64,000 bases of DNA, taken from NCBI GenBank assembly GCA_003344405.1, contig NOWV01000013.1, forward strand, positions 310,001 to 374,000, in the 5' to 3' direction. The notes under the pieces are model-generated. The model was not told where the DNA came from, made no database searches, and worked only from the letters and a program-made list of their open reading frames with translations. A program made the translations under genes and the position numbers. The first letter of the stretch is position 1. Each line of letters opens with the position of its first letter. Shown piece after piece: positions 1 through 64,000 of this stretch. The stretch comes from Trichoplax sp. H2 (Eukaryota).

Positions 1-269
1 TTATGGTAGAATAGTCCTTGACATCGTACAGTTATAATCGCTTATTGTCGATAATAATGTAATAAGCAACATCCCAGTACTGTACTAAACTGGATATATT
101 ATGGATACTCTATTTTGAAATCAGTTTCCACAGAATAAGAAGAAATGAGACTATTAAACGTCGATATTAATTAACTTGAAATTTTAATATTAACTTTATG
201 TACTTTTACTAATAAAATAATATCAAAAATATCGCCATTTTTACACATTATCATCAATATCAATCAAAG

Positions 270-3200
270 GGACGAGAAGAAGGTGCAGAAATTGATCCAT
301 GGGAAGATGCCGATTTCTTTGTTTATAAAGTCACCGATCGTTATGGTTTTTTACAGTAAGCTCTTTATTATTCACAGCGTTTGTTGTAGTTATTGATAGT
401 GAGCTTGAATGGCCGTACTAATTTAAATGAAGTAATCCTGGCCTTAAATGTATGCAAGTGTAAAAATTAACGTATCAAATCAAATAACTTAGGTAGTGTT
501 ACCATGCCTGATGATCACGTAGAAATATTCACAGTCTTCAATCATACTCCATACATTATTGCCCTTAATATTCGCGGATTAATTAATTAAACTGAATTGA
601 TTAAAACATTTTACATAGAGGACGCACATATAATTATATCTTAAGCTTATATTGTAATCCAAAATATTAAGTACTAAACGTTATTTCGACAATTACTTAT
701 CAAATAGCAAGGAGCCCCTACCCAAACGTACGGAGTTAGAAGCGAAAGCATTGCTAATCGAACGGTCAAGAGAAATTAAATGGTTAAAAATGTTAAAAAA
801 TTGGGATAAATCGCTTCTTTCTGATAAGGTTGATAGAATTATAACATTATTCTTAAAAATTAAGGTTAATTTCGTAGTCAAAAACAAAATACTGTATATA
901 ACATGCATAGGTTAACGCCTTATTCGTAAATTGTGATTATCAACAGCTAAATAGTAAGGTTCAGTAATGCAATTTTTTCTCGTTTTATTTCAATTACTCA
1001 TCATAAATACATATCTGAATATTAATTATTTAACCAAAGCGATTATTTTTTTAATTATCGAATGCTACTAATAATAGCTATCCAAATTTGTAATTTTTCT
1101 GAGCGCCTTATACCATTATCGAATGGATACACTCGTACTTTAATTAAGAACAATTTTTATCTCATAATTTTCGAAACCTTCTAGTTGCGTAACCGAGTTT
1201 ATAAGGGTATACCGAATTCTCTACGTAGTCAGGCATGGAGTCAAATTCTACGCTTAGATAAAATCAAATTAAATAAAGAAGGCTTCTATGATGTAAGTGA
1301 AGGATTTCTCTTATACAAAAAGTTATACTAGGTATAGGGTCATTTTCTTATTAAAAATAAGATTATCTAAGTTGATTTTTAACCTATATATGATTCTGCA
1401 TGTAGTACCTACATACATCAAGTATGATTAGGGCCTGCTATTGCTGAAATTGTCAGAAGTTGTGATAATTTAAAGCATAATTATCATTCATTGATTATTG
1501 CATTGGTTTTATTACTTTTATTTCCCAGCAAGCTAAACTATTGGCTAGACGTACTTCTCCCGATATAAGGCAGATTGATTTGGACGTTAACCGAACATAT
1601 CGTAATCACATCATGTTTCGTGATCGTTATGGTATAAAGTAAGTATTCCTCCACTTCCTGCGGTAAAGTAATCAAATTCATAATATTAGAGGACACTTAC
1701 GGTAATTTGTTCAATATAAAGCATAGTCATATCTTTCTTGCTAAGAATTATAAAAAATTTATAGATTTTAATGAGTGCACTTTGATGGAGATATTTAACT
1801 AGTAAATTGTTTCCTTCAATAAAACTTATGTTTTCTATTCACTAGTTTATCACGCATTGTAACTTTATTATATCACTAAAATTTATCTTTTATTGTACTT
1901 AAGGCAACAGGCTCTATTTCATGTACTTGCCACATATTCGATGTATAACACGGTAATTATTCCTAACATTTCGAAAATATTGTTTTTTGATGTGCTTTAG
2001 TATAGATATCATTACTGTAACATAATACACATGTACAAAGATACATAGTATTCCTCTGCTTGTGCACTTATGCAATAAAATATCCTTACAGGAAGTTGGT
2101 TATTGTCAAGGAATGAGTGGTATTGCAGCTCTGTTGCTGATGTACTTTAATGAAGAGGTACTAGTCTTATTTAAGTTTGCAGTTTACGAGTGCAAATTAC
2201 GGGTTTAATCTGATTTAATTTCGTCCGAATACTGTCTAGGATGCTTTCTGGGCTTTATCTTGTCTCCTTTCTGATAGAATGCATGGAATGCACGGTGATT
2301 ATTTATAACTTGCGCTAAAATTATACAAGATCTAAAGACACATTTTATTAATTGACCTGTATTTATCATAGGGTTATTCAAGCCTGGATTTCCAAAATTA
2401 CTCAGACTTCAAGAGCATCATGAAAAAATTTGTAAAAAACTTTTAACAAAACTTCACAAGCATCTTGTAAGTTAAGAGTGCTATCGACAGTTACACCAAG
2501 TATTACAGTTATTATTGTCTGTCCTTAACAGAATTTCTTGTTATCAAAGAGTAAGTTCAGAATATGTATTACTTTTGCAGAAAAAAATTGAAGTCGACGC
2601 TAGAATATATTCAATGAAATGGTTTTTACAATGCTTCCTTGATAGGGTCTGCAAAAGATTTACCCATATTTAAAATTGCACTTTTTAACTATAATATCGC
2701 TTGTATCAATAGATCAATCAATCCATGATTATTTAATATTACCATCTTCGAACGTAAATTCTTATTGTTATTTGGATTTCATCCTAGTTGCCTTTTTCGT
2801 TAACTCTGAGAGTTTGGGATGCTTTTATATTTGATGGCGATAGAGTTCCTATTGCCATGGCGTTCTTGGTTATTAAGCTATACAAGAGTAAGCTAATAAG
2901 TGATTAGCGTTTCGTTTTTGTATACGTGTGCTAATTAGTTTCCATATTTTTATTTTATAATCACTTGACTTATCTAATTATATTTGATACCAATTTCAGA
3001 ACAATTATCTAAAATGAGCTTTGATGAAGCAATGTCTCATTTGCAAACTATGGAGAATCATAACTTCAACGATGATGAAATTATGGAAATGTTGCAAGCA
3101 ACAATGCTAGAACTTCGGCGAAATGGCTTAGACCATCCTGGACCATCTCAAATAACAGAACAAGCTCCTCCACCTCCTAGAAACATAGATGAATTTACGT

Positions 3201-3502
3201 CTCGAGTTAATTTTTCCAGACATATTCGCGATATAAATTATAAGCATCCTCGAATGAAAAGAAATAATAGTTTTAAGGAAAGCATTAACGCAATGTATAA
3301 CAATGATGATCCGGTTGCGCCACCAAATGCAAACGAACCCGATGATCCTGGCGACAATATTCGCCATAACACAAAGGATAATCACAAAACTACGGTTATT
3401 CCTAATGTAACGGCAAAATCTTCAGGTAGTCCTTTGAAATCAACTAGTTATGGCCTAGGCAATCCTACAGATGCTAATGGACATGTTCCAGTTTCCGTAT
3501 AA
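270..3502 (+). CDS. USP6NL: USP6NL/RN-tre TBC-domain Rab GTPase-activating protein; multi-exon, first exon lies upstream of the window
   Basis: Spliced exons (270-355, 708-828, 1185-1292, ~1529-1638 ... ~3000-3502) give [101 protein letters not shown]. These include the TBC IxxDxxR and YxQ fingers and match the USP6NL N-terminus as I recall it. Stop TAA at 3500-3502. Confidence 0.93.
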
Positions 3503-4777
3503 TAATATTATGATAATACGACATTAATGATCAGGATATTTATCCATCAGAGATTTTTAATTTGAATGTTACGTTATACATTTTACAATCCCTTTTACAG
3601 ATGTAGTAATGTAGGGAGTACTAATGGTTCTAATCTTTACTTTTCTTTCTCATAATCTTTCAGATAATGGTTTACAAGAAGCATGTTTTTAGGTCATATT
3701 TATAAGATCCTGAATATTGTATTTATAAAATTATTTCTGTACGATTTGCCGATTAAAAACATTGGCTAATTATTCGTTGCTGTACGGTATTACTGTGACG
3801 TCTGGACATCTACTAGAATTTGTGAGTTTATGATATTGTATAATCTTATGAATTGATTGCTACATTACAGACATAAAACTGTGGCAAAAAAGAATTTGTA
3901 TAATTTACAGTGAACTAAATGAAATTGTTATATTATGACGTTGTATTTATTTTTTACTGCAAAAAAATTGCCATTACGCGTCATATGCGTTGGTATTGAA
4001 ACTGGTATATACGTAATATCAAAAGAATGCATAATTATGTAATTTACGAATATGTTCTTTATGTATTAAACGTTTTGTATCTTCTGCTTCAATTCGCTAT
4101 TTTGTAAGTTGTATAAAATATTGATCAGAAAAAAAGGGTTGTGTTGATAAATATTTCTTTTATCTGCTATTCGATCTATTCAGGATTATCAGTAATTATT
4201 TGAAGTTAAGCTATCAAATTTTGAAATTTTCTGCTTGAGACATCATATTTTTAATGGATTTTTCTTATTCTGTTGTGTAGTCGATATTAGAAAGTTAAAT
4301 GATTAAAAAAATAAGTTCTTCATTATATTTTCTAATCAATAATTGTCATCCCAGTATAGCTACCTTAATTGGTAATTTGGCCAATGACAGAAACTTCTGT
4401 CGGTTAGAATTTATTTGCAGAGTACTAAAACACAATTACAGTTATTCGACAGAGTAAATTTAATGGACCTAACTGATACTGTATATACAATCATATGTTG
4501 AGTTATACTATATTACAATATTAGGTTTAACGGTACATTGATAATACATTGTTGAAGAGTCATGTAATTTACATTGCGATTAATATAGTCAAAACGAATG
4601 TCATTAATGACAATCAATCACTTGTTACAATCTCATAAATCACATTAAACCAGACTATATTTACATTTGGTATTCTTTTTTCATAAGCCTGCAATCAATT
4701 ATCTAAAAACGTACTCGTATAACAAGCTACGATATCAACGTGATAAAAAATTTCATATAATTCCCAAGAGGCAAGCA

Positions 4778-7700
4778 TTATGATTCAAGTTCATTGATGG
4801 CAGCAATTTCTTGACCCAAGCAGCTTTTGGTAATGAAATCGCAATTCTCAATTTCTTTGATTGCAGCATGAATATGAGATGGAACCAGAACATAGTCTAT
4901 GCTGTATCAAAATAGATGAAAGCTAGTAATTACAGATTATATTTAACAGTAGATATTCGCAAACTATGAAAGCAATTGTCCTTCAATATCTTACACTGAA
5001 GAAGAGGAACCCTTCGCAGCTACGGCAACAGATTTCCTCAATATATGTTTGATAAATCCCTTACATGCCTAGTAAATTATCATAATAAAGAAATGTATAC
5101 AGTGATGAATACACCTATGATTCAATAACTCTCTGAACACTAAAGTTTCATCGTATGTTTTCAACTATGGCAGCAATAGATACCTCGAAAATGATACGTT
5201 CACTTAATGGAGTTTCTACATCACCTTTCTTTACTGTTTGAAAATCGACGCCGATCTAATAAAGTGGCAAAGTATATTTATAATTCTTAGATATTAAATT
5301 AAATCAATTACATGCAATATAAAGTATTATCGCTTACAATTTCTTTTGAAGTATCACGTATCCACTGCAATTCTGGTGGAAGTGGTGGGATAGATACTTC
5401 CTGATTTTCTGATTCTATTACCGTCCTCTTATTATCAATACTTTCATGTGCTTCACTGTTGTCGACTACATTAATCTCTGTAATAGCTTCATTATCATAT
5501 GCTGCAAAAATATAATATGTGGCACTTTACATTGCAAGGAAACAATATCGATAATATGACTCAATTTTATGGTTGGAACATTTATTTGTACCATTCATTT
5601 TCATTTTTTTAGCCTTTTTTGCCAGTTTAGTAAGCAAATTATCCGCTGTACTTAAGGTGCATGTATCTTTATAAGAATAAAAACAATCGGTTGCTTTGTA
5701 ATACATTTCGGTAAAATATAGCTTGCGCTGGATATACACACCAGCGAACGGATTAGTATGCAATTAAATTTTACGGTGCTTACCTAGTAAATCGAATGAA
5801 GTCTTACAGACGTGATTAGTCTTCATATTCTCCTTAAACTCCTTCAAATTAACGCGTCAGAAGTCAAAATCGATGATAATACTATACTGTTGTTATTTCT
5901 TACTTTCTTGTATGAAAATAAATTTTTCTCATCGAATATATATTATACCTGCTGATTCCCAGTATAAAGAAGTCGACCACATATGTGACAGAAGTTAGCT
6001 ATACCTCCATCTCGCTTGCTATTCAAGTCTACAGGTGTGTATCCATGTTGACGACACCAAATCGTAATCTGCTTGGTAGTTGGTAGTTGCACTAGACCGG
6101 GGCTATGCGATCCAATAAATTTTTTCATATCAATCGCTCTTTGCCACTACAAACATACCAAGATGGTTATATTAAGATATAATCTCAAAGGTGTGATAAA
6201 GCGTTAGGTATTCAATATGGATAGTAACCTCTGCTGCTCTTCGTTTTCCAATGTTCCACGAAAAAAAAGTTTCACAATTCTTCGCACAGTAAGGTTGTGA
6301 AAGAGGAGTCGAATTTTCTAATAATAGGGAAAGGGTGATACGTTAATAAAGAACAACTTCTTGAAAAGCAATTTCATTCCTTTGATTAAAGGAATTTCAA
6401 ATTTCCGTACCAGATATTAACTGATAAACTTTAGCCCCTTCTTCTAGTAATTGCTCCAAATCAAACTTTGTCTCAATTTCTGGTTCATATCTAATAATTG
6501 TTTTAAGATCATATTGAAATGTAAACTAAATATTTTTGTGAAGACGAAAAAGAGTCCTTACTTGAATGTATCAGGAGACGTAACTTGTTCAAACATATCG
6601 TTGTCACCAACGATTTCGGGATTACTATCTTTTGAAATCAGCTCATCCACAATTTCATCAAGATTATCAGGGCTTACCGGTGCGTTGCTGACAGTATCAA
6701 CATCTGTTTTCCATTCATGGTATAATTCCACGTCGACAATCTTTGTATTAATTCATCAATAACACATGAAAATAGTTAAAAAGTATCTGTAGACACCGCG
6801 ATATATATATATATAATGCAAAGAATATGCTAGATTCTACCGTTTCAGAACCAAGAGTTTGAAGGCCAGTATAAGTACGATCGAGCTATTGTAATTACGT
6901 AAGCGTGAAGGATGTTTAATAGGAATATAGTACTACAACCCTAGTATTTATGTAATAAGTAAAACAGATGCACATTTTATCTTTATAAATTTCCATCCGA
7001 GTATTACCTTCAAATGATGAATTACATCAACTCTCTTATTATGAGAATCGACAAAATGGAGTTGAACACGTACTGGGAATTCTCCCCAACCTCTTCTAGT
7101 TAAATGAAACGGTGGCTGACTAACAAATAAATATAGTAGGTTTAGTAATCATCACAGTTTCTGGCTGCTTCATGTGTATAGGGTAAAACAAGACGCTAAA
7201 TTAGATCAACTCACTTGACTTTAACCAAGTCATTTGGTCTATAACTCGGATGTAAGAAAAACCAAACACACTTTACGAACTGATGAATTTCAGGTTCCTG
7301 CGATCAAAGGACATCATCATTTATGTTAATAGCGTAACAATAAGGTAATATTTTGTTATAAATTATAATAATAAGTCATAATAATAACATAAGTACTGTA
7401 TATGCGAGGATAATGGTATTTTAATTCTTGTTGTAAGATAAAATTGTATTAATAATATTAAAAACGAAATAGTTTACCACCTCTTCTGTGCCTCTAACGT
7501 ATACCATCCACTTATGTGTCGATTGATTATGTTCATCACGTTGATCTAATGGTATATATTTCGAGGTGTTGCCGATGATAATTCGCTTTTTGGTATAAAA
7601 TCTAGAACTAATGTCGCCTTCATTTCTAGATGCTTTATTAAAAATGATTTTATTAACTCGTAGAGATTTTAATACAACAAATGTCGTTAGAAAACATTTT

Positions 7701-10030
7701 TTGTAAATACTTTTAGGGTAATTATTTGCAATATTTTACATTTATTAATATTACGTACATCTCTCTTGAATAGCCTTAGATTCCTAGAGTTTAAAGAGGA
7801 TCAGAAAAATCACTGTCAAGCACTTAAATCAGTTCAAGGTTCCTTACTTTAAATGTAGTATAACGCAGTGACGAAATTCATAAAGTAATCAGCTGACTAC
7901 ATAAGATTGAATGTTGTCTCTACATGCCTTGTCAATATAAGATGAATGATTTATCTCGTCTTAACTTTACTTAGGACATTATTATAGGATCTGTGATATA
8001 ATATAATCTATTGCACATTTGCGCAAAAGTACGTTATCTCAACGAGTGCAATACCAATCATCCAGGAGGCAAGATACAGTATTTACGACAGAGTTTAAGC
8101 ATAAAATGATGATCAGATACTCTAAGTATCATAGGAGTAAAAATAGCGAATCATTATATACAGTCAAGCTATTATCGTAATTATAAAGATAGAAGAATTT
8201 CTTGCTATAATATTTGTAACGTCAATTTATAAGTACTATACGCATAGTAATTTTACCTGCGTAGTTTTAGTAGCTGTCGAATTCTGTAATCTAGCTTCTT
8301 TTACAATTGATTCGGCAGGGTGATTGGGGTTAATAAATGTTAGCTTTTGCGAGCTCAAATTGCGACTAATTATATCCTCATTTTCGGCTGTATCAGGGTC
8401 TGTTGCTGTGCGATCCGTTAACTGTTCCAGAGGTTTCGGAGTACCATAAAATTTGGCGATGATACAGGCTCTTATTTTATCCAACATTGCTCGAACCTGG
8501 TAAATCCTCTACATAATTAAATCAATTTGCTGTTAGAAAACCATCGCATAAGACGGGTTGAATTGTAATCTGATTCACTATCGTCTATTGCACAAATCTC
8601 ATGCAACATTAGTCAATAATTAAGCTATTGCTTAATCTTCCAAGGATCAGTAAAGGGCTTTAATTACAACTTAATTGTAAGAAATGTTATATCCCACAAA
8701 CATGGTGGCAACTGTTATTCAATAGAAATGATCAATATGGTTTTGCAGGAGCATTTACGCATGGTACTCCTTGGGTTGATTACATCTGATTCAATAATAA
8801 TATACTTCGTATATAGGAATTGATCAGGTAGGACGATATTTAATTTGTCGTTACATTTTGTATATGATTGGATAAAAGTCGCAGGTACTGTTAATATAGC
8901 TAAAAGATAACTCGATTCTTGATTGGCTCTGCTGATATCAATGTACATTTAGCATAAGGATTATCATGAAAAGTTTGTTGAAATCTACGAGGGATAAAGT
9001 CCATTCTGTTCATCATTCGGTACATGACTGAGTATAATCACCATTGCCGTTAGTGTATAGTGAGCAAAAGTTAAGTTTATGCTCGAGTAATGGCAGTATA
9101 TAAAGAAAACATTTATGCAGGATATTGATGAAATACAGGAGTATCAATCTCTAATCATTTAATCCGCTTCATTCACTAATTTCTAAATTAAGGTGTAGGA
9201 TTGAAATTTTAATCACGTCAGTATAGCAATATGACAATTGCCTAATAGTAGCTTGCCTTGCCATTAGCTTTTTGGTGACTAGAATTATTCGATATCATAT
9301 AGATAGTTTAAGTTAAGAAGAACATAGTGTCGATTTACACCTCATTTACTCTTTTCATGAAAACGTAGACACTAAAAGGAAGGGATATCGTTTCAGTTTT
9401 GTGAGAATATCAATATCGAACGTCAGTTCCATGTTGATTTACACCGATCATGAGTTAACCTTAATTAACGCACTTACTTGATCAATAGTAGCGATTTCCC
9501 TCTCCTTATATCGTAATTCTGTATCAAACTGGTTGGTGATAATATCCTCAATCTTCTGTATTGCTAATTCCTTCGCTCCTAAACACATAGTAGATACGAA
9601 GATAGAAGATTATGAGAAGTCATGAGCCAGTAACTAGTGGTTTTCCCGCCATGATAACATCACTCCTGATAGCATAAAAGGATACGGAAATACACTCATA
9701 GCTATTCAATCGCTTTATCCCTGGCTACAATAATAATATTGACTAGGTGATATCGATAAATTTCATCCTAGGAGATACTACGATCACTAAGTTAATGCGC
9801 TAAAAAGTAGAGCTGCTATCCTAATTGCAAGTTGAGCTAGTTGTTAACGTTTTCACCATGGAGATAAACAGTATTCAGATTCAATCATGGAAAGAAATTA
9901 TCTCAACAGTAACAAGGCTAGAAAGTACAGAAATACACAGTAAACAGGTCTGCAGTAGTCACTAACCAGAGTCTTCTAATCGCATTCTTTTACGGTGGTA
10001 ATTGACATCTTCATAATCAGGATCAGCCAT
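4778..10030 (-). CDS. YEATS2: YEATS domain-containing protein 2 (ATAC complex acyl-lysine reader); multi-exon
   Basis: ATG at 10030 ([10 protein letters not shown]). Exons give [27 protein letters not shown], the YEATS domain ([74 protein letters not shown]), WCRQHGYTP and a C-terminal histone-fold-like [14 protein letters not shown]. Stop at 4778-4780. Confidence 0.93.
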
Positions 10031-12392
10031 TTTTTTTTTCAATCCACGCGATATATACACACACAATCGTCCAGAATTTGCTTTTATCCTATCCTAGCCA
10101 GGTTGATTATAACGTGTTCGTATCAACACGTAATAATAACTCTAATATTGCAGTAATGAATCGTCATTTGATGAGGAAGAAATGATAGTCCTGACCAAGT
10201 AGAATTAATTGGATAATTTGGCGAATAGCACTTGCAATGGCAGCTATTGCTTGCTCGAGGCAATCTCCTAAACTAGAGCTTGGAATTTGAAAGAACCTTT
10301 CCACTAGGCATGTGCATCGAGAGGGTTTGTGCTATCCAACGATTTGCAAAGTGATAGTGTACTCTATATCATGATCTATGTTATAGGACACAGTACTATC
10401 AACAGTATCAGTTCCAATCTGTATTTGCACATTCTACCAAATAGTACAAAAATAAAGGTAGAATGGGAAAGAAGATCTCGTGGAGATGCTTTTCTCGTTT
10501 CTCTATTCGGGAAAACATGGAATTATGGACTACTGTATAGGATCTAATTCAGCTGTAGTCTGTAAAATAGGAGTTACTCTAATAAAATGAAGGATACTAT
10601 AGTTCAGCTGTATTACTATTCGAGAGAAATGAAAGCAGAGATTGCTTACGCGTATATTGTAGAGCTCATTCATAGTGCTCACCAACTTGAATTGGTGCTC
10701 AAGGGTTGTTCAAAAATCTTCTCTAGCGTCTTCACTGATACCTAATGATAGAATATAATCACTGCGTTAATTTCTGCCTAGAACTACTCCTCAACCATTC
10801 TGAAAAGCCTAGTATATGTAAATAGGGTATGTAGATACTCAACGCTCTATATCGTCATTGCCAATTGGTGCTAAACCCTAAGCCAAAAAATCTCTCGGAC
10901 CTTCACTCATATAGAATTATATAATACAATCTTGACAATAATTTCTTCCATGTCTGGATAATAATTCCTAGTCTATAAAGTGATACTTACCTAACTATAC
11001 TAAAAAGAACGCTAGAATGATATAAATATAGTGCAAAATAAATGCATTAGACGTACCCGGGAGATGCATGTATGATAACAAATTATTTCGACGTTGTCTT
11101 GAAAAACTCTCAATGGGTAACGTGATCATGGATTGCTGCTATACTAATATCCAAACAAGGATATGTAATAATATAGTATAATTATTGCACTAATTATCGT
11201 CTGACAATACTCCTGGCCAATAGCAAAAAGTCTGCTATACGTAGTTATAGACGGAAAAATAAATGGCTTATACGTATTAATTATTAACCAATAGCTAATA
11301 TCATCTCAATAGCGGAATAACGGTAATATAGATATCATCCAATGCTTCTTGGGCTGTGAAGCACACTGTAGTCGTAAATAATCATGTAGAGGATAATCTA
11401 CAATAAAATATATGGAAATAAAGTTGACTATAGAAAATATAATAATTTTAGGGTAGAATATATGGAAATAAAGTTTGTAGAGTATAGAATAATTCCTAAT
11501 TGTATCTAGACTACTATGGTAGGCCGTACTTACGAGCAGTCATCTCAATCAAAATTCAATAACTATTTTTTACAATACGATATGCAAACTACTGTATAGC
11601 GCTCCATATAATATCGACTTGTATTGAATACTATCAAAACCTTTCAAATTTGACGCATTTAAGCTAAAATAACTAATGCGAGAGTACAGAAATACGTTAT
11701 GTAATACTAGTAACAAATTGTAAGGGAATTCCAGCATACCTCATTGCATGGTAAATACGCAGAAAATAAAAACTGCTTCAAGAAATTTTTTTAAAATTGG
11801 TGTTTAATAAGTAATAATTGATATGAAGGCAATACCTTCCCATACATTGTCCCTAACTAAAATGGTATACTTGCATATGTTCATGTGTAAACACCTTGGA
11901 TATTATATCAGTACGTGTATGTTAATAAAACATTTTTTACTGCTACAGCGCATTCAATAATAAATTGACTATGTTACAAATATATAAATAGACCAATCGT
12001 TATAATACATTAGATAAAATGATAATTATCGAAACCAAGAGCAGGTAATAGTTTTAAAATCACATAAAAGCATCGTTTAAGAGTTTAAATGTCCTTGTTA
12101 AACTCATTTCCAAAAGCACCACATACAGGTATGTAAGCGCATATATTACATTGAAACGATGCTGATACACTATAATACAAAAACTGTTTATTTTTTAAAA
12201 AGCTGCACCGCAAAATATGCCTTCGCGCCAATCAACAAATGCAGCATGTTAAGAATGCATTACGCGATTCTAATTTCACTACTGTATTGTATCCACTAGT
12301 TGAAACTTTGAGTATTGTATAAATGTTGTGTTTGTGTTTACTCGATAGTTGAAAAGTGCACTCTTGAAGGTCAAGATAATCATCTCAGCTAG

Positions 12393-15051
12393 CTAATCGT
12401 CTACAGCTGGATCAAACGAACCCTATAAAAGATCACATTGACAAGTTTATCCAATTAGAATCAATAATACATAATTTATTAAAGCGAGAAATATTCGTGG
12501 CTAAGTTTGTCCACTAACCCATCCTCCTTGCATGATAATCCATTCAGTAAATGTGTCATGTATAAACTTTTTAGTGTGTTTCTTGACTTTGTCCGCTAAG
12601 TCACCAATATTACCCCAAGCAGAAATGATACTTCCACTTAAATCTAAAACGGTAGCGATTTGGGCCATTTGCTCGGGCGAGGATAATTCAGGCGAACCAA
12701 CTACCTCTACAAGAGGAAGAAATAATAGATTACTGAATATTCTATACAACATCTTGTGTAAATTACTTAGCTAAATAACTTAGTAAGACATTTCAAATAA
12801 AGTTATGTTGCAATCTCTTTGAAAAATTTATACAAATAACGGTACTGTTGTGGTAGAAAGGCTACCAGGGGATTTAATAGTGCAACGTCACAAAAAGTGA
12901 CCAATGTACCTGCATTTGATGTTTTACGGATAGCCTCACTGGCCATTTTCTGAAATCGTTTGTATGTTTTCTTTTTTGTAGTATAAGAGCAGTTGCCAAG
13001 CCCCATATCGGCGAGTCTTAAATCATTTCTCTCAGAAAGAGCTGCTAGCCATTGAGCAACATACATCATTTTCTTATCTTCTTCGCTTCCTTCTACAGGG
13101 CTTCCTCTTTCACTGTTGCATGAACTGTCTCTAGATACTTGTCTAAGCATAGACCATTTACTACGCGTTAATTCAGCTGGTACCGCAGTTATTCCTATCA
13201 ATTTCGTCATCGATTTTATGGATTAATATCGCATTTTATTTTCTATAATGGATATTATTGACTACTGAGCATGTTGAATCTCAATTAGATAAAGTGGATA
13301 TTAATTTAATAGTAACTTTTAGCGACTTTAAAAAATAACTGGCATTTCACTTTACATCATAGAGACTGTACTTTATAAAGATTATAGTATAGTAGCGTGA
13401 AAATGAATAGAAATCAATCAATGAATGCTAATGGTAAATAAATTTTATAGATACATCCTACTGATACAGTATAAGCATATATAGTAGTGGAAATGCATAA
13501 TAAAAGCATTTGATGGACTGTATTTTGATGCCTACTTTCTGGTATAATCTCTCTACATATTATTTAATAATAGTTAGAATCGTACCATTGCCTTCACTTT
13601 TCTTCGTCTCTTCGGTGCTAATCCCTGCTGTGGGTTCTGTATCATCTTCAGCTGAGATACCATACTGATAGAAATTAGAGCGATCGCCATTCCTCCAACT
13701 TTCACTTATTTCATTCTTTTGTACTATAGCTAATGACGCAATCAATACATCAGAACAATATCAATCAATATTTCACGGCGTTTTATACATTAACAATCAA
13801 TCAGCTCAACAATCACTTATCTATGCGGAAAAGGTAATTTAAAACTTAAAACTTAAATGGTTCATTGCCGGATAAGCAACATTTCCGATTGTGTTATTCG
13901 ATAGTAATACGTCTAAATATGTGTTATTGTACGTATACTACAGTAAGTAGACTTTCAAAATAATAACTAAATTGTGTCTATATCTTATCAGTATAGTTAT
14001 TATGGTGTAAACAAATAGCATTAAATGGTTAATCTACAGATTAACGATAGTAAAAACTAGAAAGTATAGAATAAATCCTCATGGCAAAACCATGCAATAT
14101 CCTATTAGATAACAAAATTTAAAAACAGCTTTACTGTGCCGTGATTTATCATCGGAAACGGGGATTATTTTTAAGAGGTAATTTTTAACGATGAATCAAG
14201 ACAACTTTATTCTCTAAAATGGTAATTTAATACTGGAGGTAACTTGTAATCATTGTTGATAGTAATATCATAACTGTTTTAATGGTGTGGCAGCTAATTG
14301 TATCTGTCTAGTTTATGTTAACGTTGCAAGGTGAGCAGGTGATTGTACAGCGTTCTTTAAAATGATATAATAATCACAAGATGATTCCCCATGTTACTAC
14401 TGTACGTTGACAATACTACCGTATAGGCCAATTAGTTTATTTTAGTACGGGATATCAATTACCTTGACCTGTAGGTGATTGTGGCTGATCAACTTTAGAG
14501 TCGGTTCGGTTAATGAGGGCAGAAAGCTTTTTGACTTTCTTCCAATTCAAAGTTAGCTTACTTTTTCTTCTCGAAGAAGTACCAGAACCAGAGCGCTCTC
14601 TCCTTGACGCAGATCCAGAGCGTTCTCTCTTTGACGCAGATCCAGAGCGTTCTCTCTTTGACGCAGATCCAGAGCGTTCTCGCTTTGATGCGGAGCCAGA
14701 ACTTTCTCGCTTTGATGCGGAGCCAGAACTTTCTCTCTTTGACGCAGAACTGGAACGTTCCCTGGCTGTGGTAGTATTGCTACTGAAATTTCTATAACCA
14801 ATGACTTCGACGCTAGCACTTGTTCGAGGCGGATATACCGATGGCATTGATGCCGAGACCTCTCTAATTTCGGTACGACGTATACCGCCACCAACGGAGC
14901 TGTTAACGGAAGATCTACTCACTGCTGCATGATTATAATTATCAGCAGTTTCCAATTTAAGCTTTAGAAAGTTTTCTAATACTTTACTAATTTGTCGACG
15001 AGATTGTTTTTTATCCTCATCAGAGGGTTTTCTTCGCGTGATGGAAGACAT
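12393..15051 (-). CDS. Divergent BCL-2 family protein (BCL-G/BCL2L12/BFK-like architecture), ~409 aa, no C-terminal TM
   Basis: Five phase-compatible GT-AG exons: 15051-14463, 13723-13586, 13194-12910, 12706-12519, 12422-12393 (1230 nt). BH4-like ISKVLENFLKLKL, BH3-like VAQWLAALSERND, BH2 FTEWIIMQGGW followed by a phase-0 intron directly after GGW. Ends GSFDPAVDD*. Confidence 0.78.
14585..14760 (-). repeat. 27-bp coding tandem repeat (~6.5 copies) encoding (KRE[R/S]SGSAS)n
   Basis: Plus-strand unit GATCCAGAGCGTTCTCTCTTTGACGCA repeated with small variants. Confidence 0.95.
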
Positions 15052-15399
15052 GGTAGTTCAACTATTGCCAGTCTAAAAGTACAGGCTAATTGAGTTAAGA
15101 CACGTCTGCCCATACAACGTATTTGTATACTGTAGTACCTTCAAGACGTCAAATTGACCAGAAAATACGAAAGTCTGCAAGAGCCCACAGAATTTTCAAC
15201 TATGATTAAATTGTCTACAACCGAATGAAAGTGATGCAAAATATTAAATATCCATCCTTTACTACGTTAATGACACACGTTATAAGTGTGCACCTGCAGT
15301 AGATAAAAACGTGGACAAGGTGACTGAATACAATCAAAAGATTATTTTTCTTTCAAGATTAGGTGATGGGCGAGTCATGATCCTATTCTAAATCGGTTG

Positions 15400-16400
15400 T
15401 ATAAAGTTTACAAAGTCAAGAAATACCTGTATGTAGTCAACCGATGATAGTTGGCAAGGTAATCTGCTGACAGAATGTGATTTCTCTCCCTTCTCTTTCT
15501 GTAGTACTGTCCATGGATTGAAAATGATTGAAAACAAGGTCTATTAGTCACCATGCTCAACTTGAACTCGAATACTCGTATACTGTCAATCTATTGTACC
15601 AATGTATCTGGATAAAGTATGGACGATTTCAAGACAGTACTATCGAAAGGTTATTTTACGAGCATTTTAATATCAGCTTAGAGACAAGCCCTGATCGTGC
15701 TCCGTATCGCCTTAAAATAAGGTCAAGACATACCTGTATGTATGCAGTCAACCGATGGGGATTGGTAGCGTAATCTAGCTACAGCGTGCAAACTTTGTAT
15801 TCTCTCTTCTTTTTCCTAGAAAATCAATCAATCTGAATAGTAAGCTTCCATACGTTAACAACATACGAGTGTCGACTGTACAGCGTGTAAAGTGTAGACG
15901 AAGTATCGACGATTGCAGTACTATCAAGAGATTCTTTATTGACTATCCGTCGATCGATGAGGTCTATTTAGTTGATCCGTCTGATGTACATCGCCTTAAC
16001 TAATACACTATTAAGATGAAGAAGAAAGTCTTAACCTACCTAGATGTGGTTAATTGACCAACAACGATGAGTAAAGGATTAATTGAATTCGATCACCGCG
16101 TTTAATCACTCAGTCTCTTGTCTTTCCGTAGCTGATGGATTGAAATGATTGAAAACAGTAGTCTCAATGCCAAGTTATACTACGTTAACAACACCCTAGA
16201 ATAGTTTGTAAAGAAAGCATCGACAATTACATACACTACAATGCGATCAAGCGATGATTGAATTCAAAATCCATTTCTAGTATACTGTACATATCGCCTT
16301 GAAGGCATACCTGTTCAAGGTAAATTCAACAAGATCACCAGCTGAATAGAGTGGTAAATCTCTCTTCTGGCGTCGGGTGTCAAAGGATCAATTCAATCGT
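15400..16400 (-). repeat. Four degenerate ~300-bp units, each carrying an exon-like segment with a 5' splice site
   Basis: Recurrent ATCGCCTT (~15707, 15991, 16293) and TACCT(G/A) (= minus-strand AG|GTA at ~15425, 15732, 16038, 16309). Units 1 and 2 share GTCAACCGATG. Confidence 0.65.
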
Positions 16401-16461
16401 AGTTGATTACCTAGGATGAATCAATCATTTAGAGATGATTATCACACCCAGCTACACTGTA

Positions 16462-16730
16462 GGGGAGCTACGCGTATATTGGACACCAATCACTGCCAAT
16501 ATGGATGATGAAAATTAAGCCTTGAGTAAGGAATGTTTGCAGTTTATTTTCTTCCACCGCCGCCGAATGGATAGAGGGCTTAGATGGGCTTGTCGGGGAG
16601 CTACGCGTATATTGGACACCAATCACTGCCAATATGGATGATGAAAATTAAGCCTTGAGTAAGGAATGTTTGTAGTTTATTTTCTTCCACCGCCGCCGAA
16701 TGGATGGAGGGCTTAGATGGGCTTGTCGGG
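16462..16730. repeat. Near-perfect 133-bp tandem duplication
   Basis: GGGGAGCTACGCGTATATTGGACACC...GGGCTTGTC begins at 16462 and again at 16595; I see two substitutions. Confidence 0.95.
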
Positions 16731-16919
16731 CTTTGCTTGGGGTAGGCTTGCGCGATTGATATTTCCAACTGGAGTTGAGAAAACGCCTTAACGATCCGAT
16801 CCGGTCCGGTCCGGTCCGGTGGTCTTCTTTTGCTAATGAGTGAGATGAAAGCAGCAGGGGGTCGCCGAGGTCCTCCTCTTCCGACTACCGAAGCGATATG
16901 ACTCAGTTCACGCTCGGTC

Positions 16920-17340
16920 ACAGTACTATACACTAGAGTGATGCAGTCTAGACGGTACCGTACTGGACACAATATTCTGCACTACTGTGCCACTGTACTG
17001 TACTGGATGTCTATAAATAGTTTTTCTATCATTAATGGCAAGTTTATTGACGGCTTAAAAAAAACAATCTCTGCTCTGATCCAGTAATCGACCAATGCAG
17101 GCCTGTAGGAACATGATTGTTTACTTACAGTACAGTACAGTACAGTTCTAGCAGCCAAAGCCAATCAAAACAAAAAGTCTTTGATAGTGTAGTAACTGTA
17201 CTGACTACTCACAGCAGTCTGACTGACAGTAAACATGAAACTGGTACTACAGTAGACAGTAGCAACAGTACTATCAACTACAGTGTACAGTGTACAGTAC
17301 ACGCACAGTACTGTACTGTAGTGTATTTTCAACTTCAATA
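16920..17340. promoter_or_regulatory. TACAGT/ACTGTA-rich low-complexity tract, probable promoter region of the BCL-2-like gene
   Basis: Dense TACAGTAC/GTACTGTA motifs, the same signature seen just upstream of the PhoD and TNPO3 starts. Confidence 0.45.
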
Positions 17341-19599
17341 ACAACTCGGTAACCCTGGAGATACACTGGATATACTGTACACTTTACTCTTTTCACAAGA
17401 AAGCAACAGGCTTTACTTCATCACTTCGCAACATATATTATACCTCGAAGATACGACATGATGAACCCATGGGGATTACTCGATATCTATCTAGTGATTC
17501 ATGAGCTAGCATGAATTTAAGATTGAAAAGGAAACTCTCTTTTAAGTACTCCTCGATCATGATTACAGTCCACTATGGCTATGTGTGTTAGGGTTACGTA
17601 GGATCATGATCAATGTAAAAGTTAATTTTGCGGATTGCAATTTTGAGACGAGTACAAACAACATGAAAATAGGCAGACAGTTGATCTTTTAAATTACACT
17701 ATTAAATAATTTTCCTTTTTTTTCCACTATTCATGAAAAAGACGATCTAAATTGCCCCGCCTACAGGACTAGCATTAAATGACATCATTTCTGGCTGTTT
17801 ACAATCGATTTACTGATGGATAGACTTCGTAGATTGTAGTACACAACGACGGTGTACAGTCGTTGCGATCAAAATTAGCCTACAATTCATGGATTCCATC
17901 CTAAGCCTAAGTAAAATAATGCACTATGGTGATGACGGTATTACTCCATTGTGCCCTACTCATGTGCATGCAATTTTCGACAACGTGAGAAAAAGTTGAA
18001 GAAATCCTTTCTTTGGCCACCATGGAAACGAATAAAAGGTTTCCAAGTGCCGATAAACTATGCATCTACGCGTGCTATAACCCACACTAATGTCATACAC
18101 TAGTATCTAACTTCTACAGTATTCTATAAAGCAGTGAATGTACAATGTACATCTTGGATATCTCACCAATTTATTACTTCTTGATCAGGAGGATGACATT
18201 CAACTACTCTCCAAGGAGATTGAAAATGATCCAAAGTGTTAATATTAACAACAGTTTCAAGTGCCTTGTCTATTTACCTTGAACACGGTGTATGACAATT
18301 TAGCCTACTGTACAACGATTCAAATGGAGTTTAATCTTCCAAGACTTATTGAATTTTTAGAGATGGTAATCTTTCAAAATGTTGATACTATATTTAGAGA
18401 TTACGTATTGCTGACAGCGGGTAAAAGACAGTAATCAAGTGTTACAAATGGACAATAGGTGGATTCACGAGTACAGAAAATTACTGTATATACAGTACGT
18501 AAAAAATAACGAAGGTAACTCCACTAGTAATAGTAATATTATCGCTTAAAAGTACTGTACTGTATTGTAGATTGACGATAAGGTCACCCAAAAAATAGAA
18601 CTGAAACATTAAAATTCCCGCAAAATTATTCCTGGTAACTCACAATCACGCTATCATGGCGTGTAGCAATCATTAATATTCCATTCATCTACAGTTGTAC
18701 GCATAAACAAAATATTAAGATTAGAAGAATGATCAAATTATTTCAAAATTTGGATGTCATGAAATTGATGATGCCAATTGTATTATTGGATGCTTTAAGG
18801 AATACTCTCGTTGTAAGCTGGTACAAAGAGAATTACCTTCGAAAAAATCCTTCTATAAACAGTTATGAACAATAATTGGAAAGAAAACATTGCTGTACTG
18901 TTACAATATTAGACGGTACAGTAGAAACTGGAATCAATCCCCAAAATAATCACTATAATAGCGTACAGTAAATATGCATAGGTCTAATACTTGTTTAAAC
19001 TTGCGTTATTCTACCGATCATCTAATGAGTCATCAATCCTTTGTCATGGATAGCCAGTGTCCATGTAGCTGATGACTGATTAAGGATTTACAGGTATTAT
19101 CTTCATATCCATCATTGCATCATTCTTTTTAATCATATTACTACTCATTTTATTAAACGGAAAACAAGCAGAATGATCATCAGCGACTGCTAAAAAAAAA
19201 AATAATATCACTCTACTGCGTTGACTGTTCAGTATAACGGAAATCGGACGGTACTACTGTATAAAATTGTAGAGTAGACCACAACACGGAAGTGATGAAA
19301 AAAAGATTCTATAGATAGCACTACCTACTGAGCACTATTTATTAATCCAGTGATAAGAATAATTACATATATACCGTATATGACATATAGAATTCGAAGC
19401 ATCCAATAGATTAATGAATTGCTACGACACACAAGGGTTTCTGTCAAACAATGATTCTCAATATTGCACTACAGTAATACAGCATAACAATGTCGTAATT
19501 CTACGTTGGATAAAATGTTGATTAGTAGAGGAGTAGCTGCTAGCTGAATCGATGACTCATCCGTAACGGAATCATTTATGAATTCTACGTGTCCAGTAT

Positions 19600-20330
19600 G
19601 CCACTGTACAGTATAGGAATGAATGAATGAATTCACTAATGAATGCTAAACTGTACACTGTACTGTACAGTAGAGTATGCTATAGAATTCTACAGTACTG
19701 TACACTGTAGAATTTGTACTCTGCTGTGCTGTACTGTCGAATTCTTCACCGTCAAGTTGTCCCTTTTGGGCCTGCGTAGTGTACAGTACAGTGTACAGTG
19801 TACAGTACTCTAGTACTGTACTGTATGGGCAAAGGGCATTTCTAAACTTTGGCAAATCCAATTTTTTTTTTTTTACTTTTGCAATGTAAGGGAGAATATC
19901 ACGTGACTTTGATCATACGTACACTAGAGACCCTCATAGAATGTACAGTACCTGTCAAAACATAATTGACAATTTTCAACAGAATTAATGGATGCATAGG
20001 GTTAACCTCAATTAATGCTGTTGCAAATTGTCAATTGTGTTCTGACAGGTGCTGTATAGTGGTTCTGCGGTGTAGCACAAGTAGAGTTTCATCAACTTAC
20101 AGTGCAGTATGGGAGAACAAGCGGGGCCAAGTGTACAGTACATGTATATGTACTGTACACTGTAGAAGGTCTCTCGTGCACACTGACTTTACAGTGTGCA
20201 GTGTACAGTACAGGAACGCATACTGCCACTGTACTGTACAGTACAGTAAATCACGGCCTACAGTACAGTACTACTGTATTTACTGTACTGTATGTACTGT
20301 ACTGTACTGTACTGTAATTTTATGGTAATT
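19600..20330. promoter_or_regulatory. TACAGT/ACTGTA-rich tracts upstream of the PhoD gene, flanking an E-box (ATCACGTGAC, 19898-19907)
   Basis: Two motif-dense blocks (19600-19830, 20100-20320) ending about 80 bp before the ATG at 20406. Confidence 0.55.
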
Positions 20331-20405
20331 TTATGGTAATAGTATTACGTCGTTGAGAAAGCCAAGGCGAAAGCACTGGTAATTCATCGGCATAGTTGAT
20401 GCAAA

Positions 20406-23400
20406 ATGGTAGCGAAAATGAGCGATTTAAAGTTCTTGACCAAGGTGATCTTCATACCTACTATGCTGATACTTGGTGTAAGTGGAGGTCAAACTTCCGA
20501 TTACTACAATCAAAGTGTTATCAGTACTGTCGCCTTTGGCAGCTGCAGGTATGCAAATTTATTGAATGAATAAAGTATAGCAGGATGAAAATCAAGAGTT
20601 ACCCCTACTGCATGCCTCCGTCATATCCTACAAGTTAGTAAGCTCATCGGTAGATCTACAGTTCCAGTATATTATCAACTTGAAACAATTTACCGAGTGG
20701 AAGCTGCATAGATGACGCATACAGTAAAGTATGGAGTCGTCAATTTCACATCGGAGTAGTATAAGTACAATGTACCATAGACCAACGGTCGATAATACGG
20801 TACAGTATACACTTCAATAGAGCTGGTATTTATTTGCAAGGAATTTTGACTACCTTGATCGAAATTGAAGCTGCACGATTTTAAAAATCGGTGATGAAAT
20901 TCGTACTGTACAAGCTAGTCAGGCATAAATACACATGCCAACTCACTACTAGACCATAGCATACAGTGCACGCTATCAGCCTACCTGAAGTAGTCTCAAT
21001 TTCACATCCAAGTCCAATGTACCATGTGCAATGGTAGTATCAGCATTAGGCGCAATCCAGTCTACGCTTGAATACAACTAATGTTTTTCTGTATTGGCTA
21101 GAATCTTCACTACTTCGATCGGAATGAAAGCTGCATAATTTAAATGATCGGTAATAAGATTCATACAAGCTAGCCAGGCACCAATACACATGCTAATGAA
21201 CTGCTAGACCATAGCATACAATACACGTTATTGGACCACCTGAAATTTCTAGAGCTACTTCAATTTAATGTTCATTTATTGATCGATAGATTTACAGCAA
21301 TATTCGATGCAAGCGCTTTCACCACATGCAATCTGGATAAGTATTGTAGATGTCGACGTGATTGCATGTTTCTCCATCCATTTTGAATCTTCACAGCGTC
21401 GATCAAACGTCTCCAAATGATCTACACGTTACATGATATAAGATGTATCACGCTTTCATAATCAATTATCCACTAAATATTTATTATTTAACCCAGCTTG
21501 ACATAGAGTTTGTTCATCTCAGTATTAATCATGAACGAATTAAAACAATAAAATACTCCTAAGCACTACCACCATCGGTATACTATGATTAGCGACTAGT
21601 TGATTACAGCATTAACAGTATAAAAGTCGTCTTACTGCAAACTGATAGAGCTATTTCAATTCAATCATCAAGCTTACTATGATGTTATTATAAACTAATC
21701 TACATCATTTCTATGCCTTAGCAAGAATAGTTTACCACAAACAATTTGGCAAAGTGTTATTGGACAAAAGCCAGATTTATTCGTTTGGCTAGGTGATGGT
21801 AAGTCCGAAAGGGTAGACTCTATTTTGCTATAACAACAATGCTTATAACCTTTAATTATATTAGGTTCCTGTTGAACTACTTGTTAAGTTTATTATCAAC
21901 TAATTAATCTTACTAATTCGCATGTATGAATTATTTACTATCAGATAAAGTCGTTAACAAATCATATTTGCAATTAAAATACTTGTATCTGCACGCGTTA
22001 TAATTTACTCGCCTTCTACAATACGCCTTCTACAATACTACAAAGTGTATCAATCAACTGAAATAAAAGCTACAACCGATCTTTATCAACACTATACGAC
22101 ATACGTATACTCATATACAGTATAGAATTGACCTATTACGGCAACTTATTAAATTGAGCTTAGTTTACGCTCTCCCTAACCACGGTAGCTCAAAAATTTT
22201 ACTCTACCAATATTTTAAAATTGATTAAAGATATAATCACACTACAATATGCAAGCCTTGATGGATACTAAATGACGATAGCATTGCTATCACCTTAGAT
22301 GTAAGCAAGCTCCATTCGCTCTGCAAGTATCTTAATACCGTCTAAGTGCACATCAAGATACCTTTTATTCATGTATTTTTATAAGGTGTCACAATTAATA
22401 TTCGTTTTATAATCCATCGATCTTTTTGTAGACTAAATAATTAAAGTAGTCAATATAGTAACGAGTTAAGCATCTTGTTCCTTCTTGATAACTACTATCC
22501 GCTTCAATGAAACAAGAACTAATAAGATAATTTGATATTCACCAAACTTGCGATATAGTGGTCTACGCGGATCGCAGAATTCTACCATTTGTATGGACTC
22601 GTAATCCACCAGAAGTTGTAGAAGATATCTATATGCGCTTCTATAACAATACTGCATACAAGGTATTATTCCCTATTTTATACAGATCACAAGACTATTG
22701 GCTCATGTACTTACAAATATTAAAGGAATTTCGAGAAACCGCTCTCATTAGACCTAATAATGCTTATTCTACTTGTATATGGCATGCATATCTTGCTTAA
22801 TTGATTCTAATATTCTTAGTTTATGGGTATTCTGGATCAAATTTTAATAGCTAATCAAATCTTGCTAGTAATGTTCGTAAATATACTATTAACACTTTCG
22901 ATCTATATGCTACTTAATCTACTTATAATGCTGAAGCATTAATTAGATAATTTGTGTATTTAATAGAAATTTCGAAACAGCGGTATAAAAATAGTTGGCG
23001 TTTGGGACGATCATGATTATGGTGAAAATGGTGGTAATAAGGTAGTAATGAAAAATGTTCTATATAGCATTACAGTATATACCACTATGCTACACTACAA
23101 ACTATTCTATTCAGCAATACTATCCACCGTACCAGTATTAACCTTTATCTTCAACCTATTCTAATTAAGAGTTGAAACATTTTTATTTAATCAACACCTA
23201 ATATTGATAGTGAGTAGTATTGAGGTGTACTAAACTACAAAACCCACTATGTAAAATTATATCATTTAATGGTAATATTTAGATTATTTTAATATTGCAA
23301 CCTAACCATCTAATGATATTTTCATCTATATTTATCATCCGATTTATTAATCCTATAATTTTCATAACAGAATTCCAATAACAAATTGCAAACACAACAC

Positions 23401-25557
23401 GTATTTTTAAATTTTTTGGACGAACCATCAGATAGCAAACGTCGCCAAAGAGAAGGCATTTATGTCTCTTATTATTTTGGAACTGGTAACAAAACTGTGA
23501 AGGTATCACAGTATATTGATGATGATCTGTGATAAATTATTTATTGCCTTCAAAATCGGTGCGCCACTATTATTATACTGAATAGGGTGCTAGGCATAAG
23601 TCAGTAAAAGTTAACTTAAGTCACTACTACTATATTAAAGGTTGTTTTAATCGTCTATTCGTATGTACATTAGCCTAAAATTGATTGCTTGTGCCAGCAT
23701 TATCTGAATTGCTCTGGAAGCAATCAACTAGAAATACTACCTATGATAAAGTACGAGTATATATTTTCGTAAAATATGATGCTAACAACAAGTAATTGCT
23801 ACATTAATGTAAGATATTAAGACTCGTAAAGAAGGAAATTTCAGATTAATTAAAGGTAAACCTCCGAAAGAAAGATTAAAGATCAATTATTTTATGTAAT
23901 TAAAATTTTTATTTTTCATAGCTAATTTTACTTGATACAAGAACGTTCTTTGATCCTATTAATGAAGACATACTTGGCAATGAACAATGGAAATGGTTGA
24001 AAGAGCAACTGAGTGAAGACGCAGCTTTAACTATAATAGGCAGTAGCATACAGGTTAGTTGAAATTTCTCATTCTCTACAGAATTATTTACATCGCCTTA
24101 TACAATATTTTTAACACTATTCAAATGTTAGGTTTTAACGGATATTCCCTTCGTGGATAGATGGAGATTTTATAAAAAAAGTTTTGATAGATTTCTATGG
24201 TTAATCAGATCAAGACCAAGGGTATAGGATAATACTTTTGTATATTTACATCATTCTATATTGGTATATGGTAACGTACGCATTATCATTCCATATCTGG
24301 CTGTCAGGTCATCTTGCTAAGCGGTGATGTTCACTTTGGAGAAATTTCATGTCTCAACGAGTCATGGATTGGTTAGTATCTTTGTATTTGGATATAAAAT
24401 TGATACTTTGACGACTTTAAAAATTACCTCATTTTCTAAACTTATGTGAATTGTATTATTAATGCTATGTATATAATATAAATCCATCCAATTAATCATA
24501 AATTATAATATTTTATTGCTTGATCCTATAGGATATCCTATATTCGATATTACTTCCAGCGGACTAACGCATACATGTGAAACAACTCTTGTTCCATTTA
24601 GCGTCTGCAGCTGGTCGTTAAAGTAATATAATTGTACTCTATCTTTCTATCTATCTGCCAATGCGTACAATTAGCTGCGATACATATATTTTTGATTTAA
24701 CATCATATTAAAGTGCACATTTCTATATTTCCGTTAGGAGATATGTCATATCTAAGTATCGAGTCGGTGATATACATCTAAATCAAAATTTCGGATTGAT
24801 ACGTCTGAAATGGAATGAACAAGCGGTATTGCGACCCGTAGATTCTTTTTAATGATTATGCTCCTTTACAATCTGCTCCGTAGTTCAGTTGAGATCTGCC
24901 TACTTAGGCTTATCAACTTAAAAGAATCATGCATCCTAAATTCGATAGATCTATTTTTCAATATGGCCGTTGCAGGTCTATTAACTAACTTCAAAAACTT
25001 GACTATTATATGCGACCTGCAGACTGAAATTTCAATCGAAATACATGGATTAGATGGCCTAAGCTTGCAGCAAACAGTTAAATTAAGCGACTTAGATTCG
25101 GTAAAATTTGTATCACTCTTATAAGTTTTGTTCCGTATTATTCTTAAATCTATCATTTTAATCGTATTTCTACTGCAGACTTTGTCTTATTGACTATATT
25201 ATTCATACTAGAAAAGTACTCCAGCAAGCTGTCCAACAAGAGTAGCGAGGCCCACGAATAATATGAAGTATGCCGTTTACGCGTTTACTTTTTGCGCACT
25301 TGCCATACCCTTGGTATTATTAGTACTTATTATCAGGTTAGTTTTCATTTAAGATAATACGCAAATCTTATAGTACACTTACAACTACTTTATTTAACTA
25401 CAAATGTAAAACTAACAATTAAAATTTTTTCGATAAATTAAGGTCAACTAATAAAATATTTAAGAGAATGTTTCCGCCTTCAGAACCCGCAAATAACTGT
25501 TCTAATCCTATAGACAAAGCCGTTTATCATACGCATAACAGATTAAAAGCTGAATAA
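20406..25557 (+). CDS. PhoD-family alkaline phosphatase/phosphodiesterase with signal peptide and C-terminal TM helix; multi-exon
   Basis: Exons give a hydrophobic leader, VAFGSC, KPDLFVWLGDVVYAD, VGVWDDHDYGEN, LILLDTR, ILGNEQWKWL, ILLSGDVHFGE and DITSSGLTH, which are the PhoD metal-binding motifs. TM YAVYAFTFCALAIPLVLLVLII; ends HNRLKAE* (TAA 25555-25557). Confidence 0.9.
20690..21250. repeat. Degenerate direct repeats in PhoD intron 1
   Basis: Repeated AAGCTGCA..., TAGACCATAGCATACA, TACAAGCTAG.CAGGCA and TCAATTTCACATC blocks about 260 bp apart. Confidence 0.75.
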
Positions 25558-26422
25558 GATGGATCACTGTCATATTTTTACCAATATGATTTCTATTGTT
25601 TTTGATATCATTTTTGTAACCATAACAAGTTAGAGATGATAACTACATTACATCTACACGGCCAAGAGATACTACATCGATAACAGTTATACTCTTTGTT
25701 ATCGATAATACAATTTCTCACGTTAACAATTGAATATTAATCTTATTTAGATCGCTATCCAGATACTGATAAGTATGTGTACTATTCTTTACATATTATT
25801 TTGATCGATATTTTTTTATCACTATATAAATATTGCAATAACTAGTGCCCTTCCTTGCAAGATACGTATTTTGCTTTTACTCGCTTCTAGTCTAATACAG
25901 CCTCTTAGCAAATTCATTATTTAAAACATCCACCTCAATTATCGAAATCGGTTTTACTACTTTAACTAAAATTGTTAATGTTAACGGTATAACTAACTAG
26001 CAGTTACATATAGCTTTCAGAGCTTGGACTAATATCCACCATAAGCACTAAGAAAATAGGACGTCCGAAAAATTTTGCGGCAAAAGTCCTTTATAACATT
26101 CCTCAAATTTTTATTGGTATTACAATAAGATCCTTATTTGTGATAAATTAACCCGTACCTTGAAAAATTCAACAAAATCTTGAATAAAAATATATCATGC
26201 TAATCTCAATTTATTTATAAAGAGTAGCAAAGCATCCCGTTCCTTAATTTACAGTAATACGATACAAGTATGCTATACATTAGGCTCTTGAAAAATGAAC
26301 TCGTTAGTCTATGCGTAGCATGACAGAAGGCTAGATTTTATGTGCTCTTTAAAAGCGACATTTACACAGTACATAAGATCCATTTGTACGATTGCATACA
26401 AAATAACATGATACCAAAAAAA

Positions 26423-29400
26423 TTAATAAAAAAGTCTACGAAATTCTTTCAAGCTGTATATTAAGTCCTCAATGTTGTTAGCTCTGCAATGAAACAATAA
26501 CAATAGTCTGAGTGCAGAAGCTATGACTACCTAAAATGTAGCACAGGGAAGAAGTATTAACGTAGACCTAAATTATAAAATCTTCCTACCTCAGTATTCT
26601 GTCATACAGTTGGTTAAGTTGTTCTGGTGTTGCAATTACTGATCCAGTTTCAGTCACAGTATTTAGCGACGATAAGGTGGCTTTAACCCACTCAGATAAT
26701 AACTTTCAAGTTTAGGAAATACATAGAAAAAAAGCACTGACATTGAACTACACTAAATAGAAAATTTATGGAAGATCAAGATAGCTAGCTACTAGATATG
26801 CGCATACCGATGTCGAATAATCCCGCAATTTTAGAAGAACTTCAGCCACTTTTGAGAGAAGGCTTTTCGGAATACCGTCAGCTACGGAATCAATTAAAGC
26901 TATAATAACATAATAAAATGTCTTAATTACCGATGCTCGAAATTCATGTCTTTAAACTCCAAACGTTCAGCTTTACCTTTGACTAATGCTTGACCGTGAT
27001 TGTCAACTAATTCTTTTGATCGTTGCCTTATAATATCACTACCAGGTAACGACTTACCCAACGAGAAATGAACACATATTTAACTAGCACATTCAAAAGA
27101 AACTATTTTCAAGTGACTAACCTCTCTATAACGTATGCATTCAATTAAGTCACAAAATACAATAAGAGCTGAATCATGAGCATCTCTATGTTGTAACGTA
27201 GCAGCAGCTAACCCACATCCAACAATAAAATTAACTGCTGGCGCAGTTAATATCAGTCGAGGGCAGCGTTGTAGATATCTATACTTCAAAAAACAATTCC
27301 ATAATATAGTATACGTATAGAAATAAACTACAAATCTACACATCTGCTGTTGTATTACATCTATTTAAAAGACAAAAGATTACAACCTAGCAGTTAATCT
27401 GAAAAGATCATCAACAGTTGCAGGATTATCGATTAAATCTGCTTGATTATTCAAAAATTCTGAAGTTACTCGACAAAAAATCTAAAAACATCAAGAATAA
27501 ATCAGAATTAATTTTTAATTGCTACAAAAGAAATGAGTATAATTATTTGAAAATTATGGTAAAAAAATATGCAAATTAATCAATAGACAGATATTATTTC
27601 AATATACCATAACGCAATAGTACCTCAAGCATTTGCCTGAAACTATTCTCATAAATGCTTTCAGATGCAAACTCATCAACCAAAATACTAGACAGGTAAA
27701 GGAAGCACGAGTGCTTATTCTCTGCGTAAGAGCTTACCAGCTGAAAGAGTCAAAAAATAAAGTCAATTACATTTAAGTAAGTAAAAATTCCATGCATTTA
27801 AATTCAATACAGTTACCTAACGAGCTACTCACCTGCTCTGCTATAGGCGCTAACAATTTTGCAGCTCGGCAGCTCACACAACGAATTGCAAACCGAATGC
27901 AAGTGCATGTATGCTCTAAAACTATAACATCATTCTTGTACTTGTTAAGAATTCTACTAAGAATCGGCCATGCCTAAAATCAAAACTTGTAAATTAGTAC
28001 GATTGTGTAGCACTTTGCTTCAGATAACAATAAAGTCCTAATTTAAGTATGTACATTTTCAAGAATAGAAAGGCAAGGATGCATTTCTGATGGATTTAGG
28101 CCTGCCTTGTAAAACCTGTACCAATATTTATTTGTTAGAAATACAGTATAATTTAATGCTTGTAAGTAACGATGCAGTAGTGCTGTGATAAGGTACCTAA
28201 AAATATGGCTTAAACGATCAATAGGAGGAACAGGATCAAGGGATTTTTCCATAGATGCTCCATCACCAACTTGTGCAATCTAGGAATTATATAGTACAAT
28301 ACCAACCTGGTAGAACATCCGCATCGAAAATGGTCATTTATTTATCTGACAAGTATGCTTTGTTACCTGCTGCAAAGTTTCCAATTGCAGAGCACCCAGT
28401 CTCTGTAAAATTTCGTAAGCATTGGACACTGATACATTACTTAAGATTTCCATTGCGCCTGTATAGGATTGGTCCGTTAATAAAATTATAAGTTACAGAA
28501 CTTAACTAAAATACTTAAAAAATGAGTAATTATGCAATCACCTTTAATAAGACTAAGGGCAGATTTATTAGCGTTTCGGTCACTGACGCTGGTAAACTGA
28601 ATAGCCTTTAAAATCAGAAAAACTTTAGTTATTACCAATATGTGTTGGTAATATTAATGTAATAAAAAAATAGGTCAAATAAGATACCTCAATTAATGGG
28701 TTCAGATGTGGATACATATGTTCCTTGCATTCTTTACAAGCGCTTTCAATTGTATCTGCAGCTTGAGTAGTAAGAGCCGATTCTTGTAACGAATTAAATG
28801 TATAAGACAAAAAGCCGGAAAGGTAAGCCCTTCCTGCCTCTTGATGAAATACAAAGCAAAGCTTTTCTAATAGTTTTAAACAAGTCTGCTTCAAAGCAAG
28901 CCCATAAGAAGGACTTGATATGACGATATCAATCACAGGTACTACAGCTTCAGCATGCCTCCTAGAAAAGAACAATACCAAAAATAATAAGACTATAGCA
29001 CGTCGATCTGTTTAAGTATGACCACCATGGCGACAAAAAAAATTGACAAGTGCCTTACATTAATAAAGATTCAGCTAGAATACCAAGAATAAAGAATGCC
29101 GCTTCTATCTGTACCCACGTATTCGCTGAATTTAGGGTATTTTGACATACCTGTAGTTAATAGAATGTTAACCGATATAGTAAGAAACAAGTTGAATAAC
29201 ATGTAAATAGGCAATAGGTTTAACTGACATGTGTAAAGCAGTTCACAGCTCCACCAACGACGAACTTAATGCTATGTAAAATATCTTCAACATCGCGGCG
29301 AAATTCGATCATCGTATCATCGTCAGCTAGGATTTCATTTTCCTAGTGTAGAGATAATCATATTCATTTCTCACTATATCGTCAGATTTTTAATCTATCA

Positions 29401-32400
29401 GACAAGAAAAAGATGTAAAATGTATAAATTATCTCATTCATGAAAACCTCGCTTTCACATCGTTGGCATAGTCTGCATAGATGATCCAATAGTCGAAATA
29501 TATACGGTTCAAAGGGTTTACTGTAAGTGTTGTCAGATTCTGTCAAGTCAAATAATGAGTCGGCCAAGCAAAACCAAAAATCGAAGGTAATTTGGGCAAG
29601 CTAAGCCAAGACAATGAAACAAAAATAACAAAATATATTAGTAATAATCAATAATTTCATTTTGAGAGCTCACCTACAAGTAACTTACAGAAATATTTCC
29701 ATATTCGGAACATAAAGATATCATTTCCAATAGATTAAAACTACCCAGTCCCTAAATAATCACAAGTGATAACTTAACAAAGTGGCTTTCTATATATAAG
29801 AACACAGTAACTTTATAATTGCATACCTGATTAGGCGTATCGATCATACACCGATGGAAGGAAATGCCAAGCTCAGTAAAAATATGACATAGTGCACCAG
29901 CTCTTCAGTGGTGTATGGAAAAAAAGTTACAAAATTAGCAAATGAAATGATAGTATATCATATCTAAATATTTCGATGGATTGACGTAAAATTTTAATGA
30001 TTGCCGCCAAATACATCCAGAAGCATAATACTCAGGTACTGTATACAGAATCAGTTAGAACTTATGTGAACTTTAATTAGCTCAGTAAGGTACCTTTCCA
30101 TATCTTTGTTGTTAAGAACTTCTTGAAAAGCACCATTCGCCAGTTGATGACATGCTGTAAGAAGTGCTTTAGCTAAATCTTGATATTTTTCATAATCCTA
30201 TTTATAAATTTGCGGCACACATATTATTACCGTCGATACAAATTGCCTCTAGAGGAATATAGCTAATCTTCTTTGATAATTAATCATAAAACAGGATAAT
30301 GATACTTTACCTCAACAACAGTGGCAGCACCGCATATGCACCGGCTAGCCGCTTCATAAATTCGCATATTAGACTGAACATTTAACTAAAATAATTAACA
30401 AAGACAGACAAACTTTCAGGTTATTGAATTGAACTATTTAAACATGGAAGTAAGCCCGAAAATGTTAAAAATATCATTACTTACTAAAATTTGAAAAGGA
30501 ACTTCTAAGAAATTACTCAAGATAATTTGTTCGGATATTAAAGGACCTAACTGAAACCAGCTGGCAAGGCAAGCAAGAGTCTATAAATTAAAGATTTCTA
30601 TATTTTAGAACTGCTATTGCAATCTGCATAAGATATCAGTAGTGAAGTCATTGATGCGGTATAGTGGATAAATTAAAAAATCAATATGTAACCAGAATAG
30701 TTACTCACTTTAACACAGATATTGGAGTCAGTCTTCACCATTTCCATGCACTTTGACTAAAGATAACGTTGCAAATAGTTCCCCATTAAATCATTAGTCG
30801 CTCTTTATAAAATTATGAAAAGTTGAAGTGCATTATTTTTATCTTATTCATACCAAAAACTCGAAAACTAGTGTTGACGACTGCCGTAAGATCGTTGTTA
30901 CCAAAGTTCTTCTGTTTTCACCAACTCGTATTTTTTCACTTTCAATCTATAAATAGATGAATTCATTGTTGAATTATCCAAGCAGAAATGATACTTGAAA
31001 TCAACGAGTTTTTCTAAAAATACATCAAGCGCATATCTAACATCTGTAACAATGAGTATATAAAAACGTACTTCTTGGGGTAAGATCTCAAGTGTTTCCA
31101 ATAATATGGGATAATACCGGATTTCGCTAGCGAAACTATTACAACGCCAACATCAAACATGAATTTATCAGTTAAGTATGTACATTGAAATTAAAATGTA
31201 TCTTATTGCTAGCAAAGCATGATAATAACATTGAACGAAAAACATTTTAATCATTATTCATTTTAGAGTTATATACAAATTCTTTAAAGGTCGATGTTTA
31301 AGCTATTAGTAAATGTGAAGGAATCTTTATCAACTTAATGACACCATAAATATGAATTCCTATTAATATCAATCTATTTACCTAACAATCAAACTTTGTA
31401 CAGCGTCGTTCCATTGATCCATCTGTATTGCTAAGTCAGCAAGAGCTATGCATAACTAATATTTATGTATAACAATAAAAGCGAAATAAAGATGAATTAA
31501 AATAACTTATAATAAGTTATAGGTTAGAAGCCGATAAGAATATGCTATTAGATATAAGAGGTAAAAACTTAACAGTGAATACCAGTTAAAAAGTACAGTT
31601 TTATATCTTGTTAGCTTTCAATAACACGTAAGATGGTAACTCCTGGGAATAAATAATTTCCATTTTACAATCTTCCTTTGTCAAATCATGCTTACTTGTG
31701 TTACGGTTGAAGGTGATCCAGCATGTAATCTTTTGCAATGGTCTATTAATGAGTTTCTTAATGACTGTATGTAGGTAAAGATTAATAGTAATAACCATAA
31801 TTAGTATAGCACATACTTTCTGCAACCATTCATAAATAAGCAACTAATATAAGTATAATATTCCCCTTTGAAGGTTAATGTTGAAGTATAGGAAATATAA
31901 TAGCTCTGGTATTCATTTATATAGCGATACTGATGTTAAAAGAGTGCAAATCGAGTGATATATTTTGAATTAAATATAGTCTTGGTGTCTCAGTTGTACG
32001 TAAACTGAAACAGTAACGTTACTAAATTAGCAAGATATGAGGCGAGATGCTCATCCTCTAGGGACTGTAAAAGAATTACGTAGCGTAAGAAAAAGTGATA
32101 CAGGCATATTACATTACAAATTTACAACAAAGTTGCATTTTTTAGTAGCTCATAAATTCATTTATAATAAATTGATTATCCAGTAAAAAAGAAGAATATA
32201 TTGCTATTACATTTTACGCTAAGGCATTGACTTACCCCATGTGACGATACCGGTAATTCGTTAAAACTATATTCAATCTAAGTAAATCAATTATCAGTAT
32301 TTAAAATGTTATCTGAAAAGTAACGTTTACTAGTAAGTACAGTCTTTACCGCTTTTAGTTTACAGTTATATAATGTACAACTTAACAGTAGATGCAAGCC

Positions 32401-33756
32401 ACTACTCTAGAAGTATCTGGTTTGCTCTACCAACTGATATGTTCAATCTTAATCTGGCAGATTAGTGTTGTAACATACTGTATTTTAGCAAGCATTCCAA
32501 TTGAAGGTAATATAAATCTATCATCTATAATGAAAACCTATCTTATTTTCTTATCATACGTCATTTAATAAGGTAGATTTAACATTAGGCATCAACTACT
32601 CAGTGTTTTATTTGATTAGCTAGGTGTGAAATGATGTTGATTTGTTACCTTGCTTTTCATGGTATTAGCAGCAAAGTAAGTATATGTCTCATTGGTGCTT
32701 TTATGTAATAATTCATCACATAATTCCCATGCATATACCTGTAATTAAGATAAGATACGTTATTAATACATGAAAATTATACATGATAACGTTGATTTCC
32801 TGATCACTTCTGACTGCATCAGCATAAGCCAAGGGGTGATTATTCGTTATGTCAATTAGCAATTTTGTTCAACTGTAAGTTGTATAAAATAGAGAATAAA
32901 AAGCGTCCTAACCAATTCTAATAAGATAAAAAGTATCATTCCACTAGGCCTAGCATTAGCTGTACTATAGTAGCATGTCTATTATTATATAAGCTATTTA
33001 TTGTTTATTTCATCTGGTAGGAGAAAACATAAGTGTTCAAGATGATAAGATCCTCGTCTAGTACGCGTATATTAGCAACTACTTCCGCTACAAGGCGAGT
33101 TGATTCATTCCCTATAGCATCAACCGATCAGGTACTCGCTGTGCTCATTTTCACATACGATAAGCATATCAATCTTATAATATCCAATAATCAACGCTGT
33201 ACTAGCAGTTCATCATTATAATTGCTACAAAAATATAATGTAGCTGTTCGATTTCAATTTCAAAAGTACTACTAGCAGACTGAGCCTACACGAGTCTACA
33301 AAACTATTCGATTTACTTTAGATCGATTAATTTGGGTAGACATGCAACGTCATCATTATCCTAATTCTAGTCCATCACATCGATATAGGTCAAGAACCAA
33401 GTTGAATCTTGTTCAAAGGATATCGATAGAATTGGAGAGTTGGATAAAAAGCCTATGTGAAGGCTTGACGATATTAATATAGATGAGTAAAATGTTCCAT
33501 TGTACTAGCTCAGCATGGAGGACTACGAAGAGGAGTGCTGATCGTTTGTGAGTACAGTATGAGAGTGGAAATGAGTCAGAACGAAAGCACGATTCCTTGT
33601 AGAAACTTATTAAGCACTGTTATTATCCTACTGAGCATTTATTACCGATTTTTGAAATTCTTCCAGCCATTTCGATGCTTTTTCTACGTTATGAACATAC
33701 AAAGCTTCTAAAGCAGCAACGAGCTCATTAATGGTAGGTCGTCCTGGAGTAGCCAT
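26423..33756 (-). CDS. TNPO3: Transportin-3 (importin-beta family SR-protein importer); multi-exon
   Basis: ATG at 33756 (MATPGRPTINELVAALEALY..ASKWLEEFQKS), then VYAWELCDELL, IEYSFNELPVSSHG, SLRNSLIDH, LCIALADLAIQM, ETLEILPQE, TFDFWFCLADSL, WVQIEAAFFIL, HTCTCIRFAIRCV. Ends SLKEFRRLFY* at 26423. Confidence 0.93.
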
Positions 33757-33829
33757 TGCACAAAAAGAAGTCTAAAAGTTGCAAGCCGCCATGCACCAGA
33801 GCAACGTCTCCTCGTCCAGTGGTCGTACG

Positions 33830-34120
33830 TCAGTACAGTATCGGTATGATTGTTAGCGTACAGTGTACAATGTACTGTACGAAACACTTCATGTACTGTA
33901 CACTGTACACTGTACAATACAGTACGGTACAGTGTGGCTCAGATTTGCTGTACAGTACGATACTCGGACGTCTTAAACACTCATGAAGTGATAGTACTTA
34001 CACAGTAGAAAGCACTACAAGTGCTGTAAGATTGAAGATTGAAGCCTACAATACAGTACTGTACATGCAGTACTGTACACTGTAGTAGCGGGCGTACTGT
34101 ATTGTACAGTACAGTCATAA
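33830..34120. promoter_or_regulatory. TACAGT-rich tract between the divergent TNPO3 and GSKIP genes (probable bidirectional promoter)
   Basis: Motif-dense block starting about 75 bp upstream of the TNPO3 ATG. Confidence 0.55.
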
Positions 34121-35060
34121 GTCCGTGACCCTAAATTATGTCACTTATTGTAAGTATGATTTGTTACTGTTGAGTGACATTGCTTTCGCAAACATTGTAA
34201 AAGACTGCAGGGATCTTCATTTGTAGTTTTTTGTATCCCAATCATGAATTAAAACCTATGTCACTTATTGTGTGCATGATTTCTTGCTATAGAGTGACAT
34301 TATTTTCGCAACCACTTCAAAGACTCCAAGGACTACCGTATTGTACTTGCCACTAGAGTTGCCAGGGACCTTCATTTGTAGTTTTTCGTCTTCCTATCGT
34401 TAATTAATGGACCATTCATTAATTATTCATCAAGTATGGAATTAATAATTGATAACAGTAATTCTCCGAAAGATTGAGTAGTTCATAGAGAGCTTTATTG
34501 GTATTTGTTTGTATCCATCATTAAAAATAATGATCCATGGTCCGGCATTTTCTTCATATCCTCTCCCCTTGGCCTATGGTCATACCATGGACTTTTAGAA
34601 ATACAATATACCAGCGTTGTTGATAATACAGTATAATGTTGAATGTTGTAGCACAGTATTTCTCTCTCTCTCTCTCTCAATCAAAAAGTATTACAGTTGA
34701 TGTATGGTCTACTGCATACTAGTAATACACTCCACCATTCAATATTCGATAAAAAAGTGCAGTTAGACATTTTTGGATTCCCGCGGATTGTGCGGCCATT
34801 GCATTGTAGTGGCGTACGGTACGCTAGGGGGGGGGGGGGAGAGAGATCTACACAAGGTGTACGTGACTCTCGAGGCGTATGAATCGTCATCAAGCTCCTT
34901 GGTAACGAACACTCGAGCTCGAGCAAGCTCCAGAAGTAGTTTTCTCCTAGCAGTCCATGATATTGCACACTATGCACTGTGCCATGCATGATGTAAGGTA
35001 GGCTGAAAATTAATTTATAGGCAGCTGCTACAGCTGTTGACCGATCAGAGTTTACTCAAG

Positions 35061-37878
35061 ATGGATGCTAGTGAGAGCGGCGATATTCGCCAAGAAGCCT
35101 TGGCAATCATGAAAGAGATCGCTTTCTCTGTCAAGGATATTCATGCTGCAAAATCATTACCTTGGTTGTTCGAGATATGCTATATTAATGTCATCACTCA
35201 AGAGGGAAAGAATTATTGCATTGAAGTGACAGCATCAGGATGGAGGGTAAAATTATCTACACACAATCTTGCTAGTGACTAATTAAAATTACTAATTATT
35301 GAAACAATGGATAGTACAGAATGTAAAATCATCTTGATTAGCCTGTCTAACATTGCATTTCCTACGGGTAACTAGTAACTGTAAGCAGTCTAGACTTGTA
35401 GAGGAGGACTTTGTTTACTCGTATACTGTATTAAGTATGTCAAAATAAGGAAATACCAGTCAGCAAAATAAATCATTAAGTTTTACAATTGAGGTAAAAT
35501 TGCTCACATAAAACACTAACTAAATAGAGTATATCGCTTAGATCACAATCTTACGATGTAAAGCTATCTTGATTAATTTGGCTAACATCGCTTTTCCTAC
35601 TGGTAACTATAAGCAGTCTAGATTTGTAAAGGGGGACTTTGTTTACTCGTATGCTGTATTACTGTAAGTTAATCTGTCAAAATTAGGAAATACCAGTCAC
35701 CAAAATAAATCATTAAGTTTTACAATAGAGGTAAAATTGCTCTCATAAAACACTAACTAAATAGAGTAGATCACTTAGTTCACAATCTTACGATGTAAAG
35801 CTATCTTGATTAACTTGGCTAATATTGCATTTCTTACTGGTGACTACAGTATAAGCAGTTTAGACTTGTATAGGTTAATGTTACAGTAACTTTGTTTACT
35901 CGTATACTGCATTAAGTCTGTCAAAATTAGGAAATGCCAACCACTAGAATTGACTATACTGGAGAATTGAGATAAAAATAGCTCACGAAAAACGCCAACT
36001 AAATACAGATAACATTCAAATTACAATCTGACGATATGAAATTCTTGATAAGGCTATGCCTCCGGATATTATCCAATTAAATTTTGAACCCCAATAATGC
36101 AGTCAGTTCACAATACGCGTATACTAAGATATTAAGTGAAATCAACTGTAATCAAACTAAATGTGAAAGCTACATTATTGATTAAAATACAGAATCTTGA
36201 AAGAAAATTTTTAAAATTAACTGTCATTAAACCTCTGATTATAATTAATTATATATAATTAACAATTGAATTATTTTTTACTGGAACGTACTAATTTACT
36301 GGTTGCCATTTTTATCTGTACCAATATTACCGTTCGCTCTAGATCGATTGATTTCAATAATAATCCGCATTGCGCTATTTAAAATATTCCATTTTTTTAT
36401 CTATGCGTTTGGTAAGACAGTAGACTGTTGCTATTCAGTTAATGCATTGCACTGCTGTACTAATTAAAATAATTGATATTTCTCCTAACTAATATTGTAC
36501 AAAATGGGATTGCAAATCCAGCAGATGCTTGGTGTTGCTGTAACAGCCAATCAGTTAATATATTACACTTTTTAAAATACAAATAGTTCACTCAAAATTA
36601 ATACAAGTCCACCAGACATTTGCTTTTGTTTGAAATAGCAATCGCTTAATGTATTGCACGACAAAAAATACTTCACATTTCACCTACAGTTATTACAAAT
36701 CTAGTAGATAACTGATATCGGTTTAAATACCAATCAGTTAGTGCATTGCACTATTTTTAAATCACTTCGTAATTCATCTAAAGCTATTCAGTAGATCTGT
36801 TATCACGAAGGAGATATTATAAAGTAATTGTATTTTTCCTCCGTGGATCTAGCACATCTACCAAGTAAAACCATGCTTCTAATGTTCGTTTCTGGATTGA
36901 TATTATTACTACTACCCTACCTTTTATCCTATACACAACTTTCTGATCAATATGTACAATTTTACGTTAATTATTATAGCTCAATTCAACACCACTCAAC
37001 TACTCGTTATTTATGAGTAATCCCTTATGTAATATACTTCTATCATTTAATTAATTTACAAATTATACGCTATGAGTCTGATATCGTCACGGCTTGATAT
37101 TGGCTTCAATACCAAATCAGTTAATACCTTGTACTATTTTAAATGACTATTCGTTATTAGTTTGCTATCATCACAGCTTCGTATTGGCTGAAATGCCAAT
37201 CAGTTAATGCCTTGTGCTACTTTAAATGACTCCATGTTTCACCTACAAATCCAGCAAATACATTATTGCAAAGAGTCCTAAAAGCATATGTAAAATTATC
37301 TATGCTATAATACGCCAAATATATCATACGACGTTCGCAGTGGGTAACTAGAGCTAGTAGCATTGTGCTATTTAGAATGCTTTGTATTTTACACAGTGAC
37401 TACTGTATAAATGTGGTAGATTCTCGGTCTCCGAATATTCCTGACGTTTCCTAACGTTGGAGAGTTATGTACAATGCGTTATTCTATCATACATTATTGT
37501 ACTACACGATCAAGATAGCTTTTGCTGGTATACAGGGAGATCGTATAGCTACACTATTTAGTAAAGCAATCAGTCGATACTATCACAATCAGATTGCTAA
37601 CCTTGCAACTATATCAATTTTTAAAACGTTATTGTGGCTTATACCTGAATTTATAACTTAATGAGAAGATCCAAGATACCATGAATAATGTAATTTTATA
37701 TATTTTTGCTCTTAAGATTGTTGGATACGAAAATAATAAAATTGATGCAGACAATCCATCTGACTATTACGAAACATTATACTCTCTGTTGGATAATTAC
37801 AGCCCGTTATATCGAGAAAGCTTTGGTCAGGCAGTCATCGCGAAATTGAATAAATTTAAAGAAACAGATCCACAATAA
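35061..37878 (+). CDS. GSKIP: GSK3B-interacting protein (DUF727), two coding exons 35061-35246 and 37717-37878
   Basis: Spliced product MDASESGDIRQEALAIMKEIAFSVK..CYINVITQEGKNYCIEVTASGWR|IVGY..YYETLYSLLDNYSPLYRESFGQAVIAKL matches the GSKIP signature (ETxYSLLDxxSPxYRxxFGxxxxxxL). Confidence 0.92.
35320..36050. repeat. ~236-bp tandem repeat, 3 copies plus a partial, in the GSKIP intron
   Basis: TGTAAA..ATCTTGATTA at ~35322, 35557, 35794; shared ACTTTGTTTACTCGTAT and GTCAAAAT.AGGAAAT.CCA. Confidence 0.9.
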
Positions 37879-39100
37879 TATAACGCAAACACATTATACT
37901 GCTACCACGGCTAGTATAAAGGATATCAATCAATAGTAATAATAATCCACCCCAAATTTTTGTCCGTTTTTATGCGTGTACTGGCTATACTCTATTCGAT
38001 GTCAAGATTAACTAAGGATAGTATGAAAGGAACTTGTAATCTAATTTGAAAATAATATCTGTATGTTTACCTGCAATATACTGTATGAGTATAAATAAAT
38101 TAAATCATAAATTCAACCTTCTATAGCATTTTATCTGCATGTAAATTTACTCATAAATTTTACCTTTACAATAAACTAATTGCCTAGGTATTAAACCGTC
38201 TAATTTCATAATGCCTCAAGTACTCAAACTTTCATTTCGAAAATATTGCACAATATGATAACCACCAGCTTTAATAAATTTATCCAGCACTCTACTGCCC
38301 ATAAATGCGCGAGTTGTATCCTGATTTTTAATAACGTCACTTTATGAACCATAGATCCGATTTGAAGTATTCTTTTTAATAACCGTTAGATAAGTAACAT
38401 CAACAAGTTTTTACTTATAGAGTTTATCACTAAACGAAGTAAATGTAGTTCACTATTGATACACAGATGTAAGAATATGAAGTAGCTTATTGTTAAACAT
38501 TTCACAATTGACAGCAATAAATTGAAAGAGCTATAGTACTTACAACTTTTTTAAATTTCAGATTACCAAATGAAGGTGTAAGTAAGATACACGAATAAAA
38601 CTATAATTGATTAATCTACCCGGTATATATATATATATCATATATAATATATATATTTTTAATTATATGAACACAGGATTTAGTATCTTTCACGCTTACT
38701 GCCATAGCTTGTATACATTAATTTATATAGTTGACAGTACTGTAGTTTCTACTATGTCTAGTATTTAATATTGGCGAAGCAATTACCGTTTGACCACGGT
38801 AATCTTACATTTAATAAATATACAATGAAAATACTATGATATTTTCTGTATCTATTTAAGGGGAAAATAAATCATGTAGTACGAATGTAGACTACGCTAC
38901 ATGGATTAAATTATAGTTTATGGTTAAATTGATATACTAGCAACAAAAATTTGCTGATCAACTTCTAATATTGGACATGATTTGCATTAAGAATGAAAGA
39001 TATACCTAATTTCGGTGTGACTACTAAATAAGAATGTAAAGATACATTTTAATGTGGAAGATACGTTTAATAAAAATAATGTGTTATTTCACAAAGACCC

Positions 39101-42100
39101 TTAAAGTCTATCTAAATGTATCAAACATCTCAGAAAATCTTCATATGATATGTTGCCAGAAATATCACTATCGAAATACGTCAAAAGATGATAAAATTGA
39201 TCATCTTGCAGAGTAACACCGCAATCTTCAAGAAGGCTTTTCAGGACTAAAACATCTACTTTTCCACTGCCTGATTCGTCCATCTTCTTCAATAACCGTC
39301 TTATTGGTTTCCATTGAGGCATAATCTATTAATTAATAGCAACGGTAGATCAGTTTAGATCCTTTTCATATAGTACTGTACTTGTTAAAAGTAGTTAATG
39401 TACGTATAACCATTTAGAACTTGACGATGCAATATATCTGTCTCAATTCTATTAACGCTAGTCTCTGCTTAGTAAATTTTCGATAAGTTACCTTTCTCTG
39501 TATTTTGATTAGTATTGCTCGGGCATCGTTATCAAATTGAAAAGATGAACTCGGCAAAGGAGTTTCATAACGAGGTCCAACTATACGACCAGTAACAGGT
39601 GTTGTTTGAGCATTAGTTTCCTTAATTTTCAGACGATTTAATGCAATATCGTTTAGCAGAACGCTATAATCGATCCTAAAAATATTATCGTAAGCAAAAA
39701 ATAGTATCAGATAGATACCATACGTATACGATTATGTTAATTTCACAATGGACCACTTATGTTATGTGTCTGTTAGCAATACCTATATATTTTAATACCT
39801 ACCCTAAGCCATTTTTGTGTCGATACAACTCATTTATAGCCTCCCACTGTTCATCAGTAAGGTCGACAGAAGCATATTCCATAAAAATTTTCTATTTTCA
39901 TATAAGAAATTTTATTAGACAATAAATTTCATTTCATTATTCGATTTAGAAACAAAATTAGCTACAATTACATCCTTCTTAAACAAGCTATATAGATCCT
40001 CTAAGGCATATGCAATGGATAATCATCGTATCTTTACCTTTACAGCAGAGAGAGGGATTGCTTGGGTTCGTGATAAATCGATATCTCCAAATGTTTTCCT
40101 AATTTCATTGAATTTATGGCCACTCTAGTAGTTTGAGTGTAAAAGAGTTAAACAGTGAATTAACGAACAAGAAATCCTCCAGATACTTAATTAATAAGAA
40201 ATTCATACTAACCTTAGACGTAATGATTTTGATAGCTTTTTCTTGAATCTTATGAAGTTTGTGCTCCGTTTTTTTCTGCTTTATAAGGATTTTTACATCG
40301 CTTGTCATTTTACTATCTTTGCCGCGTAAATGTTGATCATCTAAATATTAATGGATAAATCATATATCATTACAAGTAATCAGAATTATTATAAAACTAC
40401 ATTAATTTCTATCTAATATATAAATTAATCAAAATTATTAATCATTATATCTAACCTAGGAATTCCTGCGGCTTTAGTATATGACTTTTGGTAAAATATT
40501 GATACAGATCAACAAATTTGATCTTCTTTACAGTTTTTCCGCGAATAGATCGGAAAAAGGTCAAGACTTCATCTGTTTCCAATGTTATTCCATACCTAAA
40601 AATGAAATTAAGATTGCAGTATTACAGTACCGGGCTTCATCGGCCGTTAAGAAGCGAATAAATCATTCTTTTAAAATAGCTATAACAATCAGCCTTAAGA
40701 CTTAATTAGGGTAATAATCTTCAATCTATTACTCGTACTTTGAAGCAAGGAGAATTAAATCCGCAGCAGAGACTTCTCCCGTTCGCTTCTTGTCAATTTT
40801 AAAAATAAATGACTAATTGGAGGACAAAAATGGGAAATTAATTCAGTTTTATCTCATTCAAAATACATATTCGTGGAATCCACCAACCTTATTTGCAGTA
40901 TGAAATCTTTTCGAAAATATCGGACGGATTTCGTTTTCAATCTGCGTAAACATCAAGGCATTTTATTACAGAATTCGATTGGAAAAAAATTCTTGTCGTA
41001 CGATATAAATATATATATTTTATAATTTTTCATGTATAGGATGATAGCTATTATTCAGCAATTATAGCGTACACTAACTAGTACTAAATTATACAGCAGC
41101 TTTACTGTAAAATAATATATTTATCATAACGACATTGGAATCCAAGGTTTTGCACATTTTAGTTAATACTGTATATAGCATATATTAAGAATGTTAGTTT
41201 CGGATATCCAGCAGCTATAATACTTATTCTGCTTGTAGTATTTTATATTTTGGGGGAGGGGGCACTAGAATACATGAAATGTGATATGAAGCTAATATGT
41301 AATATGCAAGCTGCATTTTACCTCCTTTAATGTTCTTCCGGCTGCAACTTCACTTTTGAATCGAACAACTTTAGTGTTCGAATTTGAAAGTGGTAACTCA
41401 CTAGTTTTTTCTTTAGCATCATCAACTGCAGACTCTGGCAGATCAACACGATTGAAATCACTCCGATAACTGAATTTGTTGCTGCTTCCACTTTTTTCAA
41501 AAGATTTATATTCAATCGGAGTAGCAGTTATATCTTCGTTAGCCATAGTGATCGTTGCTGGAATAGAAGGCGCTTTTACAGGTTCCTCTTTAACTTCCTG
41601 TGATTTTCCGCTTCGGTTTATTAGCCGCATCAAACTAGCAGATGAGCTATATTGAATGTAAAGACTATTTAATTCACTAATACCTTCAAGATACTCTTAC
41701 TATAGGCAATTAAATCTTTATGTGCATACTATTGAGGGATTAATAAATAGCAACATTTAATAATAATTAATGTATAAAGTCAATTCTTACGCATCATCAA
41801 GCAGTGTAAGAAATCGCGGATAATCGATTCCTCGCAATTCTTCAATTTCAGTGGAATGCAGAAGTTCGTCAAATTCAGAATCAGTTAAGCTATTACTTAA
41901 AATTGATTCCAAGCACAAGCGAAAATCATATTTGTTGACTAAGCCACATTTTTCGGAATCGAATACCCTGTAGTAAAATACAGCAGTTAATGCACCATCC
42001 ATTAAAGAGCGATTAAATTAGTAAAGACAGAAATTTATATAGATATGAATCAAATATACATGTAATAACTATATATAATCAAAGTACTTATTGATAATTT

Positions 42101-45100
42101 ATACAGTGAGCGTATATCATTGAAATAATATGGATCAGCAATTCACACACCTAAACTTCTCCAATATTGAAATAAATTTTTTATGAAGAATTTGAGCAAT
42201 TTTAGCTTCTGCCATCATTGAAGTATGTAAGTCGACATAATTCGATTTCACAGGAACTGGATCTGGTTGACTAAAACAGGGTAGGATGAATACATGAAAT
42301 TATCAACCTATTTTATTATTTAAACATTGAATGTAGGATATCAGTAGATATACTGCTTTAGTATATCAAGATTGACCTACATTGTCATGATGGAATGTAA
42401 GATTCCATTAGTTTGACGACTAAGAAACTTCGTTACCAATTCAATATAAGAAAGAGCATTTTCCTCGCGATGACTGATCCTATATTGCGCATCATAAGCA
42501 CACAAAGAGACGAAAAAATTTTAGCCGATATTCCTATCATCCCTATATACTTGCATATTCTATTAGATAAATTATACGCTATATACAAAGTCATATACCA
42601 AGTGATACTATTTCTGCTATTCTATCACCAATTGTTTGATCGAATTATACCAATTATATAATCAATAAGTTAGTAAAAATTTGTATTGTAATTTTCTTAT
42701 ACCTTTGCAAGAAATATTCCAAATCTATTGGAGATAGCTTAAGCTTGAAATAATTATTGATAATCGTACGAAAATTTTGCCTGGTTACCTAATTAAATTA
42801 TTTAAATCAAATAAGACAATTTAAATTCATTATTATAAATATTAATTTATGCTGCCACTAGTTTTCAGATATAGGACTGTCACTAATCTTATCAAGGGTA
42901 GAAGCAACACCATCATATAAAATAACCAAAATACAACTACAATTTTACCTTTCCGTTTTTATCATGATCATATTTTTGAAATTCCTGAATTAAGTCTTCA
43001 AATGGTTCTTCCAACTAGAGTATTTTATTAAAGTTGTTTGAAAATGACAAATGGAACTAAGAGTCTTTACCAAAATTGAATAACAAAATTTCTATTAAAG
43101 TTTAGATATTTATTCTCGTGATCTTCCTAAATATAATGGCATAGCTCACTGCTGCATAGCTTACGACCTTAAAAACTAACGAATTTTGTAAATATCAATT
43201 CTAATTAATATTATTGTCTACGTTTACTAAATATAATTACTGTACCAAACTATTATATCAGTATAGCCAACTATTTGATATTTAGGTTTATTTATGGTAT
43301 ACTCGCATGTAAAACTGTAGTATTCAAGTTCTAAAGTTCCAAAGCTCATTAATATTCCTTATTTACTTCATGCATATTAAAACTTACGATATAGCTAAAG
43401 TCTAATTGTTCACACAGCTTATAGAAAAATTATTTAAAACATGTTACCTTATGCACCAGGCGTTGTAAAGCAGCACAAATTTTTTTAATTAGCTTTTGTG
43501 GTTGTTTTTTAGAGGCGTCTTGACCTGATGGTTTTTCATCACTTGACTGTCTTGATTTAGATCTAGCAGCAGTTATATCTAGTACGAACCAATCAAATAA
43601 TTTATCGTGGAGGTAAAAGAAAAAGACAGCAACAATTCTCAGTATACTAAAGTATTTAGGTTGCATACCCAATATATTTTCTATTATTTCATAGAGAACT
43701 ATGAGAATTAGCAGTAATAGAAATGGAATTTATTATACCTAACAGCTTATCATAATCAATGCCCAATCTACGAAACACTTTTCCTGTTTTCATACCACCA
43801 ACACCATGGAGATCGCATCTATAGTAACATCGAATGAATTGATTATTAATAATATTCAGTACGTATTAACTTTCTTTAAATATAGTAAATGGCTCTTGTT
43901 AAATACAGTTAATAAACGAGTTTTTGCCCATATTTAATGATAAAGGGATTACAGATACTGTAATATATACGTAAAATAATAATCCGTAAGAATTTAAATC
44001 CAAGTAATAAAAGAAATGTTGTACTAATGCTATAAGGTAATCTTTTTTACCTGTCCCACAGCTTTTCAAATTCAAAATCGGTCATAGAAATCTTTAAATT
44101 TTCTAACATGATACGAAATTGTGGCTTTAATATCTGTCCATTTTCAACTAAACATTCCAGGGGTAAAATATCATATAATGCCAATGTCCTAATACGGTAT
44201 AAGAACAACAAGTAACATCTTTACGTACTCATCAGCGGATACTTCTAGTTGCGAAATTTTACTACATCATAGAGACTACGTGCAATTTTATAAATAATGC
44301 ATTAGATTTATAAATTATAATTAAGCTTACCCATCTAATGCTCTATTGCGTAAATGCGCTTGAACTTGAGTTGCTGTCCACTCTACTGGTGCTAATTCAG
44401 GTTTATTATTTAACCTCTGTACAGGATCTACCCAAGCTACATGGTTGCTAGACTATCATTTAAACATTGTTAAAAACAACGAATTTCAAACAAGCAGTCA
44501 ACACTGTTAACATTATTATAAGCTACCTACGTGCAAAATTAACCCTACAGTTATTAAATTCTGAAATTATTACTACTTTATTAATGATAATAAAATTTGT
44601 AAGCTAACCTCAGTGTCTTTAATAGCGGCGATAAACTCATCAAACGAAATAGCCTTTTTCTTAGATAAATTCAGACTAATAGCAGAATAGTTTAATATCA
44701 AATAAGTTGATGGACGTAAAATAAGCTTTTACAAAATAATAGAAGAAAGCTTAATAATCGAAGCGTAAAATTACTAGATTTATATAATAAAAATTAAATT
44801 CTGTATAACTGTAAGCTTATACTATTTTCTCAATACGATATAAATTGTTATTTTGAACATATTAACTAACTATAAATAATAATTTTTATGGCATACTACC
44901 CTAAAATTTAGGTAGAATATACTGTACAGTATAATATTGACATTCATGAATACCTCTTAAGTAGTGAAGCAATTTGTCCTGGAAATAAATATCCACACAA
45001 GTGATATATAATTCTTCCCATAGCCTCTCTATAGAAACAATTGTAATATCTGTTACGATTACACGTACAGGTATACATATACATTTATAGCGGGCTAATA

Positions 45101-46621
45101 TATGAAAAGTTATAAAAAAATCTAATCTGCTTAATTAAATCTGAATTAATCATATTATAAATAAATAGCGAATAATATTTATTAATTTACCTAGGAGCGT
45201 TTCCTTTTCCATAAGGATCTGACGCTTTAAATGCTTGTTTGATACCGTGAAAACTCGTCGGTATTTTCTCTCGTATTAGTTGTATTAACTAAAAATAGAG
45301 TAAAATATTTCAGAAAAGGGTTAGAACATATAATTTTTAAATAATCAGAAAGTTAATGATAAATATTAGTTGCTTAGAGCTAGGATTAACGTCAACTGAC
45401 AAACCTCAGGAGCATTCATCTTGTGTCTTGGAACATTATCAAGTATAGAGCCTAAATTAACAATTAGAGGAGCTTATTTATTAGGCAACTCAAATACTTT
45501 TTTACAATATTACAGATAGTAAATAGGGTAGCTTTGCTATGACAAATATATTATACTCTATCTCCAACAAATTTTTAATGCGAGTATTATACATTCTGCC
45601 CAAATAATTTAGTTAATATCTCAAAATGGATATTGAAAGAGTATAAATCTATAAACATATTGCATAACATATTCAATTAATTCAATTAATTAAAATATAT
45701 TCTTAGTGATCTCAAACTATAAAATTTCAATCGTGTATAACATATAAACTATGTAAAAATAATTAAATGTAATTTAGAATAACAGATTCGATTACAGAGA
45801 TTAAATAAGGGTGTCTAAAATACGCTTTAGCTTTAATTTGGACATTTCCTTATTTACTTAAATTGTAAAGATTAAATTTAATAACTTGCCTAACAAGAAA
45901 TTTCATTAGCTATTTAAAGAATTACTGTTATCGTTATCATAGAATCCTATTTATATTAAGCTACATTACAGCACGGTAATTTATTTAAAACACAACATAG
46001 GCCCCAATTTTCTTATTAAATTTAATGGATCTTTCTGATCATTAACTCATAATTACAATATTGATCTTGATAAAATAGTCAAATTTAGAAAGCGATAACA
46101 GTGTTACTACAATAAGGAGCATACACATCGCGTACGTGTATCTTTTTTATCGATAGCAAATTCATAAAAATTACCCAATTTAATTTTAAATTATTATAAG
46201 CAACTAGAAAAAAGATTCCTTACTCCAGATGTGGTAATCTTTCTGGATATGATCTATAAGTATCTCCTTAAAGTATCTAACCTGGCCATGTCGAAAGTCG
46301 TTGATGTTTCCGGCTCGGAAGATTTTGATTATTTTCTGTTCTTAACGGAGGTAGATCGTTTTCTTCCGATACATTATGATTTTGATTATTTATATCATCA
46401 TCGAATTTAACGTGAATGGATTTACTTAGATTTTGGTTGGTTGATCGATCATACTGATGACTTGTTGGTCGTGAACTATTATAGTTAGCTGATGCACCTC
46501 GTATTTTTAATTCTGATTTATTTCCAAGTCGCGTTAATGGATGTTCAATCACTGGTAATTGTGGGCCATAGCGATTTCTTTCGCCTCTTGCTGAGGTAAT
46601 TGAATTAACAGTGGTTGCCAT
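39101..46621 (-). CDS. EFCAB6: Multi-EF-hand calcium-binding protein, EFCAB6-like; multi-exon
   Basis: First exon MATTVNSITS (46621). Repeated EF-hand pairs: IKQAFKASDPYGKG, IQEFQKYDHDKNGKV, FRVFDSEKCGLVNKYDF, GIDYPRFL, and terminal WKPIRRLLKKMDESGSG..FYHLLTYFDSDISGNISYEDFLR, which resembles the EFCAB6 C-terminus as I recall it. Confidence 0.75.
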
Positions 46622-47269
46622 TACTTCTTTTTCCCAAAATGGCTAATCCTAATTTATATCTTTCTCCCTTCCTCAACTGCAATTGTATATAATAATCGTG
46701 TCAAGTTAGAGAGAATGTTTCCATGACGACCAGCGTCTTCTTGAAGATACTCTATCCTTGACCTAATAGACATTATACAGTATCCATAGTCTTGCTTGTT
46801 CCCTCCTAGTGCAACAGTCAATAGAGTTTACTTTTTAATTATCTTTAGTTACCGCATAGCAATAAAATTGGTCAACATTAATGCATATTGATTCAATATC
46901 GACCACAATCTATCGTTAAAGTAATATATAGTAATACTAGATACACTTACAAGTATTACAACAATATCTTTAAGATTAAACTTCATTTACATAATAATTA
47001 CTCAAGTTATTGTCGTTATAATAGATTAATGAATGCAATAAGGGTTCCTTTTATTCAATTTTTCATAGGGTAGTTTAACTTAGTTTGGTCAACAATTGCT
47101 GTAGTGCTACTATAGCAATCGTTGATGTTTTCAGTATTATCGAGTTGGGTTTATTAACCATATTCTGTTTGTATTGATTTAATAAATTTCTATAACAGTG
47201 GAATAGATTTTATTCAACTAAAAACGTAATTACCATAAGTAAACAAGATACAATCCACGACTGTCATTC

Positions 47270-48490
47270 ATTAGCAAACAGGAGAGGCATGGTATATATC
47301 AAAATGACCAGAATTCTAACACTATTGATTTGAATGAGAGTGTTATACTCTATAAAGTAATATCTATCCAGTAAAACAAATTTCTATTATCAAAAAATGT
47401 TTAAGGAGCTGCAAATCAGACAGCAATATACGGATACTTCTAAGTCTTAGCCAGCCCATTCTAGATTAGAAAGTATGTCATAATAGTTTTTTTGTAATTC
47501 TAGGTAAAGATAAATAGGAGAGGACTGGTATCAAAATGACCAAAATTCTAACAATATTGGTTTCAATGAGTATTTTTCTCTATATAGTAATATCTGTGTA
47601 GTAAAACGAATGTCTATTATAGAAAAATGCTGCCCAAACACTCATATGCCCAAGGAACTACGTATCAGACCGTAATAAATGGATACTCGTGAGTATCGGC
47701 CAGCCCTATTCTAAATTATAAAGTATTCACAATTGTATTTTTATAATTCTCAGTAAAGATAAACAGAAAAGGACTGGTATGTATCGAACCAGAATTCTAA
47801 CAATATTGGCTTGAATGAGAGTGATTTGCTCTGTATAGTAATATCTATCCAGTAAAGCGAACTTCTTTTATGGAGAAATGCTTTCCAATTACTTTTATGC
47901 TAAAAGAAACATGAATCAGGCCGCAATTAATGGATGCTTCTGAGTATCAGCCAGTCCTATTCTAAATTATAAAGTATTCACAAATGTGTTTTTGTAAATC
48001 TAAGTAAAGATAAATAGGACTGGTATATAGTAGCAAACCAGAATCCTAACGATATTGATTTGAATGAGAGTACTTTGCTCTATACATCTGTTCAATAAAG
48101 CGGGTTTCTTTTATAAAGAAATGCTTTCCAATTACTTTTATGCTCAAGGAAACATGAATCAGAACACATTTAATGGATACGTCTACAGTATCAGCCAGTC
48201 CCATTCTAAGTTATAAAGTATTCACAATTGTGTTTTTGTAATTAAAAATAAATAGAACTGGTATATAGTAGCAAACCAGAATTCTACCAAAATTGGTTTG
48301 AATGAGATGTATTTTGTTATATACAGTAACATCTGTTCAATAAAGCGGGTTTCTTTTATAAAGAAATGCTTTCCAATTACTTTTATGCTCAAGGAAACAT
48401 GAATCAGAACACATTTAATGGATACTTCTGTGTATCAGCCAGCCCCATCCTAAGTTATAAATTATTCACGGTCATGTTTTTGTAATTCTA
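47270..48490. repeat. ~240-bp tandem array, 5 copies, with an internal inverted repeat
   Basis: TGGTAT...ACCA(G/A)AAT(T/C)CTA at ~47290, 47525, 47775, 48020, 48258; CCAGTCCTATT/AATAGGACTGG inverted pair across unit junctions. Confidence 0.93.
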
Positions 48491-49089
48491 GAAAAAAATA
48501 TTGCTAAAATAGTGATTCTGCCACAGAATTAGGAAGTAAAGTCGCAGATAGAAGTGCTAGCGGATTACAGCTTCAAAGCTAATCGTGATACCTCTAATGC
48601 TAGTGCCAAGACGGTCTAATAGATCACAGCTAGCACTATGATTTTACTTTCTTTCCAGTTTCCATTATTTCTGAAATACTATCGTGCTGTTAAGGATTAA
48701 TCATTCTCTATTCTTTTATTTTAGAAATAAAAATTACTGAATCTAATGAGACCACTACTAGTACAACCAAGGGAAACTATCAATATGTGGCTAAAACAGA
48801 TGCTAAAATAGTGAGACAAGCAGAAACACGACTACGGGAAGTCTCCGATTGTTGTAGATCAACAATTTCATAAGTGGCAGCGTTCGGTGGTAGTTTTGCG
48901 ATATCCTTTAGTCCTCAGCGCCATAATAGTGCAATAAATCAGTCGTAGACACATTACGGTTTTGTTACCTTCCTAGTAGATATGACTATATTAAATGCTA
49001 TACTATTTTACTGTTAGGCAACATTTGGTAAATAAAATATTAATAAATTAGTGAGATCAATAGTTGACAGTTGACAGTCTATCGTTGAT

Positions 49090-49505
49090 TTAATTAATTT
49101 TTACTTTATATCTCAATTGTAGTGGTTTTAATAGTGCTACCTTGTTTTTCGCATTACTTCACAATCACTTGTTACTTCTAATCTATAGTAGTAACTTTCA
49201 AGCTTACACTATTCATATTAATTAAAGAATCTATTTCTTAGTAAAATGCCATGTCTCAATCTCTGATGGTTACCAAATCTATTTTCTACCAATCTATTGC
49301 TGCTTTTTACTTCATATCTCAATTTTTGTAATTGTTCTAGCTGTTAGTACTACTTAGTTATGCGCATTACTCTACAATCACTTATTGCTAATCTATAATA
49401 GTAACTTTCAAGCTCATAATATCCATATTAATGAAGAATCTATTTCTTCGTAAAACGCCATATCTTAAATTCTGACGGATACTAAACCTATAATCCACCA
49501 ATCTA
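49090..49505. repeat. ~205-bp direct duplication
   Basis: TTTTACTT.ATATCTCAATT, CGCATTACT..ACAATCACTT, AGTAACTTTCAAGCT and AAGAATCTATTTCTT each occur twice. Confidence 0.85.
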
Positions 49506-51678
49506 TCGAAACTCGCGTCGCAGATACTAAAAGTAATTAGATCCACTGCAACGAGGAAAAGATCATTTTTTCTTAGTGTTTCTTGCTATATATCCGCGTC
49601 CGTGACTAAGACTATTAATATACGATACAAATTCTAAGAATAAATTCAATTTATTTACAGATTAATGAGAATATTAAATGTATCAATCATCATATTCAAG
49701 CATAATATGATAATATGCCGAGAACTACTATCATTAACATATGTTGATAATATACAAAAATTATGTGAATAGCTATGGAACGTCCATCTATTTATTATGA
49801 GTTTCCTATAAACAATTTTCTTCATGGTATTTCATGATTATCCCACTGGTTTGTCGTCACAGCTATAGGACGAAAAGTTTATACTATAAATAGTAAAATA
49901 CTATCAATCGAGGCAAGATTCATTTTGTATTTCCCTTTCTTTTTCTATCCTTTTATGGCAAAAACTAAGAAATATATTTTAAAATAAATAATGTGAATAA
50001 AATCAATTCTAAAAAGGTCAAAAATAGATTGACAAACGCGGATAGCAGATATCAAACAGTCCATGATTATTTATTTCTATAAAGATCCAAGCTATTGAAT
50101 TACTTATTTATAACGATGACGATGTAGTGTCTATTCCGTAATAATAATATTATTAACAAATTTGCCATTATAACCAAAGTCAATGATATAACAAAGAACA
50201 TCAAAATATTAAAAATAGAATTTATAAAAAAAATTGATATTGACAACCGCATATTAGGATAAAGATACTAGGATTGAGATATTTCATTCTAGGACATCAA
50301 GAAACAGTATCATCTCTGCTCCTACTTCAGTAATTAGAACTTTGTCTTATTGGGCCTTAATAGTGCTTCTCATTCTTTCTATGATTTCTGCATCCGGATG
50401 CAATTTTTTCAAATTTAATAAATACGGATACATTAAATTGAATTTATTCCTCTGTTGACAAAGCTGCCTTATGAAATTAGAATGGCATAAGATGTTACTG
50501 CATTGAAATACTCTTTTATTTGCATCATAGAATATTAATCAATGCAATTTTATATTTTTTCTCTCAATACCATAGCGATAATGGTCAAAATTAGACCTGT
50601 TTACAATATGCGAATATTTGTATCTTTCTGTTTTTATCACTACCCAGGACATACATTTCTAAACTAGAGATCTTCAATTTACATATCGAATTTTAGATCA
50701 CAGGTATTTATTACTCTTTTATTACCATCAGTCTCCACCATAGAAGCTACAGTTACATTATATCAATATCTTAGAGTGAAAGGCAACATAAAATGGCATT
50801 TTCAACTTACAATTAAAATTTATTCCTTTAATCTAATATCCAGTTAGCCAATTACAATATCAGTGGCTAAAGGATGTCCCGATATATGAGTCATGAATAC
50901 GGATATGAGATTATGAGTTACGACAAGAAATAACAAAACAAATAAGATTTAAATATCTGTTCTCACGTCCATTAAACAATCTAGTAGTAAAAAGTATTTT
51001 AGTAACGTCAAATGAGTGATTGAAGTGAAATTATTTTCTAGTACATGATACTTTAAATCAAACTAAACAACAACCAGCTTTCAACCATTCTGTTGTAGGA
51101 TTATTATTCTTGCAATGGCAACTGAATTTATCATAAAAATATTGATTAGTCATTTAGTCGTACTGTATCACCATCCAAGCTAGTGTACCATTGGGTATTA
51201 TGAAATATAAGTTGAAAAAAGAGAGCTATAATTAATACAATCTTTAGAAATGTATGTTGAATCACTTTGAAATAAAACATTTCATTTCATTCTAATTTAA
51301 CATACAAGCATTGGAGTGACTAACATATCTCCTTCACGACTTTAGTAATATTAAGAAATAAGATACTAATCACAGATCAAGTTAGAATAGCGATTTATTC
51401 ATCAATCCCCAGTAACCAATAATTACTAGCATTAGTCCTCCCTTTCACTTTGAAAGAACTATCTATACATTTTTTAAATATTTTTTCTTACGGATTAAGA
51501 AATTGTTCATCAGCACTATTTTTAAAATCACCATTTCTATCATTAAGTATCAATACGTCATCATTTATAAGTTATTAAGATAATAACTATGTTTACATTA
51601 ATTTCAATGTACGATACTTTATACATATCGTAGGTTATACTTTTAATATATTTCAAAAAATTCTGTGAAGAAATAATG

Positions 51679-53100
51679 TTATCCTTTCTTGTTACTTGTA
51701 GAATGTAAACGTTCATCTAGACGTTGTAACGTTTGCCAAAATCCTTGATTGATTTTTATGGATGGGAAACGCCGTTTAACATGCTCATGGGCTTGCTGTA
51801 AGCGCATATTACTATGATGCATTAAATATTGAATGACAGCAGTTGGTGCGCTAGATTTACCTGTATAGCAAAAAATTAACACTCTTTTATTACGGCGGCG
51901 ATTAGCTTCAATAAAGCTGTTAATATCTTCAAGGTAAGGCATTAAATCTTCATCAGTTGAGTCACGCACTTGTATATTTAAGCGTAAGCGTGTATGCTTG
52001 TAAGGCGATGGGCACATACAAGGAATATCACGGATTTTTGAGCGAGGTACATCTTCTGGTAATAAATTGGACATATCGACCATACTTTCAATATTTAAAC
52101 GGCATAACAACGGTTCGTCATGACCGGAACGGATGTCCCCAAGAAAGATACATTCAGTAATTTGAGCCATTTTATCACCAAAACAGAAATGATCCGTAGG
52201 TAAATGAGCTTTTCGATAATTGTTATAATCGAGCAAACCTGCTAAATCTTCCCTATCCGACGTAGAAGCAACTGTCGATTTATCATTATTATGCGAAGTG
52301 ATTCCATCGTGATTATGGTTTTCATCGGCAACTGTATTAACGTTATTGTAATTGTTAGGAATAGAAACAGAAGTTGTCGCTAGAGAAGATACACTGTTAC
52401 TACCATTATTGATATGAATATGTGAAAACTCTTTGGATCGAATATGATGCGATGTATAATTACCGCCAATGTCACTATTACTACTTCCCACACGATAATC
52501 ATAAATTTCGGCTGTGATACCACTAGCACTACCATGGCTTCCATGATGACTACCACTATAACCATGTGTGGGTGCTGCTGCCGTGGAATGGCTACGTATG
52601 TTGATATTACCAACATTGTGGCTACTACCATTAGGCTGATCGAACCATGAGTTATCGATAGTTTGCTGTGATTTAAGTAGATGCCGCTTTGGACGATGAT
52701 CACGAACTAATTCTGAATCACTTCCTCCGGAAATACTAACTGAATCCATACGATCGGTAATAAAGTTTGGATTTTCTGCCGTTTCCACCATGATCATATG
52801 AGATGTTACTGTGCTAGAGATGCTAGCAAATGAATTGGATCGCGGTGATGGTGGTAAGTATTCTCCATGAGATAGTGGAGATTGCAGCCAACCATCTGGA
52901 GAGTTATCCCTATTACTTGTAGATTCGTTATTGCTTCCGCTATTACTACTATTACCATTATTTTGAAGATCTGTCTGACTTGAATGAACTCGAACATCAC
53001 TGAGCGATTTGGTGACAATTGGAATTTTTTCACCATCTCGCTCTTTTTTCGCTTCTACTGTTAGACCAATAGAATCTATCGGTGTTAATGATTTCTTCAT
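51679..53100 (-). CDS. Dual-specificity phosphatase-like protein (probable pseudophosphatase), 473 aa, single coding exon
   Basis: Long Ser/Asn/His-rich N-terminus, then a DUSP domain: MAQITECIFLG, IQVRDSTDEDL, FIEANR, VLIFCYTGKSSAPTAVIQYLM, VKRRFPSIKINQGFWQTL. Confidence 0.88.
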   Translation of the reverse strand: MKKSLTPIDSIGLTVEAKKERDGEKIPIVTKSLSDVRVHSSQTDLQNNGNSSNSGSNNESTSNRDNSPDGWLQSPLSHGEYLPPSPRSNSFASISSTVTSHMIMVETAENPNFITDRMDSVSISGGSDSELVRDHRPKRHLLKSQQTIDNSWFDQPNGSSHNVGNINIRSHSTAAAPTHGYSGSHHGSHGSASGITAEIYDYRVGSSNSDIGGNYTSHHIRSKEFSHIHINNGSNSVSSLATTSVSIPNNYNNVNTVADENHNHDGITSHNNDKSTVASTSDREDLAGLLDYNNYRKAHLPTDHFCFGDKMAQITECIFLGDIRSGHDEPLLCRLNIESMVDMSNLLPEDVPRSKIRDIPCMCPSPYKHTRLRLNIQVRDSTDEDLMPYLEDINSFIEANRRRNKRVLIFCYTGKSSAPTAVIQYLMHHSNMRLQQAHEHVKRRFPSIKINQGFWQTLQRLDERLHSTSNKKG

Positions 53101-56100
53101 CTTGAAATATATCGTATGTTATACGTCTAATATGGATTCGTATATAGAAATTTTTCAAGCCTAATATCTCCAATAAATTTCCTTCGCTACCGTTCCAAAT
53201 TAGAGCAAGACCATGAATAACAATGCGCCTTATATTTTTTCAAAGCGATAGATTGAAATCAGTCCTAATACCTTTCTAATGACAGTAAAACCAAGAATAA
53301 AAGCAACGTTAATATTTAACTTAGTTAGCAAAATTTAATAAATAATCCTTTTTAATTAATAAACAATTCATTTAGCTATTATAATCAAAACTGATAAATT
53401 TTATATCCCAACAATATTGTCCTACAGTGGTTGCTAAGATAGCAAACTTTCTTTCCCAATTCAATAGATGTACCATATTGCTAACATTTTTTTAAATTAT
53501 TCATAGGAAGGCGGATATTATAACAATTAAAACTCTTCAAACTTATACCTGTGTACTTTATTTGTCCTGCTGGAATTTAGATAATAGGGAAGCTTCTTTC
53601 GTAATTTTTATTCCTTCTATTCAACAAAAAAACCCTCTATCAGATTAACTTACAACAATAAATCTAAAATCGAATCTGTTGATTTGAGGATACTACCACA
53701 AGATGAAACAGCATTTTTTAGGCTAGATACGAAAACGTATTGCAACCACTTAAATATATACGTATACCACATAATATTTACAGTTTGTACATTAAATGAA
53801 TTTCAAGATCTTAACGTACTGTAGATAGAATATAAATTATATTATTTAGCAGTAATTTACAGTCCAGTTAATATAAAGGAATACCAAAATTGATTTAATA
53901 CATATGACCATAATAGATTGCTTGGGTAAGCTATGTACTAATTTTTTGTCGATCATTCCATAAATAAGAACTATATCTCTAAAGAAATATCTGATTGGCC
54001 TTAACTATACGTCGCAAAACCAACTTTCATGATATTTATGCCTTAGCTTATGGAAGGGTTACTAGCAAATACTGGTAGCTTCTGATATTCAAATACCTAT
54101 ACCGCGATTACATTTTAAATATGTCATATTATCTACCAATAATTAATGCATAACAAGCTATGTTCGATATTATCAGTTCATGTGTCTGATCATTTATGAT
54201 TACATATAAAAGATATCTTTTACGTTACAGCCTTTAGCTCTTTGAGCCAGTATATTATTGACGTATTTGAACCTATAATATCGTAAGATAGATTAACTGC
54301 CTAATGTAGCTCATCATGATGGCTAAATACTAGAAATAGAAAAATACTAGCCATAATAGAGAACAACAAAAAGTTCTCATGTTTTATACGTAAGTTCGGT
54401 GTAGACATTTGAACATTGGACTTATATACCATCGATATAATTAATCGCTACATGATTTTAAGAGGCTTTCCAAGTATATAATCTTCATTATAAGTAAGAT
54501 ACTTTGCGAATACAGAACCGGATTGCAATCTTAGAAGTCTATAAAACAATATTATCAATAATAACTAAGCTCCCAAGCATGATCTTCTATTCTGAAATCG
54601 AATTAGCAGTTTATTTAGAAGTGAACAATGTTTATAATACTTCTAAATAGCAATGATATTTATACGAGCTACAGTGTGTACAAGTATAACGGAATTACTG
54701 AATTTTATGTGATGTAACAAACTTGTTTCGGCTAGATCACAGTGAAAGTCCCACTATCGACTGGTAAACATGACAATACTGTCATATTGCGCTTATGCTA
54801 CGTAAGTTTAAATACATATCAACGTAATATTGAGCTTAATCATAGAATGTGCTTCAAATTCAAGGCTCTAAGATCGTAATTGGCGTAATTTAAAGGCTAA
54901 TAATATTTCAGCTACCGCACTAAATTAGCTCAAATTTGGTCCTGACCACGTTCTAATTTTGTTGAATTGATCGAATAAATATCACTATGCAAACTTATTT
55001 ATCTGTAAATGGTACTTGCAGTATCGACATAGCTTGCTAGTTTTGGATATCCCTAATGATGTGTATACTGTAAGCCGCCATAAAAAATTTAATTTTATCC
55101 TATAAATTGGTTCTCTGTAATCTAATCTCCATTCATTCGTCAATAATATATAAATTTTAATGAGAATAAACGTGTAACAATTATATAATTGCTTATAATT
55201 TGTTATAAATGTTGTTCTCTATTTAGTAATCATCGATCACCAAATGCAATATCATGTTGAATACATTACCATAACTACGCTAGATAAATTAAATCTCAAT
55301 CTATAATTGAAATCGATGAAATAGGACTTGCTATGTATACATATATTGGTTTTTGATATAGCGTTTAAATGGAGATGGGCTTGAACATTTATTTAACATT
55401 ACCTTTACTCATCGCTTACTCTAAACTAAAATTACGTGGCTACATCTCATGCTGCACATGGCGCAGACAAAATAAAAGATCTTGTAACGGCACGCTCCTT
55501 CCATAGCTTTTCAGAAGTAGCTAATAACTCAGGTTATATTGACTGTATGAGTAAATCGCGATACATAATTTAATTTATTCAAAAACGCAGGTACGGTATA
55601 TGAATCCGTTGTAGCTAGTTCTTAAAGATAGCGCTTACTCTGATATAAACGGGATGGCCTCATATACCACTTCTTATATCATGATAAGCTAACTAGTCGA
55701 TTACTGTGATTAAGAAATAAAAATATGTTAGGATAATGCACTAAAATTGGAACGATAATATTGCCTTAATAAGGAATTTATTAACGTTAGATTGAAATAT
55801 TAAAAATTAGACTATTTTTTTTTTTATCAAGATATTACCTTGGTATCAGGTGAAAACTTTTTCTCGCTACTTTAACTAGTGATTGTCGTATTTTAATTTA
55901 AATTCCATACATTATATTTACTATATTGAACTTAGTTATTATTTAAATTCTTACGTCATTAATTGGTAATATAACTCTGATAATAGTATCCCATTACTAC
56001 ATAAGGTAGATATCTTCATTGGTTTTATGGTATCTCAAAGTATTTACACTGCTGCCTTGGCAAATATTTTAATTATTCATCATAAATAGATTAATGCCAT

Positions 56101-59100
56101 GCAATCTTAGACGATATCGTATGATTTTAAGCTACTTTGCACTTGCCAATCAAGGGTAACTTATAATACTTAGGATATACATTCTGTAATTTAGAAAGAT
56201 TTACGTATAATTTAAAGTATATTTACCTAAATATTGGCTATTAGACTTTTCACTTAGAATACTAATAGATCGCAACAATCATCTTACTATTTGGCTTAGG
56301 CAGGTGTTAAATATGCTGTCGATTATGATTGTCACCTTACATATTCATGGTAAATTTAGGTTAGATCTCTCAGCTACACAATTTACGTTACATCACATTC
56401 GCTTCGAAACTAAATTGATATTTATTTTAGCGTAAACATCTTCAGCTTATGAAAATTGCAAAAAAAATTGTGGCCTGCAGCGTCTTCAATACATGCTATG
56501 GATCCTAATGTATTAACATTATGAGAAACCTTTTTAAAGCAGTTATTTAAGAGCGGAACCAACAACGACTATGAATACTACTAATTGCATTTCCTAATTT
56601 CTGATAATAGCTATTAAATATACTTCATTTACAACTCGCTAAGGCCAAGGAAAAGTAAAACTCATACTGAAGGCAACCATGAATATATCGAAACTACGGT
56701 ATATAACAACAGTCTTATTGAACTTCAGCTGAAAAAAATTGTTCTTAATGACTGATCAGATAGAATTAAATTTCAGTTAGTGTCTCTATGTTTTTATTTT
56801 ATCTTAAAACAATAGTCTAGAATAAAATGTATAAAAATTAATTCTATTAGGAATTAATGCAATATCTTAAGTTATATAGAGATATTGTTAATGCGATATT
56901 AAGGTGTCAAGAGGTTTCTCATGTTCCTTAAGCGGTAATTTACTTGGTCAAATTTATAGCTAACGAACTAGATAAAATAAAATTACACAAATTTAAATTA
57001 AAATTAATTTATTGTATTGTGACTGTCTATAATCTAAAACTATAATTTAAAGCGATCTCTAGGTTTAATAATCTTGAAAAGATCCATATGCACTGTCTAA
57101 TTACCATCCTTAACATTAAGGGAATGATTTTTTTACCTGATTTATGGACTCTTATGAACAATCTTAAATTAGCCCAGGTTTATGGCTTGATACAATAATT
57201 GAATTAAACTACTTTCTATCTTAATATTCTTTCAATTAGCGGATTACAGCAACGCTATTACAGTTTTTCAACTGATCTATTAATATCGTATCCAATAAAT
57301 TCTTCATTATCCACTGCATGAAGATAATACCAAATTATGACTGCTCACGATTAGGTAAAAAACTTTAATTTATTGGCATGATCGCTGTCACTATATTTTT
57401 ATTACAAAATTACCCTTACAGGATGCTCTCTTCGAACTTTGATTCTATATATTGAAAATTATTCTCACTATCATGTTAAAATTTTATAGAGAAAGGAAGC
57501 AAAACATGATCACGGCTTAGCTCTAGCGTAATTCGTTCTTAACTAATTAAATATTGAAAGCACTTGTGTCATGTCGATAGAAGTACCGCTTTAGATAGAA
57601 TTTAGCATAATAAAATTGTATACTGCAATAGTGCGAATGAAATAAAATATTTTTACTCTAAATGTGAGGTATTCGGAATTCTTATTCTTCAAAAGCTAAT
57701 AACAATAATATAATCTCATAATTGCTTATTCGTTAGTTGATATTAAAAGTATTTAGAAAATTAAGTATATCAGTTATAGAAAAACTTTTGGCTAATACCC
57801 AATCATGCATATATTAGAAACAAGTATTGCAGCAATATTGAGAATTGAAAGCACTACCGATAAATTTATCGATGCTTTAAGATATATTTTGTGTATGAGA
57901 ATTGGAAAACATTAATGCACTACTATTAATCTTTATCATCATTTTGGATAACTTCTTACCAATAAATTTATAGTACATTAAGGAATTTTCTAGCCATAAC
58001 GTATGCAGATGTCAAAAATAAAGTTGCTATCGTAATAAACTCTCTTTCCTATAAGTACCCGTTGGTATCTTTCAATGCCAAGGCTATAAAATAACATCTG
58101 ATAGCTTTATAACGAATAAGATACAAATCTGTGCGAGATCGATTACAGAAGTTGGATATAAATCAACAGCTAAAACGTGTAACTTGCCCACGAAAGGCAC
58201 ACCATTTATTTTCAATATATCTAACATTTTTATGCTATAGATAAATTAATAGAACTAGAAAGTTTATAAGTTATTTTATATGTGGAATTTCTTTGAACTA
58301 GTTGAAGAATAGAAAGGATCTTCTAATATATCATAGGATTATTTAATAGGCAAATAGGATATTGGTAGAGTTTCAAGTCAAGCTACAACCCTTTAGAAAT
58401 AGTGATACGAAAAGATGTAAATGCGTTTGTCTAAATGTTATTATTCAATTACCATGATGTTAGCGTACATTTATCCTATCTGTGCCAATTGAAATATAGT
58501 TATATATGTATACGTAGATATTACTAAAATTAATTGATATAAATATTTTATTGTAGTTAAAATTTATCCTGAGCAGTAAAATTGGTGCATACTTAGTTAA
58601 TCTGTATACACAAAGAGGATAATTAAGTTTTAAAAGTAGAAGAAAAAATACCTATCAGGGAGCGCTTGTACGCGTATATAATAGAGATGAGATGTAGTGG
58701 AATGAAGTCTTATAAATTTTTGAATATGGAGGTATTTTTAAAATTTGCCTACAATATGGGTGTGTTTTAACGGTGGTGTAGAATATATGAGTGTATAGCT
58801 TTTATGGCTGTATTTTGTGAAACTATAAAATGATTAAGCTAATGTTATGATTTAAATATCAGATAGAATTTATGCAAAAATTGATATCAGTGCTTTTGCC
58901 TTGGTTAAGAGTGCTAATACTAATGTTGCTTCCTATAGTTGAAATACAGTATACTTAAAGTGCAATGATTAAGGAACACGATAAGATCTGTCGATTCAAA
59001 TGCATTATTTACTTGCCGTCGGTATTTCCCTTAAATCAATTAATTTACTGCTTGAATTTTCAGTGTAATGAATAGAATTTTAAATAAAAAGTACGTCATC

Positions 59101-62100
59101 ATATCTTAAATCATTAAAATTTCAAGTGTTTCTATTTTTATTACTAGCTTTCTCCTCTTAGTTTAGTCCAGACGATCAAATCAATCTTCATTGGCAAAAC
59201 AAATATCAAAATAACGGTCTAATTTAAATTTTCCTAAACTAGTCTATAAATTGTGATATTACTTAGGCGAACAATCGTGCCGCTCTATTATAGAACTTGA
59301 TGTGCATTCGAATATTGTTTTTACTTCCTTTATTTATGTCAGCGAAGTGAATTATTAAAAAGATTCTCTTTCCTATACTTTCGTAACATCTCCAGTTGAA
59401 CACTTTATAATAAATAGTTTGTTCTAATTTGCTTCTGAAATGTTATCCATTTTAATGGTGGCAATTCCTCTCGTTGAAGAGTTATAGTAGTATATAGTAA
59501 CATATACGTTAATAATTCAGCGTTATTCTTTGTCAATAATGAAATTGCTGACAGAGTACACAAAATCGTTTTAAATTTTCATCATCTAACAATTATAATA
59601 GATCAGATCACTCTTGTAAAAAATTGAAGAAAAAGTGATGGATATATTCTTTTTTCTCTTTTATAAGTCATAAAAAATAGAAGTTATACGTATTTGAAGA
59701 GTTTCGTTATAATTTTTATACCAGTTAGTATTCTTTTGATTATTGCATCATTACTATAGTATTGTTAGTACCAATAATGGCTATTAGAAAAGTTGGCTCG
59801 ACTACTCTATAGTAGAATATTGAACAGTGACTTCGTTATAATAGGAGTGTGTCACAAAACAGCTTTGCAACAAGATAACGTAATGTACGATCAATAAGTC
59901 AATTTCTTGAACTACGTATCAAGGAACGATATCTGCACTATCAGAAACACTTTTGCTCTACTAGCAGACTACACAAAAACTTAGACGCCTCGTATTTTAC
60001 GTTAAACTCTAAGTTTAAGAATCCACTTTATTACACGATATACTGCATTTATATACTCTTCCTCAATAGTTCATGAGTCCTAGTTAGTACGATTAACTTT
60101 GGAATCATTCACTGAATTAGATATTAATTATAGCTACTGTTCCCTTAATGCAGACAGCAGTATTTACGAACATAGACATCTGATGACTAATACAGAATAG
60201 TCAGATTACGATATGTCCTATAAGGGAACATTTCCACGATAATTTACAATCTACCATAAGTAGGTTACAATCACAATGATTCGAACTGTAAGTAGATGAT
60301 TTGCATTCCCTACTATAACTATTAATTTCAGTATGTGTCTATGTGCCACTGTCATAAAAGTCAGTGCTATATTAAAACACAGTATATCCAAATTATAAGT
60401 TAACTAAATAAGGATAGGCTAACAGAATTGTCATAACATAGATATTTCTACTCTAATACAGTATATAACACTGTCACAGAGTGATACTTTTTGCTTAGAG
60501 TTTCTTCCATTATATTGCAATCTAATATAAGTTTGTAGAATAGTAATCATCGATTAAGGCTATCATGTTATCTGTGTATTATAAGAGAAAAAAATTAAGT
60601 CAAATAAAAAAGTTTTTGAAGAGGTTCAAATGTTACAAAATTAATTTATTTTTATCGTCTCGTTTTATTGTTTCAATATCGATGCTGTAAGTACGCCTGA
60701 CAGTAATTAGAAATGGATATTAAGACTATATGCTATTGCTCATATTAGCTTGATTAACAATTGAAATTAAATTTAAATTTACTGTAGCTAAAGGCAATAG
60801 GATGTAGAATGAATTTTCACTACTTTAGTGTGTATAATCTAAACAGAAATAGCAAAATAATAATGTTTTATCTTAATAGGTCTCGATCGTTTAAATAAAT
60901 TTTGGATACAATATGAACCTATTGAGTAGGCTATAAGGAATTGGGAAAGATTGGTGCAAGGTTAAAATTAAAAAGCAACATAACGGTAAATAATATTTAA
61001 GATGGAGAACTATAATTAATGGAATTAATTAGGCAAAAGTAATATTAGCTGTGTCTAGCAAGGAATAACTCTTTGACCATGATAGAGCTGCTACTTATTG
61101 ATTTAGACAACGTAGTCAAAAGCAAGATGACTATTATTTTTACTTTACAGAAGATAGTTCTACCATTGCTAAAATTATTAACTACATCCATGAATAAATT
61201 AATAGGCCTTTGTTAATAATACCCTCCATGATATGCAATATAGGAATTTCTACTTGATTTTACTCTTTACTTATTTTCTTTCACAAGAATTTAAAGTGGT
61301 GTATACTTAATAAAGATTGTTTTGTATGATATTTTTATTAGTGACGATTATTTGGAAAATGCTTTATACGAGTATTGAGAGAATAGCATCGTTACCCAAG
61401 GTATAGTATTCATTTTCAGACTGGACAATTTTTATTTAAATTTATTTCTAGTCGGTGTTTTTATTATTTAGTTTACGAACCTGGATTTTTTTCTTCTTTA
61501 AATTCTTGAAAATTGAAGCATTGCCAAAGCGAATAGCAATTCCTTTACTGTTATAGCCTATCTCGATGTGATTGAATAATTTTGTTCCGAATTTCAGTCT
61601 TGATTAGATAAGTAGTAATAGTAATATTTTCACTAGTTAACCGTTCAAACTGTAGCAGGAGTATTTATTTCGTTGAATTGGATGAATTAGTTCTCAAATT
61701 TTAGAATAATAATAGTAGTATAAGATATTTTAGGCAGAACAGTTAAAGAGTTATGATGGGAATAGAGCAGAATAGAAGAGAGATAAATTTGAGTAGACTG
61801 CGAGTACAACAAAGTAATTGTGAAAGTTTAAAAAAAAGAAGAATACAATACTGGGTATATTGTTGTGTATTAAATCATCTTTCGATATAAAATTTATTGG
61901 TCCGGTATTGATTCTATTATCATGCGTAGTTTATATAGGCCCAGTATTAACTTGATTGCTTTCTAATAACGCAACTCTACAGTACCTTACTTTGGGTTCC
62001 TTCAGACTACCCCCTGGTACTCTACTGAAATCCACTTGCAAGAGTACCGATTAATTTTCAATTTTTGATGGCAACTGTGGATTTTTTTCTGCTATCGTTA

Positions 62101-63755
62101 TTGATTAAATGATAAATCCTTTTGACTACCCAATGCATTAAATAGTACAGTAGAGCACAGTTGCTATAGAGACCCAGAGTACGAATCTATGCCAAGGTAC
62201 TGTAGTCGATGTACTGTGGAACTGCAATTGTTCTGAATACAGCATCCCCAAAAGACCTTGAGGATTTTAGGGCAATTTTGAGGGCTTCGCCTTTTTTCTG
62301 AGAGTAAATACCGGTACATTCTCTCTTATCGGGTCTTTACACTAAGCTACTCACAAATTTATATCACTATACATACTTATATAGTAATAGACTTATTATT
62401 ACTAGAGTGATATTGATTTCGGGTGATTTCAGTCTGATACCGTACAGTACTGTAGAGTACGCGTATATCCTCTGTAGTCATTATGACCGGCTTAATTATT
62501 ATGCCGTGGTGGATGTTAGATATAGGATTTGGGATAGATTTTATGAGGAGGAGATCACTTATGCAAGGACAGATATTAATATAGTCTTGAAGAGCTCCAG
62601 AAGATGGACTAAACTTATCTGATACTATAGATTCCCAGTATACTGTATATAGTATGAACTATATATATGAACTATATACAATGGAGCAGTTCACTGAGCT
62701 CTCTGCTATGGAGTGGTTAGAATATATCACTAGTCAATTGGCGACTGCTTTGCTAGCCGTTTTAAAGACTATTTTTCTTTTTTAACTTTAGTCCCCACGC
62801 ATTTGTATGGTTTCATAAATAGTTTAATTTATACCATATAATTAGTGTCGATTTTACTGGTCTCGACCGCACTATATACTACTATGATACCTGAAGCAAC
62901 GAGACAGTCATACAGCAGATTTTTCCTCAATTTTGCGGTACTAGCTCATATATAAAGAATATGTCAGCTTAACAAATTCAGAGATAAGTTTATCCATTAA
63001 CAGAAAAATAATTATAATTAGCTTAGAGACGTCAAGAGAGTAATAATTGTTATAATACGTTAGGTATACACGTATACCAGACTAGAAAAAGAAAAGTAGA
63101 CAGACTTGCAGCAGAAAAATAATATAATTAATTAATTCATTAATAAGGATATAGTATATACAGTGAGTCGGTACCATGTCAAATCGTCATTTCACGAAGT
63201 TGCTAAAATTTAAGAAAATTATCTAAATTTGTAAACTATATGCTTGCCTGACTCTAAATGAAACATGCTCGTAAATTTAGTAACAGATAGTCCCTAATTC
63301 CCGTAATTACAGTATACGCATATTAGAATACAGTAGTTACGAGTATATGCCTATAGTACAGTATGATTGTTAAGGGACAACCATGAAGTGTGTTAACGAT
63401 GGTAGGAGGATAAGGAATAGGTTTATTTGGAGATCGACAAGAAGTAGATAGGTAGAAGGTTTACGGAGATGTAGGAAAAGTTTGCCGCAACCTGAAGGAA
63501 ACAGAATAATTTATCCTTGTTATTACATTGCCTCTACGGGTATATTGTAACTATAATATTAAACATACTGTATGACGATCAGTATATAATAAGGTGTTGA
63601 TACATACTGTACGTCCATCCCGTACGCCTGAAACTTGGCCTGCATGACATGACCAAGGACTACTGAAAGAGAGAGAGATGGACATTACTGTAAAGCACCA
63701 AGGATAGGAAGGAGACTGCAAGATCAGCCCTACTGCTAGACTGGGAAGCTTGCAA

Positions 63756-63875
63756 ATGGCAACGAACTTGCTGTCAAATATTCATCGAGGTTTATCTCAG
63801 CCCTATACAGATACACAACTTATTGGTGGAGACTATTTTTACTATCACTATGGTTGCGATGGTGTTCATGATCAG
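63756..63875 (+). CDS. UFSP1: UFM1-specific protease (peptidase C78), first coding exon; gene continues beyond the window
   Basis: MATNLLSNIHRGL..LIGGDYFYYHYGCDGVHDQ|gt matches the UFSP1 YxYYHYGCDGxxD motif that immediately precedes the catalytic GWGCGYR. The short N-terminus argues for UFSP1 rather than UFSP2. Confidence 0.82.
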
Positions 63876-64000
63876 GTCATTTTTAATTCAGAAATTTTCC
63901 TACTTCATGCTCATGCTTCTTCTGTCGATGTACAAGTAATATAGCACAACTTGACAGCATGCAAACGAAATGTTTTGATATACAGTACAGTAGGCTGCTA

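What the first reader, a model, noticed from the sequence alone, without database searches (positions are those of the whole stretch)
12393..15051. Divergent BCL-2-family gene with BCL-G/BCL2L12-like architecture and no TM anchor
Seen: five clean exons splice to ~409 aa with an N-terminal BH4-like helix, a long disordered insert, a non-canonical BH3 (LAALSE in place of LxxxGD), no NWGR BH1, an intact BH2 (WIIMQGGW) and an acidic 9-aa tail with no membrane anchor. Known: an intron right after the BH2 GGW is typical of BCL-2 genes, and this BH3+BH2, BH1-less, TM-less layout is that of vertebrate BCL2L14/BCL2L12/BCL2L15. Inference: an overlooked member of that divergent clade in an early-branching animal, which would push its origin far back.
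Basis: partly seen in the sequence, partly recalled or inferred. Interest (0 to 1): 0.8.

Follow-up and report, generated by a model that had tools for sequence, protein, structure and literature searches.

The report
Overlooked fifth Bcl-2 relative in Trichoplax
This expressed gene of the very simple animal Trichoplax encodes a divergent, anchor-less relative of the Bcl-2 cell-death regulators that published inventories of the animal (four members) do not list, and its closest relatives found are long uncharacterised proteins of clams, a tubeworm and a ribbon worm.

Summary
RNA contigs from 3 of 4 runs laid confirm all four coding introns. The spliced product is identical to the database protein TrispH2_002143 of Trichoplax sp. 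H2 (411 aa, "hypothetical"). The last exon runs straight into its 3'UTR, so no alternative exon with a membrane anchor was seen.

Bcl-2 homology is real but indirect:
- Trichoplax alone gives only a sub-threshold Pfam BH2 match.
- Its C-terminal domain matches (hhalign 98.3 %) a family of 712-898 aa proteins from bivalves, an annelid and a nemertean.
- That family's profile hits Bcl-xL and Bax at about 1e-7, from BH3 to BH2.
- The intron directly after the GGW codon is the family's hallmark.

Family-wide features are a conserved N-terminal helix, a very long Ser/Arg-rich linker, Gln in place of the BH1 Arg, an acidic tail and no anchor. A complex prediction docks the N-terminal helix onto the core where helix 1 would sit (0.67 against 0.02 for the best control). 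AlphaFold models were poor.

Kinship with BCL2L14/15, and with BNIP5, rests only on language-model look-alikes, so it is a lead. No tree was possible. Three papers count four Trichoplax Bcl-2 proteins, so this would be a fifth.

The parts
14463..15051 (-). Coding exon 1 (residues 1-196 and the first base of codon 197). It holds the N-terminal helix, the Ser/Arg-rich repeats and the basic helix.
   Evidence: The ORF has ATG at 15051 and an in-frame TGA at 15060-15058. The donor g|gtaatt joins to 13729 in RNA contigs of X3, X6 and X9. The splice equals P0006.
14920..15021 (-). N-terminal amphipathic helix (residues 11-44, core ISKVLENFLKLKLE), the candidate helix 1 or BH4-position helix.
   Evidence: AF2 predicts a helix with pLDDT 76-84 per 10-residue block over residues 11-30. 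The motif [IVL]LE.[FY]L is present in 11 of 11 family proteins. It docks on residues 275-411 with ipSAE 0.67 against a best control of 0.02. Pfam BH4 gave no hit.
14583..14748 (-). 27-nt tandem repeat, 6.1 copies, encoding SGSASKRE(R/S) units. It is part of the roughly 240-residue disordered linker.
   Evidence: TRF gives period 27 and 91 % matches. T. adhaerens has one 9-aa unit fewer, 402 against 411 aa. There are 5 RxRxx[ST] sites at residues 97-151.
14500..14568 (-). Basic amphipathic helix (residues 162-184, RRKSKLTLNWKKVKKLSALINR).
   Evidence: AF2 predicts a helix at 164-184. A counterpart, (G)RKKKSMFKKAQ..., occurs in the lophotrochozoan relatives: 10 of 11 family proteins (the two Trichoplax ones included) by regex, and the eleventh (P0012) by eye.
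13586..13729 (-). Coding exon 2 (disordered, acidic).
Evidence: RNA joints 13729|14463 and 13193/4|13585/6.
12910..13194 (-). Coding exon 3 (BH3-like helix and helix 4).
   Evidence: RNA joints. An unnamed close relative, P0007, is 65 % identical over it.
13004..13084 (-). BH3-like helix (residues 282-308, ...YVAQWLAALSERNDL...), with LAALSE where LxxxGD would be.
   Evidence: AF2 predicts a helix at 282-308. MAFFT aligns it with the relatives' L-R-x-x-(A/G)-D helix, which HMMER aligns with the BH3 of Bcl-xL. The spacing to the TYxxF motif is the same 27 residues. The register against a second BH3-like motif of the relatives is ambiguous.
12519..12706 (-). Coding exon 4 (helices 5 to 7/8, ending on the TGG of GGW).
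   Evidence: Pfam PF00452 E 0.009 on BH2. phmmer to Dreissena P0010 E 1.2e-5 against 1.84 billion representatives. hhalign to the lophotrochozoan profile 98.3 %.
12615..12677 (-). Helix 5 with the degenerate BH1 (PEQMAQIATVLDLSGSIISAW). QMAQ sits where Bcl-xL has NWGR.
   Evidence: The relatives have GWAQ or EMAQ there. In the profile-to-Bcl-xL alignment g-w-a-q pairs with N-W-G-R.
12519..12542 (-). BH2 core, WIIMQGGW (residues 395-402).
   Evidence: W395, I396, Q399, G400, G401 and W402 are invariant in alignment A1. It matches Pfam PF00452 positions 71-100.
12423..12518 (-). The 96-nt BH2-splitting intron, phase 0, directly after the TGG codon.
   Evidence: GTTAGT..TTATAG. Spliced in X3, X6 and X9. 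The same position is described for all four published trBcl-2-like genes (passages).
11802..12422 (-). Last exon: 9 codons (GSFDPAVDD), TAG at 12395-12393, then about 590 nt of 3'UTR.
   Evidence: RNA contigs run unbroken from 12421 down to 11802, 11806 and 11886. No joint leads from 12519 to any other acceptor.
15052..16491 (-). Spliced non-coding 5' leader of at least 596 nt. Its exons are 16491-16311, 16195-16040, 15815-15734, 15506-15427, 15214-15139 and 15072-15052. The 66-nt intron 15073-15138 is optional.
   Evidence: RNA joints. The introns are GT..AG. There are stops in all three frames and one uATG.

Best explanation
What it is: a transcribed, correctly spliced gene for a soluble, highly divergent Bcl-2 homologue. 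It would be a fifth member in Trichoplax, beside the four published ones.

Anatomy: the Bcl-2 core is split in the sequence. An N-terminal amphipathic helix at the BH4/helix-1 position is followed by about 240 disordered, Ser/Arg-rich residues, which include five RxRxxS/T sites and a basic helix. Then comes a compact C-terminal domain with a BH3-like helix 2, helix 4, helix 5 with a degenerate BH1, helix 6 and BH2. It ends in a short acidic tail instead of a membrane anchor.

Relatives: it belongs to a family with the same layout in bivalves, an annelid and a nemertean.

How it probably works (inferred, not shown):
- The BH1 arginine that canonical family members use to hold a partner's BH3 aspartate is glutamine throughout this family, and there is no anchor.
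- The protein is therefore more likely a cytosolic BH3 donor or sensor than a groove-type receptor or a pore former.
- The long tether is the likely control point. Phosphorylation or cleavage there would loosen helix 1 and expose the BH3-like helix to the grooves of the canonical Trichoplax proteins.
- This would resemble the way BID, BCL-G and BNIP5 act in vertebrates.
For: Gene and expression:
- Four coding introns are each bridged in 3 of 4 runs laid.
- The splice is identical to P0006.
- The T. adhaerens orthologue is 98 % identical over exon 4 and 99 % over the full length. Unnamed close relatives are 65-82 % identical on exons 3 and 4.

Homology:
- phmmer of the C-terminal 166 aa against 1.84 billion representatives gave 4 hits at E <= 0.001. 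Three are close fragments and one is Dreissena P0010 at 1.2e-5.
- A placozoan-only profile against a lophotrochozoan-only profile gave hhalign 98.3 %, E 2.3e-14, over 75 columns.
- The lophotrochozoan profile against the PDB gave Bcl-xL at 2e-7 and 96 sequences at E <= 0.01, spanning BH3 to BH2. The joint profile gave 5.8e-7.
- PF00452 is the best Pfam family in 8 of 8 full-length lophotrochozoan members (E 1e-7 to 4e-4) and is above the curated cut-off in 1 of 8.
- The direct Pfam match of Trichoplax exon 4 on BH2 has E 0.009.
- The intron directly after the GGW codon matches the position published for the family.

Fold and helix 1:
- ESMFold2 docks residues 1-50 on residues 275-411 with ipSAE 0.67 in 3 of 3 runs, against a best control of 0.02. 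On that tool's calibration the mark was reached by 51 of 78 solved complexes and 2 of 108 mismatched pairs.
- The runs agree in at least 83 % of contacts and the partner pLDDT is at least 61. The pLDDT of the core is 71-72 with the helix and 41-54 in the three controls.
- The contacts join I21, V24, L25, F28, L29 and L31 to helix 2, helix 5, helix 6 and BH2.
- In the weak AF2 model, Bcl-xL 6yli_A aligns at Z 6.2, rmsd 3.6 A, over 114 residues, with model range 13-407. The N-terminal helix is therefore included as helix 1.

No anchor: the maximum 19-residue hydropathy is 1.23 or less in all 9 full-length members tested.

Mechanism leads: Gln replaces the BH1 Arg in all members. Published work on the phosphorylated helix 1-helix 2 loop of BCL2 (passages) and on the BNIP5 and Bcl-G BH3s acting on Bak (preprint sections) gives the analogy.
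Against: - Trichoplax alone does not reach any curated threshold. PF00452 scores 14-17 bits against a cut-off of 31.4, and a placozoan-only profile finds nothing in the PDB at E <= 10. The link to Bcl-2 is therefore transitive.
- Both AlphaFold runs were poor, with mean pLDDT 43.7 and 44.8.
- Foldseek found nothing at E <= 0.001.
- The full VIA search is topped by unrelated helical bundles at Z up to 8.9. Z 6.2 for Bcl-xL lies within helical noise.
- The complex pass may reflect the model's memory of solved Bcl-2 folds, and its calibration does not cover pieces of one chain.
- The BH3-like helix lacks the Gly-Asp pair and has Asn at the fourth hydrophobic position.
- Which of the relatives' two BH3-like motifs it corresponds to is unresolved.
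- No binding, localisation or death assay exists, so every functional step is inference.
Confidence: 0.72

Rival explanations
1. It is a groove-type, pro-survival-like receptor. The folded core would sequester the BH3 of trBak or trBax in the cytosol, as Bcl-xL does, and the long loop would only tune this.
For: The best PDB matches of the family profile are Bcl-xL and Bcl-2, ahead of Bax. All core helices from BH3 to BH2 are alignable. A BH4-position helix is a feature of the multi-motif members (passages).
Against: The BH1 Arg that pairs with the BH3 Asp is Gln in every member, and Trichoplax also lacks the BH1 Trp. There is no membrane anchor. The nearest language-model clusters are BCL2L14, BCL2L15 and BNIP5, not pro-survival members (leads only).
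Confidence: 0.13
2. The Bcl-2-like domain has been redeployed for a task outside the mitochondrial death pathway, for example a nuclear, RNA-related or signalling-scaffold role. The Ser/Arg-rich repeats and basic helix would be the working parts.
For: The linker is 23 % Ser and 12 % Arg, with repeated SGSASKRER units. A conserved basic helix is shared with the relatives. The BH3 is non-canonical in Trichoplax.
Against: The most conserved parts across phyla are the N-terminal helix and the helix 4-BH2 core, not the linker, whose length varies from about 240 to more than 600 residues. The relatives keep a textbook BH3 pattern, I-A-x-x-L-x-x-I-(G/A)-D.
Confidence: 0.1
3. It is not a Bcl-2 homologue at all. 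A chance W..QGGW motif and a chance intron position would sit in an otherwise unrelated helical protein.
For: The direct Pfam score is sub-threshold. There are no direct PDB hits. No confident fold match was found.
Against: The chain Trichoplax to lophotrochozoan family (E 2.3e-14) to Bcl-xL, Bax and PF00452 (1e-7, over about 105 residues) is significant at each step. The intron phase and position match the family hallmark. The complex test passed with clean controls.
Confidence: 0.04
4. It is one of the four already described trBcl-2-like genes, or a mis-annotated piece of one.
For: None found. It is considered only because the four published sequences could not be fetched for a direct comparison.
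Against: The four published proteins are described with BH1-BH4, a C-terminal TM motif and a single intron each (passages). This gene has four coding introns, no TM, no NWGR and 411 aa.
Confidence: 0.01

Closest known systems
Uncharacterised lophotrochozoan proteins: Dreissena polymorpha LOC127850817, Mya arenaria LOC128238246, Ruditapes philippinarum LOC132728787, Mactra antiquata ACF0H5_007776, Lamellibrachia satsuma LSAT2_024518 and Tubulanus polymorphus LOC141898714
   Same: They share the layout. There is an N-terminal [IVL]LE.[FY]L helix and a basic RKKK...F motif in a long disordered linker. The C-terminal Bcl-2-like domain has Gln in place of the BH1 Arg and ends ...W(I/V)(I/V)xQGGW, followed by an acidic tail and no TM. 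hhalign gives 98.3 %.
   Different: They are two-fold longer (712-898 aa). They carry an extra, textbook BH3 motif (Y-x-x-I-A-x-x-L-x-x-I-G/A-D) about 45-60 residues before the core, which Trichoplax lacks or has merged. They keep the BH1 Trp, except in the nemertean. Trichoplax has a 14-16-residue insert between helices 4 and 5.
Vertebrate BCL2L14 (Bcl-G) and BCL2L15 (Bfk)
   Same: They have BH3 plus BH2, a weak or absent BH1 and no TM. BCL2L15 is described as lacking BH1 and BH4 (passage). They are the nearest named clusters by language-model features for both the Trichoplax and the Dreissena domain, at 0.82-0.88.
   Different: Kinship is untested, because no sequences were obtainable, and the scores are under the tool's 0.9 bar. 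The Trichoplax family has a BH4-position helix and a far longer linker.
Vertebrate BNIP5 (C6orf222, Pfam PF15661)
   Same: It is a long (72 kDa) protein with two BH3-like motifs, whose BH3 acts on Bak (preprint sections read). A chordate cluster in which 16-31 % of members carry PF15661 is among the nearest by features (0.81-0.85). It is the top structural neighbour of the Atlas model of the Trichoplax domain, with TM 0.59 over 104 residues.
   Different: No Pfam PF15661 hit was found for any family member at E <= 1 to 10. The evidence is a lead only.
BID
   Same: It is a soluble Bcl-2-fold protein without a TM that acts as a BH3 donor after its loop is processed. This is recalled knowledge. 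[quoted passage not shown]
   Different: BID has no BH2 with GGW. PF06393 did not hit. BID was not among the 60 best PDB matches listed.
Canonical Trichoplax trBcl-2L1-4, and Bcl-xL and Bcl-2
   Same: They share the BH2-splitting intron after TGG. The helix order from BH3 to BH2 is alignable. A disordered, phosphorylated loop lies between helix 1 and helix 2 in BCL2 and BCLXL.
   Different: The canonical proteins have NWGR in BH1, a TM anchor, a loop of about 60 residues and one intron. Here there are QMAQ, no anchor, a tether of about 240 residues and four coding introns.

Membership tests
Bcl-2 family (Bcl-2 homologous domain, Pfam PF00452) | Significant profile similarity across the BH3-BH1-BH2 region | tested here: inconclusive
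   Direct: 14-17 bits against a cut-off of 31.4, on BH2 only, and a placozoan-only profile finds 0 PDB hits. Transitive: hhalign gives 98.3 % to the lophotrochozoan family, whose profile hits Bcl-xL at 2e-7 over BH3 to BH2. PF00452 is the top family in 8 of 8 members and above the cut-off in 1 of 8.
Bcl-2 family | BH2 motif (W...GGW) | tested here: met
   WIIMQGGW at residues 395-402, invariant in the family alignment. It matches PF00452 positions 71-100.
Bcl-2 family | Phase-0 intron directly after the TGG of GGW (the BH2-splitting intron) | tested here: met
   The intron at 12423-12518 is spliced in 3 of 4 runs laid. The position is as published for trBcl-2L1-4 and most bcl-2 genes (passages).
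Bcl-2 family | BH1 motif (NWGR) | tested here: not met
   QMAQ in Trichoplax and GWAQ or EMAQ in the relatives. Gln replaces the Arg. BH1 is also absent from accepted members such as BCL2L15, so its absence does not exclude family membership.
Bcl-2 family | BH3 motif (L-x-x-x-G-D on helix 2) | tested here: inconclusive
   L-A-A-L-S-E has a small residue and an acidic residue in place of G-D, and Asn at the fourth hydrophobic position. It aligns with the relatives' L-R-x-x-(A/G)-D, but the register is ambiguous.
Bcl-2 family | Bcl-2 helical-bundle fold | tested here: inconclusive
   AF2 pLDDT was 44-45. Foldseek's best E was 2.2. Bcl-xL aligns at Z 6.2 over 114 residues, within helical noise. 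ESMFold2 docks the N-terminal helix on helices 2, 5, 6 and BH2 with 0.67 against 0.02.
Bcl-2 family | BH4 motif (Pfam PF02180) on helix 1 | tested here: not met
   0 Pfam families at E <= 10 for residues 1-50. The helix is BH4-like only by position and predicted packing.
Bcl-2 family | C-terminal transmembrane anchor (present in most members, not all) | tested here: not met
   Maximum 19-residue hydropathy is 1.12. The tail is GSFDPAVDD. The last exon is contiguous with its 3'UTR in RNA.
BCL2L12 / BCL2L14 / BCL2L15 group | Phylogenetic grouping with those proteins rather than with BAX/BAK/BOK or BCL2/MCL1 | not testable with these tools
   No vertebrate sequences could be fetched. There are only Atlas look-alikes at 0.82-0.88.
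BCL2L12 / BCL2L14 / BCL2L15 group | BH3 plus BH2 without BH1, BH4 or TM | tested here: inconclusive
   BH3-like, BH2, no NWGR and no TM are met. However, a conserved BH4-position helix is present, unlike the description of BCL2L15.
BNIP5 / C6orf222 (PF15661) | Match to PF15661 | tested here: not met
   PF15661 was not listed for any of P0005, P0006 and P0010-P0017 at E <= 1 or <= 10. HMMER filters drop most weak matches. The Atlas neighbours are leads only.

The most novel reading that the evidence does not exclude
The placozoan-lophotrochozoan family and vertebrate BCL2L14 (Bcl-G), BCL2L15 (Bfk) and BNIP5 would be one ancient clade, older than the split of placozoans and bilaterians. Its members would be soluble Bcl-2-fold proteins whose helix 1 is tied to the core by a long regulatory tether and which act as BH3 donors. 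Folded 'BH3-only-like' inputs to the mitochondrial pathway would then have existed before bilaterians. The regulator that Popgeorgiev et al. could not find in Trichoplax would be this gene.
Probability: 0.3. Interest if true: 0.8.

Novelty: new variant of a known kind. Interest (0 to 1): 0.62.

Why it matters
Trichoplax is used as the minimal model of Bcl-2-controlled apoptosis. The published picture is four multi-motif proteins and no BH3-only input, and trBak has been proposed to fill that role.

A fifth, soluble, anchor-less homologue with a BH3-like helix is a concrete candidate for the missing upstream regulator. It can be tested with the same binding and cell assays already used for the other four.

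The gene also reveals a Bcl-2 sub-family shared with molluscs, an annelid and a nemertean. The lophotrochozoan survey read here names only BAX, BAK, BOK, MCL1 and three BCL-2-like clades in the passages seen. Its supplementary table could not be opened.

If the family is tied to BCL2L14, BCL2L15 and BNIP5, it would date the origin of those poorly understood vertebrate proteins.

Tried and rejected
- **AlphaFold2.** The single-sequence run and the run on a 14-row alignment both gave mean pLDDT of about 44, too poor for a fold verdict.
- **Foldseek against the PDB.** There were 0 matches at E <= 0.001. Weak rows at E 2-6 include A1, Bcl-xL and BAK.
- **VIA-align against 48,161 representatives.** The list was topped by unrelated helical bundles at Z 7-8.9.
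- **Placozoan-only profile against the PDB.** 0 hits at E <= 10.
- **Pfam BH4 on residues 1-50.** Nothing at E <= 10.
- **DUF1643.** The hit (18 bits, cut-off 22.5) was treated as chance.
- **Local HMM test of BH3 correspondence.** The question was which BH3-like motif of the relatives the Trichoplax helix matches. The best score was 2.6 bits, which is not significant.
- **Scan for an alternative TM-encoding exon.** In the minus strand of 9500-12518 there is only one hydrophobic 19-mer, near 9946, inside an intron of the next gene. No RNA joint leads to it.
- **N-terminal extension.** This was rejected because the spliced leader has stops in all frames.
- **The genome search 'own'.** No genome is held. 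The four canonical paralogues could therefore not be fetched, and no tree or binding prediction with them was made.
- **Earlier scan notes.** Nothing relevant was found.
- **Paper searches.** TRIADDRAFT_63781, XP_002111124, B3RSY3, TrispH2_002143, RDD45773, EDV27128 and LOC127850817 returned 0 papers.
- **Search for BCL2L14 in invertebrates or molluscs.** None of the 15 papers listed, of 108 holding at least 3 of the 4 terms, contains the term.
- **Pfam on five neighbouring ORFs.** 0 families.
- **Uncovered RNA.** Parts of the laid stretch without RNA cover (10436-11605) were not interpreted.
- **Supplements.** The supplementary tables of the papers were not opened and may list sequences that bear on the 'not in print' claim.
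Full report
**1. The observation**

The region 12393-15051 holds a minus-strand gene. Reading the sequence gives an ATG at 15051 preceded by an in-frame TGA. Five coding exons follow, and a TAG lies at 12395-12393.

I laid contigs of four public runs on 9500-16500.
- Three runs (X3, X6, X9, from two studies; X6 and X9 are recorded as RNA-seq) each carry one contig that bridges every coding intron: 13730-14462, 13195-13585, 12707-12909 and 12423-12518.
- The fourth run (X1) covers exons and introns alike without a joint and so behaves as DNA.
- All four introns are GT..AG.

The spliced product is 411 aa. It is letter for letter the database protein P0006 (RDD45773.1, "hypothetical protein TrispH2_002143", Trichoplax sp. 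H2). The T. adhaerens orthologue is P0005 (XP_002111124.1, TRIADDRAFT_63781, "uncharacterized protein", 402 aa). It is 99 % identical overall and lacks one 9-aa repeat unit.

Every motif it listed is present where it said (see the observation check).

**2. Transcript ends**

At the 3' end, the three RNA contigs run unbroken from 12421 down to 11802-11886. The 9-codon tail (GSFDPAVDD) is therefore followed by about 590 nt of 3'UTR in the same exon, and no joint leaves 12519 for any other acceptor. The only hydrophobic 19-mer in the minus strand of the next 3 kb lies inside an intron of the next gene. No alternative last exon with a membrane anchor was seen, although contigs cannot exclude rare isoforms.

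At the 5' end, the same contigs continue upstream of the ATG through five more GT..AG introns, one of them optional. The spliced leader of at least 596 nt has stops in all frames and a single uATG. It is a long 5'UTR, not a missed N-terminal extension.

**3. Whether it is a Bcl-2 homologue**

Taken alone, Trichoplax gives weak evidence.
- PF00452 matches only BH2, at 17 bits (E 0.009) for exon 4 and 14 bits for the whole protein. The curated cut-off is 31.4.
- A profile of the placozoan sequences alone finds nothing in the PDB at E <= 10.

The decisive evidence is transitive.
- A full HMMER scan of 1.84 billion cluster representatives with the C-terminal 166 aa returned four proteins at E <= 0.001. 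Three are short fragments 65-82 % identical, from unnamed close relatives; two of them read through the same GGW|GT donor. The fourth is an 859-aa protein of the zebra mussel Dreissena polymorpha, at E 1.2e-5.
- Word-indexed searches added Mya, Ruditapes and Mactra, two unnamed bivalve-like proteins, the annelid Lamellibrachia satsuma (712 aa), the nemertean Tubulanus polymorphus (762 aa) and one truncated form.
- A placozoan-only profile aligns with a lophotrochozoan-only profile at hhalign probability 98.3 %, E 2.3e-14, with 44 % identity over 75 columns from helix 4 to BH2.
- The lophotrochozoan-only profile hits Bcl-xL at 2e-7, and 96 PDB sequences (Bcl-xL, Bcl-2, Bax) at E <= 0.01. The alignments run from BH3 to BH2. 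The joint profile gives 5.8e-7.
- PF00452 is the best Pfam family for 8 of 8 full-length lophotrochozoan members (E 1e-7 to 4e-4), but only 1 of 8 passes the curated cut-off.
- The phase-0 intron directly after the TGG of GGW is the position that Popgeorgiev et al. describe for all four known Trichoplax genes and for almost all bcl-2 homologues (passages).

I therefore regard homology as established. The protein is a very divergent member.

**4. Anatomy of the family**

All 11 family proteins examined have an N-terminal helix with the motif [IVL]LE.[FY]L. All 10 that reach the C-terminus end ...QGGW followed by a 9-19-residue acidic tail. None of the 9 full-length proteins scanned has a hydrophobic stretch above a 19-residue mean of 1.23.

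Between the N-terminal helix and the core lie about 240 residues in Trichoplax and 550-780 in the others. This region has low complexity and contains a conserved basic helix: RRKSKLTLNWKKVKK in Trichoplax and RKKKSMFKKAQ in bivalves. In Trichoplax the linker is 23 % Ser and 12 % Arg. It holds a 27-nt x 6 tandem repeat and five RxRxx[ST] sites.

At the BH1 position the family has GWAQ, with QMAQ in Trichoplax and EMAQ in the nemertean. In the profile-to-Bcl-xL alignment this quartet pairs with NWGR. The Arg is therefore replaced by an invariant Gln.

The lophotrochozoan proteins carry two BH3-like motifs:
- motif A is a textbook one (I-A-x-x-L-x-x-I-G/A-D);
- motif B lies 45-60 residues later, is L-R-x-x-(A/G)-D, and is the one HMMER aligns with the BH3 of Bcl-xL.

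The Trichoplax helix YVAQWLAALSERNDL aligns globally with motif B, at the identical spacing of 27 residues to the TYxxF motif. Locally it resembles motif A slightly better, at 2.6 bits, which is not significant. I leave this correspondence open.

**5. Fold and helix 1**

AlphaFold2 failed to give a confident model either alone (pLDDT 43.7) or with the 14-row family alignment (44.8, with the core at 53-69).
- Foldseek found nothing at E <= 0.001.
- The unbiased VIA search is topped by generic helical bundles.
- In the second look at Foldseek's 130 best chains, many Bcl-2-family chains align at Z 4.5-6.2 over 107-135 residues, with a model range of about 12-20 to 404-411. An example is Bcl-xL 6yli_A at Z 6.2, rmsd 3.6 A and 114 aligned residues, with model range 13-407. 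This means the N-terminal helix is used as helix 1. The Z value is within helical noise, so the result is only consistent, not decisive.

I used the one complex job to ask whether residues 1-50 dock on residues 275-411.
- ESMFold2 gave ipSAE 0.67 in 3 of 3 runs, against 0.02, 0.00 and 0.01 for the three controls.
- On the tool's calibration this mark was reached by 51 of 78 solved complexes and 2 of 108 mismatched pairs.
- The runs agree in at least 83 % of contacts and the partner pLDDT is at least 61.
- The pLDDT of the core is 71-72 with the helix, against 54 and 49 with the two unrelated partners; in the third control an unrelated protein stood in for the core (41).
- The hydrophobic face I21, V24, L25, F28, L29 and L31 touches helix 2 (M287-A295), helix 5 (L360-S368), helix 6 (K381-H389) and BH2 (I396-W402).

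From recalled knowledge, this is where helix 1 (BH4) packs in solved Bcl-2 proteins. The pass may stem from the model's memory of that fold, and the calibration does not cover two pieces of one chain. It shows likeness, not binding. Pfam's BH4 model does not match.

**6. What it probably does**

Nothing functional is shown, so this section is inference.

The family has no anchor and has lost the BH1 Arg that canonical members use to hold a ligand's BH3 Asp. It keeps a BH3-type helix, plus a textbook BH3 in the larger relatives. This points to a soluble BH3 donor or sensor rather than a receptor or pore former.

The conserved pairing of an N-terminal helix with a distant core, joined by a long Ser/Arg-rich tether, suggests control through that tether. 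In BCL2 and BCLXL the much shorter loop between helix 1 and helix 2 is a known multi-site phosphorylation target (passages). Phosphorylation or cleavage of the tether could release helix 1 and expose the BH3-like helix.

Vertebrate analogies come from a preprint whose abstract and sections 5-6 I read. It reports that the BH3s of BNIP5 and Bcl-G bind Bak selectively and that BNIP5 has two BH3-like motifs. [quoted passage not shown] This gene is a candidate.

**7. Comparison with the known, and novelty**

Three papers give four Bcl-2 proteins for T. adhaerens: Popgeorgiev 2020, Banjara 2022 and Banjara 2020 (passages or abstracts read). No searchable paper contains any accession or locus name of this protein or of the Dreissena relative.

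The lophotrochozoan survey names BAX, BAK, BOK, MCL1 and three BCL-2-like clades in the passages I saw. Supplementary tables could not be opened, so a listing there cannot be excluded.

The only support is the ESM Atlas. For both the Trichoplax and the Dreissena domain, the nearest clusters are:
- a chordate PF00452-bearing cluster (0.88-0.89);
- BCL2L14 (0.83-0.88);
- BCL2L15 (0.82-0.86);
- a chordate cluster partly carrying PF15661, that is C6orf222/BNIP5 (0.81-0.85).

The last of these is also the top structural neighbour of the Atlas model (TM 0.59 over 104 residues). All scores are below 0.9, which the tool calls leads only, and the two queries are homologous, so they are not independent.

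**8. Verdict**

This is a real, expressed, conserved and very divergent Bcl-2 homologue without a membrane anchor. It is annotated in databases as uncharacterised and is absent from the published Trichoplax inventory. It belongs to a previously undescribed (as far as my searches reach) long-linker sub-family shared with lophotrochozoans.

I class it as a new variant of a known kind. Confidence in the identity is high, at about 0.85. The stated explanation, which includes the BH3-donor mode of action, I rate at 0.72 overall. Most of the doubt lies in the mechanism.

Noticed in passing
window 14583-14748: The 27-nt tandem repeat (6.1 copies) inside coding exon 1 differs in copy number between Trichoplax sp. 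H2 (411 aa) and T. adhaerens (402 aa). The Ser/Arg-rich linker therefore evolves by repeat gain and loss.
   Followed up: partly
window 15052-16491: The gene has a long, five-intron 5'UTR of at least 596 nt with a single uATG. A 66-nt intron (15073-15138) is spliced in some contigs and retained in others.
   Followed up: partly
window 16458-16730: A 133-bp tandem repeat (2.1 copies, 97 % matches) sits at or near the transcript's 5' end. The RNA contigs break or loop back here, so the true start of the transcript was not found.
   Followed up: no
window 13723-13729: Two candidate AG acceptors lie 6 nt apart at exon 2. Only the upstream one (exon start 13729, giving ...TGQAIVQKN...) is seen in the RNA contigs.
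   Followed up: yes
window 9577-9966 and 9966-10291: The next gene downstream, on the minus strand, is also transcribed, with a spliced intron of 388 nt. It was not identified.
   Followed up: no
P0018 (unnamed bivalve-like protein, 780 aa): One relative keeps the N-terminal helix, the linker and both BH3-like motifs. It ends in unrelated residues just before helix 4, so it lacks BH1 and BH2. This could be a BH3-only-like isoform or an assembly or intron read-through artefact.
   Followed up: no
lophotrochozoan relatives P0011-P0016, C-termini: The acidic tails of five bivalve-type proteins (P0011-P0015) and the annelid (P0016) end in the same four residues, S-E-L-D. Trichoplax, Dreissena and the nemertean end differently. 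This could be a conserved C-terminal signal of unknown meaning.
   Followed up: no
window 13166-13614: Low-depth contigs (depth 3.7-25, against 80-130 for the spliced form) cover the whole intron 13195-13585 in the RNA runs. They could be unspliced precursor or trace DNA.
   Followed up: no
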